From contig NC_057755.1 of assembly GCF_004010195.1 (NCBI RefSeq), positions 10,139,989-10,203,988 on the forward strand: a DNA stretch of 64,000 nt, in the 5' to 3' direction. The position numbers and the translations under genes were made by a program. The stretch comes from Chiloscyllium plagiosum. Its lineage: Eukaryota. Every line of letters starts with the position of its first letter. Position 1 is the stretch's first letter. Below, piece by piece: positions 1-64,000 of the stretch. The notes under the pieces were generated by a model. That model was not told the origin of the DNA and made no database searches. It was given only the letters and a program-made list of their open reading frames with translations.

Positions 1-497
1 CAAATCGCCCGATTTATTCCTGTTGAGACTAATAAAGAATTAAAAGAAATTCACAGGTAGAAATGAGTAGGATTAGAAATGTTCTGTTACTGGTGGTTTG
101 GAGATAGAGGATATGAAAAAAAAAGTACAATTTAGATTTCGTTCCATGGCTTGTGTCTAACTGTTTTGATGTGAGAATATTACTGGCTCCCAGAAACGAC
201 AGATCCTTTATCCTATTGTAACTGTACAAATGGAGCAAGAATTTGCCATACTTTATAATAAATCAGTCTCAAAATGTGCTACAATATAATACGGTTGAAT
301 AAAGTTATTGACGTTGAAATACAGCAGAGTGTTCAAAACCAATCTGGCGAGTAAGAAAATAATTTATTTACCAAGGAAGTAATCTGATTGGCTCTTTGTG
401 GTATGAGACACGTTTCAAGTCGGATCTCCCCGTGGCATTTTATTACGGGTCTTGATTCTCATCTAATTTATTAATAACCTGCAGTTTGTTGTTCAAG

Positions 498-745
498 AAA
501 AGAAGAATTCTAGAAATGAATTTCCACTGTGTGAGAATTCTAGAATTATGAGCACGTTCTGAGAATTAGGGCCAAACCATTCAGGAGAGAAGTGAGGAAG
601 CCTTTTCCACACAAAGGATGGTAGAAGTTTGAAACTTTTTTCTACAAATGGCAGTGAATGCTACGTCAGGTGTTAATTTAAAATCTGACCTTAAGCAATT
701 TTTGTTGAGCAAAACTATTAATGATTGAGGGCCAACGCTTACCAA
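498..745 (+). mobile_element. Old CR1 LINE 3' fragment
   Basis: Degenerate ORF2 C-terminal region (ttttccacacaaaggatggtagaagtttgaaac). Confidence 0.6.
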
Positions 746-1063
746 ATAATATACCGTAAAATATGTTTAATGTGCCTACAAGATGAATATTTCAGTGATT
801 AAATCAATGAATCAGATTCGTTTTAACTGTGTACAAAATCCTAATGTGTTATTGTTAAAATCTATTTACTGACAGACTGTTGCACGAGATGGTATTAAAC
901 TGATGGTTTGATTATGTTTATTGATTTCATGTCATTTCTCTGAATGTTAAGACAAAACCGTGTTCTTGATTAATTTTGCAGAGACTATTTATAAACATTA
1001 CTCAACAGTTTGCTCCATCACATTATGATGCAATAATGTTATTAAATAATTGCATTGCATTAC

Positions 1064-3059
1064 CTAAGTACCTCATATTTTTGTAGCACTGGATTCAGCT
1101 GCTGACTGCACTCATTTCCTATCCCAGAAAACTGTCCAGATCCAGCTCTTCAATCTCCTTTACCAACATTAAGGCTTTTGTTAGAACTGTACAGTCAAAC
1201 ATTTTAAGTGGGCATTTTGTAAATCGTAATGTCTTCACTGGAGTTAAGACATCTTCCATTAGTGCTGCATCTCCAAATTCAAGAAGACAATACAACATTT
1301 CAAAGAGTCCTTTTGGGTTATTTTCACTTTTCAAATTCTTCATACAGCTGTTGATTTTGTCTTTCAGCCAGTCTGATACATTTGAAGCTGTTTCAGAGTG
1401 CTGTACCCCCAGCAAAATCGAGGCTGTTTCATTTAATTTGGTGATGAGAGTCCAATAAAAAAAAAAGTGAAAAAAACTTAGACCTGTCATCATTGCGATT
1501 GCACCATTCAGTAAGCATTCGCGTCACTTGGCCTCCTGGGGCACTTTGACATTTAAATAGTGCAATGATAAAATCCTTCAAAATGGAGTGAGTGAACACT
1601 TAGCCAAAACCAGTATTGCCACGAATTTCCATCATAAATCCAGAGATGAAATTGGAAATAAGGATCTGTTGCTTTTTGAATTGGCTTCTTTTAAACACGA
1701 TGGTTTTGGTGCAAATTCCCCATTAGGCCAAACTACTCAATTTCAGAAGCATATCGTGAGCAAAGACATTATCATAACAACAGTTCTTCAGAAGACACGT
1801 GAGGTAAATGAGGAGTACCCTTGTACAGGTTGTGAATGCTGGTATCTGGGCTCCTTCTTTCTGCTAGGTTTCCTGGATTGAACATAGAACCGAGCAGAAG
1901 CGAGGATTATGGCACATGGTGTATAATTTCTCATCCTGCTTGATATAATCTGAAGCAAACTGTCTAGCTGCAGAGCAGCGATGAGAATGTTGTTTCATCG
2001 TGTCTGCACTGAATCCCAGGATATCGACAACTCGATTAAATTCGACATTTCCAAGAGAATGCTGTTTCCATGGTGAACTTCTTCCCAACACTGAGCAGCC
2101 TTTCAGCAATCTTCCTTTTATAAGCCTGCACACAATGTGGGATATTTCACAAAAATGTTCAGGCCCGAAACTTTGAGTTTCATGATCATTGCTGTTTGTG
2201 TGTTAGTTAAATCGATCTTTTTCTGGAAAAGATCCAAGTAATCGAATATGAACAATATTTTCTCTGGTTTGTCCACAGAAACTCTAAGTAGTTTGTGAAT
2301 TGGGGAAGAAATCTATTATCAGTTCATTTAAGCAGGTTTCCCCGTCGATGGAATTCAATTGCTGAGCTGTAAATTGAAAGATTATATATTTGTACATTTC
2401 ACCTGCTGCCCAAACATTTTATTTGTATCGTGATAGTTTTTCCAAACCTGAAGGTCCAATGATGACAGTTGTTCCAGTCCCTCTTGTCTGATTGCAATGT
2501 TGTCTCAGTCACCTATCTCACGGCATTTCTTCCAGATGATTTTGCTCAGCTTTCCTCCACAATTCTTCACTTCCGTACTCCTGTTCTTCAGTGTATTGTG
2601 TGTTTGTTCCTGCTCACCCAATGAAACAACAATTTTAGATTCGATTACTTACAGTGTGGAAACAGGCCCTTCGACCCAACAAGTCCACACCGACCCGCCG
2701 AAGTGCAACCCACCCATACCCCTACATATATGCCTTACCTAACACTATGGACAATTTAGCATGGCCAATTCACCTGACCTGCACATCTTTGGACTGTGGG
2801 AGGAAACCGTAGCAAACCCACACAGACACGAGGAGAACGTGCAAACTCCACACAGTCAGTCGCCTGAGGTGGGAATTGAACCCGCGTCTCTGGCACTCTG
2901 AGGCAGCAGTGCTAACCACTCTGCCACTGTGCCGCCCACCATTTGTTACTTTGGTATATCTTTCACTCAGTGGAAATCTCTGCACGCTTATGTTTTCTCC
3001 AGTGATTGTTAAGTTCTCATTCGTTTTGCGAAGGTAGTCTCTGTGCGTCTGTTTGACAT
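1064..3059 (-). pseudogene. NACHT-domain exon of an NLR (NLRP3/NLRC3-like) pseudogene
   Basis: Acceptor ttcaag|AT at 3059 and donor ag|gtaat at 1064. Fragments: DVKQTHRDYLRK..ERYT, frameshifted P-loop (TVIIGPSG-GKT), LIKGRLLKGCSVL, DILGFS, LYTMCHNPRFC, LFEMLYCLLEF..FDCTVL..IEELDL. Several stops and frameshifts plus a SINE insertion. Confidence 0.9.
2632..2940 (-). mobile_element. HE1-like tRNA-derived V-SINE inserted in the NACHT exon
   Basis: A/B boxes (tggcagagtgg, gggttcaattccc), V-domain tgtgtggagtttgcac, CR1-like 3' end and aatcta tail; NACHT reading continues on both sides. Confidence 0.93.
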
Positions 3060-3299
3060 CTTGAATTAAAATATTGCACAAGTTTACCATGACTATTCAT
3101 ATGAGCAATATTTAAAAGAGCATTACAGGAATCAAAATGCTAACCAATAAATGATAGAAATACCATATAGAAATAGACACACGACACTTACTTTTATATC
3201 TGTACTTGTTACTGTGAAATTAGTGTTACATTGATCATCTGATTTATTCCAGTTATGTCATAGGGAAAAACACTGGAGAAGTGGTAATCTTAACAAGCT

Positions 3300-4580
3300 A
3301 AGAATCTGGAAACCCAGTCAGTAATTGCGGGGTTCATCCTTATAACTTTCCATGAAAATGGCTGAAATGTTTGTTAATTTCCAGTCTTCTGACACTTGCC
3401 GTAAATCCAGGAGGGCTGAAAGATTATGGCTATTTGCACTACAATTTTAACTTTCCCTTCCTTTAGCATACCTCGATGAACTTCATCAGGTCGTGCTGGC
3501 TTATCGCTGTTAAATATCAACGATCTATTCAACACTGTTTCTTCATCAATTTATAATATTTCGCAAACAAACTGACAAGCTCTTACACCACGTCTCTTGT
3601 AATAATATGCAGAAATTGTAATTCATTCGTTTTCAATAGCATGCTCATTTTCCCAGGTTACTATTTTCCTCTTTAAATACCCTGACAGTGTATTTATTTC
3701 CAAAAAATTTACACAGCGCAAAACTTCCCATAATAAATAATCCACACTATGTTCTTACATCGAGAGAGTTAACTGTCTCTCGATATTTATTTAATGCAGT
3801 AAAAAGCCATTTTGTGCACCCCTCCGAGAGAAGAAGTAAAATTATTTAACAAAAGAAAAAAACAGCGATGGACAACTGACAAGAGAAGGGACAGCATAAA
3901 ACTTCCAGAAAGGCTTACAAACCTGGAAAAACAGTCGAGACCCTGCTAAATGATAAATGTGCAATTTGCAGCAAAGAATCCCAAATAAGTTTCTAAGTAC
4001 TATTAACATAGATAATGAAAGGATACTTGCCAGGGACATCAAAATGATGAAAAAAGTCATTGTCATACAAGAAAAGTGTGTTGGCAGGGCAAGTATTCAC
4101 CCACTGAAGCCTATAAGTGGGGATATTATCAGCTTACAGTAGAAAAGAATGATAGTTTTCTGGAAGTCCTCAGGAAATTAATTGTGCACAGGAACAGGGA
4201 CTCAGCACAAATTACATAAATAATCGTAAATGAGGAAATTAATGGATTTAAAGAGTGGCACAATCTCGGGGCCTGGCATTTTGTATTAGAGAATGTTAAA
4301 AGTTGTCACGCAGCACATTGTAGACACCCTGACTCTAATCTTTCAGAGTTCTCTCGATGTGGGAGTCATCCCCCTGGATTGTAAAATTGCACATTTCCCT
4401 CTGCTTCTTAGGAAGGATGAAAGAGGAAAACCAGAGATATACTAAGCAATCAGCCTAAAATCTGCGGTGGGGATATTGCTAGAATCTATAATAAAGGATC
4501 AGCTGAGCACCACAAAACTTTCAGTTACTCAGGGACAGTGGGCATGGATTCATAACAAGTAGGACAGACATCTATGAAAT
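3300..4580. mobile_element. Degenerate CR1 ORF2 fragments (minus ~3300-3620, plus ~3840-4580)
   Basis: Remnants of FQSSLD-G-IPLD-KIA and PISL motifs with many stops. Confidence 0.6.
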
Positions 4581-4588
4581 TTTCTTTA

Positions 4589-5040
4589 GACTTTTTTTAA
4601 AATTCAAAAATATACTTCATTCATAAAAATTTATTTATGTACAAACATAGTCACCATAACAGTTCAATTCTGGTAGCACATGGAGAAACAAATAAACATT
4701 GGAGTTTGATTCAAATCCAACAAACAAGACAAAGCCAGTTCTGTTTTCTGCAAAGTCAATATTTACATATATTTGAAGTACTGGGAAGGGTTCAATAACA
4801 GAACAGACCCCCATTTAACTTTGACTGAAACAGCTCAGTCAGTAATTTTTCCCCACTGCACCTTACTGGCTACTGTCATAAGGTTTAGTGCTTCCTCGGA
4901 AGTAAGTCCCAAACATTGGAATGTGCCAATCTGCAACACGTGGACAGGGTCAACTCTTTGTTCTGGAGGAGCTACAGGTTTTTCTCTCGGTGAGTGTCCA
5001 TTTTTTTAACCAACAGCAATACTGAGACATAATATTGAAC
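4589..5040 (-). mobile_element. Probable Tx1/L1-like LINE 3' fragment
   Basis: T-rich end followed by a degenerate ORF C-terminus; recognised only by general resemblance. Confidence 0.35.
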
Positions 5041-5829
5041 TTGTCTCCCATAGTCATTGACAATGTTCCCCCTTTTAGTCTTCAGTGGGCAAACATTTCT
5101 CATAAACTTGCTTTCTATAATTGTAACATTTCTTAGTCGTTTCAATGAACCTGGCAAGTTTCATTTCATATTCCCTTTTTCAATTTATTTGTCTCCTTCA
5201 GGGCTGTTTGCTGCTCCTTGTATCTTCTCCCAATCATCAGGATTCTGTCCAATGTTTGCACACATTGCCTAAATATTTGAAACATATTACTGTTCTGACA
5301 TTGTTTTCCCGTATTCATTTTCTCATTAAAAAGTAACGAACAAACTCAAAGGAATTGAACTACAAACAATAAAACTCCTTGCAGTTATTGCTTATCTTTA
5401 TGCAAAATTATTCATCACTCGCCAATAGATTTACATCACACTTAATTACAACATTCTTGTTTCAATATTTTCTGAAACATTTGTACGCAGCAAATCCCAT
5501 TTTAAGTTAGTGCTGCCTTACACATCTAGCACATTTATCCCATTATATTTTCCAAAAAAAATCCTGACTGACATCATTGTCTGGAAAAAAAATCTATTCA
5601 TGTCTATTCAATCAGCTTTTGAAAGAAATTCTTTAATGCCATCAAAACGAAACTTCCTCCAATTTAGAATTTCATCCTTGAGGTATGGTCCATCCTTTGA
5701 ATCTTTAAAGAGTTCAGAAAAGATTTACAAGAATATTGCTAGTGTTGGATGATTTCAACTACAGGAAGAGTTTGAATAATTTGAACATTTTTTTCTGAAC
5801 TCAATATTCTGACGTGTAATGGAACGAAA

Positions 5830-7590
5830 ACCAAACGCCTTCTTCACTCACTTATTTACCTGCGAATCCACTTTAAAGAAGCTGTGAATCTGCACTTCCA
5901 GGTGTCTTTCTTCAGCAATACTCTCGAGGTCATTACCATTAAGTGCATAAGTCCTGCTAAGATTTGCTTTCCCAAAATGCAGCATCTCGCATTTATCTAA
6001 TTTAACTGCAATCTGCCATTTCTCAGCCCATTGGCCCATCTGGACAAGATCCCGTTGTAATCTGAGGCAACCTTTTCGCTGTCCACTACACCACCAATTT
6101 TGGTGTCATCTGCAAACTTATTTGCTTTCCCAAAATGCAGCATCTCGCATTTATCTAATTTAACTGCAATCTGCCATTTCTCAGCCCATTGGCCCATCTG
6201 GACAAGATCCCGTTGTAATCTGAGGCAACCTTTCGCTGTCCACTACACCACCAATTTTGGTGTCATCTGCAAACTTATTAACTATACGTCTTATGCTCAC
6301 ATTCAAATCATTTATAGAAATGATGAAAAGTAGTGGACCCAGCACTGATTCTTGTGACACTCCACTGGTCACAGGTCTCTAGTAAAAAAAAAAGCCCTCC
6401 AGCACCACCCTTTGTCTTCTACTTTTGAGTCAGTTCTGTATGCAAGTGGCTAGTTCTCCTTCTTTTCCATGAGATCTGACCGTGCTAACCCAGTCTTCCA
6501 TGGGGAACCTTGTCAAACGCTTTAATGAAGTCCATATAGATCACGTCCACCGCTCTGCCCTCGTCAATCATCTTTGTTACGTCTTCAATAAACTCAATCA
6601 AGTTTGTGAGACAGGACACCCCATCCACAAAATCATGTAAACCGCTCCCAATCTGTCCTTGCCTTTCCGAATGCATGAACATCCTGACCCTCGGGATTCC
6701 ATCCAACAACTTACCCATCACCAACGTCGGGCTCACTGGTCTATAGTACTTTGGCTAGTTGTTAGCACTCTTCTTAAAGAGTGGTACCACGTTAGCCAAC
6801 CTCCAACCTTCGGACACCTCACCTATGATTATCGATGATACAAATATCACAGCAACGTGCCCAGAAATCACTTTCCTACCTTCCCACAGAGTTCTAGGAT
6901 ACACCTGATCGGATCATCGGGACTCATCCACTTTTAAGTGTTTCAAGACTTTCAATCCCGCAATTCCTACACTGTCATATGGGCATTTTGAAAGATGCCA
7001 CCACATGTCTCCCTACATTATATATCTTCCATGTCCTTTTACAGTGTAAACAATGATGCAAAATAATCATATAATATCTCCTCCATCTCCTGTGGCTCCA
7101 CGCAAAGGCCACCTTGCTGATCTTTGAGGGGATCCATTCTCTCCTGAGTTGCCCTTTGGTCATTAATGTATTTGTAAAAACCCTTTAGATTCTCCTTAAC
7201 TCTATTTGCCAAAGCTATTCATGTCCTCTTTTGTTTGGCCCTCCCGATTCTCTCATAAGTATGCTCATACTGTATTTTTACTCTTCTAATCATTCATTCG
7301 AGCTATCTTGTCGATACCTGACACTTGCCTCCTTCTTTCTCTTAACCAAACCCTCAATTTTTTCGTCATCCAGCATTCACTTCACCTACCAGCGTTTCCT
7401 TTCACCCTAACAGGACTATACTTTCTCTGCACTCTTGTTATCTCATTTCTGAAGGTTTCCCATTGTCCTACCATCCCTTTACCTGCGAACATCTGCCGCC
7501 AGTCAGCTTTTGAAAGTGGTTGCCTAATACCATCAAAATGAGCCTTGCTCCAATTTAGAACTTCAGCCTTTAGATCTGGTGTATCATTTG
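5830..7590 (-). mobile_element. CR1/HER1 LINE ORF2 (RT) fragment
   Basis: ORF track: SCLTNLIEF, DVIYMDFIKAFDKVPH, GVSQESVLGPLLF, KFADDTKIGG, WAEKWQ. Confidence 0.95.
5962..6279. repeat. Tandem duplication with ~158 bp unit inside the CR1
   Basis: atttgctttcccaaaatgc...tgcaaactt occurs twice back to back, differing by a 1-nt indel. Confidence 0.95.
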
Positions 7591-7596
7591 ATTCTT

Positions 7597-8070
7597 TAAA
7601 GAGTTCAGAAAAGATTTACAAGGATGTTGAACTATAGGAAAAGGTTGAAAAGTCTGGGGCTTTTCTTTTCCTTGGAGTGTCAGAGGCAGAAGGGTGACCT
7701 TATAGATGTTTGTAAAATCATGAGGGCATGGATAGGATAAAAAGACAAAGTTTCTTTCCTGCAGTGGGGGAGTTCAGAACGAGAGAGCATTGGTTTAGGT
7801 TGAAAGGGTTAAAAAAGGTGATCGGTGGCTAAACTTTTTTCACGCAGAGAGTGTTACAGGGAATGAGATACCAGATGAAGTGGTGGATGCTAACACATTT
7901 GGAACATTTAAAAGGCATCTGGATGGGTAAATGAATAGGAAGGATTGGGAGGGATATGGACCGGGTGTTGGCAGTTGGGACTAGGTGGGGTTGGGATATC
8001 TGATTGGCATAGAAGGGTTGGGCCGACAGGTCTCTTTCTGTGATGTATATCTCTATGACTATGACTCTAA
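7597..8070 (+). mobile_element. CR1/HER1 LINE 3' end
   Basis: RVQKRFTRM.. remnant, 3' UTR and ctatgact tail. Confidence 0.9.
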
Positions 8071-8074
8071 GATG

Positions 8075-9045
8075 TTCAGCAATTTTAATTTAGATAAATG
8101 GGAAGTGCTGCATTTTGGGAAAGCAAATTTTTGCAGGACTTATACATATAATGGTAAGGTCTGAGGGCGTGTTGCTGAACAAAGTGACCTTCGAGTGCAG
8201 GTTCATAGTTGCTTGAAAATAGAGTCGCAGGTAGATTGGATAGTGAAGAAGACTATGAGAAAGTGAGGACTGCAGATGCCAGAGATCAGAGCTTAAAAAT
8301 GTGTTGCTGGAAAAGCGCAGCATGTCAGACAGTGTCAAAGGAGCAGGAGAATCGACGTTTCGGGCATAAGCTCTTCTTCAGGAATTATCAATGAATATTA
8401 GTGAAGAAGACGTTTGGTATGCTTTCCTTATTGGTCAGAGTGTTGAGTAAAGAAGTTGGGAGGTCATGTTGCGGCTGTACATGACATTGGTTAGGCCACT
8501 GTTGGAATATTGCTTGCAATTCTGGTCTCCGTCCTATCGGAAATATGTTGTGAACCTTGGAAGAGTTGAGGAAAGATTTACAAGGATGTTGCCAGGGTTG
8601 GAGGATTTGAGCGACAGGGAGAGGCTGAACAGGCTGGGCTGCCTGGAGCATCGGAGGCTGCGGGTTTGACCTTCTAGATGTTTACAAAATTATGAGGGGC
8701 ATGGATAGGGTAAATAGGCAAAGACATTTCCCTGGGGTCAGGGAGTCCAGAACTAGAGGGAATAGGTTTAGGGTGAGAGGGGAGGAATGTAAAAGAGACG
8801 TAAGAGGCAACTTTTTCACACAGAGGGTGGTACGTGCATGGAATGAGCTGCCAGAAGAAGTGGCGGAGACTGGTACAATAGCAATATTTAAGAGGCATTT
8901 GGATTGGTATATGAATAGGAATGATTTTGAGGGATATGGGCTGGGTGTTGGCAGGTGAGACGAGATTGTGTTGGGATATCTGGTCGGCATGGACTTGTTG
9001 GACCGAAGGGTCTGTTTCCATGCTGTACATCTCTATGACTCTATT
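8075..9045 (+). mobile_element. CR1/HER1 LINE 3' fragment
   Basis: LYMTLVRPLLEYCLQFWSP, FFTQRVVRAWNELP, ctatgactcta tail. Confidence 0.95.
8254..8398 (-). mobile_element. Short Penelope-like terminal fragment with hammerhead motif and 13-bp TSD
   Basis: TSD tagtgaagaagac at 8241-8253 and 8399-8411; minus strand ctgaagaagagcttatgcccgaaacgtc. Confidence 0.85.
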
Positions 9046-9051
9046 ACTTAC

Positions 9052-9117
9052 CTTGCAGAATAACTGTTACGCCTGCGTCTGAATCATTCCAAGGTGTTTC
9101 AGTTCTCACTTCAAAAG
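9052..9117 (-). CDS. Candidate 66-nt phase 1-1 NLR exon upstream of the NACHT exon
   Basis: taacag| acceptor and g|gtaagt donor; open frame FEVRTETPWNDSDAGVTVILQ; joins in frame to DVKQ of the NACHT exon. Confidence 0.55.
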
Positions 9118-9414
9118 CTGTTAACATACATGTTTGTACAATGACTTTCAGTCTGAAGAATTGTGCAAACCATTAAATTATAACTTCAACGCTAAATCAC
9201 ATTTTCAAAAGGCTGACTGACGTGCTTCTGTTCCAAGGTTCCAACACTCAACTGAGTCAGGAACCATCAGTCTGCATTGTGCCTTCACAAACTATATTTC
9301 TTCTTGGCCTCACAGGACTGTGAAAACTGGTTCTGCATCGCAGCACTTTGAAAATATAAAGTGCTTATGCAGTATAAGCATGCAAAATTGAATTATTTGG
9401 GGAATTGTGGCCTG

Positions 9415-10380
9415 AAGAGCACCGGTTAAGGTTAGAGGGGAAAGAATAAAAGGGAACATCCGGGGTTTTTTTTAACATGTATGGAATGAACTGCCAGCGG
9501 AAGTGTTGGAGCTGGGTACATTAACAACATTTAAAATGTATTTGGGAAAATATATGGATAAAGGATTGGAAGCATATGGAACAAGTGCAGGGAAGCGGGG
9601 TTAGCCTGGACAGATATATTTGGTCGGCATGGACGAGTTGAGCCAAAGGGCCTGTCTCCTTGCTGAAGGAATCAATGACCATTGAAATGAATTAATCGAT
9701 GACAAATTCAACTCTTTATAATTTATATTTTATTCTTGCTTTATAGAAGCTATTTGAATGAATATGCATGAAGCATGGTTACTAAGTTTGCGAATGACAT
9801 ATGAATTGGCAATATAGTGGACAATGAAGAAGTGTATCTAAGAGTACAAAGGGATCTTCATCACTTAAAGCAGTGTATCCGGAAGTGACAGACAGATTTT
9901 AATTTAGATAAATGGAAGGCGTTGCACTCTTGATAAGATGAAAAATGACAAGACTTCTCGAGTTTATGGTCAGGCACTGAGGGGTGTTGTAGAAAAGAGA
10001 GATCAAAAGGTTCAGCTGCATAGTTCCTTGAAAGTTTTGTCACAAGGAGACAGCGTATTGACGAAGCCGTTTGGCACGCTTGCCTTCATTACTCGGAACA
10101 TTCACTAAAGGGTTTGGGACATCATGGTGTTTTACAGGACATGAGTGCGAGAAGTTTTAAAATGTTGAGGTAGAATTCTAACTTCCTTGCTTTAGGAATG
10201 ATATCATTAAATTGGAGAGGGTGCAGACAAGATAAACATGGAAGTTATCAGGCCTTGGGTTTACTTTATAACAAGAGGCTGAATAGGCTTGGGCTATTTC
10301 ACTGTGCATAGAAGGTTGAGGGGTGAAATTTTAAGATTTATGAAACCTTGAGGCATACATAAAATGAATAGCTAAGGTCA
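9415..10380 (+). mobile_element. Old CR1 fragments
   Basis: 3' end at 9415-9690 and degenerate KFA(N)D..LERVQ region at 9700-10380. Confidence 0.8.
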
Positions 10381-10390
10381 GTACCATCGG

Positions 10391-11732
10391 GATTCTGGAT
10401 TAGTGGTGCTGGAAGAGCACAGCAGTTCAGGCAGCATCCGAGGAGCAGTAAAATCGACGTTTCGGGCAAAACCCTTCATCAGGAATACAACCAGACAGCC
10501 TGAATGGTGGAGAGATAAGTGAGAGGAGGGTGGGGTGGGGAGAAAGTAGCATAGTGTACAATAGATGAGTGGGAGAGGGGATGAAGTTGATAGGTCGGGG
10601 GGAGGGTGGAGTGGATAGGTGGAAAAGAACATAGGCAAGTAGGAAAAGTCAGAACAAGTCATGGGGACAGTGCTGAATTAGAAGTTTGGAACTGGGGTGA
10701 GGTAGGGGAAGGGGAAATGTGGAACCTGTTGAAGTCCACATTGATGCCCTGGGGTTGAAGTGTTCTGAGGCAGAAGATGAGGCGTTCTTCCTCCAGGCGT
10801 CAGGTGGTGAGGGAGCGGCGGTGAATGAGCCCCAGGACCTCCATGTCCTCGGCAGAGTGGGAGGGAGAGTTGAAATGTTGGGCCAGAGGGCGGTGTGGTT
10901 GATTGGTGCGTGTGTCCCGGAGTAGTTCCCTAAAGCGCTCTGCTAGGAGGCGTCCAGTCTCCCCAATCGCATCGGGAGCAACAGATACAATAAATGATAT
11001 CAGTGGATGTGCAGGTAAAACTTTGATGGAGGTTGAAGGCTCCTTTAGGGCCTTGGATGGAGGTGAGGGAGGAGATGTGGGCGCAGGAGTGGAAGAAACG
11101 GATGGCTTGTAGGCCGTGGTCATGGCAAATGGAGGTGTAGAGGGATTGGATATCCATGGTGAAGATGAAGCGTTGGGGGCTGGGGAAACGGAAGTCTTGG
11201 AGGAGGTGGAGGGTGTGGGTGGTGTCTCGAACGTATGAAAGGAGTTCCTGGACTAGGGAGGATAGGACAGTCTCGAGGTAGGTAGAAATGAGTTCAGTGG
11301 GGCAGGAGCATGCTGAGACAATGGGTCGGCCATGTTGTTCCGGCTTGTGTATCTTGGAAAGGAGGTAGAACTGGGCAGTGTGGGGTTCCCGAACTATGAG
11401 GTTGGAAGCTGTGGTTGGGAGATCTCCCGAGTTGATGAGGTTCTGTATGGTCTGGGAGATGATGGTTTTGTGATGGGGTGGGTCATGGTCGAGGGAGTGG
11501 TAGGAAGAGGTGTCTTCGAGTTGGCGATTGGCTTCAGCTGTGTAGAGGTCAGTGCGCTAGACTACCACTGCGCCCCCTTTATCTGCTAGCTTGATGGTGA
11601 GGTCAGGATTGGAGCAGAAGGATTGGAGGGCTGCACGTTGTGAGGGTGAGAGGTTGGAGTGGGGGAGGGAGGTAGACAGGTTGAAGTGGTTAATGTCCCG
11701 GCGTCAGTTGGAAGTGAAGAGCTCGAGGACAG
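10391..11732 (-). mobile_element. Penelope-like retroelement (internally deleted RT + GIY-YIG endonuclease + terminal repeat)
   Basis: FTMDIQSLYTSI RT motif; IIYCICCSRC..IGETGRLLAERFRE..AQHFNSPSH; hammerhead motif near the 3' end. Confidence 0.93.
10451..10486 (-). ncRNA. Minimal type I hammerhead ribozyme motif (Penelope-associated)
   Basis: ttc-CUGAUGA-a-gggu-uuu-gccc-GAAA-c-GUC-gauu. Confidence 0.75.
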
Positions 11733-11869
11733 GTAAAAGGGGACCCCTGAAGTTAATTGCAGATAAATGGTTAAGTCAGAAATCAGAGAGCACACATTTG
11801 AACAATGTTTCAAATCATACAGAATGTATAAATAGAGCAGTTGAACTGGATAGACATCATTTGAAAGCA

Positions 11870-12400
11870 GCGCATCACGTGATGAAAAATGACGTGATGA
11901 AAACTGCACAATTTTGCTCGTGGAGATAAATTGTCAAAGTTACTCACAGTGATCAAAGAAACTTTAAATGCAAAACTTAGTGGATCTTTTGAAATTAGAA
12001 GCAGTTGAGTGAGGTGATAATTTGTTACGAATACCAGATAGAAAGAAATAGCACTGAATGTACCATGTGAACGTGTTTACAATGTATTTTGGTCGGGAAG
12101 GAAATCAAAATCACATGGAGAGAAGATGCAAGTTTAGATGATTCTGATTTGGAACTTCCTCCAATTTACTTAGACAATGTTTCTAAAATCCGGGATAAAT
12201 TATTGAGTTATCTTCCAGATGAAAATAAAAATGAATTGAAAGAGCTATTACAATCACGTAAGGTGGTATGTTGGAGTAAGCTGGGGAGTACTAATTTAAT
12301 TGCACATGACATAGATATCGGAAATACCATTCTAATTATGAAGCATATTATGCATCTAGCCCGCTAAGGTTAACATCTGTTCAAAAAGAGATTCAGTGTA
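11870..12400 (+). mobile_element. Gypsy (Gmr1-like) pol fragment
   Basis: Degenerate linker/RT N-terminus (LLSYLP..ELKELL..GSTNLIAHDIDIGN), similar to 31750-32220. Confidence 0.75.
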
Positions 12401-12565
12401 GGCTTTTAATGTTTGTTTCAATTGCAGTACTCATAATTAACAGTTCAGTTGCTCCTCACATTAACTTCGATTGCAACCCACCACATATTTGTGACATGAA
12501 TACTCAGCAAAGAGGTATGAGGAGATAACCTGAAATATCCGATAGAGACCAGGGTAATTCGAGAC

Positions 12566-12800
12566 AGTAGTGCAGTGATGATGTCACTGGACGAGTAATC
12601 CAGAATATCAGGGGAAAGTTCTTGGGACATGTCTTACATCATAGCAATTAGTGAATTTTGAATTCAATGAAAAGCTAGTTGAACAGTAACCATGTATCCA
12701 TCACCAGTTGCTGTAAAACACGACCTGATTACCTACTGTATTCTCGTGAAGCACAGTTGCTGTCTTTACCTGATCTAGCCTACACAAGTATGCAGTAGAA
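12566..12800 (+). mobile_element. Old DeuSINE/SacSINE1-like element (related copies at ~40760-40970 minus and ~54290-54580 plus)
   Basis: Degenerate tRNA-like head (cagtgatgatgtcactggac..gtaatccaga) and gaattcaat core. Confidence 0.55.
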
Positions 12801-13252
12801 GGGTTTTACTGTAATTTACTTACAAAGTGTTGGTGATACCACATCTGCAGTACCACATCTGTTTGGTCCAATTATCTGAGATATTTATTTCAATTTCAGA
12901 GGTTAGATCAGATGATCCCAAAATGGGAGGGGTGTCAAATGAACAATGCAACTCGATCTTCCTGCTCCTCAGATGCTGCCTTATCGGCTGTGCTTTTCCA
13001 CCACCACACTTTTCGACTCTGATCTCCAGCATCTGCGTCCTCACTTTCTCCTGGGACTCTACTCACTGTAGTTTAGAAGAACGTGCGATGATCTCACTGT
13101 GACACATAGGATACGTCAGGGGCTTGACAGGGTCAATGCTACGAGGATGCCTGATTTGATTTATCTGATTTGTTGCATTGTTCTCACATGTGGACTTTTG
13201 TTTTAGTTGAAGTAAGGACAGATCATAATGTACAAGGGCCCACAGCTTGTAG

Positions 13253-13454
13253 AGATGGAAATGTGTTGCTGGAAAAGCGCAGCAGGTCAGGCATCATCTA
13301 GGGAACAGGAGAATCGACGTTTCGGGCATTAGCCCTTCTTCAGGAATCCCGAAACGTCGATTCTCCTGTTCCCTAGATGCTGCCTGACCTGCTGCGCTTT
13401 TCCAGCAACACATTTCCATCTCTGATCTCCAGCATCTGCAGACCTCACTTTCTC
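13253..13454. mobile_element. Fold-back Penelope-derived mini-element with 14-bp TSD
   Basis: TSD cccacagcttgtag at 13239-13252 and 13455-13468; inverted arms ~13251-13326 and 13348-13423; empty site in the paralogous region near 40350. Confidence 0.9.
13311..13348 (-). ncRNA. Minimal hammerhead ribozyme motif
   Basis: gauuc-CUGAAGA-a-gggc-uaau-gccc-GAAA-c-GUC-gauuc with a perfect stem II. Confidence 0.75.
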
Positions 13455-13559
13455 CCCACAGCTTGTAGGGTGATTGAACAGAATGAAGCAAACAGATTTA
13501 TGTCTGCATGGGAGCTGGACAAATAGCAAGAGCAACATTAGATTTGAAACTTGACAGGT

Positions 13560-13950
13560 CCATTTAGCTGTCTAATAATTACGGGGATGAAGCCGGTTTT
13601 GAACATCCTGCTATAAATGTTTAAGAATCTGCATCTTCTTCCTGACAGAAGTGTCTGCAAGAGATTATAACGAGGATGGGAGGGGTCTTTCCAGTTGCTG
13701 ACTGCTTTTCCGCAGAATTGACAAGTGCAGAGTCAATGGGTGGGTAGTCAGCTTGTGTGATAGTCTAGACTGCATTCACGCCTCTCTGTATTTTCTTATG
13801 GATCTGTGGAGAACAGCTGCTGTACCAAACGTTGATGCATGCAGTTAGAATGTTTCCTATGGTGCATGTGTAATCGTTACTGAGGGTCATTGTGGACATG
13901 CTGAATTTCTTTCGCATCCTGAGGAAGAAAAGGTATTGCTTTCCCTTCAC
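13560..13950 (-). mobile_element. Old Rex1/Babar-like LINE 3' fragment (paralogue ~39900-40300)
   Basis: CTIGNILTACINVWYSSCS..KIQRGVNA. Confidence 0.6.
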
Positions 13951-14377
13951 TAGAGACTGGAAAAAGAGAGAACTGACCCAGAATAAAAAGTTTCACACTG
14001 AGATAAAGAGGAATTTATTCTCTTAGTGGGCTCTATATCTTTGATAATCACTGCTAAAGAGAGCTATGGCAAGACAATCGCTGTCTCTATTTAAGGCTGA
14101 GACAGATAGTTTCTTCAGCAGTCGGGCAATGAAGGGCTGTGGGGAAATGACACGATAGCGGATGGGAGGGGTGTTGAATCAGCCAAGATCATTTTGAATG
14201 TTGGTGCAGGATCAAAGAGTCAAGCAGCAGAATCCTGTTGCAATTTTCTATGCTATTTTGGTCTCATACATAGGTTTCGAGCCCAACTGCAATGTGGTTG
14301 AGTCCTAACATTCCTCGGGGCACATCGGGAAGGACAGTTGTCATACTGATTCAGTGGTTGAGGATAGTACGATGGCT

Positions 14378-14725
14378 CAGCAGTGAAGGTAAGCATGGCG
14401 GTTCAGGGATTGGTACTGCTGCCTCACAGGACCACGTGTCCTGATACGATTCCACATTCTTTGGCTATCTGTGTGAGTTCACATGTTCTCCGTGATTCTG
14501 CATGAGTTTCCTCCTGGTGCTCTGGTTTCCTTCCACAAATGAAAACTATGCAGCTTAGGTGAATTAGCCATGCTGTATTTCCCGTAGTGCTCAGGTATGT
14601 GAAGGTCACGTGCATTAGACATAGGAAACATGGGTATGGTATTTGCTCTGATGCTATTTAAAGGTTCAGTGTGGACTTGAATTTTGGAATGGCCTTTTCT
14701 TACCCTATACGAATTCTATGATTTT
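14378..14725 (+). mobile_element. Old V-SINE (paralogue ~39100-39470 minus)
   Basis: Degenerate V-domain tgtgtgagttcacatgttctcc...ggtttccttccaca. Confidence 0.75.
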
Positions 14726-15031
14726 ACAATAAATATTGGCCAAGCCAGTAACTCCTATACCCTAGAGAATTAAAAATTCGAATCGTGATCCTTGTTTAAA
14801 TCTGTTTATCTTTCCTCATAGTAAACCTCCTGTTAATTGGCATCTTGTCTCGGGGAAGGTACAGTCTCTCTAAATGTATCACTTGCTATCTGTTGGCCAT
14901 GGCTGCAGCAGATCTCATGGTGATTATGTGCAACGTAATCTTGTCTCTTTGTGGCAGCACTTTATTGGTGGGACTCCTTCCTGCTCTAACCTCCAATGTG
15001 CATATTTGTTCTCGATCTATCTCCCACGAGT

Positions 15032-15229
15032 TGATAATGTGTTGCTGGAAACGCGCAGCAGGTCAGACAGCATCCAAGGAGCAGGAGAATCGACGTTTCG
15101 GACATGAGCCCTTCTTCAGGCTCCTGAAACGTCAATTCTCCTGCTCCTTGGATGCTGCCTGACCTGATCCGCTTTTCCAGCAACACATTATCAGCTCTGA
15201 TCTGCAGCATCTGCAGTCCTCACTTTCTA
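15032..15229. mobile_element. Fold-back Penelope-derived mini-element with 14-bp TSD, inside the GPCR pseudogene
   Basis: TSD tatctcccacgagt at 15018-15031 and 15230-15243; inverted arms tgataatgtgttg.../...caacacattatca. Confidence 0.9.
15087..15123 (-). ncRNA. Minimal hammerhead ribozyme motif
   Basis: CUGAAGA-a-gggc-ucau-gucc-GAAA-c-GUC-gauuc. Confidence 0.7.
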
Positions 15230-16204
15230 TATCTCCCACGAGTATCGATTACTTTGTTTGGTTCACTGTGGCTTTTACCTTTGATCATTTTTGAGCAATT
15301 TGTTGTCGGAATCTGAACACAACGTATTGCACCAGGAAGACAGCCAGTGTTATCATGGTGAGCTTGACCGTGCTGTTCTGCTTCAAGAACATCCCACGGC
15401 CCTTTGTATATCGATCATGTTCTGTACTTCACAACAGACAATGGGGGTCCATTGTGTCAAATAATTATATTGCTAGTACATGGAAAGCATTTTCTTGGTT
15501 TGATCTACTGATTTCTCCAATATTTCCATTTCTCCTGATTTTATTGCTGCATGTTCTCACTCCCATGTGTATTTTACTGACTAGCCAGGCTCGGAGGAGA
15601 CTTTGTGGTCAGAACGACAGTAAGAACGACAAAGGTCCTGAGCTCCTGAACCGCAGTAATTCGATAGTTTTAATGTTTTCAATTGCAGTTTCATTGTACT
15701 TTGGATGACCTCAGTCGCCTATTTCATGTTTTATAGATTTTCTGGTGCATTTAAGTGCAAATGGATATTTAACCCCTTTACAATATTTCAGGAATTTGGA
15801 GTCATGCTTCAGTTGCTGAGTTCCTGCACCAACACAGTCATTTTTACAACAACCCAGAGAATGTTCAGGCATCAGTTGCTTGATAGGCTGAAGTCTCCGT
15901 TTAGTCTGATTGGAAATTGCTTTGTAGGAATAAGTGACAGAACTGAAGGGTGTAATGCCTCGCTCAGTGCCAAATTCGGGGGAGCGGGTGACACATTGGC
16001 ATTACCCTTAATTCGAACAAGGAGGCCCAGTTTCATGGCAAAGCAACCTTCGAGTTTTGTGATAGCATCATTGACCTGGATGATCTGAATTTCTCTCCAA
16101 ACTCTACTTAGTACAGTTCTACTTAGTTCGAATTTGTATATCTCCTTCCAATCCATTTGTCTTTAAAAGTTAGAGTGTGACGTTATGGGTACTAAACAGG
16201 TATG

Positions 16205-16715
16205 GACGAAGTCACAAATAACACAACACATGCATTTTGTAAATTCTTACTTTGGAAGTGAAACCAATCTAACTTCAGGATGAATTTCAAACAGACTTAA
16301 TACAAGGCCTCAAACCTTAAATGCATTGTCTAACTTAAGATGTCACCGTTATTTTGATAAAACCTTAAGTTATCTTGGGGCAGATATGTACATACTAATC
16401 AATCAAAATCTGCACCTCAATTCTAACTGATTAAAGACTTAAGTGTTCTCTAGCTTTTTTTTCCAATATATTGTTTCAGTTGCAACATTGATATCTTTTG
16501 CTAGACATCCGGTGTCTTGCAAACCTGCTCCACAGCTACCTGATGAAGCAGCAGCACTCCAAAAGCTAGGATTTCCGAATGAACTCGTTCGCCTATAACC
16601 TGGTATTGTGTGTTTTGTTTTGCTTTGTAGCTCCCTATGACGGAGCAGGGACTTTGAAAGCTTGCCATTCCAAATCAGTCTGGTGGACTATAATCTGGTG
16701 ACATGGGACTTCTCA
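16205..16715 (+). mobile_element. Old Penelope-like 3' fragment(s) with decayed hammerhead motif (paralogue ~37340-37775 minus)
   Basis: ctgatgaagcagcagcactccaaaagctag at 16540; end ctataacctggtattgtgtg. Confidence 0.7.
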
Positions 16716-17464
16716 TAAAAACTTAAACTTTTTTCTTACAATCGTCACCAAAATATACAGATATACATGTTCATCATGTTCTGAAAGAATGTTGTGTCAC
16801 AAGTCTTTTCATTTTCCTCTCTAAATTATAAGTATAAAAGTAATTGTGCTGATGAAACACGATGAATTTGCTACAGATATACCCATTTCACAACATTGGA
16901 CTGATAAAAAATATCTGTAACTTCTCTAGGAATGGGATGAGTTTTTTTGGATCGAACAAATGTTACGTTTTTTTTGCATTTTGACTGAGCCACCGAACAA
17001 CTCAAATACTCAAATAAGGAAGGTCATATTATGTATAATGTCCAAACTGAAATGTTTATGTAGTATCATTAAGTTACTTTCTGGGAACTGTACATTTTTT
17101 GGCAATGTGAATTAAAACTGGAGAAAAAAATAAGTATGTGTGTTTTTGTCTCTGTACGTGAGAGAGAGAATGTGGCTAGTATTTGTTTCTCAATTCCAGT
17201 TCTGATCCTTTAACCAATCATCATGTAGCCTGGCGTATGTGGCTGAAGTGGTGGAATGAAGGAGTATAAGAGATCATCACGAAAGCTCGGTCCATGTGAA
17301 TTGGTGAAGATAAAGTCTTAATTACTCATCTCTCCACATTGTTTCCTTCCTAGCTCTGTCTCTAAGCTTCCACTGTTTGAGTGGGTCTTATTTGTCTTCC
17401 AGACTGCAGAGCAGTAATATTAGGTCCTCGAAACGACAGAACACTGATTGATATACTGTTAAAT

Positions 17465-17890
17465 TTGGAGATGGTGACGACTACAGATGCTGGACAGGAC
17501 AGAGTCGCTAAAGTATGACAGTGGAGGAAGCACAGCAGGCCAGGTAACATGGGCATAGCAAGTGAATCGACATTACAGGCATAATCAGTCGTCAGGGTTG
17601 GGGAGGTAAAAGTGGGCTAAGAAATAAATACAGGGAGCGAGTGCAGCTTTGGGAAAGGTAATTAGCATGGCGATAGGTGGGAGAAGTAAGGTGGTGATTT
17701 TGATTGGTCTGTGGGAAGTATGGAGTGAAGGGATGGGAAGAAAGATGTACAACATTATCAGGTCAAGAGGGTGGTGACGAGTCGCAGGATTTGGATCTGG
17801 AATGAAATGCGGCGGGGAGATTTGAAAACGGATTAATTAAATGTCGAGGTTGAGTGGTTGTGGGCTCCCGAGGTGGAAGCTAAGTTTTGG
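17465..17890 (-). mobile_element. Degenerate Penelope-like 3' fragment
   Basis: Resembles 10391-10800 (cagatgctgga..gaagcacagcagg, G-rich tract). Confidence 0.7.
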
Positions 17891-18427
17891 TGGAATTGGG
17901 GGTTTGGGGGTAGTGTGGCTGTCTTTCACAAAGCTGGATATAGCTATGCATATCTGCAGTTGTGACTAGCTGAGGCGCGTCAGCCATATAACACAACAAA
18001 TACGGGTTTGTACCAATATACAAGACTGGCTTTTGGGGTATCACCAGCCTGCAACCTATTCCAGTAGACGATAGAGTACATTTTCCAAAGTCTACCCCAT
18101 TTGTCTTTCGGCGAGAGTTTATTTAGAAACCTGATCTTCACTTCAGCACTTCTCACTGGACATTCCAAATCATTTTACATAAAGGATCTCTTCTCTTCTC
18201 ACAATGATTACTATGTATTACTACTTCATCTGGCGATATTCCATCTAAATTACATACATCACCATCTCTCACACGGTCCTATATCTCTTAAAGTTTTAAT
18301 GTGGTTACGTGCTCCTTCTGGCATACATGAGTAAACTTTATGCATGCAAGTAAATTCATTGAAGAGATCTGGTGCATTCCAATAAATCAACACCTGACAA
18401 GTTTTACGTTCTTTTAAAAATTCATAG

Positions 18428-19175
18428 TGTTACGACATGGTGGAGAACCCACCTGTTAATTCAACCAAACATCCAGAAAAGCTCACGTCATCTTGTAATC
18501 TGTTAAAATGTGAGTGACAGATAACTCCCTAATTCTACTATTAAAGGAAAATGTAGCAGTTTATTGTTTCACGCTGAAATTGATAATTAAGCAACAAGTA
18601 TTCAAAACTCTAAGCCTCCCTTTCTCTTAACTGCTTATCAGTTGGGTCTAAATCTAAAACAATCAGTTGTTATAATAAGACAGGCATTAAAATTACATCA
18701 ACTTAATTTAATGCCACACAACAGCTGACGTCTTCGGTGTCTGTCTCCTTTCATCTGTGAACTCCCTGGGTTTTTTTTTTCTGTGAATATGCTTCATTTG
18801 AAAAAGTACCTTTGATCGTGAGTCTACCTGAACTGACGGTAGGCGTTCTGCACAATTTTCAAAATGCTAGATTTTATTTTAGTATCCTTAACCTGTGATC
18901 ACTCACTGGTTTGATGTTGGCAAAGCAATATATTTAAACTCTATTGGGTTTTAGTATCATGGGACATAATTTACACTGATTGGTTAAATTCGAATTATTG
19001 TCAAAACAGAACACAACTCAGGTAGCCTTTTCACAGTCAAGTGTTAGATATTTTCAAATTTCCAGTACGCTGTCGGACTGCTATCTATTCATATCACAGG
19101 TACTTGTAAGATCTCGGTTCCGAACAGCATTCATTCTGTCGTAAAGTTGCAGTCTATACATTCAACTTCATAACA
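18428..19175 (-). mobile_element. Solo LTR
   Basis: Termini tgttacga...tcataaca, near-TSD atag/atat, homologous along its length to the LTR at 49402-50759. Confidence 0.8.
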
Positions 19176-20430
19176 ATATCTTCCAGTGTGCTTTCCTTTA
19201 CCATTTCGACAAAACTCAGAGTTATCCTACTTTTTCCATATCCATCTTCCCAGTGCTTATTTTTCAAAACCACCAACACTGCGACTTCATGTTGCCGACT
19301 GTATGACAGTGAAACCATCTGAGCATTTTCACTTCTCTTCCTCCTCATGGATTTACTTTTATCATGTGCTAAACTATCTTCACTGTCTTTATTGAGATCT
19401 CATTTTCTCTTACCATCTGACGATTTCTCCTTTAACCAATATCTATCACTTATGAATTGAAATTGCGGTTGTAAGAAAAGTTTTGATTTATGAACAAGCT
19501 CATACACATCTAACATTTACGCAGCTAATCTTGGAGCCTTAATTTTCTGATCTTCCATATAAGTGTTCACTACTGTAGGAAGTGAAGTATTGTACTCCTC
19601 CAAAATACTCATCTCTCTCAGAGCGTCATATGTTTGATCAATTTAAATGTCTGTGTTCACCAATCAAATTAACTTTGTTTGATTCATTCAGAATCTATGT
19701 TTGTTTGATCAAGTTCCCTCTTAGATTTCTAAAATGGTCGTTTCTGGTAGTAGCTCATGTGCATTTAACACGGTTTTCTTTGCCTCCTCATACTCCCCAG
19801 ATACGTCCTTTGATCGTCATGCAAATACAAGAGCGCAGTCCCTGGCCATTCATTTTGTTTATTCAGTTTCTGAGCTGTAATGAAAAAGGGTTAAACATCA
19901 TACTCAATGAATTTAATCAACTCTTGGGCGTATTTAAATAGATCTCCACTAGGCTTTTGGCTAAAATGGGTTTGCCCTCCGTCACTAAGCATACATTTGA
20001 ACTCCACCTACGCCATTTTAACGTCAAAACGAGTGGCGCTGGAAAAATACTGGAAGTCAAGCGGCATCTGAGGAGCAGGCGTGTCGACATTTTCGCAGAA
20101 GCTCTTCATCAGTCATGTGGAGACGGAAGTGGGATGAAAGAGAAAGAGTGGGGCGGGTTGGGGCTGCGGGTAAGGTAGCTGGACTGGTGTAAGTTGAAGC
20201 AGGTCTGCCATATTAAGTTGTCGTTGACTTTTCAGTTCCAGCCTTTGAAGCTCAAATTCCAAGTTTTTTCCTCTTACTTCTCTATTTCTCCTTTATTCAG
20301 CCAGGGTCTTCCTTTCATTTTCTTTTTCCTCTGCTGTAAATAATATTTGAAAATGTTTCATTTTCTTTAGTATTTCTGATCGCACTGCCAGGTCTATTCC
20401 TTCTTTTTCTTTTACACTTGCCATTGCCTC

Positions 20431-22317
20431 TTTATGATTTTTTGAAAAGATTTATTTTAAAGACAGCTTTACCGAGCTGTCTAGTTGAGTACATTAAAAC
20501 AAAGAGATTGTCAGACCATGGGTGTTTTTGAAATTTGGAACAATAGAAGCAGGCTGAATAGATGTACCCGCTCCCTCAAAGCCAGGAATTTTTGTATTAC
20601 ATTTTCAGCAACAGTTGCTGGTAGGGTCTTGAAGCTGGTTTTGGAAACTATAATATATGTCGCCCTGTTAGTCTGTCTCTCAAAGTTTTCTGTAGACTTT
20701 CACTCTTCTGTACCAGATTTTTCTATTTAACTGAATTTTCTTTTGCCAAATCTGTGTTTATGGGACGATACAGTACTGGAACAGTTATCAGTTGAAGAAT
20801 CTGTTCTTTTGTCAAGGTTTACAATGTAGTAAAGTTATTACAATTCTTTCCCTTTTTTTTGTATACTAACTGTAGTGTATGATTTATCTGGTATATATAT
20901 TAAAACAAGAAAAACATTAAGGTTTCGGCTATCTTCCTTGTCTATTTTGAGGGGGTTTTGTCTGCTACATAATAATCTGGGGTCTCTTGTTAGGATCAAA
21001 TTCCCTAATTCGAGGTTGGGTTTAGAATTATTGACTTTAAAGCGGTGAGCGTTGAGTGTTGGTTTTTGTCATTTCAGGATTTAAATTCAGTTGGATTACA
21101 GATGTGCCATATTGGGCGGCACGGTGGCACAGTGGTTAGCACTGCTGTCTCAACAGCGCCAGAGACCTGGGTTCAATTCCCACCTCAGGCGACTGACTGT
21201 GTGGAGTTTGCACATTCTCCCCGTGTCCCACAGTCCAAAGATGTGCAGGTCAGGTGAATTGGCCATGCTAAATTGCCGGTAGTGTTAGGAGTATGGGTGG
21301 GTTGCGCTTCGGCGGGGCGGTGTGGACTTGTTGGGCCGAAGGGCCTGTTTTCGCACTGTAAGTAATCTAATCTAGATTCACATGCAATTCAACTTCAGCC
21401 ATTTCCGAATATTAAAATAGCATTCCTGGCAAATGCAAATGCTGCGTGATTGCCACAATTATCATTCCTGTCTTCACAGGCACAGGCAACTGTTTCAGTT
21501 CGTTTGTTAATCCCAAAAGATTTGCCTTGCCCGCTTTCTTTACAATGCCGAAAATCAATTCATCTACTCACACGAAACACTCAATTCTACTCAGTCAATT
21601 CAATTCATTTAGTGACTTAAGGAGCCACCAATACACATGGCACATCTGTAATCCAACTGAATTTAAATCCTGAAATGACAAAAACCAACACTCAATGCTC
21701 ACCGCTTTAAAGTCAATAATTCTAAACCCAACCTCGAATTAGGGAATTTGATCCTAACAAGAGACCCCAGATTATTATGTAGCAGACAAAACCTCCTCAA
21801 AATAGACAAGGAAGATAGTCGAAACCTTAATGTTTTTCTTGTTTTAATACATATACCAGATAAATCATACACTACAGTTAGTATACAAAAAAAGAGAAAG
21901 AATTGTAATAACTTTACTACATTGTAAACCTTGACAAAAGAACAGATTATTCAACTGATAACTGTTCCAGTACTGTACCGTCCCATAAACACAGATTTGG
22001 CAAAAGCAAATTCAGTTAAATTGATTAATCTGGTACAGAAGAGTGAAAGTCTACAGAAAATTTTGAGAGACAGACTAACAGGGCGACACATACTATAGTT
22101 TCCAAAACCAGCTTCAAGATCCTACCAGCAACTGTTGCTGAAAATGTAATACAAAAATTCCTGGCTTTGAGGGAGCTGGGGTCCATCTATTCAGCCTGCT
22201 TCTATTGTTCCAAATTTCAAAAGCACTCATGGTCTGACAATCTCTTTGTTTTAATGTACTCAACTAGACAGCTCGGTAAAGCTATGTTTAAAGTAAATCT
22301 TTTCAAAAAATCATAAA
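20431..22317. repeat. Long inverted repeat: arms 20431-21110 and 21637-22317
   Basis: Arms are reverse complements over ~680 bp with scattered substitutions. Confidence 0.95.
21114..21375 (+). mobile_element. HE1-like V-SINE with an internal deletion
   Basis: gggcggcacggtggcacagtggttagc head; aatctaatcta tail; lacks part of the V-domain present at 36583. Confidence 0.93.
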
Positions 22318-22409
22318 ATGCACTTTTGGAAACCATAATACAATCACAACATGGAAATCAAAAATTGCAACAATACTTCAGAGGAAGAAAATAAAATGCA
22401 GAATTTTGT

Positions 22410-23100
22410 TAAGGAACGTGAGGATGCAGAGAAATCTCAACTCTAATATGGAAGTCTGTAATCTGTTGTTATAGCCTTTCGAACATTTCTATCTTCTGAC
22501 TGAGGGGAGAGGTTGGAAGAGAGTATAACCGGGGTGGCAGGGGTCTTTAATGTTATGGCTGGTTTCATGAGGCAGCAGGAAATATGGACAGAATCAATGA
22601 ATGGAAGGCTGTTTTATTTGATGAACAGGGCTGCGTTCACAGCTGTTTGTAAATTCTTGTTGTATTGAGCAGAGCAGTTGGAAAAGTACACTATGCTGCA
22701 TCTGGAACAGATCATTTCTGTGGGGCATCTTTTAAAAAAAGTAGTACGAGTCAATGCGGAGATGTCAAATTTGCTGAGACTTCTGATGAATAAACGTTCT
22801 TGTGCGATTTTTTCACCGTAGCGTTGCTGTGGAAGGACCACAGTAGATTATAAGTGGTATTTATTCTATAGGAGCTTCAAGATTACGAGCATCCCCATAT
22901 CAGCATCACTGCTACAGGCAAATGTGTCTCCAACACTCAGCTTCCTGAAGTCAATGGCAAGTTTCTTTATTTCACTGACATTAAGGAAGAGATTGTTATC
23001 TTTACACCATGTCACTAAGTTCTCTATCTCGACATATATCCTGTCATGTCATTGTCTATAATACAAACAACTGCGGTGTTGTCATCAGCAAACATGTCAA
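22410..23100 (-). mobile_element. Old Rex1/Babar-like LINE fragment
   Basis: ERLFIRSLSKFDIS..CSIVYFSNCSAQYNKNLQTAVNAA. Confidence 0.6.
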
Positions 23101-23904
23101 TAGTGTTACAGCAGAGTGCCAGCAATTTGGGACTCGGAAGAGGTACAGTCGGTGGAGGCCTGTGGATTTGCAATTTTCCAACGTGTTGGAGGTTTACTTA
23201 GATTGTTTGGATGAGTAGGAGCTGTGCAGTGTGGATACGTAAAATTGCTGTGGCAGCATAGCACAAGAACCTTATGAGGAGTGGGAATGTAAAAGGAAGT
23301 TCAGGGCAGCATGTTGAACGGCTTTGATGTTGCTCGACTTGATCAATTTTAAACATTTAGTTCATTTTCGTTGGAATAATTGCAAAAGAAGTAAAGGTCA
23401 CGCATAACGTAGCAACTTACCTTTCATAAAAGTTGTTTGTATGGTTTGTTAAAAGATTTTGTTTTCTGCTGTAAAAATATTACAAAAAACACTTTTTGTT
23501 GAACGGAATAGTATGTTCTGGAATAGTGTGTGAAACAGGTATAGTCCCCAGCAGAGTGAGATCCGGCTGTCTCGCTGTGTATATCTGTGTGATTGTCCGT
23601 GTGCGAGTCTATATATTTCTAAAAGATTTACTGTCCCCAGCAGAGTGGTTCTATGCTGTCACAGTCTCGGTCAGTGAGCAATATTCACAGACTCTGGTGG
23701 TGATCGAGCTTTGAAATATCGGTTGTTGCTTGGAATGTTTGTTGAATAACCCCATGTTGAATGCTATCAAATATTTCTGATCAATTTTGTCAGAAATGAG
23801 TAATCATTTACGTATTCAGTTGTAAATACAGTGTGATCAGTTGTATAACATTCTTATCATCATTTGTTTAAATCTAAAGCTCATTAGAACGCTGACTTTG
23901 CTTG

Positions 23905-24290
23905 TTGACACAACATTGACCATAGAAACAGAACAGACGAGCACAGTATAAGCTTCTTGTCCCTTCGATGCTTTCTTTCCAGGCTTTTCTTCCGACTGTA
24001 TGATGAAACTAACCTGTATATCATTCACTTTACTATCATCCATGTGACTATCCAAGAACACGAAATGTACCCAGTGTATCAGAATCTACTACTTCCGCTG
24101 GCATTGCATTCCACTTACCCAGCACGCTCTGTGTAAAGAACCGAATTCTGATATATCCCCCAAACCTTCTCCCAATTACATTAATATCATGTCACCTTCT
24201 GACGGCCATTTCTGCCCTGCGCAAATATCTCTGACTATTAATTATGCCTATGCCTCTCTTCATTTGTACACCTCTCTCAAGACCCCTCTC
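23905..24290 (-). mobile_element. CR1 3' fragment
   Basis: FLDSHMDD C-terminus, FFTQSV-like motif, catagaaac tail. Confidence 0.75.
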
Positions 24291-24295
24291 AACTT

Positions 24296-26710
24296 TGTTA
24301 TGAATTTGTAGATTTTTACTGTACCTTCAAGGGAACTGAAATTTCTGGCTGGCACAAAATGTTCTGAAAGATTTTGAAATGTAATAGTGAGAGAAAGAAA
24401 ACAAATTCGAGCTCTTTTGCCATGATGGACTAGCGTTAGTCACTGCCCGCAGAGTGTGGAATCAAATTCAGGCATGGTGGATTTTGATGTGTCTCCAAAT
24501 ATGTTAAAAAGTGAAGAAGTCCATGTGTAGATGAATCGATTAGTGAGCTATCTCTCTCAGGAGCTGCAAACGCAGCTGAGTGGTTTCTTACTGCAGTATG
24601 AGGACATAGGAAGGAATCAGACTGGGAGGACCAATGCTATTTTAAAGAAAGTAGACAAAAGGAATAGTTTTCCGATCATACCCTATTGGTTTGTCCTTTC
24701 AAAGCCAGACAGGTCCAGAAGGAAGTGGGCACCATGCTTAATGAGGATATCATTGAGAGGAGTCAGAGTAGAGCTTGCCAATCATCATAATTCTCAAACC
24801 AGATGGAAGTCAACAATTTTGCGTGGATTATTGGAACGTCAACGCCGTTACAAAATCGGACTCACATTCAATACCGAAATTAGAGGACTGTATCGATAAA
24901 GTTGGGCAAACCAGTTACTTCACCAAGTTGTACTTATTGCATGGTTACTGGAAGGTGCCTTGATCAGAGAAGGTAAAAGAAACGGCTGTGTTTGTAATCC
25001 TAATGGGCTAAATCAATTAAAAAGTGATGCCTTTTGAATGAAGAACGCACTCACCACATTCTAAAGACTCATGAACAGAGTTGTGGATGGGTTAACAAAC
25101 TGTGTAGTGCAAGGTTTGTGAAGGTTTGTAGCTCAGGTTGAGGTTTAGGGTGCAGATTTGCTCGCTGAGCTATAGGTTTGATATCCAGAGTTTCATTTCC
25201 TGGCTAGGTAACATCATCAGTGGCTACCTCTAAGTGAAGCGAAACTGTTGTCTCCTGCTTTCTATTTATATGTTTATCCTGGATGGGGTTCCTAGGTTTT
25301 GTGATGATGTCATTTCCTGTTCGTTTTCTGAGGGGTTAATAGATGGTATCGAGATCTATGTGTTTGTTTATGGCGTTGTGGTTGGAGTGCCAGGCCTCTA
25401 GGAACTCTCTAGCATGTCTAGTGTGTAGTCTATTTAAACGGTGTAGTCATCTTGAGCTAAGTCCTGGAAAAGTCACATGATACAGTTGGCAGACCAATTT
25501 GAACGACCACAAGAAACAAAACTTATAATAAATTTTTAACAAAACTGCATTCGCAAAATCAGTGCTTGTTTGGGCATAACATCATTCTTGGAAGGTTGAC
25601 CGAATGGAACTCAAAGACGAAGGCCATCAAGGAATTACCAAAACGAACCTCGAAGAAAGACGTGCTTCAATTTTTAGGACAAAACGAATCTATTGGAAAC
25701 TTATCTCAAACTTCAGCAGTGCTGTGGCACCATTAACTGGTTTACTGAAGGACACGAAGCTACGGTGGACAGAACAATACCAGTCGGCATTCGACCATTT
25801 AAAAGAAATATTCAGGACTAAACCAGTTTTCGCTATATCAACCTTCTCAAAACCTTTCAAAGTTGCCATCGATGCTGGTGACGTAGGAGTTGGAACTGTA
25901 CTGCTACAGGAAGACGATGAGAGATTGAACTGACAGTTGGTTACTTGTTCAGAAGCTCAACATCCACCAGGGAAAATACCCCACGATCGAAAAATAACTT
26001 GAGTTTGGTACCAGACTTCCAACATCGTAATGTGTATGTCATGAACAATGTGTCGGAGATGGTCGTGTATACAAATCACAATCCTGTTACTTTCATAGAA
26101 TGCTTTAAAGATAAGAATATGAGACTAATTCTTTGGAGTCTTATGATACAGACTTTTTATTTACAAATTGTACATGCTGCGGGTCGTGAGAGTATAATCG
26201 CAGATGTGTTGTCGTGGTTTTGACTGATAAAGTGTAGATGAGATTGGCATTTATACAATGTTCTATATATATATGGGGAAATGTGAAGCTGAAGTTAGAT
26301 TAATGCTATCTGTATATAAAGAATTGAAACATTATGATGATTCATTTTTTTTCTAAACGGAGGAGGAGGTGTTATGAAGTTGTCAATGTGTCGGTCCCTT
26401 TAAAGGATCTGAAGTTAATGGAAGGGTCAAAGTGTTCTGAAAAGTTTTAAAACGTTACAGTGGGTGAAACAAATAGCTGGAGCTCTGTTCCCATTATACA
26501 AAAGCATATTCAATTTTGGCCAATTAGTGTAAATTATGCACCAAATGCCAAAATCCAATCAAATTTGTACTTAGTTTTGGGACAGCATGAAACCAATAAT
26601 ATGTTCCGAGGCTTTGGGGTATAAAAGTAGACATATTGAGCAGTTGGATGGAGAACAGCCAAGAAAACCAACTAGTATGGATTGTTAGACGAATAGATCT
26701 CTGAAAGAAC
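24296..26710 (+). mobile_element. Degenerate Gypsy RT/RNase H + PPT + 3' LTR (LTR appears to resume at ~29490-29860)
   Basis: FCVDYWNVNAVTK, FSKPFKVAIDAGDVGVG, VYTNHNP, IIADVLS; ggaggaggagg then tgttatg at 26370. Confidence 0.88.
25109..25421 (-). mobile_element. Penelope-like 3' fragment of a different family, 8-bp TSD
   Basis: TSD tgtgtagt at 25101-25108 and 25422-25429; minus-strand ctgatgatgttacctagc..gaaac. Confidence 0.7.
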
Positions 26711-29488
26711 ATAAAACATAGAAACGTACAGAACAGAACAGGCCCTTGGGCCTACAATGTTGTGCCTAGGATTAATCCGACTGTAAAATAAAATCGTCTT
26801 AACTGTGCACCCCACAATCACTGCTGTCCATGTGCATGTCCAGCAGGTGCTTAAGTGTCCCTAATGACTCTATTTCCACGACAACCGCTGACAACGCATT
26901 ATGTACATTCACAACTCTCTGTATAAGTAACCTATATCTGACCTGTGCTCCATACCTTCCTCCTAACATCTAAAAACAATGACATCTCTTGTCAGTAAAT
27001 CCTGTCCTGGGAAGGTCTCTGGCTTTTGACACTATCCATGCCTCTCATTACCTTATATACCTCGACCAGGTCACCTCTCTTCATCCTTCTCTCCAGAGAG
27101 AACAGTCCAAGCTAGTTATCTCTCTCCATAAGACAAGCCCTCCAGTCCAGGCAGCATCCTGAGAAACCTTATTTGCACCCTTTCCAAAGCTTCTGAATCT
27201 TTCCAATCGTAGAGCGACGAGAACTGGACAAAATATTCCAAATAAGGTCTCAGCATGGACTTGTAGAGCTGTAACAAAACCTCGCTGCTCTGAAACTCCA
27301 TCCCCAGTTAAAGAAGGTCACAACACCACATGCTTTCTTACTAGCCGTGTCCACTTGGGTGGCAACTTTGAGTGATTTATGTGCTCGAAAACCTTTTGTT
27401 CTGCCACATTGCCAGGAATCCTGTCTTTTATCCTATATTCAGCTTTCAGGTTCAACCATCCAAAAATGCATCACTTCGTATTTATCCAGGTTGTACTCCA
27501 TTTGCCATTTCTTATCACAGCTCTGTGTCCTGTCTCTGTGGCGCTGCACCGTGCAATTGCCCTCGATACTATCAGCAGCAACTCCAACCTTTGTGTCATC
27601 TGGAAAATTACTAACCCACCTCTCAATCTCCTCATCCAAGTCGTTTATATAAACTACAAAGAGCAGAAGCCCAGGAACAGAACCCTGCAGTACACTATTC
27701 AAAACTAACCTCCAAGCAGAACACTTTCCAATTAAAAGCACTCTCTGTGTTCTAGGCAAAAGTGAGGACTGCAGATGCTGGAAACCAGAGTTAACATCAG
27801 TTTGGTGCTGGAAAAGCACAGAAGCATTGGAGGAGCAGGAAAATCGACGTTTCAGGCAAAAGCCCTTCATCAGTGATAGAGCCAGGGAGATAAATAGGTG
27901 GTGGGGTGGGATTGGGACTGGGGCGAAGGTTTCAATTTGTACAATATATGAGTGTGGGTGGGGATGAGGGGTGATCGGTAAGAGAGGAGGGTGGAGCGGA
28001 TAAGTGGGAAGGGAGATTGGCCGGAAGTACTGGTCAAGATCAGTGCAGAGCTGGAAGGGTGGAACTGCGGTAAGGTGGGGTGAGGTGCCAGAATGGGAGG
28101 GTGGGTTGTTGGGGGCCGTGGACCTAACCAGGTAGTCATGGAGGGAACGATCTTAATGGAAAGGGGAAAGGGGTTAGGAGGGAAATATATCTCTGATGTT
28201 GGGGTCAATTTGGAGGTGGGGGAAGTGTTGGTGGATGATGTGGTTCATGTGAAGGTTCCCTCCACTCTCCCTGATCGTCCCTGCCTTCTTCCTGATCATT
28301 CTCTTATTCCTCACTTTTTAGTAAAATGCCTTTGGGCTCTCCTGAATGTTTCCTGCTAAGCCTTTCACTTCCCCCTTCCTGGCTCTCCTCAGTCCAATTC
28401 TGAGCTTATTTCTAGCAAGCCTATAGTCCTCCAGAGCTTGCTAGATCCTTGCTTCCTCCACTTTACATAAGCTGCCTCCTTCTTGATTTTGACGAGAAGC
28501 TCCTCTCTTCTCGTCACCTAAGATTCTTTAATCTTACCCCTTCTTACCTGTATCAGAGGAACAAACGTTGTTCATAAGACATGCCCTCCAGTCCAGGCAG
28601 TATCCTCTCGGAACAACTGCTCCGGAAACAGTCTCCACGTGTCTGCTGTTGGAACAATTGCACCCAGTGTGTATTTCCCAACTCCTGTCTGATAACGTCA
28701 TAATTTCCTTCTCCCCAATTAAATGTCTTCCCTTGGTAACTCTTCTTTTCCCTCTCCAAGGCTGTGGTAACTGTGAGGTAGTTGTGGTCACTGTCACCAA
28801 AATGTTATCCCACGGCGAGATCTGACACCTGTCCTGTCTCATTGGGCGATTACTAAATCCAAAGTGACCTCTCCCCTCGTCAGCTTGTCAACATACTGAG
28901 TAAGTCAACCCTCATGAAAATGCCTGACGAAAACGACTCCATCCAAACCATCTTCACTAAGGAGGTTCCAGTCGATATTTGGAAAGTTGGAGTCACCCAT
29001 ATAAAGAACCATGCTATATTTACGTTTTCCGAAAATCTGCCGGCTTATCAGTTCTTCAATCTCGCTACTGCTATTCGGGACTCTGCAGAAAACTCCCAAT
29101 GAGGTGGATGCTCCTTTGCTGTTCCTAACTTCCACCCATACTGACTCAGTGGGTAAACCTACCTCAACAATCTTCGTTTCGGTAGCTGTGATGCACTCTC
29201 TGATTAGCAATGCTACATACACTCCTCTTTTTCCACCCTCCCTATTATTTTTAAACATTCTATACCCTCGCAACCATTCCTGCCTCCGTGAAAATGACTC
29301 TCCGTTATGGCCACAATGTCATTGCCCCAAGTACGGATTCATGCTCTAAGTTCATACTCTTATTTCGGACTTCCTTGCCTTAAAGCAGACACAGTTTAAC
29401 CAATCCTTTTGCTTCATCATGTAAGAATCTTTCCTGATTAATTCATTATATCATGTCATTGCTCCATCTACAACTACCCCCCTCTCAG
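26707..29488 (-). mobile_element. CR1/HER1 LINE, internally deleted (APE + RT C-terminus)
   Basis: GVYVALLIRE..ESVWVEVRN..MGDSNFPNIDW; LQGSVPGLLLF..FPDDTK; LRPYLEYFVQF. Confidence 0.92.
27755..28255 (-). mobile_element. Penelope-like 3' fragment with hammerhead motif at 27841-27875
   Basis: ctgatgaagggcttttgcctgaaacgtcga on the minus strand; C-rich tract. Confidence 0.8.
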
Positions 29489-29861
29489 TTAACTGAAAGA
29501 TACCTGTTCATATGAATGACCTGTTAAGCAGGATACTGAAGAAAAAACAACCGAGTAAATTCCACAGAAAATGTTGCAAATAGAAGATTCGACAGATGGC
29601 TTGTTTTGAAATTTGCTTTTTTTGTAAAACTTAATTGGGGATTTTATTGGGCGAGAATTATAGATTAGGCAGGTAAAAATATGTTTAAGAGAAAGGAATT
29701 GCAAATAGTTGTTTAGAAATAAAATTGTTAATTTTAACTTTAAATAGTGACCTCTGGGATAGTGTTTGCCTCTCGAAATTTAACAGATCACAACACCAGA
29801 TGTAGTTCTCTGTGTGTCGAGTGTAAAATAGCAGAAGCGTACACCCTGTGTTGTAAGAACC

Positions 29862-30250
29862 TTCTTCACTGTAATTAAAAAATCAACAGCTCACTCAAAC
29901 GTTGTTCATAAGACATGTCCTCCAGTCCAGGCAGTATCCTCTGCATCCTCTGTAAAGCTTTCACATCCTTCCGATAATGAGGAGATCAGAACTCAACACA
30001 ATATTCCCAGTGTGTTCTCACCAGGGTTCTACATTGCTGCAGTATAACCTCGCGACTCTTAAGTTCAATCCCCTTGCTAATGAAAGCCAACACAGCATAT
30101 GCCTCCTGAACAATCCTATCAACTTAGTTGGCAAATTTGAGGGATGTATTGACATGGAACCCAATATCCCTCTGTTCCTAAACTCTCCCAAGAATCGAGC
30201 CTTTAAACGGTTTCTGCATTCAAATTCAGCCTTTCAAAAAGAGTCACTCT
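29862..30250 (-). mobile_element. CR1 fragment
   Basis: Degenerate LVRTHWEYCVEF region. Confidence 0.75.
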
Positions 30251-30252
30251 TA

Positions 30253-33200
30253 TGATGCCACTGCTCTTTTAACAAGAGACAGAACTCGTAAATGACACTG
30301 ACTCAGAAAAGTCAAAATAGAAGTGTTTTAGGGTCAGTTTGGTTATAGCTAGCAGATAGTGCCTAAGGTTTGAATTTTTGAAAGTAAATAACACTTGTAA
30401 CATGAAATGGGAGTGACCGGTTCTCACAGTTCAGCTTGTTCAGGGTTCGGTTTGTTTATTTAGCAACTTTATTAGAAAGGCTGTTGGACCCCAAAGAAGC
30501 AGTTCTTCACTGATCCTCATCTCTGTCTTGTGTCTCTCCTGTTAGACCCTGGGTTTAATTTTTCCTCTTGTGCAAAGGGGTGATTATGGGGATTATTATA
30601 AACATTGGGAACAACATAATGAATTTTGGATAATTTGTTGGCTTTTTGCATACTTTAAATTGTTTTTTAATTTGTTGTCATTTGTGTTTCATTTAGTAAT
30701 ATTGTGCATAAATTTTGTGACAATTAAAACTAAGTGGTTTGAACAGCGTATTCTTTCCTGCAATATCCACTGTACACCACGTTAAATCAACTAGCAAAGT
30801 TTGCTTCTGGGTTACTGAATTAAAGCATGCTGGGATCATTTAAAAAAATTTGCACATCTGCGAAAGGACTAACTGCTGCAAGACCAAGCCGGATAAACTG
30901 ACGAATGACCATTACTGAGAAACACTGCAACCTCAACATAACCTCAAGTCAGGGTGGAATGCTGGAACGAGTGCATGTTATCATTCTCTGCGTCTTACTC
31001 TATCCAGGCACCAATCAATTTCCTCTGGGGGTATTCTTAACCTTGAAGTTGTCAACAAGACGACTATAAGTGGCGCGTTCAAAACCATTTGCAGAAACTT
31101 TTACAGGAGTGAATTGATTGTAATGGATCCCTACTTAACTGAAAACGGGCGTCAGTATTGGTGAACAACATTAGATATGCCCACTAGTTTTTCCGAGGCC
31201 ATCTCATTACACAATAATCACAGTGAACATGATTGCACGGGAGTAACTCAAATGTTTTACTAGATACGGACTATCCCACAGAGACGTAATCAGATCAAGG
31301 TTCAAAACTTACATCGAAATTATTCAAATAACTTATAGACAATTCAAGATTATTGCGCAAATCCAGATTCGCAAGGTGCGCAAGAAAGGTGGCATGAGAC
31401 ATTAAAAGACCACGTAGAGGGTTATAGTCAGCACTATACAGACAATTTGAGTAAGGGAATTTTGTTTGTGCTTTTAATGACGAGAAATGCATTAAATGAA
31501 TCAAATAAATTCAGCCTATTTGAATTATTATTTTTGTTGGGAGGTATGCAATGAGAAGACGGCTAAAATATGATAGTAGAGAATTATTTGTCAGAATTCA
31601 GAGACCACATATTTCAACTATGTGCGAAATTTTAGGGAGTGATTAAATAGAGCAGGGGATTTGTCTACACAGCATTGCAATGCATCACAACATGCATCAA
31701 ACAGGAGGCAGAAAAGAAATAAAAAAACAGTCATTTTGAAATTGGGGATAAGGAGTTCGTGCAACGCCCAGGGATAGATGAACTTTAAAAACAATATTTA
31801 GTGGACTTACAAATCGAGAAGAAATAGAGTGATGTGAACTATTTGATAACAAATACAGACAGAAAGAAACGTCACGGAGTGTGTCAGGTGAATAAAGGTA
31901 TTTTGACAGGGAAGGAATGCAAGAGAAGAATGTGCATTTGATTACAACACGGTATCAATTTCAGAGTATTCTGAATTGGAGATTCTTAAACTTAAACCGG
32001 ACATGAAGCAGTTTATCAAATATTTTTGATAAATTATTAAGTTAACTTCCAGAGGAAAACCGAAATGACCTGAAAGAGTTATCGCTATTACATGGGGAGA
32101 TGTTCGGAATTAAGGTGGAAAGTACGAACCTAATTATGCATAACATAGATGTAGGAGATGCTGTTTTGATTTATCAACATCCTTATATGCATAGCCCGCT
32201 AAAGTTCGCAAGGACATAGAATACATGTTTCAAGGTGACATAATCGAAGTATGTTGCAGAAACTAGAGCTCACCCATAGTAATGGCACCAAAACCAAAAG
32301 GTTCCCAAAGTGTATGTGCCGACGATCACCATGTCAATGTAGTTACAAAGACTGATGCATAACTGAGACCAAGTCAGGAAGACGGTGTTGAAAAAATGGG
32401 CCAAGCAACTTATAATTCTACGTTGGACTTGTTCAGACAATAGTGGCAGACACCAATCTCAAAAAGAGCGAAGACAATTTCGGCTTTCATAACACTGAGT
32501 GAACAGTGTCAGTTTGAGATCATGTCTTTTTGGTAAGAAAAGTGTGCCAGCCACATTTCCGAGACCTGCTAATAAGGTCATTGCCTGATTAATGAATTGT
32601 GTCATATACATAGATGACCTGATTAATTTTAGTCATACGTGGAAGGAACATTTGCAACATTTATCACACATGCTGGATCGACTTTGGAAAGCAGGCTTGG
32701 TCATAAACCTGTTTAAAAGTGAATTTACCAACGCCCAAGTCACCTTCCTAGGGTGACTGGACATGTTACTGGACATGGACAAATGGCATTATGAGAAGCA
32801 AAAAGGAGGTATGATTAGATTACTTAAAGTGTGTAAACAGGCCTTTCGAACCAACAAATCCACACCAACCCTCCGAAGAGTAACCCACCCAGACCCATTC
32901 CCTGATATTTACCCCCTAACCTAATATTACGAGCAATTTAACATGGCCAATTCACCTAACCTGCATATTCTTGGATTGTGGGAGGCAACCGGAGCACCCA
33001 AAGGAAACCCACGCAGACACAGGGAGAATGTGCAAACTCCACACAGACAGTTGCCTGAGGGGGGATTGGGGAGCATCACATAACATCAACAAAAAGAGTC
33101 GTGCAAACATTCCTGGAATTGCATGGAATTTACTGAAAATTCATTACAAATGTTAATAGTGTGGCTTCGCCACTCAGTGAATTGCTAAATAAAGGCAAGA

Positions 33201-34446
33201 AGTCTCAGCGTACAGCGGAATGTCAAAGGAATTCGACAGCTTGGAAACTGTATTAACTACTGCCCCAGTATTGAACATATCTTATTATCTAAACCCATTC
33301 AAAGTGGCTGTCAATGCAAGTGACATTGAAGAAGAGGACGAGAAGATACAAAGACCTATGAAGTATTTCTCCAGCAAATAGAACGTACATCAGCAAACCA
33401 TATTCGATGATTGAGGAGACATTGACTTTGGTGTTGTCACTGAAAATTTTCAATGTGTATGTTATCTGTAATGGATCTGAGACAATCATAGACACGGATC
33501 ATAAACCAATAAAGTCTAGGGAGAACTTTAAGGGCAACATTTCCAGACAGTTTAGATTGAGCTTGTTGTGACAGCCATTTAATTTGAGTTTCTGCATGCG
33601 GCATATCGAGAAAACATGACTGTCGACACATTGTCCATACTTGAATGAGAAATGGTGAAATTCAGTGTCATGGGTAAAATAGCCTTAAAGAGAACGTAGT
33701 GGTGCGTGTTTGCATGTTCAAAGTCAATGTAATGACCGTGTGTGTAAAAGAGTACTGAAAGTTTAAATATAAAGGAGTTTTAAGTGAAGCCATATTTGGA
33801 TATTAATGGCTTTTTCTTTAAATTGGAGAGGTTTGATGATATCGATCCTTTAAAAGTTTATGTTATCCTTAGTTTATATTCAGAGAAGTCGAAAAAAATT
33901 GAAGGCTTTTAGCGTCACATTAATTATAACTAACAGATGCTATGTCAGGAACAAACTTCCAAGTTTTTGAAACAAAAAAATTTGAAACAAATAGAGGGAG
34001 TGGCCAATTTTCCCAGCTACGCTAATCTCTTGTTTGTTTTGGTTTTTATCAATGGTGTTAAAAAAAAACTTCTAGATCCCAAAGAAGCAATTTCAGGCTG
34101 ATCCTTCTCTCTCTCGCTCTGGCTTCGTTCCTCTAAGACACTAGCTTTAATGTTTCTTTTTGTGCCACGGGATGCTTATCGGTTTGTTGCAAATATTGGG
34201 TAGAGCATCATTACGTTCGAATAATCTGTTGAGTTTTTGGATAGGTTACGTTATTCTCTATACTATTGCATTTTGCTTGTGTTTCATTTAGTAATTTTGG
34301 AAATAAATTATTTTGTTTCAAACTAATTGGTTTCACCAGCAGCATCTCTCCTGAAGCATCATTGTACACCTGCTTAAAACAACTGGCAAAGTTGGGGTCT
34401 ATGCAACCTTCGTAAAATGATTAAGAGGACCGGCCTGGTCCACAAC
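30253..34446 (+). mobile_element. Decayed Gmr1-type Gypsy LTR retrotransposon (LTR - INT - RT - RH - LTR)
   Basis: Related LTR-like ends ~30253-30830 and ~33833-34446; integrase remnants ~31050-31600 precede RT (YIDDL at ~32605) and RNase H (~33280-33640). Confidence 0.8.
32813..33062 (-). mobile_element. 5'-truncated HE1-like SINE
   Basis: V-domain and aatctaatc tail. Confidence 0.9.
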
Positions 34447-34449
34447 GGT

Positions 34450-35815
34450 TTGCATTAACTCCGTCGGCCACTTATCAGCCCAACTCTACACCAATAACAG
34501 CCCTTCACATTATCCAGAACTTTACCATCATTTGTGTCATCGAAAAACATACTATCCTACCTTTCTACTTTTTCATCCACGTCTTTGAACAAATTTACAA
34601 AAAGTAGACATCCCAGAAAAGGACCCCTGCAGAACAACACTCGTGGTCACTAAGCTCCAGACTGAATGTATTCCATCTACTAGCACCCTCTGTCTTCTTT
34701 GGGACAGCCAATTCTCTATTCAGCCAGTCAAATTTCCCGGTATCCCATTCCTCCTTGCGTTTTAAATGTGACTAGCTTAGGGAACCTTCTCAAACATTTT
34801 GCTAAAATCCAGGCACAACACATCCACTGATCTACCTTAATCAATATGTTTTGTCTCATACTTAAATAACGAAATAACGGTTGTAAGGAATGATCTGCCC
34901 CTGACAAATCAATGCAAACTATCTCTAATTAAACTATGGTTTTCAAAATAATCATAAAACCTGCCTCTCTCAGTCATCTCCAGTAATTTGGCTACCACAG
35001 AAATAAGACTGCCCGGTCTGCAATTCTCAGGATTAAGTCTATTCAATTTCTTGAACAAGGGAATAGCATTTGCCATCCTTCAATCATCAGGCACTACTCC
35101 AGTGGACTTTGATTACGCAAAAACGATCGTCAAACGCACGACAATATCTTCCCTCACTTCCTTTCGAAATCTTGGGTAAATCCCGCCTGGTCCATGGGAC
35201 TTATGAATCTGCATCTTTTCAGAATTGTCAGCAAATCCTTATTCAGCTTGTTTCACACTATCATCACAAACGACTAACTCCCTCTCACACTGATGACTGA
35301 AGTACGATATTCATTAAGGACCTTCCCCACCTCCTCTGACTGCAAGCATAAGTTCCCTCCATCATACCTAATCAGCCCTACCCGCACTCGGGCCATACTT
35401 TTATTCTTCACAAAAATGTAGAATGCCTTAGGATTTACCTTAATCCAACCATTAAACTTTCTTCATGCCTCCTTGTAATTCTCCCAAGTCTATTCCTCAC
35501 TACCTTTAAAACCTCTCGAGGTTTGTCTTGTTCTTGTCTCTTCAACTTTAAATAGGGTGCCTTCTGTCTCTTGACTCGGTGTTCTACATCTCTTTTCACC
35601 CATATTTCCTTCACGATACTGTCCCTAACTTGCCTCCGTGGCACGAACCTATCCAGCACGGCCAGAAAGTGCTCCCTAATCCACCTTCACATTTCTGAGA
35701 AACCTGACAATATATTTCCCAACTTCTGTTCCACAGCTGCGATCTAATAGTATTGTAATTTCCCTACTCCCAATTAAATACTTTCCGACATAGTCTATTC
35801 CTATCCCTCTACATT
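34450..35815 (-). mobile_element. Old CR1 ORF2 fragments
   Basis: Degenerate IPLFKK, FEKVP and QGSLSG motifs. Confidence 0.8.
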
Positions 35816-36450
35816 ACTTTATTTTAGCTTTATGAATTTGTGCAAAACTCTCATTGTCAATTGTGCAAGAGCCTTGTTTTCATTTGTACTAAACTTGCGC
35901 TCATTTAAGCAGAATAGTTGCATTGATTTGTGTGCTAAATGCTAAATGTTTTGATTCCTTGTTTAAAAATGTTTTATTCAGTTGTGATAAAATGTTTTGT
36001 TCATTAGTTTACTAAATGTATGTTCATTTCTGATCTGCATCTGTGCTGTAGCTGCTACCTGTTTAAAACTGCAGCTTTATGCCTGTGTGTCTTCTAAGTC
36101 TGGTTTCATTGGAGGTAGGATTAGAACAGGGACAGACTGAGACAGCTCAGTCTAAAACAGTTCAACTGCTCTGATTCCTCTAATCCCATAGAGATTACTG
36201 TTGATTTACTCGATAGCTGAGTCAGGTGAGTTCGACGGGGAGAGAATTGGGAGCTGTCTAAATGAACTAGCATTTAGAAGGAACTCGGCTTTTAGTAACA
36301 GAGCTGATTCTTGGAATGTGGCCCCAACCAGGGACGTCTGTGGCCTGTGGACGTCAATCCCTGTGTTGATCCTTCAAGCCTCCATAAAGTATTCATGCAT
36401 CCTCTATTAACATCCTCAAGCAAAGTATATTTTTCCCTGCACGGGGGCAA

Positions 36451-36457
36451 GGAGAGA

Positions 36458-36491
<34 letters not shown>

Positions 36492-36518
36492 CAGAGACAG
36501 ACAAACAGAGAGAGACAT
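36451..36518. repeat. (GT)n microsatellite with GA/GACA-rich flanks
   Basis: Direct inspection. Confidence 0.9.
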
Positions 36519-36582
36519 AAAGAAATCATCAAGAGACCTGGCACCAGCTGGAATGGTGAGTATTGGATCTTCGGTTTCTCGT

Positions 36583-36885
36583 TGGGTGGCACGGTGGCAC
36601 AGTGGTTAGCACTGCTGCCTTACAGTGCTAGAGACGCGGGTTCAATTCCCGCCTCAGGCGACTGACTGTGTGGAGTTTGCACATTCTCCCCGTGTCTGCG
36701 TGGGTTTTCTCCGAGAGCTCCGGTTTCCTCCCACAGTCCAAAGATGTGCAGGTCAGGTGAATTGGCCATGCTAAATTGCCTGTAGTGTTCGGTAAGGGGT
36801 AAATGTCGGGATATGGGTGGGTGGCGGGTCGGTGTGGACTTGTTGGGCCGAAGGGCCTGTTTCCACACTGTAACCTAATCTAATC
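36583..36885 (+). mobile_element. Full-length HE1-like V-SINE
   Basis: tRNA head, complete V-domain, HER1-like 3' end, ctaatctaatc tail. Confidence 0.95.
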
Positions 36886-38035
36886 ATTGTCTCTCTTTGC
36901 TCATGATTCGCTCTGGATCACTTTTTCCTTCTTTGTCTCACTCTCTTTCTCACTCTCTTATTTGAATATTTGCAATTATAGGTGTTTCAATCAAAACGCT
37001 CGAATGTGTTGCTTTTTTTAGATACGAGGGGAAAATAAATCTCATTCCATTTCTATGGATACTATGGAGGACGTTTAGCATACCAATGTTGTGCAATAAG
37101 CATCTGAGGCAAAGTCATCTTGCTTCATCGGCACACTTACATTTATGTTTGCAATTTGAAGAAAAACTACTTGTTAAGCAGCATTCTTTCAAAACATGAA
37201 GAGCTTTTATATCTGCACAAGTTGGTGAGGATTGTAAAAAAAAAAAATGACTTAATTCTAACTTTTATTCAAAAATCTCATCACATAGTGTTGTAGTCCA
37301 AAGAGTGGTTTTAAATACCAATTTTTTTGAGCCCTCGCTCATTTATCAGGAAGTTGCAAGTTAAAAATCACACAACACCAGTTGATACTCTAAATGCTTT
37401 ACATGGAAATAATAGCTTTCAGATTGCTGCTCCTTCTTCATGTAGCTTTGAAGCAGCAAAATACGACACAGAATTTATAGCAACAAGTCTCTGTGTCTTG
37501 TAACTGAAAACGATTTTTGAAAAAAACCTTGACAGCATTCAAGACTTTAATCAGTTCGAATAGAGATATAGGTGTTAATTGATTAATATGTAAATCCCTT
37601 CCCCAAGATAATTTCTGGTTTTATCAGAATAAAGTCACACATTAGGCTAGACAGTGCATTTTAGGTGTGAGGCCTTGTTTCAAATCTGTTTGTATCTCAT
37701 CATGGCGTCAGGCTGGTTTTCCTTCCAAAGTAGGAATTCATAAAATGCTGTTTTGTGTGGTTTGTGACTTTGCACACTCCTGTGAAACACCCGCAGCTTC
37801 ACATCCGAACTTTTGTTGTGAAAGGAATTTCAAAGGGTAATATAAATTATCCCTTCGCAGAACCCCTTCACTCAGGTCAACTTGGAGAGTAAATGATCAT
37901 TCTGTTCAGAGATCCTATCATAGAACTCCGAGTCTGCTGTGACATGAAACCGGTCCTCCTGGTTTAGAGGAAAGGATAATACCAATATGCTATAACCTCC
38001 ACTGATGTATGGGTTTCCCTGTAAAGAGTGGCAAT

Positions 38036-38063
38036 GGGGGGGGGGGGGGGGGGGGGGGGGGGG
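38036..38063. repeat. G28 homopolymer just 3' of the GPCR stop codon
   Basis: Direct inspection. Confidence 0.9.
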
Positions 38064-38091
38064 AGGTTGGATGGGAGTGGTATTACACGAT

Positions 38092-39011
38092 TCAGTTCTG
38101 ATGATTTATTAATTTAATGCCATTTCTGATCAGAGTAAAAGGAAACTTCAGCAAATCAAGCAGCTGCTGCCTGAACATTCTCTGGGTTGCTGTATAAATT
38201 ACCGTGTTGCTGCAGGAGCTCAGTAACTGAAGCATGACTCCAGCTTCTTGAATTACTGAGAATGGTGTAAATATCCATTTACGCTTAAATGTGCCAGAAA
38301 TCCTATAAAGTATGAAATAAGTGACTGAAGTAATCCAGAGTAGAATGAAACTACAGGATATTGTAAAAATTAAAACTATCGACTTCCTGCGTTTCATGAG
38401 CTCTGGGTCTTTGTCGTTCTTATTGCAGGTTTGATCCCAGAGTCTCCTTCGAGCCTGGCTCGTAAGTAATATACATCTAGCAGTGAGAACATTCAATAAT
38501 AATACCAATAGAAATGGTACTACTGGAGTAATCAGTTGCTCAAGCCAAGAAAATGCTTTCCATCCATTTTGAACATATAGGACTGATGGCACACGGCACC
38601 CCCATTGTTCATTGTGAAGTACAGCAGATGATGTGTACACAAAGGGCCATGGGATGTTTTTTAAGCAGAGCAGCACGGTTAAAGTCATGATAACAACACC
38701 AGCTGTCTTCCTAATGCAATACTTTGTTTTCAGATTCCGACAGCAAATAGCTACAAAGCGATCAAAGGTAAAAGCGACTGTGAACCAGACAGAGCAATCA
38801 ACACTCATGGGAGACAGGTAGAGAACAAGTTTGCAGACTGCAGTGTAGAGCAGGAACGTTTTTCGCCAGTAAATTGCTGCCACACGATACAATATTACGT
38901 TGCACACAATCACCATGAGATCTGCTGTAGACATGGCCAACAGATAGAGAGTGATACATTTAGAGAGATTGTACCTTCCCCGTGACAAGATGCCAATTGT
39001 CAGGAGATTTA
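38092..39011 (-). CDS. GPR139/GPR142-like class A GPCR, exon 2 (end of TM1 to stop)
   Basis: Acceptor tttctttcctaacag|TA; uninterrupted ORF with LAMSTADL, FTFDRFVAIC, FILLW, SSCSNTVIY and six further hydrophobic segments. Confidence 0.95.
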
Positions 39012-42000
39012 CTGTTAGGAAAGAAAAACAGAGTTAAGCCAGAATCACGATTTGACTTTTTAGTTCATATCTGGGCCAGGCCAGTATTTATTAGGGATTG
39101 AAATAATTCCTACTTTGTGGTAAAAGGCACTTCCGACAATCAAGTCAACACTGACCCTTCAAGTCGCATCAGACCAATACCAACACCTGTGTTTTCCATG
39201 GCTAAACGACCTAATCCGAATATTACTGAAAACTATGCGAAATATAGCATAGATAATCCACCTCACATGTACACCATTTGACTGTGGGTGAAAAACGAAG
39301 CATCTGGAGGAAATCCATGCAGACACACGGAGAACGTGCAAACGCCACACATTCACCCGAATTTAGAATCAAATCCATGTACCTGGAATTGTGAAGCACA
39401 GTGCAAATCAATAAAACACCATGTTTTCCTTCACCTTTGATCCACTGTACCATCCTTAACCACTGAGGCAATCTGCCACCGTTCTCAATCTGTAATTATC
39501 CTGCGGGCAAATAAGAGTCAACCACAAAACTGTTGGTCTGTAGACGTATGTATGAGACCAAGCGACCATACAAAATAGGAACAGAATTCTGCTATTTTTT
39601 CTCTTGATCCTGCTCCACCATGCAAAATGGCCGTGGCTGATTCAGCACTCCTCAAATCCACTGCTGTTTTATTTCTCCACAGCCCTTAAGTCACCGAGGG
39701 ATGAAGAATCTAACTATCTCAGCCTTAAATACAGGCAAGAATTCAGTTCTCACTGCTCTCTGTAGCAGGAAGTTCAAACACCAAAAAATCCTTTCAGAGA
39801 AGTTCCTCCAGATATTCGTGTTAAATTGGTACTCCTTTAATTTGGGACAATGCCCTCTCATTCTACACTCTACAATGAAGGGGAAAATACCTTTTCTTCC
39901 TCAGGATGCTAAAGAAATTTAGCATGTCCACAAGGACCCTCAATAACTTTTATAAATGCACCATAGAAAGCATTCATTCAGGGTGCATCACTGTTTGTTA
40001 CAGGTACTGCTCTGCACAGGGCCATAAGAAGCTGCACAGAGATGTGAATGCAACCCAGGCAATCACCTAAGCTAACCTCTCACCCATTCACTGCATCTAC
40101 ACTCTTCATTGCCACGGAAAAGCACCAACAGCATCTAGACCGCTCCCACCCTGGTTGTAATCTCTTCCAACCTCTTCTGCCAGGCTGAAAATATAGATTC
40201 TTAAACAGAAATGTCAGCTATTTCAAAAACGGCTTCTTCCCCTTGGTTTTGAGACTGCTGAATGGACCTTTTAAAATTTCAAATCTAAATTTGATCTTGT
40301 TTTTTTGTACAGCTGCTGTGCACATGTGACTGTGCATGCCTCATTCTGTTCAATCACCCCACCTCTATGTTCATATGTGTTTTGATCTGTCTGTACTTCA
40401 TGGAAAACAAAACTCTATCCTGTAATCCTTACACATGACAACACTAAATCAAATCAGATAAACCAAATCAAACATGCCTTTAGCTTTGACCCTTTCAAGT
40501 TACTTAAGAATTCTGTTATTTCAATGAGATCACCTCTCATTTTCTTAACTCCAGCGAGTAGAGTCCCAGCCTGTTCAGCCTTTGGAATTGGATATCTGTC
40601 CCACATTGGGGATCATCATGGCGAACATTCTCTTAACTGCCACGAATATATATCTTAGATAATGGGATCAAACTATATCATGCGACTCAGACGCAGTGTA
40701 CCCAAACTACGTAAATACGTTGCAGTAAGACTCTTCTACTCTATAATTCTGTCGGCTAGACCAATTAAAGACCAACAACTGCCCTTCACTGGAATGCATG
40801 ACGCCATCAGGTTGGATTTTGCAGAGATTGACATTGGATAAATGTGTACTGTTCAACTAACTTCTCTTTGATTTCAATATTCACTACCTGACATGATGCA
40901 AAACATTTCTCCAGAAATTACCCCTGGTCGTCTGGGTTATTCCTTCCAAGTTACATCATCACTGCGCTACTGACTGGAATTAGACTGATCTCTCTCATAT
41001 ATTTCAGCCTAAACCATCATTCTGCTTTGCTGAGGATTCGATTCACTGAGGTGTGATGGGCTGCAATCAACATCAATATGTGGAAGATTTTTTTTGTTTT
41101 ACCTATGCACCCTGCAATTGAAATAAATATGAAAAGACTAATCTCAAGTCCTCACTGAGAAATATATTGCTTTGTTTTTACTTTCACCAGTTTGAAAATC
41201 AACCCAGGTATCCCTAAAAGAATGGATAAAAATGTACAATTTGCAATTAACAGAATCGTTTGAAAGGTCTGGCGAGTTTATTTCTTATGTACAACTCCAG
41301 TAATGTTTTGACAAGAAATCTGAAAGTAATATTTACTGTACATCATTTCTGGCTTTTACTTGTGCCTCATTTCCTTAAATCACAGAGAAAATTGAATAAT
41401 TTTCTTGAGAATTTCAATAAACTGGTCGAGGAGTGTCATGTCACACCTGGGGACCTTGTTGCACTCAAAAGCAGGTTGCCGAAATCAGATACAGGGAGTA
41501 TACCACTGCGTCACAAGAACACCAGCGAAATGCAGGATTCCCAGTTAAAATGACTTTCGAAAGTTAGTTCACACATTGACATCATTCTCTGCTACTTTGT
41601 TTAATACCATAGCATCAGTACAAGCCCTCTCTGGGACCTGTCAGGGCATAATGTCAGGAATTGCTTTGTTGCTTCTCTTTGATTACTATTCCATATTGTT
41701 TGACTTTTTTACTTAATTAAATCTTGTTTTTATGAGGCATCTGGCAGGCAGACCGCTTCTGTTTCTCACTGACACCTTTTAAGTTCATGAACAAAACAAT
41801 AATTCGGCATCACTCTCACTTCCTTTAATTCATTGACTACATCGCCATGACCTAGTTACAAATTGCTCCTGAACACCTTGTTCTTCATGAGTTTGTTTTC
41901 TAAATTTCTTGTTTTGGAGCTTGACATATCTCATTTCAATCTTTTTCACTCTGCTTTTGGTGCTCCTTTCAATGTTTACTGCTAACTTTATATTTTCCCT

Positions 42001-42394
42001 CAGTGTTTCGTATGCCTCTGTTTTAGCAAGGAGCTATATAGATTTTTGGTCGAATTGAATTGTTTACGATCACCCCCACTGACCTACTGTCATTTTTGAC
42101 ATCAGAATCTCAGCTAGTTTATTTTTACACAGACTGTCTCGGTCGCTTCTCTCTGATACCATTAAGGACAAGTAAAGGCAATGATCAATTATCAACCGTG
42201 ATTCTATTGTATGGCAGATCATATTCCAGGGACTGAAATTCCTTAAATGGGTTAGGACATATAGGAACGCTGAGGTTTTAATCTAAATTTCAAAAAAAAA
42301 GCAATGAGAGACATGATAAAACATAAGATACAGTGAGATTGAATGAAGACACTACTGACAGCAAAATATATCACAGGTCAATCCTGGAATTTAA

Positions 42395-42815
42395 AACAAA
42401 GACCTTTTGGACCATTGAGTGTACTCCAATCCAAAATAACCAACTATCTGTTCAAACTCATTCCACAGCAGTTGGCTCATAGGATTGGAAATGCAAGTGC
42501 ACATTAAAACACTTATTCAATATAATGAGGGTTTTAGGCTCTACCATCCTGACAGGCATGCGTTCCACATTCCCAAAACCCTATGAGTGGAAGAGATTTC
42601 CCTCCCATTTCCTCCAAAACTTGTGACACTTACCTCTCATCGATGTCCCTGGTCATTTATCCCTTTATCAAGAGGAATTACTACTTCCTGTCTCTCCTGC
42701 CTCTTAATTTTTACATTTCAGTCCTGTCCCCTCTCAGTCTCCTTAGCTCGAAGGAAAATAATTCCAGTCTGTTCAACCTTTCTTCGTAACTGAAACTCTC
42801 CAGCTCAGACAACAT
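42395..42815 (-). mobile_element. Old CR1 3' fragment
   Basis: Degenerate 3' UTR and ORF2 end. Confidence 0.6.
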
Positions 42816-43661
42816 CCGGGAGCAGGTGAGATGGAAACACATGTAATAATGTGCATGGGAAAGACCCGAATATTATCACAAGGAGCAGGATGGTACTCCA
42901 GAGAAACGCAGTAGTACTGCTCGTAACAGCAAAGAGAAATGCAGCAGGACAAACCTGAACACCGAGAATCAATGCAGAGTAGAACAGCAAGCATAAACGT
43001 TTCAGGTAAGCCAGTTATGAAGGATAAAATTGAGTAGAATAAATAAAAATAGTTAAAATGGAGAAATAAATTATGACATTATCAAGGGTCACACAAGCTG
43101 GAAAGAAAGTATCACTGTTGATGAAAGTTATTGAAGGAGAACACAGCACCAGCAATAAAATGAAGAATAAGTGAGAATTATCAAGTAGAAAACGAGGAAG
43201 GAGGGAAGACAATTCCAAAGAAGGGGGGGAGAAGAAATTAAAAGAAAGATCATGGCAAGATGAGTACCGATGACCAAAAGAACATGAGGAAATCTAACAC
43301 CACACACAGCAATAGCAGGAGAAAGTAAGGGCGGAAGAGAGACAGAAAGAGAGAGGGTGAAAAAAAAGGGAAAAATAAAGAGAGAGGCAGAGACTGAGAT
43401 AGAATGAGACACTGGAGAGAACAACCCAGAGGATGTTCTCTAGGGCAGAAAAGCAAAACATTTTTAAAAATCTGGAAAGAATTGAAGCCAACAATAAAGG
43501 TGCAATGAAGTTTAAAAAAAGCTGAAACTGAATAAGAGCTTATGTGAAACGAAAAAAAGTAAATGCAATGAATTTGTAATACTTACCAATCCAGAAAGAT
43601 AAAGAGTAACACAAAGTTGGAATGGTCTATTTCATAAACAATACATCTGGAAATGTCTTAC

Positions 43662-43734
43662 CAGGTACTCCAATTGCTGCCAGAACAGGATAGAATACAA
43701 CTTCTATCAAATACATCTTATAGCCAAACAACAT
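43662..43734 (-). CDS. GPR139/GPR142-like GPCR, exon 1 (not in the ORF track)
   Basis: ATG..MLFGYKMYLIEVVFYPVLAAIGVP G|gtaag; phase-1 splice gives IGVPVNLLTIGILSRG; total 330 aa. Confidence 0.92.
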
Positions 43735-43794
43735 ATTTCCGAAAGTGAATTACTCTTTCGCTTCAAGAGTTCAATGACACAAATGTCGATTCAT

Positions 43795-43832
43795 TTCTTA
43801 TATTGTGAAAACTCCCAGGTGATTGCATTAGC
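43795..43832 (-). promoter_or_regulatory. Candidate proximal promoter of the GPCR
   Basis: gctaatgcaatcacctgggagttttcacaatataaga: TATA-like element ~65 nt before the ATG, preceded by TAAT, E-box and O/E-like motifs. Confidence 0.4.
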
Positions 43833-44642
43833 ACTGTGCGTCGGTACAGCTCCTTGAATAAGCGACGTAATACCCTTGATTTCTTATTATTCAATTCACT
43901 GCTTAGTGTAGTCAAATGTTCAGTTAAGGAAAGTTGTTGTTATTGACAGAGGTGGTAAGTTATCTATACACTTTATTCCAAGGTGGTAAGTTACCTGTAC
44001 ACTTTATGCAGTCACTCACTTCAGATGATGTCTACTGCTTAGGTTAATAATGACAGGAGGGGGTTGGATGTATTTGATTTACTTATTGTCACATGCACAG
44101 ATATTGAGAGGAAAGTGTTGCTTTGCCTGGTATAAAGTGTTATGGTCCGGCACAAACCCCCTCAAATATATTAAGACGATAGCCTTGACCCCCACTATAA
44201 ACTTATTTTAAAAGCAAGTGCCCCCATTCATTGTGTTCCAGATGCGAATTTATTGATCAAGTCTCCTGATTTGATTAAAAGCATACTTTATTCGTACACT
44301 ATCATAAAATATGACTAAAACAAGAATTTGAATAAATTAACTCAAATGGAAAGCTTAACAGAGTATTAGGTTATTTGTATTGTATTGGGTCGCCATGGTC
44401 TTAGCAGAACAGAAGGCTGCTCTTTCATTGGCGAGAAGGGGAAATTGATGATTTAACCTGAGGGCCACTAGACCTCAGATAAGGGAGGAGAGGTTGAAAC
44501 TGAGAACCCTTCTTTACAACTTCAAACTAGCGATGTGATTCGAACCCGTTGGTAGCATTATGCTACTTTGCGAAACAACAACCTAGCTAACTGAACCAAA
44601 CGGAGGCTCAACGTGTTGAATGTTGCATTAATAAGTTGCTGG

Positions 44643-44673
<31 letters not shown>

Positions 44674-44704
44674 GGAGAGAGAGAGAGAGAAAGCGAGAGA
44701 GAGG
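44643..44704. repeat. (CA)n(GA)n compound microsatellite
   Basis: Direct inspection. Confidence 0.9.
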
Positions 44705-46182
44705 CTGGAACAGTGTGGAGAAACTAAAATTAAAATCCTCGTTCTTGAGAAGCTTGACCCCACCAATTCAAGCAACTTCAAAATGTCACTTCCATCCCAT
44801 GACATCACAAACTGTTTAATTTGTTGCATTCAAATAGGTCTGTCACCTCTGTCTCAAAATCTCGCTTTAATAAAACAAGTACAAAATAAACATCTCAAAA
44901 CCATAGAATTTTCACATCTTTCTTCTGAAATGAATATGATAAATGAATATAAAAAGTAGGTCAATTTTAAAAATAATTTACTCTTATGACTTTGCAAACG
45001 TGCTTTATATACATTGACTCTAAGCTTGCAAACATACACCACTATAATTAATTTCAATCCATTTTCCATACGATGAACGGTATCCTTCTTCTTTCATCAA
45101 AGTCACCACACCACAATCACATTATCTCATCCTGCACTTGTATAACTTTTAATTGAATGGCTGCAATAATAAGCTGCATCTGAACAGTCTGGATTTTAAT
45201 CATTTTTTCCCAAAACATTTAAGGGATTGTGATCATGTTATGGCTAATGATAAAACTCTTCAAAACATTTGGAAAAGAAAGCCTAGACCATACATATTTT
45301 GCTGTTCTAAGCAGATATGCAGAGGATATTTCAAGAGTAGTGCCGCTGCCAAAATACAACGTTTTTAAATAAAAAGACCAGAATTTATTAAAAACAGATA
45401 AACAGAAAAAAATAGAATAGTATGATTATTTCAAAACCCAACCAACACGAAAACGCAACTAAATGATGCTTTCAAATACCTTAAAAAAACTTGGCAAAAA
45501 GGTAAATTCATACAAAGTTCTTACAGGAATGATGTCAGAGAGAGAAAGGATCAGTATGGAACTGCTTCTTTGGGTCCAGCAGATTCTCTGGGTTCCCAGA
45601 TATAAAGTGACAAATAGCTGCAAATAAAACAGCCTGATAAAACCAAACCAAACAGAACCTTTAACTGGGAGAACTGGCCACTTCCCTTTCATTATTCAAA
45701 TGTACAAAAACACACACTTGAAACCTTTCTCAAGTACATTCTTCCAGACATATCTGAATCTCTGCTTTTCCGACTTATCTGGAAAAAAATGGCAACATAT
45801 CCTTGTCAAATGTCAGCATCGTCACAATGAGCAGACATAAACATGTTAGACGCATTCTTGAATATATAGTTGTTGACATGCTGGAGCTCAATGTTTCCAT
45901 CTCAGTCATTGAATACTTCTCATGATCATTCACTTTTCGAGTAAAATACCCAATTGGTTTATTTTCTCTTCTTGTCGCCTTCTTGCAAGTGTGCAGCAAT
46001 GACACCTACATGACTCATAACGATAGACAACTTGAATAGCTTTGAGTAATTAGATGTGGCTAACACGGGGATAGTGATTAAAACAGATTACAAGCTATCA
46101 AATGCTATCTGACATTCTTCCATCCACTACAAATTTCTGCGCTTCAACAAGTCATTCGGTGAAGCAGCCATCTGCTGGTGTT

Positions 46183-46315
46183 CAGAGCTGAAACGCGTGG
46201 CGCTGGAAAAGCACAGCAATTGGACAGAATCCAAACAGTACGAGAGTCGATGTTTCGGGCATAAGTCCTTCATCATTAATGTTGATGGACAGCGGGGTAG
46301 AGAGATAAATTGGGA
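46183..46315 (-). mobile_element. Penelope-like terminal fragment with decayed hammerhead motif
   Basis: atgatgaaggacttatgcccgaaacatcga on the minus strand. Confidence 0.7.
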
Positions 46316-49300
46316 ACTCCTATCATTAAGGCACCATCCCCATGGATCAAGTACGAATTTCAGGGTTTTCATCTGCCACCTACTTTATCTAATGCTTTGC
46401 GTTCTTCAGTTCCTGTTTCGCTAACTCACCTATCTGATTTCATCCTTCTCTCAACTCTGATACATAATCCAAGAGTAAGATCTCCGACTTCGGTCCTCTC
46501 AACTTCTAGTCAATTAATTTCAAAGGCCCTCTCACTTCATGATTGAATTTAACTGAAAGTGAGTAAACTGAGGAGATTAGGTTGGAGTATCTCGAATTGC
46601 AAACAATACTAATGGGATACCTTTATCCCAATCATCCGGGTATGCTCTCAACATGGTCTCCAAGGCCTGATGCCATGTTGGCAAAGCTCCCTATGATTTA
46701 GGATGATATGCACTTGATTTAAAGTTCTGTGTGCATAAGTATGCATGACTTCCTCAAAGAGCCTAGCAGTAAATTTTGAACCTTCGTCTGCTTGGATCTC
46801 GCTGGGTAGCGCATCAAGAGTGAAGAAAGTTATTAACTCTTCCAACATCTTTTTATACTCGGTAAAGCTATTGCCTCTGGAAATCTGGTAGACACATTAG
46901 CAAGAACTGGTTCCCACTTTTAGTTTTAGGAAGGGGATATACACAATTAATCATAACTTGCAAGAAATGTTCGTCAAATGCTGGAATTGGTTAAAAAAAA
47001 GTCATGGTTTTATTCCTCCTCGTGGCATGTGTGACATGTGACAAAACCACTTCATTATATGTTCCAGGCCAATCAAAATCGACCTCCTACAGTTCGTTCA
47101 TATGAAACACATAACAATTCATTTCTGTATGCTACAATCTGCTGCACTTCTGCCCATTTTTCCTCTGCACTAAACAGTCGTAGTCACGAGTTTTTTCTTT
47201 GGATTCTGTATTTATGATAATGAACCTCAGGAATATCTCTGTCTTTAATTTCAGAGTGTGCATCAACATATATACATATATTTTATTGTCTCAACGTTAT
47301 GTTGTAAGCCCATGAGCCTTTCAGGAGTAGACGCTTCTGCCAGACCCTCTGCCTGTTCAGGGTTGTCCTTGCACCATTACGTCAAACAGGCTGTCTTCAA
47401 ACTGAACCTCCACTCCTCCATCTTTCTGTTTAATGTTTCCTTCGTGCTCTGATTTATGATAGTGGGATCTTGTTACTACAAAGTCTGCAAAAATTCCTGG
47501 GTACTTTTATTTTAACTCCATCGTTCCCTGGTTTTCCTTTGGCTTCTCCACAACAAGAGGTGCCACCCCACCTTGACGCCTGCTAAAACATTCCAGGATC
47601 TAACACTCTGTCAATCATTCTCACTATTACTTCCACAGTCTTGGGTTCGCACTCCAGCTTGACCTTCCACAGGGCACCGCTACATTTATGTCTATATAGA
47701 ACCCAAATTGCTACTCTCTCGGGTAACAGGTCAAAAAGAGCGCAAATGTGTTCTTCTTTAACCATTGGAGACTGATTAGATACTGAATCTCTCAAAATTA
47801 AAGCTTGTTTTCGCTTTCCCCGCTGTTCTTTCTGAATAAAGTTTATGCACAGTGGCAAAGTCTTTATTGAATTCTAGGTAATAACTCCATACCCAGCCCT
47901 TGCCGAAGTTGTGCACTCTCCTGCAGCTGCTTGGCTCTTTTTTGGGTTTCCTTTATTACTTTCACTAATGCCACTGGCTTAGCCTCTTTTACCATTTTTT
48001 TTTCCAAAGTGCCTTTCTTCAACGACCAGCACTGTGACTTTACATGTCTCACTTTCTAGCTGTTTAAACCCCTTTTTCCTGTGCCCTTCTTAAAGCGCTG
48101 GCACTGTAATTTTCTGTGTCGCATGCCATTATAGTAAAAAACACTTGAAGCCTTTCATTTCTTTCCACCCTCTTGGGCTTCTGTTTTAACCTGTAGTAAA
48201 CTATTACCAGTGTGCTCTACTCCTTGTTTTATACTGTAGGATTGCCTCTTCTACCAAAATCTATCCCTCACAGTGTGAACTTCTTGATGGAAGCTGAATA
48301 CTGCCTTGTGCACTAATGCATATTCATCTGCCACCTCTGCCACTCTTCTCCCTACTGAGTTTTCTGTTCGAACACATATATTCTTCTCATCTCTGCAGAA
48401 TAATCACTCTAAGAGACCGATCGGTCTTACTTATTTTTAAGGCACCCATTTATGAAAATCATTGTGTTTAATTTTTTTCCAAATCAACGAAAGTCTGACC
48501 TGGTTCCTTCCTTATGTATCTGACCCACTGTCTATACAATTCTGGTACCAATTCATGAGCACCCAAAGTAGCCTGTTTGATATCTTCATAATCTGTTGAC
48601 CCCTCAGCTGAGAGCGCTGCAAATACCTCACGAGCTGTGCTTACCAGCTTAGTAGGAACTGGCATTATCCACAAGTTCCCTGACCCCACCATCTGCATTA
48701 CCATTTTTCAAAAGAAATAAAGAGGCTTCAACATCCTTCTCATCCAAATGTGACAATGTTTTAACATATTTGCATATATCATTACCTTTTCTTTTTATCT
48801 CCATCCTGTCAACCTGACTTTCTGACTAATTCGCAACTCCTGACGTTAAAATCCTCTCTATCTTTCTTCTTTCCCTCTTTGCTCTGCTAAGACACTTCTC
48901 TTTCATTTTCCTTTAACATGGCTCTTCTTTTCTTTGCTTTATCTTCTAACTTTATTTTTCATCAATTGTAGTTTAAAATTTTCTAACTTTACAGCACCTG
49001 TCTGTTTCTCTGACACGCCTACCAGCTTGACTAACTCCCTTACAAGGTCAGTTTTACCTTTTTCCTCGGTTAAACCCAATACTAACCTCTTTGCTAATTG
49101 TAACGGTATGGCTGTTTTCTATCTCCTAAAATGTCTTAGCAAATTTGGGAATCAGATTCAACCCTTAGAACGTCTTTAGTAATCTTACGATCCATTTATA
49201 TCCTTTTAATTGAACCAACTGAAAATAACCAAAATTAAACAAATTGTCCCATCTACACTTCTTTTTTAAAAGATTTCAGACACCAATCGGCAAGTGTTTA

Positions 49301-50083
49301 AATCTACTGGGATCTTCATACCCGAAATCTGTTCAGTCCTGTCCAAATCTCAGACTGGGTCGGTGTAAATCTGTCCAAATCACGGACCTGAAGCCTCAAC
49401 CAGTTACAACATGGGAGTGAACCCTTCAGCACATTAAAGACAAAACCCAGAAAAGCTCACCTCACCTCGTAATCTGTTAAAGAATGAGTAGCAGAGAACT
49501 CCCAATTTACGCAATTTAAATAAAGGGTATCAATTCGTTTTTTAACTCTAAATGTGAACATGAAGCAACAACTTTATGCAACTCTAAGGCCCGTTGCTCT
49601 TCGAGGTTTGTTATCTATCTCCAACTCTATAGCAACGTACTGGTCGAATAAAAGCCTGTATTAAAATCACATTATTTTAATTTCAAAATCATACAGCTAC
49701 TGAGGTCTATCTTCTTTCAGGTGATGATCTCCCTGGGTCTTATTTGGTCGTTTGCTGATATAAAAGGAACCTTGTTCGAGACTGATTTGAATGGATCTCT
49801 CTCTCTCTCTCAATAAAGGTTTAATCTCGACGGCAGTTTACTCAATAACTTTCAAAGTGTCTGCTTCTTTATATCCCCTATCAATGGATCGTCTCATTGG
49901 TTCTAGATTGGCAAAAACAACAAATTCAATTTTCATTGTGTCTTCGTGTCCGGGGGCATAATTTAAACAGTTTGGTTAAATTTGAATGTTTTCCAAAACA
50001 ACAACTAAAACTTAGGTATTTGTTTCATAACCAAATGTTACATATTTTCAATTTTCCAGTAGACTCTGAGAATGGACGTCAGT

Positions 50084-50583
50084 NNNNNNNNNNNNNNNNN
50101 NNNNNNNNNNNNNNNNNNNNNNNNNNNNNNNNNNNNNNNNNNNNNNNNNNNNNNNNNNNNNNNNNNNNNNNNNNNNNNNNNNNNNNNNNNNNNNNNNNNN
50201 NNNNNNNNNNNNNNNNNNNNNNNNNNNNNNNNNNNNNNNNNNNNNNNNNNNNNNNNNNNNNNNNNNNNNNNNNNNNNNNNNNNNNNNNNNNNNNNNNNNN
50301 NNNNNNNNNNNNNNNNNNNNNNNNNNNNNNNNNNNNNNNNNNNNNNNNNNNNNNNNNNNNNNNNNNNNNNNNNNNNNNNNNNNNNNNNNNNNNNNNNNNN
50401 NNNNNNNNNNNNNNNNNNNNNNNNNNNNNNNNNNNNNNNNNNNNNNNNNNNNNNNNNNNNNNNNNNNNNNNNNNNNNNNNNNNNNNNNNNNNNNNNNNNN
50501 NNNNNNNNNNNNNNNNNNNNNNNNNNNNNNNNNNNNNNNNNNNNNNNNNNNNNNNNNNNNNNNNNNNNNNNNNNNNNNNNNNN
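50084..50583. other. Assembly gap (500 N)
   Basis: Run of N flanked by an 89-bp direct repeat. Confidence 1.
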
Positions 50584-51615
50584 AAAACAACAACTAAAAC
50601 TTAGGTATTTGTTTCACAACCAAATGTTACATATTTTCAATTTTCCAGTAGACTCTGAGAATGGACGTCAGTCACATCACAGGTGTTTGCATACTCTCAG
50701 TGCAAACAGCATTCACTATCTCTTGAAAGGTACAGTACAACACCTTCAACGTCATAACACTAGCACATCCTTCCGAAGAAAAGGTGTCCAAAACGGCTTA
50801 CTACATTCCATATACAATCGAATCAGAACCTTCTGTAGCTTCAGCATTTCAGCTCTTGCATTGTCGCTCAATGAATGTTAAGATTACACTTGCTTTCCTA
50901 ACTGCCACATGAATTTGAATGTTAGCGTTAAGACCATGCTGAACGAGGATTCCTCATATATTTTGAGCTTTAGATTTCTGAAGCCTTTCCTAATATCGAG
51001 AACAGTGTACGTCTCTGTCTTTTCTACCAAAGTGCACAAACTCATACTTACGCACATCTCATTCCATCCTGACGCAACCTTTCTCACTGTAATATTCTGC
51101 AAGTATCGGTTGTTCTGTGTCTTGATTACGTTTGAACAAAAAGCCTACCCTGGCTGCATAAACATGTAAGCGCAATCAGTACCACTGATCTTGTCTCCAG
51201 TGTCTCTGATGCAGGAGATAGATTGCCAGACTTGCCTTTGATGAGTTTTTGATGTTGATATTTCTGCAAGAGTGGGAAGTAGAGTACTTGGGAAAGTTTT
51301 TCTAAAGAATCCAGCAACAAGTGCCACAGTCAGTCAATCATAACCTGACAGTAGAGAAAGCCAGGAGACTGATGCTTTCCTTTGAAATAATACAAACCGG
51401 AGAAGTCACTTGAGTTGTTTAATCCTTGCCCTCTCTATATATTAAACAGCCGCTGATCAAATCATTCTCTTGTGTGTTCTGTGCAGTATCGTAGAATTCT
51501 CCTAGCTTGACATGTTCTTCATCATTCAAATTGTAAGGAAGATGTTTCACTATCCTATGACCATTACTGTATATAATTAAATAGCCATTTATTCATAGAT
51601 CCCTTGCTCTCTTAC

Positions 51616-51780
51616 TTGGCATTTGGTGACATCCTATCCAGAGCTGCGAATTATCTTCTGTCTCAACACTGAAGCATGTTTCCTCTAGTGCGGTACTTTC
51701 AGACTGTTGGAACATCAGGTTGCTAATTCCTTCATCACAAATGATTTTCAGACTGTATTTGATGTTGTCCTGAGCCATTA
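51616..51780 (-). CDS. Candidate 165-nt phase 1-1 exon, copy B (probably NLR N-terminal region)
   Basis: gctgtcag| acceptor, a|gtaag donor; open frame MAQDNIKYSLK..CHQMP. Confidence 0.55.
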
Positions 51781-52533
51781 CTGACAGCAATAATGACAAA
51801 ACTGACTGACAGAAACATAAGGAAATAAAGGAATGAGAAAGCGAAACAATGTTATTGAAGTATCAGCTGTAAAATCTGTGGGAACCTCAAACTAGGAACC
51901 ACTTGTCAAACGACAATGCAAACTGATGTGCTGATGTAAACATGCACCAAGAAACACGAAGGCAAAAAGATTTTAGTTGCGTTCTGAAGAGGTTTTACTG
52001 AAATCGCAACGTTAACTCAGCATTTCCTGCGGATATGCTGCCAGATTTCTGGATTTCGACAGTGATTTCACTTTCTGTTTCTGCCTGATGTTTGATTTAC
52101 TGTTTGGAGATTCTGTGCTGGTGTAGCTTTTGGGATGGTGGTGTTAGTGAAGTACGTCAATCAACACAAAGAGAGAAGGTAGCATACGCAGAAGTTAAAT
52201 TTACTGATTGTGCTGTCCACACAAATGAAAAGCAAACTGAATACTACAAGTAATTTCGAACATGAAACTGGATCATCAGCAAATTCTAGACAATTTTATC
52301 CTCAGTACTGAAATTTCTCAAAAAGATTGGATACATTTAGATTGACGTTAATTTCAGCCACTCCTGATGTTGGGTAACATTGTCCATACCGGACAGAATA
52401 ATTTCGCTTCCTGTTTTCCTGATTTCTTTCTCCTCCAGGCGAATGAAATTACAGACTCATATAGAATGCAGAATGCGATTTACAAACTCCAAACCCAAAA
52501 GGACATTTATTCAGAGATCCCTTGCTCTCTTAC

Positions 52534-52698
52534 TTGGCATTTGGTGACATCCTATCCACAGCTGTAAGTTATCTTCTGTCTCGACACTGAAGCATGTTTC
52601 CTCTAGTGTCGTACTTTCCGACTGTTGGAACATCAGGTTGCTAATTCCTTCATCACAAATGATTTTCAGACTGTATTTGATGTTGTCCTGATCCATTA
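52534..52698 (-). CDS. Candidate 165-nt phase 1-1 exon, copy A
   Basis: gttgtcag| acceptor, a|gtaag donor; open frame MDQDNIKYSLK..CHQMP. Confidence 0.55.
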
Positions 52699-53259
52699 CT
52701 GACAACAATAATGACAAAATTCTGTTCACGTCAGGATTTTGGCTTGGGCAGTATGAATTAACATTTAGAAACTGTGCGTGCTGTGAACTTGTCTGCAAAT
52801 GAGAAAATGATAGAAGCCACATGTCATTAAACTTTAAAGAAGAAAATTAATAGCAATTCCAATCTTCATAATTACTGCTTCATTGCTAATTAACGATTGT
52901 TTCAATAAAATGTTCATGCACTTCCAGATAAAGGGTCATTACAAATGTAAAAACCAAACTAACTTTGCAGATAAATTATATCGAATAACTTGCAAACATT
53001 AGCACACTGTTTGAAAATTGCCTGCTTCTTTCTTACAATACAAACTATCCGGTTCTCCATTTTCCAACTGCTCCTTTAAAAAAGTAAATTTGTGAAGTTA
53101 GTCATGGTTAAAACAATGGCAGACAGTAAATTATTTCAATTTTGTATTGGTCTTCCCAGCAGACAAGGTTCTCAAAATAGCTGCATGTCAGGAAGTGCAG
53201 GAAATGAGCAAGCCGAGAAAATAAAACAAAAATCAAATCATCATGAATATGTGACTGAA

Positions 53260-54985
53260 CAGTTGAGCGGTATGGTTAACAATCCAGGAGACTTGTGGGA
53301 CCTATCAGTGGGCATTTAAAGAAATGGCTAATGAGATGCGTTCGAATTGGTGTCGGTATTCTAAAATTCCTTTAATTTCAGAATTGGAAACTGAATGCAG
53401 CAGCAGAAAGTGATCAGCTATCGATCTTAACAATTCTGAGAGAGATCATATTAGATCCTTTTTCAAAGATATTAGGTTATGACAGGAAACGTAAAGATAA
53501 CTGTGCAAAGTCAACGTGGTTTTGTGAAAGAGCAACTGCATTCAGCCAATTCGATTGAACTTTATGACAAAGTAACATGACATGACTGATGGGAAACTGA
53601 TGGGTGTACTTCGAAATCTGGAAGTTATTTGATTGCATGCCACATGAAGATTTTCATCGAATGTCAAAGATCATGGCGTTAGGGTAACATTGATATGATT
53701 AATAAACTTTCCATTCAATAAAAAACAGACAGTAATCATAGGTGAGTCATTATTTCATGGCAAGATACAAGGAGCGGTTAGCCACAGATATTGATTGTCG
53801 GGACGCAGTTGATTACAATTTTTATGCGTGACTTTGAGGAAAGGACCGGAACTTGCTTTTGCTAATTTGCTGATGACACCAAGACAGGGGGGAATAGAAT
53901 TGATGACGAGGAAATAAGGGTGATACACAAATAGATTAACTAGTTTCCAAAGATTTCAAAAAAATGAAATGAAGCGTAGGAAAATGTGAATTTCGTGATT
54001 TTGGCAGAACGAATAAAATAAATATACATAAACAATGAGAGACTGATCCTCTATGTTGCTGGAAATGCTTGTCAATCATTGAAAAGATTAACTTTGCACA
54101 GAGAGCAAGTGACTATGAAAGCTTACTTACTTTCGTTGTTTTCAGTGTTAAGACTCCTTGAGCTCCTTTAAATTTTGAGCTAATGCTTCTCTTATTGTCA
54201 ATTCATTTATACCCAACTGTCAACCTGTTTCTTTTCACCATGTATGTACTTTCATGGATGTGCATCATCCTGCACCTATCAGTTATCTCCATAAGTATTA
54301 GGGATAGTGTATTCAGGGTACATCATCACTTTTTGGTTTAGCATGACAGTATCAATCCACAGACCTGAGTATATTCTGGAAATCTGTGTTCGAATCCTGC
54401 CACGGGAGATGGTGGAGATTGAATTCAACAATAGTCTGGAAACAGAATTCTATTGATGACAATAAAACCGTTGATTACTGTCTGGGAAAACCCCATCCCT
54501 TATACAACTGTCATTGAGGGAATGAAGCCTGCTGTCCTTATCAAGTCTGGTCTACATGTGACTCCAGAAAATCTGCAATGTGTTGAAGGTTGAGGAATAA
54601 ACTTATAGAGGTTTATAAAATCATGAGGGACAGTGATAGGGTAAATAGACAAGGTTTTCTCCTGTGGTAGAGGGGTCCTGAACTAGAGAGCATAAGTTTA
54701 GTGTTAGTGGGGGCGGGGCAGGCTTTAATGGGAACTTAGGCGCAACCATTTTTTTCACACAGAGTGCAGTGCATGCATGAACTAAGCTGACAGAGGAAAT
54801 GGTAGAGGCTGGTATGTTTGCAACATTTAAAAGTCATCTGGATGGGCATGTGAATAGGAGTGTTTTACAGGGATATGGGCCAAGTACTGGCAAATGAGAC
54901 TACATTTATTTAGCTTAACTGTTCAGCATGGACAAATTGGACCAACTGTCAGTTTCTCTGCAGTGCATCTCCATGACTCTTAACT
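53260..54985 (+). mobile_element. Old CR1 fragments with an intervening DeuSINE-like element
   Basis: QRGFVK and FADDTK remnants; CR1 3' end at 54585-54985. Confidence 0.7.
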
Positions 54986-55429
54986 TGAACAACGAATGGT
55001 GGCCTAGCCTATGACTCCTACATCCCATATATGAATAATAAAATTCGTTTCTTAGTGTAATATATCATTGAGCCAACCAGGCATCAAGCTATCTTATACC
55101 TGCTAAAAATGGGAAATGGGACAAGTAAAATATGATGTCAGAGGAAAGGATCTCTAAGGAAGAAATAATCGCAACACGACAGAACTTAATATTCACTTTA
55201 ACAGTGAAAATCCTGGTTCGAAAAGAGTTATGCTTAACTAAATAAAGGGAATTGCCATAAAATTGGGATAGAGGTGTCTGAAGTGAACTGTTTCGTAGGA
55301 ATAATAGTAACCAAGCAGTGGGGTATATTTAAAAAGGTAATTCACGATTTTCTTCAAAAAAGCATCCCAGCGAGGAAAAAAAGATTCTAAGAGAGGCATA
55401 AGCAAACTGTGGTGAGCCCAGGATATTAG

Positions 55430-56100
55430 GCAGTGTACAAAAACAGTAATTGCTGGAAAAGCTCAGTAGGTCTGGCAGAATCTGGGAAGGGAATCCAGAG
55501 TTCATGCTTAACGTCGCTTGACACTTCCTTCGAACGGATGGTAGCTAGGAAAAAGTTAGTTTACACACAGAAGATTGGGTGGGGGGTATTGGTGGAAGGT
55601 AAGGAGTAAATGATAGGTGGTGACAGAATCCAAATGAAGAGAAGTACAGTTAAACAGACAAATGATTCGATAACGATCTGGCTAGGATGTATTTTGGTTG
55701 TTAATTGAGACAGTTAGTGGCTCGAAGCAGACAGTGTGCAACGGCAAACTATGCGATAACAAGGCTTGGTGTTTCGGGTAGGGGGTAGCATAATTGGTCC
55801 AGACAGTTTCAATGTCCCCATGTGGAACATGAGGTGATGTGGAAAATTTAGAAAATGAAAAAAAGTGGAAAATGCGCCAAGCTTCCCTGGAGCACAGCAG
55901 CAAGCCTGAGACAGAGATTTAGCCAGGGAACAGGACGGTTTGTTAAATTGACAGGCAACTGGATGCTCAGGGTCTTCCTTGCACGCAGAAAGTAGGTGTT
56001 CTGGGAAGTGGTCACCCAGTCTATGTTTCATTTTGCCAATGTAGAGGATGCCACATTTTGTGCAGGGAATGTAATAATTAAATTGGGTGACGTGCAGACA
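55430..56100 (-). mobile_element. Penelope-like GIY-YIG + 3' fragment
   Basis: YYIPCTKCGILYIGKMKHRLGDHFPEHL..PVACQFN. Confidence 0.85.
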
Positions 56101-57280
56101 AATATAGAACATAAAACAGTAGAGCACTGAACAGGCCCTTCAGCCCACGATGTTGTGCCGACCATTGATCCTCGTGTAAGGTAAATTTAATGTAAAAACC
56201 CTCAAATTTCTGTGACCATATGCATGTCCAGCAGTCACGTATATATCCCCAGTGACCTCGCTTCCACTACTGCTGCTGGCAACGCATTCCATGTATCACA
56301 ACTCTCTGCGTAAAGAACCCGCCTCTGACATCCCCTCTATACTTTCCGCCAAACAGCTTAAAACGATGACCCTTCGTGTTAACAATTTCTGCTCTGGGAA
56401 ATTGTCTCTGGCTATCAACTATATCTATGGCTTTCATTATCTTGTACACCTCAATTAGGTCCCCTCACTTCCTTCTTTTTTTCCAGTGAAAAAAGTCCAA
56501 GCTCAGTCAACTTCTCTTCGTAAGATAAGCCTTTCATTCCAGGCAGCATCCTAGTAAACCTACTCTGAACCCTCTCCAAAGCATCCACATCTTTCCTATA
56601 ATAGGGCGAGCAGAACTGAACAGATTGTTACAAGTGCAGTCTGACCAAAGTTTTATAGAGCTGCAACAAGATCTCATGGCTCTTAAACTCAATCCCCCTG
56701 TTAATAAAAGCCTAAAAAACATATCCTTTCTAAACAACCCTGTCCACTTGGGTGGCAATTTTAAGAGATCTATGTACCTGCACACCAAGATCCCACTGTT
56801 CCTCCACACTGCCAAGAATCCTGCCTTTATTCCTGCACTCAACTTTCAAGTCCGATCTACCAAAATGCCTCACTTCGCATTTATCTAGGTGGAAATCCAA
56901 CTGCCACATGTCAGCCCATCTCTGCATCCTGTCAATGTCACGCTGCAGCCTACAACAGTCTTCTATACTTTCAAGGACACCTCTAAACTTTGTGTCGTCT
57001 GGAAACTTGCTAACCCATCCTTCAATCTCCTCATCCAAATCATTAATAAATATTACAAAGAGTAGAGGCCCAAGAACAGAGCCCCGTGGAACACCACTCA
57101 CCACTGACTTCCAGGCAGAATACTTCCCTTCTACTACCACTCGCTGTCTTCTGTCAACCAATGCTGAAGTCCATCTACACCACATCCACCGCTTGATCCT
57201 CATCAACTTGTCTCGTAACATTCTCAAAGAACTCATAACATTTGTGAGGCATGACCTGCCCCTCACAAAGCCCCTCACAA
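56101..57280 (-). mobile_element. CR1/HER1 LINE 3' 1.2 kb
   Basis: SGVPRGSVLGPLLF..FPDDTK..WADMWQ; FFTQRVV; ttctat tail. Confidence 0.95.
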
Positions 57281-57590
57281 CATATTGTCTCGCTATCATC
57301 ATTGTTAACAGCTAACCCGAGAATGCAACTTTAAAAAAAGGTTTTGTGATTTACACATGAAAGAAGTGAAATTATCACTGTATTCTAACAGATGAAAGGC
57401 TTAACAGACAATCAATTTTTCAATGTATAATTTCAGTTACATCACACTGTAAATTTTTGCTATAAATTCTGTGCTACGATCGACCCCTCCACTATCACCT
57501 GATGAAGCAGCATCGCTCCAAAAGCTAGTGTGCTTCCAATTAAACCTGCTAGACGAGAAACCTGGTGTTGTGTGATTTTTAACTTTATAC
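57281..57590 (+). mobile_element. Penelope-like 3' terminal fragment with hammerhead-like motif at 57496-57530
   Basis: cac-ctgatga-agcagcatcgctcc-aaaa-gcta-gtg; GAAA altered, consistent with CpG decay. Confidence 0.75.
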
Positions 57591-58356
57591 AGCACAAGTT
57601 AGGATTGTGATGGATTACTCCCGACTTGCTTTGTTGGGAGAAGCCCCAACAAAACTGAATAAGCTTTGTCCAGTCAGGACAATACAAAATGCTTGATTAA
57701 CACCACATGCACACATGTCCACTGTCTGCACTGCTGATATTCAACAACAACATTGAAATTCATCTACAAGATGCACTCCTGAAATTTACCAAATATCTTT
57801 GACAGCACCTCCCAAACCTACGGCCACTTACATCTGGAAGAGAAGGTGTAGGACATAAGTGCGAACACCACTGTCTCCAAATTCTCCCAGCCAAACATCA
57901 TCCTGACTTGGAAATACGTCACCGTTGCTTCACTATATCTGAGTGAAACTACTGGATCACCTACCCCATAGCAAATTGTATTCATCCATAGCAGTTAGAT
58001 TGCAATATTTCAAGAAAGTAACTCTTCACCGCTACCTCCAGGGCAACCAGGGATGAGTAATAATTGCTGGCTCAATCACTGTGACCCATATTTCATGAAA
58101 AAATGAAAGCGAATGCTTTGATTTTCATTCATTTCATTCTCTGGCCTAGTGAAGATTCTCATTTTGGTTCTTCAGTCCACCTTCCAGTGATTATTGGAAT
58201 GACTAGTTCTATGTCAAACACAACTTCACGGTGATTTTGAAATGATATAGGTAATGATGACATCGAAGCAGTATCCTTCACACAATGTCAGACATGTTTT
58301 AAGTTTGTTAGTATATTTTTCAAATCATCGTACAAAAATAGTTCACTCTCTGTTAC

Positions 58357-58384
58357 CTTCAGTGGATGTGTTCAGAGGTTGACA
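58357..58384 (-). pseudogene. Frameshifted copy of the 33-nt micro-exon
   Basis: Same flanks as 62225-62257 (gtgtctcag| ... ctgaag|gtaacagaga) but 28 nt long, i.e. a 5-nt deletion. Confidence 0.55.
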
Positions 58385-59198
58385 CTGAGACACGCACAAA
58401 CTGTACAGCAGTCGAAGGAAGTGAATCATTTCCTTTATCTGCAGAGTAGGCGCATATGTTCGGCACGAAATCATGGGACGAATAACCTGCTCCTCTTGTC
58501 TGCTGTTCTATGTTCTATGATTACTTGGACATGTACATCGGCTGACTTGAGACTGACATGAGCAGTACAACAGCAGATGGAAGTAATGGAAGTGTACAGT
58601 GAAGTAACCTAAAACAACTAACTGATGATTGGATGGGACAGTTAGAAGGGAGATGGAGTGGTGAGGCCAAGAAGGGAGTTACACAAACACGGATGCAGAA
58701 TTATCAAATATAGCTGTTGTTGAACCGGGAGCCGTTGGTCATCAGTGAGCCAAGGTCGTGTTGAGGAAAAACACTTAGTTGCAGAGTTGTAAAATGTAGG
58801 TAATACAGAGACACGCAAGAAGGTCCTGAGACACACATTTGCACAACTATTTCAGTCAAGCATGTCTGCCCAGACCCTCACTGACTATCCAAATTACACA
58901 CTTTGGGGAAAAGTCCAAATTCACTGCCCAGAAATCTGTTTTAGAGGGTAGGGGTGGGAGACTGGGAGTAGGTTTTTTCAGGATGATGGGTATTCGTGCT
59001 GAGAGTGGATCACTGGTTGATGATTTCCCACAAGTGTTTATTTAACGAGTTGTGCGAAATGCTGCACACTGGCCATCTGTCTGCGTCAATGCCACTGTTA
59101 ATTTGAATGGATGCGATGTGATGCTGCCCTCCCTCTTACCGAATCTTTTGATATGTATGGACAACATATGCTTACTATTGTATCTCGTGAGATCATAC

Positions 59199-59370
59199 CT
59201 GTCTTGAGTAGATCCTTCCGTATTTCATTCAGCTTTGGTGTCACGCCATCTACGTTCACACATATTTCCCACAATGTCTTCACTGCTACGAATCCAATTG
59301 TTCTTACTTTATCGAAAATGAATTTTGAAGCCTCACTGTTGCATTTTTCTTTTATCAGCTTCCTCGAATG
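59199..59370 (-). CDS. NLR CARD-like domain, second exon
   Basis: tttctag| phase 0, g|gtatg phase 1; HSRKLIKEKCNSEASKFIFDKVRTIGFVAVKTLWEICVNVDGVTPKLNEIRKDLLKT. Confidence 0.8.
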
Positions 59371-60762
59371 CTAGAAACACATTGCAGGATGATTCAAAAT
59401 CAATACCATGTAATGTACATGTATGGAATTTTTAAAAAGTATATATTTGCCAATCATTGCTGACAGGTTATATAAAATTATATCCAAAGTCACAGTAATG
59501 TATTTGACTCTTAATTTCACTGTGTGGCATTGATTTGTTTGCTTGCCATTGCGACATTTTGTTTTTTTCAATTCAACTGCAGTAACACAGTGGGCACATT
59601 TTGCAATGCAGCCTTTAAAAATATTTCCACTTTAGCTGATGCTGTAGATACGGTATACATAAATTAGCAAATCAGGGCATTGTTTACTTTTAATTTTTCA
59701 TTTCAAACTTCCAACAGTGCGGTGGTTTGCTGTTCCGTTTCTGACATTTTATTTTCCATATTTCAATGCAATATTGAAGAGATTGGTAGAATATATTAAC
59801 ACTACTGAATGACAGACTAGTGAATGCATGGAACAAAAGAACTAAAGGAGATATTAACCAACGAATGGTAATATTTAACAATAAATATTGTCAGGGCATC
59901 ATCTTAAATAATGATAAACTGTTTATCAAATACATGCAGAGCAATTCCGTCTCGGATTTTACATTTGATTTGTTCATTCACATGCTTTGAGCATCACTTG
60001 CTGGGCCAATATTTATTATCTCTCCCAAACTGCCCCCAAGACAGCTAAGAGTCAAGTAGAATACAGTGATTCAGGAAGTAATTTGACATAATGTGCCAAA
60101 TTATGTCTCCCGATTCAATAATAACTGGCACACGTGACATACAGACTGTTAAAGGGCCCATATATGTTATTATTCTGAAGAGAGAACTTGCAACAGGTTC
60201 ACCCACAGTATCTCCGCTACTTCATTGTATTCATTGATCAATAAATGGCTTTACATCCATCAAAATTCTGATTTCGGATTTCAGATTATGAGGTTAAATA
60301 CCACATTATTCTTCAAAGATTTTCACTGCATCATGCTTCTTTGTGGTAATGTGTTGTTCAACTATCGTAAATATCTGGCCTGGTTACACATTGTCTCTAC
60401 TTCAAACCAGAAACAGCAGTTGTGCCCTCAGAATGCAGTTGCTCAGATCTGCATGCCTCTATTGAAATATAATTCTCCTTCAAACAATTTAAACTTCTTT
60501 ATCTGAAAGCTTGAACATCGCAACTTGGACAAGGAGTCATTCACCTGTTATATCAGTGATCTCTGGAAAAGTATCCATTTATTTCTAGATATGCGCTCAG
60601 CTGTGATTTGTTGCCTTAATGAGAAGAGAACGTAACTTTGTTCATTAAGTTTCAGTGTATCCAGAATCCAAGCACAAAATGGGAATCACAAGTTGAATCT
60701 GAAAAATGTTTCTGGCTTCAGATCGAAACCAAAATTCAAAAAATGGCAAGAATCCAACATAC

Positions 60763-60929
60763 CTCACTTTCTTTGTCAGAAATTAATTGTTTACAAAGTA
60801 AATTCACAACAAGCTGTTGACCAAATACCTCCACTGCATCTTTCAGTCTCTGTTCGAATTGTGTTGTGAGCGCTTGCAGATCATACTTTGAGACATTCCT
60901 GAGAAATTCATTGAGCTTTGCCCCATCAT
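60763..60929 (-). CDS. NLR CARD-like domain, first exon
   Basis: ctttctttgctttgtag| phase 1, gag|gtatg phase 0; DGAKLNEFLRNVSKYDLQALTTQFEQRLKDAVEVFGQQLVVNLLCKQLISDKESE; in frame with 59199-59370. Confidence 0.8.
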
Positions 60930-61079
60930 CTACAAAGCAAAGAAAGAGGAGTGAAATATTATTTGCACTGCAACACATTGGAAATTATTTCTTCAAGTGA
61001 TGCCATTGTGTCAAATATAAAAGTTTTGATTTTATTTCCTTTTCCTCTCCGACTTTATAAAAATTCTCAGCCCAACCTC

Positions 61080-62100
61080 CAATGAATTGCAGAAATCCAA
61101 CAGATATCAGACATTGCAGTCGAATCTTGATCAGCTGGGGAGCTAGGCTGAGAAATGGCAAATTGAGTTTATATAGCTATGTGTGGGGTATTGCATTATG
61201 GAAACACAAATCAAGGACGGAGTTTTATGGTGAATGGTAGGGACTTAAGGTGTGTAGTGGAACAGAGGGATCTTGGACTTTAGGTTCAAAGTTGTCTGAA
61301 AGTGGAGTCACGGGTAGACAGGGTAATGAAGAATCTGGATCAGTGGTGCTGGAAGAGCACAGCAATTCAGGCAGCAAGAAGACTGTTGGCACATTGGCCT
61401 TCATCGGTCAGGTCACTGGGTCACGTTTGATAAGATGAAGAAGGGTAGGACCTTACAGTTTATGGTCAGGCACTGAGGAGTGTTGTGGAACAGAGAGATC
61501 AAAGAGTTCAGCTGCATATTTCGTTGAAAATTGTGACACAAGTAGACAGGGTAATGAAGATGGCATTTGGCACGCTTGAGTTCATTACTCAGACAATAAA
61601 CCAAGGATTTTGGACAACATGTTGTTTTACCGGTCATTAGTGAGGGAAGGTTTGAAGTTTTGAGGCACAGTTCTAGTGTCCCTGCTATAGCAATGGTATT
61701 GTTAAATTGGAGAGGGTGCAGACAAGCTTAACATGGGAGTTATCAGGTATTGAGTTTAAGTTATATTAAGAGGCTGAATAGGCTGAGGTTATTTCACTGG
61801 TGGATAGATGGTTGAGCGGTGACATTTTAAAGATTCATAAAACCTTGAGGGGCACACATAATTTGAATAGCCAAAGTCTGTACACTAGGGATGTGGAGTT
61901 CAAACGTAAATTTTAAGGTGAGAAGAAAAATATTCAAAAGGAACTTGAGGGACACCTCTTTCATACCTCGAATGTCGCCTGACCTGCTGTGCTTTTCCAG
62001 CACCAATCTAATCTTGACTCTTATCTCCAGCATCTGCAGTGCCTTCTTCTGCCTGGTTGGATTGAAAGGTCTGTTTCAATGCTATGTGACTCTATGACTT
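61080..62100 (+). mobile_element. Old CR1 fragments with small Penelope-like pieces
   Basis: AEKWQ and LERVQ remnants; ctatgact tail. Confidence 0.8.
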
Positions 62101-62224
62101 AACTTTACCATGAGTTTGGAATTATGCGGGGAGACATAACACAAAGATTTGTCCACAATCTCAGATGTGTTATTGGGTTTTTTTTTTCAAATACAATTTA
62201 TAAAATTAATTCATTCTCTGTTAC

Positions 62225-62257
62225 CTTCAGTGTACTGAATATGTACGGAAATAGATG
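62225..62257 (-). CDS. Candidate 33-nt phase 1-1 micro-exon upstream of the CARD-like exons
   Basis: gtgtgtctcag| and g|gtaaca; SISVHIQYTE; joins in frame to 60929. Confidence 0.55.
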
Positions 62258-62749
62258 CTGAGACACACACAAGCTGAACAGCAACATATGGGAGTCAAAT
62301 ATTCTACTTTTCCTGCAATATACTAGACATGTACAGTGAAGACAGCCAAAACAACTGACTGATGGTGGGATAAAATTGTTCTAAGAAACCGGAGGTTTGA
62401 AGCTGGTGTGAGGACTGATAAAGACAGAAAATGTAGAGTGTGAATAAAGAGGCTATTTTCAGGGTGTTAGGCTGGTATTACTGGGTGCAACAAAGATCAT
62501 CGCTGGAGAGATAACTCTTTTAAATCCTCACTGATGACTGACATGTTGGGATAATGTGTTATTTTGATGATTTCACAAAGTTAGGTGAGAGAGGAAAATG
62601 CAAGAGAGATATAAAATGTCTGCAAAATGCATTGCATAGGTTCAATGAGTGAGTGATCGAGAGATAATATGTACAACATAATGTCAAAAAATGTAAGCGT
62701 TTGATCCATAATTTTAGTCTTGTGAGTGTCTCAGACTGTTGTTCCTTTC

Positions 62750-63040
62750 TTAGACAAAGTTGGAAGTCACACGACACCAAGTTATATTCCAACAGGTTCA
62801 TTTAAAATCACAAGCTTCTGGAGACTGCTCCTTCCTCCAGTAACATAGGGAGAGTGTACGGGCACAGAACATTTAGGCAGAGACACAATGGGAAGAATAT
62901 TCAACGTAATTTAGCGTGTCAACGGTTAATTGCAAATAGTGTGAGTGGGATATCAGCAGGCTGAGTAGCCAGTGTTTACAGTTAATCAAAGTGTCAGACG
63001 GGGTAAGTAAAGTGTCAACAGCTGAATATCAAATGAATGG
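62750..63040 (-). mobile_element. Old Penelope-like 3' fragment
   Basis: aagtcacacgacaccaagttata end; decayed hammerhead-like motif at ~62810-62840. Confidence 0.6.
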
Positions 63041-64000
63041 ATGACTTCTGACTTTATCCACCATAGTCCAAAACCAGCACCTCTGTATTTTTAGACCATG
63101 ATCCTTTCCTAATTCAAGAAACATCAACATTGCTTTCCCTCTGTCTGAACAAACAGTTTTCATTATTATTTTGAACCTTTTCAATTCAAGAATACGATGA
63201 GCTTGTGCTAGTTCACCCCTCATCACTGAATCCCTGCTATGCAGATATCATTCTGATGAATCCATACAGTACTGAAATTATCATGGACTGCGTATTCATC
63301 GCTCTTTCTTGCTTTTCCCTATTTACAAAGTCAATGTCAGTAATGTGATAACATGAAATGGCCCGGTGAACAAAACTAAATTGGCTGACTGACTGGCACT
63401 TGAGAAATTATTATCAGTCTTGCACATTAAAACACATCTCATGCTTTGTGCACTCTCATCTCTCACCCTCTTGCATATGAAATACAGCGAAATGTGACGT
63501 GATACACTTTGGATGTTAGACTGAGGAGGGCCAATACAAACGAAATGTGCAATGTTAAACCAGGTGCAGGAACAAACAACCTTCAGTTTCCGCCTAACAT
63601 CCTCCCAGCACTGCAAAGATGCACATGCATAAAAAGTTTTTTTATTTCACGCATTTCTACATTATACAAATATTCATTTTATTTGTAGAAGGAGTGTATG
63701 GAGAGGGCTGACAGAAAGAATATGTAAGTTTCAATTGATTAAGATGTGTCTTCCAGATTCTGTTGAAATCCAGGGGTAACTGTAGATGTGTTCTTCACAT
63801 TGACTAGTTCCTTCTGAGATGTTGTATTTGAGAGCAATGGCATTATAACTTTAACAAGTCCCTCTCTACGGTACTGAAAATCTTCATCTGATGGCATCTG
63901 ATGTGATTGGATGTTTACATCACCCTGCATCTCCCTCTAATAAAGTAAACTTGCTGAGACTTCTGGCATGTTTCTGAATTCCTCACCTCGGTTCTGATCT

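Follow-up and report, generated by a model that had tools for sequence, protein, structure and literature searches.

Two hairpins of about 200 bp, elements 1 and 2, lie in a 64,000-nucleotide window (the whole stretch of DNA analysed) of the shark Chiloscyllium plagiosum, each with a hammerhead motif in its stem. Do they constitute a ribozyme-processed family of their own, or are they what another element leaves behind on integrating? A preliminary description left both readings standing, and the evidence now favours the second: each hairpin is likely (probability roughly 0.8) to be one extremely 5′-truncated insertion of a Neptune-type Penelope-like element (PLE), its mirror half having been built during insertion. 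The architecture first described holds throughout, with arms of 76 and 72 bp, a one-sided tail of 31–35 nt and perfect 14-bp TSDs (Table 1).

Table 1. Features of the two hairpins and related loci, in window coordinates
Feature	Position	Strand	Remarks
Single-arm copy, same pLTR variant	8257..8385	-	tail, full core, 13-bp TSD (8241, 8399)
Degenerate PLE remnant, probably Neptune-type	10397..11748	-
Element 1	13253-13454		fold-back hairpin, flanked by TSD
Element 1 left TSD, CCCACAGCTTGTAG	13239..13252	+	14 bp; final 2 nt also pair with pLTR at tail base
Element 1 tail-less arm	13253..13347	-	pLTR; starts 4 nt ahead of hammerhead C3, ends at tail base
Element 1 minimal type I hammerhead core	13316..13343	-	CUGAAGA, bulged A, helix II GGGC/GCCC, GAAACGUC
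Element 1 tail-bearing arm	13348..13423	+	begins at CCCGAAAC, offset 17 from C3
Element 1 unpaired PLE tail	13424..13454	+	31 nt; 33 if 2-nt TSD overlap is not assigned to the arm
Element 1 right TSD, CCCACAGCTTGTAG	13455..13468	+	empty site in organism C contig
Rhodopsin-family GPCR pseudogene	14800..15917	+	broken by element 2 and two frameshifts
Element 2	15032-15229		fold-back hairpin, flanked by TSD
Element 2 left TSD, TATCTCCCACGAGT	15018..15031	+	14 bp; final 4 nt pair with pLTR at tail base, one G-T
Element 2 tail-less arm	15032..15120	-	pLTR; starts 1 nt ahead of C3, ends at tail base
Element 2 minimal hammerhead core	15092..15119	-	helix I down to 1 bp
Element 2 tail-bearing arm	15121..15197	+	begins TCCTGAA-ACG
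Element 2 tail plus one additional A	15198..15229	+
Element 2 right TSD, TATCTCCCACGAGT	15230..15243	+

Element 1 pairs 13251–13326 with 13348–13423 (76 nt, 99% complementary, 21-nt spacer) and element 2 pairs 15028–15099 with 15126–15197 (72 nt, 92% complementary, 26-nt spacer). Folding z-scores are −22.4 and −18.9, respectively, with no equally good fold among 200 shuffles in either case. The TSDs record a 14-nt staggered cut; among 20,000 segments of 200 bp drawn at random from the window, 15 have an exact flanking repeat of at least 14 bp. A contig from a related species (organism C) skips element 1, giving an empty site. Neither element is present in the paralogous region at 38–41 kb, as previously noted; this region has lost most of the element 1 target, and therefore provides no clean empty site for it, and retains one diverged copy of the element 2 target. 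For element 1 in organism B the evidence is indirect: the alignment of one contig begins at 13455, 162 letters into that contig, and position 13182 shows equal depth. Around element 2, the organism B alignment ends at 15015 (40 letters over) and the organism C contig departs at 14804. The intact paralogue of the interrupted GPCR lies at 38095–39033 on the minus strand.

The arms can be related to a degenerate remnant in the same window, composed of the RT N-terminal part, an internal deletion, a GIY-YIG endonuclease, a 3′ UTR and a hammerhead-bearing pLTR that ends at the tail base. They share 82% identity over 85 nt with its 3′ end, as a related subfamily. The best match (85% identical) is named from Chiloscyllium punctatum, and full-length homologues align across both RT and endonuclease. 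Of 120 homologues, 47 have the GIY-YIG motif and 44 of these also contain the CX2-5CxxC linker characteristic of Neptune/Nematis (PMC8557442); the window remnant has lost this linker save its final Cys, and the Neptune assignment is drawn from the homologues' linker. Judged by alignment, the arms thus represent the pLTR, the 3′ end with the hammerhead, of a PLE that is probably of Neptune type. Identity rests on these homologue searches and alignments; Atlas matches to the PLE frames (0.83–0.86) are leads only. Pfam returned no families for the degenerate frames (two frames, then three). A 20-nt arm pattern had a sole match in metagenome contigs, rejected as GC-rich unrelated sequence, and none in viral contigs.

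The arrangement of these parts is that of published EN+ PLE insertions, in which an inverted 5′-truncated copy is accompanied by a 30–40 bp tail at one end (PMC8557442; PMC3846280); inverted 5′-truncated pLTR, one-sided tail and TSD are also described in PMC2377424. Here too, the source combines RT with a C-terminal GIY-YIG domain, the pLTRs stand head to head across a palindromic junction, a tail-less, inverted, 5′-truncated copy adjoins the 5′ end, the 31–35 nt tail is found on the right side only, and a TSD flanks the whole. The shark hairpins differ in having neither an ORF nor a second direct pLTR between the arms, in measuring about 200 bp, and in a TSD of 14 bp against 8–10 bp in the Adineta examples. 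The architecture is already known for PLEs, and the hairpins are not a new kind of element.

What part does the hammerhead play? Both elements present CTGAAGA-N-helix II-GAAACGTC on the minus strand (13343–13316 and 15119–15092), and each qualifies as a minimal type I hammerhead by having both core boxes, CUGANGA and GAAA-C-G-UH, together with helix II. The half motif reported for the plus strand is borne out, with GAAACGTC alone there in both. Describing the minus-strand hammerheads as complete is right for core and helix II, but helix I of element 2 amounts to 1 bp. The predicted folds show neither a 4–5 bp helix I in element 2 nor an accessible, dimerizable core: the unpaired probability of GAAACGUC is at most 0.036, and opening the buried core is predicted to cost about 20 kcal/mol, whereas single-arm controls need about 4. 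On these models, the fold-back most likely traps the small ribozyme rather than using it. The predicted scissile bond is crossed by all four arms, and the templates were therefore uncut. As in metazoan PLE minimal hammerheads (PMC4209133), we see the core boxes, a bulged base before helix II, a G-C first pair, no helix III and a palindromic ACGU. That study also describes opposite-strand pairs of motifs spaced by 100–700 bp, and numerous solo motifs left by truncated PLEs; the shark cores differ in that one is whole and the other retains only the second box, in a 4-bp helix II, and in being trapped in a long stem. An Rfam scan of the window gave no hammerhead family match, and a match to a Brucella sRNA (E 0.12, far under the gathering score) was discarded as a chance hairpin match.

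The two arms of each element, lying head to head, have different outer ends: one runs to the end of the tail, whereas its partner stops 31–33 nt earlier, at the tail base. Read by eye, the window has 14 pLTR modules; 12 of them terminate at one of these two tail-bounding sites, and the tail-base ends include three single-orientation pLTR copies. Priming may have proceeded as follows. The GIY-YIG endonuclease would nick both target strands, and each nicked 3′-OH would prime reverse transcription on uncut pLTR RNA; we judge it slightly better than even that this was twin priming, with one start at each of the two tail-bounding sites. Both cDNAs would halt 1–5 nt ahead of the hammerhead core, at the RNA 5′ end or at an RT stop, and the halted ends would be joined head to head into an almost spacer-free palindrome. 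The resulting hairpin would be a dead end, its ribozyme core locked in the stem, and no master hairpin would be required. In PMC11167929, the tail lies between two RT start sites, cutting and extension affect both target strands, and the template is uncut RNA, these in vitro data being for a Poseidon rather than a Neptune element and not showing inverted products.

Snap-back is the nearest competitor, although we consider it fairly unlikely. Here, a cDNA primed at the tail end would reach the hammerhead front, self-prime, copy its own strand up to the tail base and then anneal to the other target end by 2–4 nt of microhomology. Self-priming has been proposed for head-to-head PLE junctions (PMC3846280), and the left TSDs do pair with the pLTR over 2 nt (element 1) and 4 nt (element 2). 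Three organisms have the parent junction in undeleted form (13347 to 15120, opposite strand), in 2, 4 and 6 contigs; its palindrome has a loop of 3 nt, a centre that fits cDNA snap-back equally well. The two arms within each element are also nearly identical. Snap-back nevertheless needs a separate cause for stopping at the tail base, which is a known RT start site for direct priming and is where the three single-orientation copies likewise end.

Comparison of the four arms over 67 aligned positions gives five differences common to both arms within one element, none by side and six singletons. This sustains the earlier observation that arms share variants within an element, but not that the variants are private: the element 2 states at three of the five shared positions (19, 23 and 66) recur in the single-arm copy at 8.3 kb (whose 5′ end coincides with that of the element 1 left arm) and may mark a subfamily rather than the locus. 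Copying from a single template, as was suggested, fits the comparison, which does not separate fold-back, two primings on RNAs of one locus and later arm conversion.

The plus-strand half motif probably stems from an 18-nt slip between two similar hexamers, CCTGAA and CCCGAA, which would have removed helix II from the tail-bearing arm, either during synthesis or later in DNA, to leave a 21–26 nt spacer with one whole and one half core. In element 2, the arm start TCCTGAA fits the hammerhead front, whereas the helix II strand of the element reads TCCGAA; the TCCTGAA-ACG sequence would then be the hammerhead front fused to the second core box via this 18-nt deletion. The exact subfamily's native upstream continuation is visible as loose ends at 13347. 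Among genomic copies, we viewed 15 of 979 joints, picked by depth. Antisense-to-sense joints accounted for 11, ten of which leave within −5 to +5 of C3; restarts fall at six different offsets, although five of the 11 have unknown sequence between their sides, and the variety is that of this depth-chosen sample.

These joints bear on whether the hairpins form a discrete non-autonomous family, in which PLE proteins would copy the full transcript of a master hairpin in the manner of a SINE, possibly with hammerhead processing. Elements 1 and 2 are alike in overall length, restart offset (17) and TSD length (14 bp), a 1-nt variant of the element 2 junction occurs in 4, 5 and 5 contigs of three organisms, and non-autonomous PLE derivatives are known (PMC8557442; bioRxiv 10.64898/2026.07.22.740005). 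We nonetheless regard such a family as improbable. It is opposed by the absence of side-shared differences, by the varied junctions among the joints viewed and by low depth at the element 2 junction (8,706 versus 220,173 at 15167 in run X4; 7 versus 373 reads in run X21). Copying would require the RT to open 70+ bp of duplex RNA, the predicted core is locked, and cleavage would fall mid-element instead of setting the ends. A tRNA search of the window found none, and there is therefore no nearby tRNA head for a SINE reading. The ribozyme-processed, retrozyme- or MITE-like family of the preliminary description is not supported, given the buried core, the varied junctions and repeats that are neither tandem nor terminal; its alternative, stereotyped abortive Penelope integration stopping near the ribozyme, gains support from arms that are PLE pLTR and templates that were uncut.

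Metazoan non-LTR retrozymes (PMC7761336; bioRxiv 10.64898/2026.07.22.740005) are likewise short, non-coding, of PLE pLTR origin and equipped with type I hammerheads, but consist of head-to-tail tandem repeats with a whole hammerhead per unit and give circular RNAs; the shark units are head to head with one whole core, and we rejected this assignment. A MITE mobilized by a DNA transposase would account for a short, non-coding inverted repeat with a TSD, but is next to impossible given a right arm that ends 31–35 nt short of the terminus, the prevalence of single arms (10 of 12 pLTR loci in the window), and an arm that is the 3′ end of a PLE, its partner.

The literature leaves room for such insertions to be informative: PLE integration steps beyond first-strand priming are stated as unvalidated (PMC11167929), and what the minimal hammerhead does has been called a mystery (PMC7761336). 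The stop points of these elements cluster at the hammerhead front, for which our literature searches found no earlier description. A tentative extension of the insertion reading, which we think possible but doubtful, is that this subfamily makes abundant short uncut RNA beginning at the hammerhead front, on which a dimeric RT-endonuclease primes both strands, so that each insertion yields a fresh palindrome with its centre trimmed at the built-in hexamer repeat. If true, many thousands of stumps would document in vivo how inverted pLTRs and one-sided tails originate, the unsolved second half of PLE integration, and the hammerhead, instead of cutting, would mark the 5′ limit of the template. 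With very many related copies in the genome, palindromes this short, young and bounded by TSDs allow arm comparison to tell twin priming from snap-back, and the same copies permit measuring how stops cluster at the hammerhead.

Poseidon of Anolis carolinensis (PMC11167929) shares with the shark hairpins the two tail-bounding 3′ ends, a pLTR hammerhead, the use of both target strands and uncut RNA as template. It belongs to the Penelope/Poseidon clade, whereas the shark element is Neptune-type by its homologues' linker motif, and the shark targets, unlike those of Anolis, are not AT-rich.

In annotation, hairpins of this sort can be mistaken for MITEs or structured RNAs; those transcribed within introns or UTRs form 70-bp double-stranded RNA. 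Run X21 is a polyA single-cell library, which cannot reveal small RNAs, circular RNAs or true 5′ ends; with about 2% of it read, 3,417 of 12,955,460 records could be placed, 99% of which continue into unlike sequence. Depth is near zero on the unique flanks of the element locus. The RNA derives from both strands without start or end peaks, and the copies sit inside longer transcripts.

The two fold-back elements claimed in the preliminary description were recovered at their positions, with their arms and perfect 14-bp direct repeats. Folding z-scores are −22.4 for element 1 and −18.9 for element 2 (0 of 200 shuffles as good for each), and among 20,000 segments of 200 bp drawn at random from the window, 15 have a comparable flanking repeat. 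Both elements are real and well-formed.

Coordinates of the two hairpins and of the coding parts of a degenerate Penelope-like remnant
Feature	Position	Strand	Description
Element 1	13253–13454		arms 76 nt, 99% complementary, spacing 21 nt
Element 1 direct repeat	starts 13239 and 13455		perfect, 14 bp
Element 2	15032–15229		arms 72 nt, 92% complementary, spacing 26 nt
Element 2 direct repeat	starts 15018 and 15230		perfect, 14 bp
Remnant RT part	11727–11092	−	aligned by full-length homologues
Remnant endonuclease part	11091–10731	−	aligned by full-length homologues

Searching the window with a profile built from 11 arm modules gave 14 modules at E < 1e-5 among 18 listed: the four arms of elements 1 and 2, and ten in single orientation. 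The module at 10397–10486 forms the 3′ end of a degenerate minus-strand reading frame, in which no Pfam family was recognised. A homology search with this frame returned 150 matches at E ≤ 1e-10 among 762 candidates, the top one (85% identity) named from Chiloscyllium punctatum. Most homologues contain RVT_1, PF28514 and PF26215; a GIY-YIG motif with two cysteines is present in 47 of the 120 listed, 44 of these 47 having the CX2-5CxxC linker, which an excerpt of PMC8557442 gives as a trait of Neptune and Nematis, not Penelope/Poseidon. Because the module ends an RT and GIY-YIG frame whose GIY-YIG homologues mostly carry this linker, the arms are, judged by homology, the pLTR (the hammerhead-bearing 3′ end) of a Neptune-type Penelope-like element (PLE). 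By the same homology the window comes from a shark-like genome. The remnant itself (10397–11748, minus strand) represents a related subfamily, 82% identical to the arm; an internal deletion of ~300 codons fuses the RT middle to the endonuclease. Longer copies of the hairpins’ exact subfamily exist, since the loose ends of aligned contigs continue its sequence, upstream at 13347 and downstream at 13455. The PLE family is very large in three DNA-like sequencing runs, with 81,297, 86,588 and 99,810 matching contigs (contig counts, not copy number).

The standard PLE pattern, in excerpts of four papers (PMC8557442, PMC3846280, PMC2377424, PMC8969392), is an inverted 5′-truncated copy whose 30–40 bp tail lies on one side. 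Minimal hammerheads paired on opposite strands have also been described already (PMC4209133, in excerpt). The tested features of the PLE insertion class are found in elements 1 and 2, which belong to this known class and are ordinary within it. Of the two earlier readings, the one as a product of Penelope integration is supported, and the one as a ribozyme-processed, retrozyme- or MITE-like family is not. The tested feature of non-LTR retrozymes, in excerpted accounts a build of tandem units (PMC7761336; bioRxiv 10.64898/2026.07.22.740005), was not found, the hairpins being head-to-head. Nor was that of MITEs, whose inverted repeats are terminal (PMC8969392, in excerpt), unlike the hairpins. 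Within the open-licence literature, we found no account of ORF-free 200-bp shark hairpins of this type, or of synthesis stops clustering at a hammerhead; the hairpins are useful material for asking how inverted pLTRs form.

Counted from hammerhead position C3 (offset 0), the tail-less left arms start at −4 (element 1) and −1 (element 2) and end at about 90, and the tail-bearing right arms run from 17 to 122–123. Read by eye, module 3′ ends fall at the tail end in 7 of 14 cases, the tail base in 5 and mid-tail in 1, the remaining one being ambiguous. The first core box is retained in eight modules. Three of these, the young-variant ones (both left arms and a single-arm copy at 8257–8385 with a 13-bp target-site duplication, TSD), stop 1–4 nt before C3; the other five extend upstream past the hammerhead front. 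That single-arm copy, read to 8398, lies in a LINE-like repeat, its 5′ junction holding a 13-nt AT-rich filler. An older one (12953–13050, plus strand) begins at an offset of about 26, close to where cleavage is predicted, is missing from the paralogue and has no TSD that we could find. Variants private to each element had been taken to mean copying from a single template; over 67 positions, five differences, possibly private to the locus, are common to both arms of one element, none goes by side and six are singletons.

Contigs aligned to the window hold 979 joints between separate places; the best-supported 15 of these, converted to C3 numbering, comprise 11 antisense-to-sense joints, two head-to-tail tandems of a short unit and two internal joints. 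Among these 11, ten depart at −5 to +5 and one at +15; restarts lie at −1, 34, 50, 57, 89, 94 and 99 (the ten near C3 use all except 34), and five enclose sequence of unread content and may not be clean junctions. A join in which neither core is lost, running from 13347 to 15120 on the opposite strand, occurs in 2, 4 and 6 contigs of the three organisms. CCTGAA (offsets −1 to 4) resembles CCCGAA (17 to 22), and dropping the intervening 18 nt yields the centre of element 1 exactly. The right arm of element 2 starts with TCCTGAAACG; before the shared GAA, the hammerhead front matches at 4/4 positions, and the element’s own helix II strand differs at 2/3. The sequence at these centres suggests that both elements derive from the both-cores join by an 18-nt loss; alternatives are plain truncation with microhomology and, for element 2, loss of 4 nt combined with a change at a CpG. 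In the head-to-tail tandems (~127-nt unit), the tail end abuts the front of the next hammerhead directly (13347 to 15228: 18, 3 and 16 contigs; 15120 to 15228, opposite strands: 4, 0 and 10). A retrozyme-like form would be such ~127-nt tandems, not hairpins.

A motif scan bears out a hammerhead-type core on the minus strand of each element, at 13343–13316 and 15119–15092, among six matches across the window. In the predicted fold of the minus-strand transcript, the antisense arm, synthesised first, pairs with GAAACGUC (unpaired probability ≤ 0.003 in element 1, ≤ 0.036 in element 2), and opening the core would cost 21.6 and 19.7 kcal/mol, respectively; for two single-arm copies taken as controls, the cost is 3.7 and 4.6 kcal/mol. 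Minimal hammerheads require this segment for dimer formation, according to an excerpt of PMC4209133. Helix I retains 1 bp in element 2; a longer helix is possible in element 1 only in competition with the stem. Every arm spans the predicted cut site (after offset 27), so the templates of all four were uncut; a Poseidon element likewise used uncut RNA as its template in vitro (PMC11167929). One RNA run, of a library type blind to small or circular RNA, contains related copies on both strands, embedded in longer transcripts and with no start or end peak.

It is established for the hairpins that the arms are pLTR copies set head to head, that their two 3′ ends fall at either edge of the tail, that the target cut was staggered by 14 nt and that the template was uncut. 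In PMC11167929, both strands of the target are cut and extended by the purified Poseidon protein, which begins synthesis at two internal positions on the edges of the tail and is predicted to dimerise. We favour twin priming (probability about 0.55): each target end would prime at one of the two tail-bounding sites, both cDNAs would halt at the hammerhead front, their ends would then be joined and helix II would be lost from one arm. Two nucleotides of the left TSD in element 1, and four in element 2, pair with pLTR sequence at the base of the tail. Candidates for the stop at the hammerhead front are the RNA 5′ end, an RT stop or a processing site; in Drosophila virilis Penelope, an intron end lies at helix I (PMC4209133, in excerpt). 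cDNA snap-back, already proposed for such PLE junctions (PMC3846280, in excerpt), is a rather unlikely route to the head-to-head arms. That the inversion is made anew at each insertion, by twin priming or snap-back, is highly probable. A master hairpin family is improbable. An 18-nt loss between look-alike hexamers would account for the ‘half motif’, and for both elements restarting at offset 17, with no need of a master element.

Both elements are indeed missing from the inverted paralogous block (37–41 kb), which retains a single diverged copy of the element 2 target and has mostly lost that of element 1. The element 1 site is empty in one related organism, because a contig there skips from 13218 to 13455 (13100–13218 aligned, then 18 letters, then 13455–14536); in another it also looks empty, indirectly. 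Element 1 is younger than element 2, having fewer arm differences in the aligned core (1 versus 5). Element 2 sits within the exon of a Rhodopsin-family GPCR pseudogene (14800–15917, plus strand, two frameshifts), whose inverted paralogue (38095–39033, minus strand) has an intact 313-aa frame.

Other repeats in the window are a 682-bp inverted repeat (20431–21110 and 21637–22317, 96.5% identity, 526 bp between copies), a 161-bp tandem duplication (5962–6279, 99%) and a 216-bp direct repeat (51586–51801 and 52504–52719, 95%). At 49995–50672, a near-identical repeat of 89 bp stands on either side of a 500-N gap and is probably an assembly overlap.
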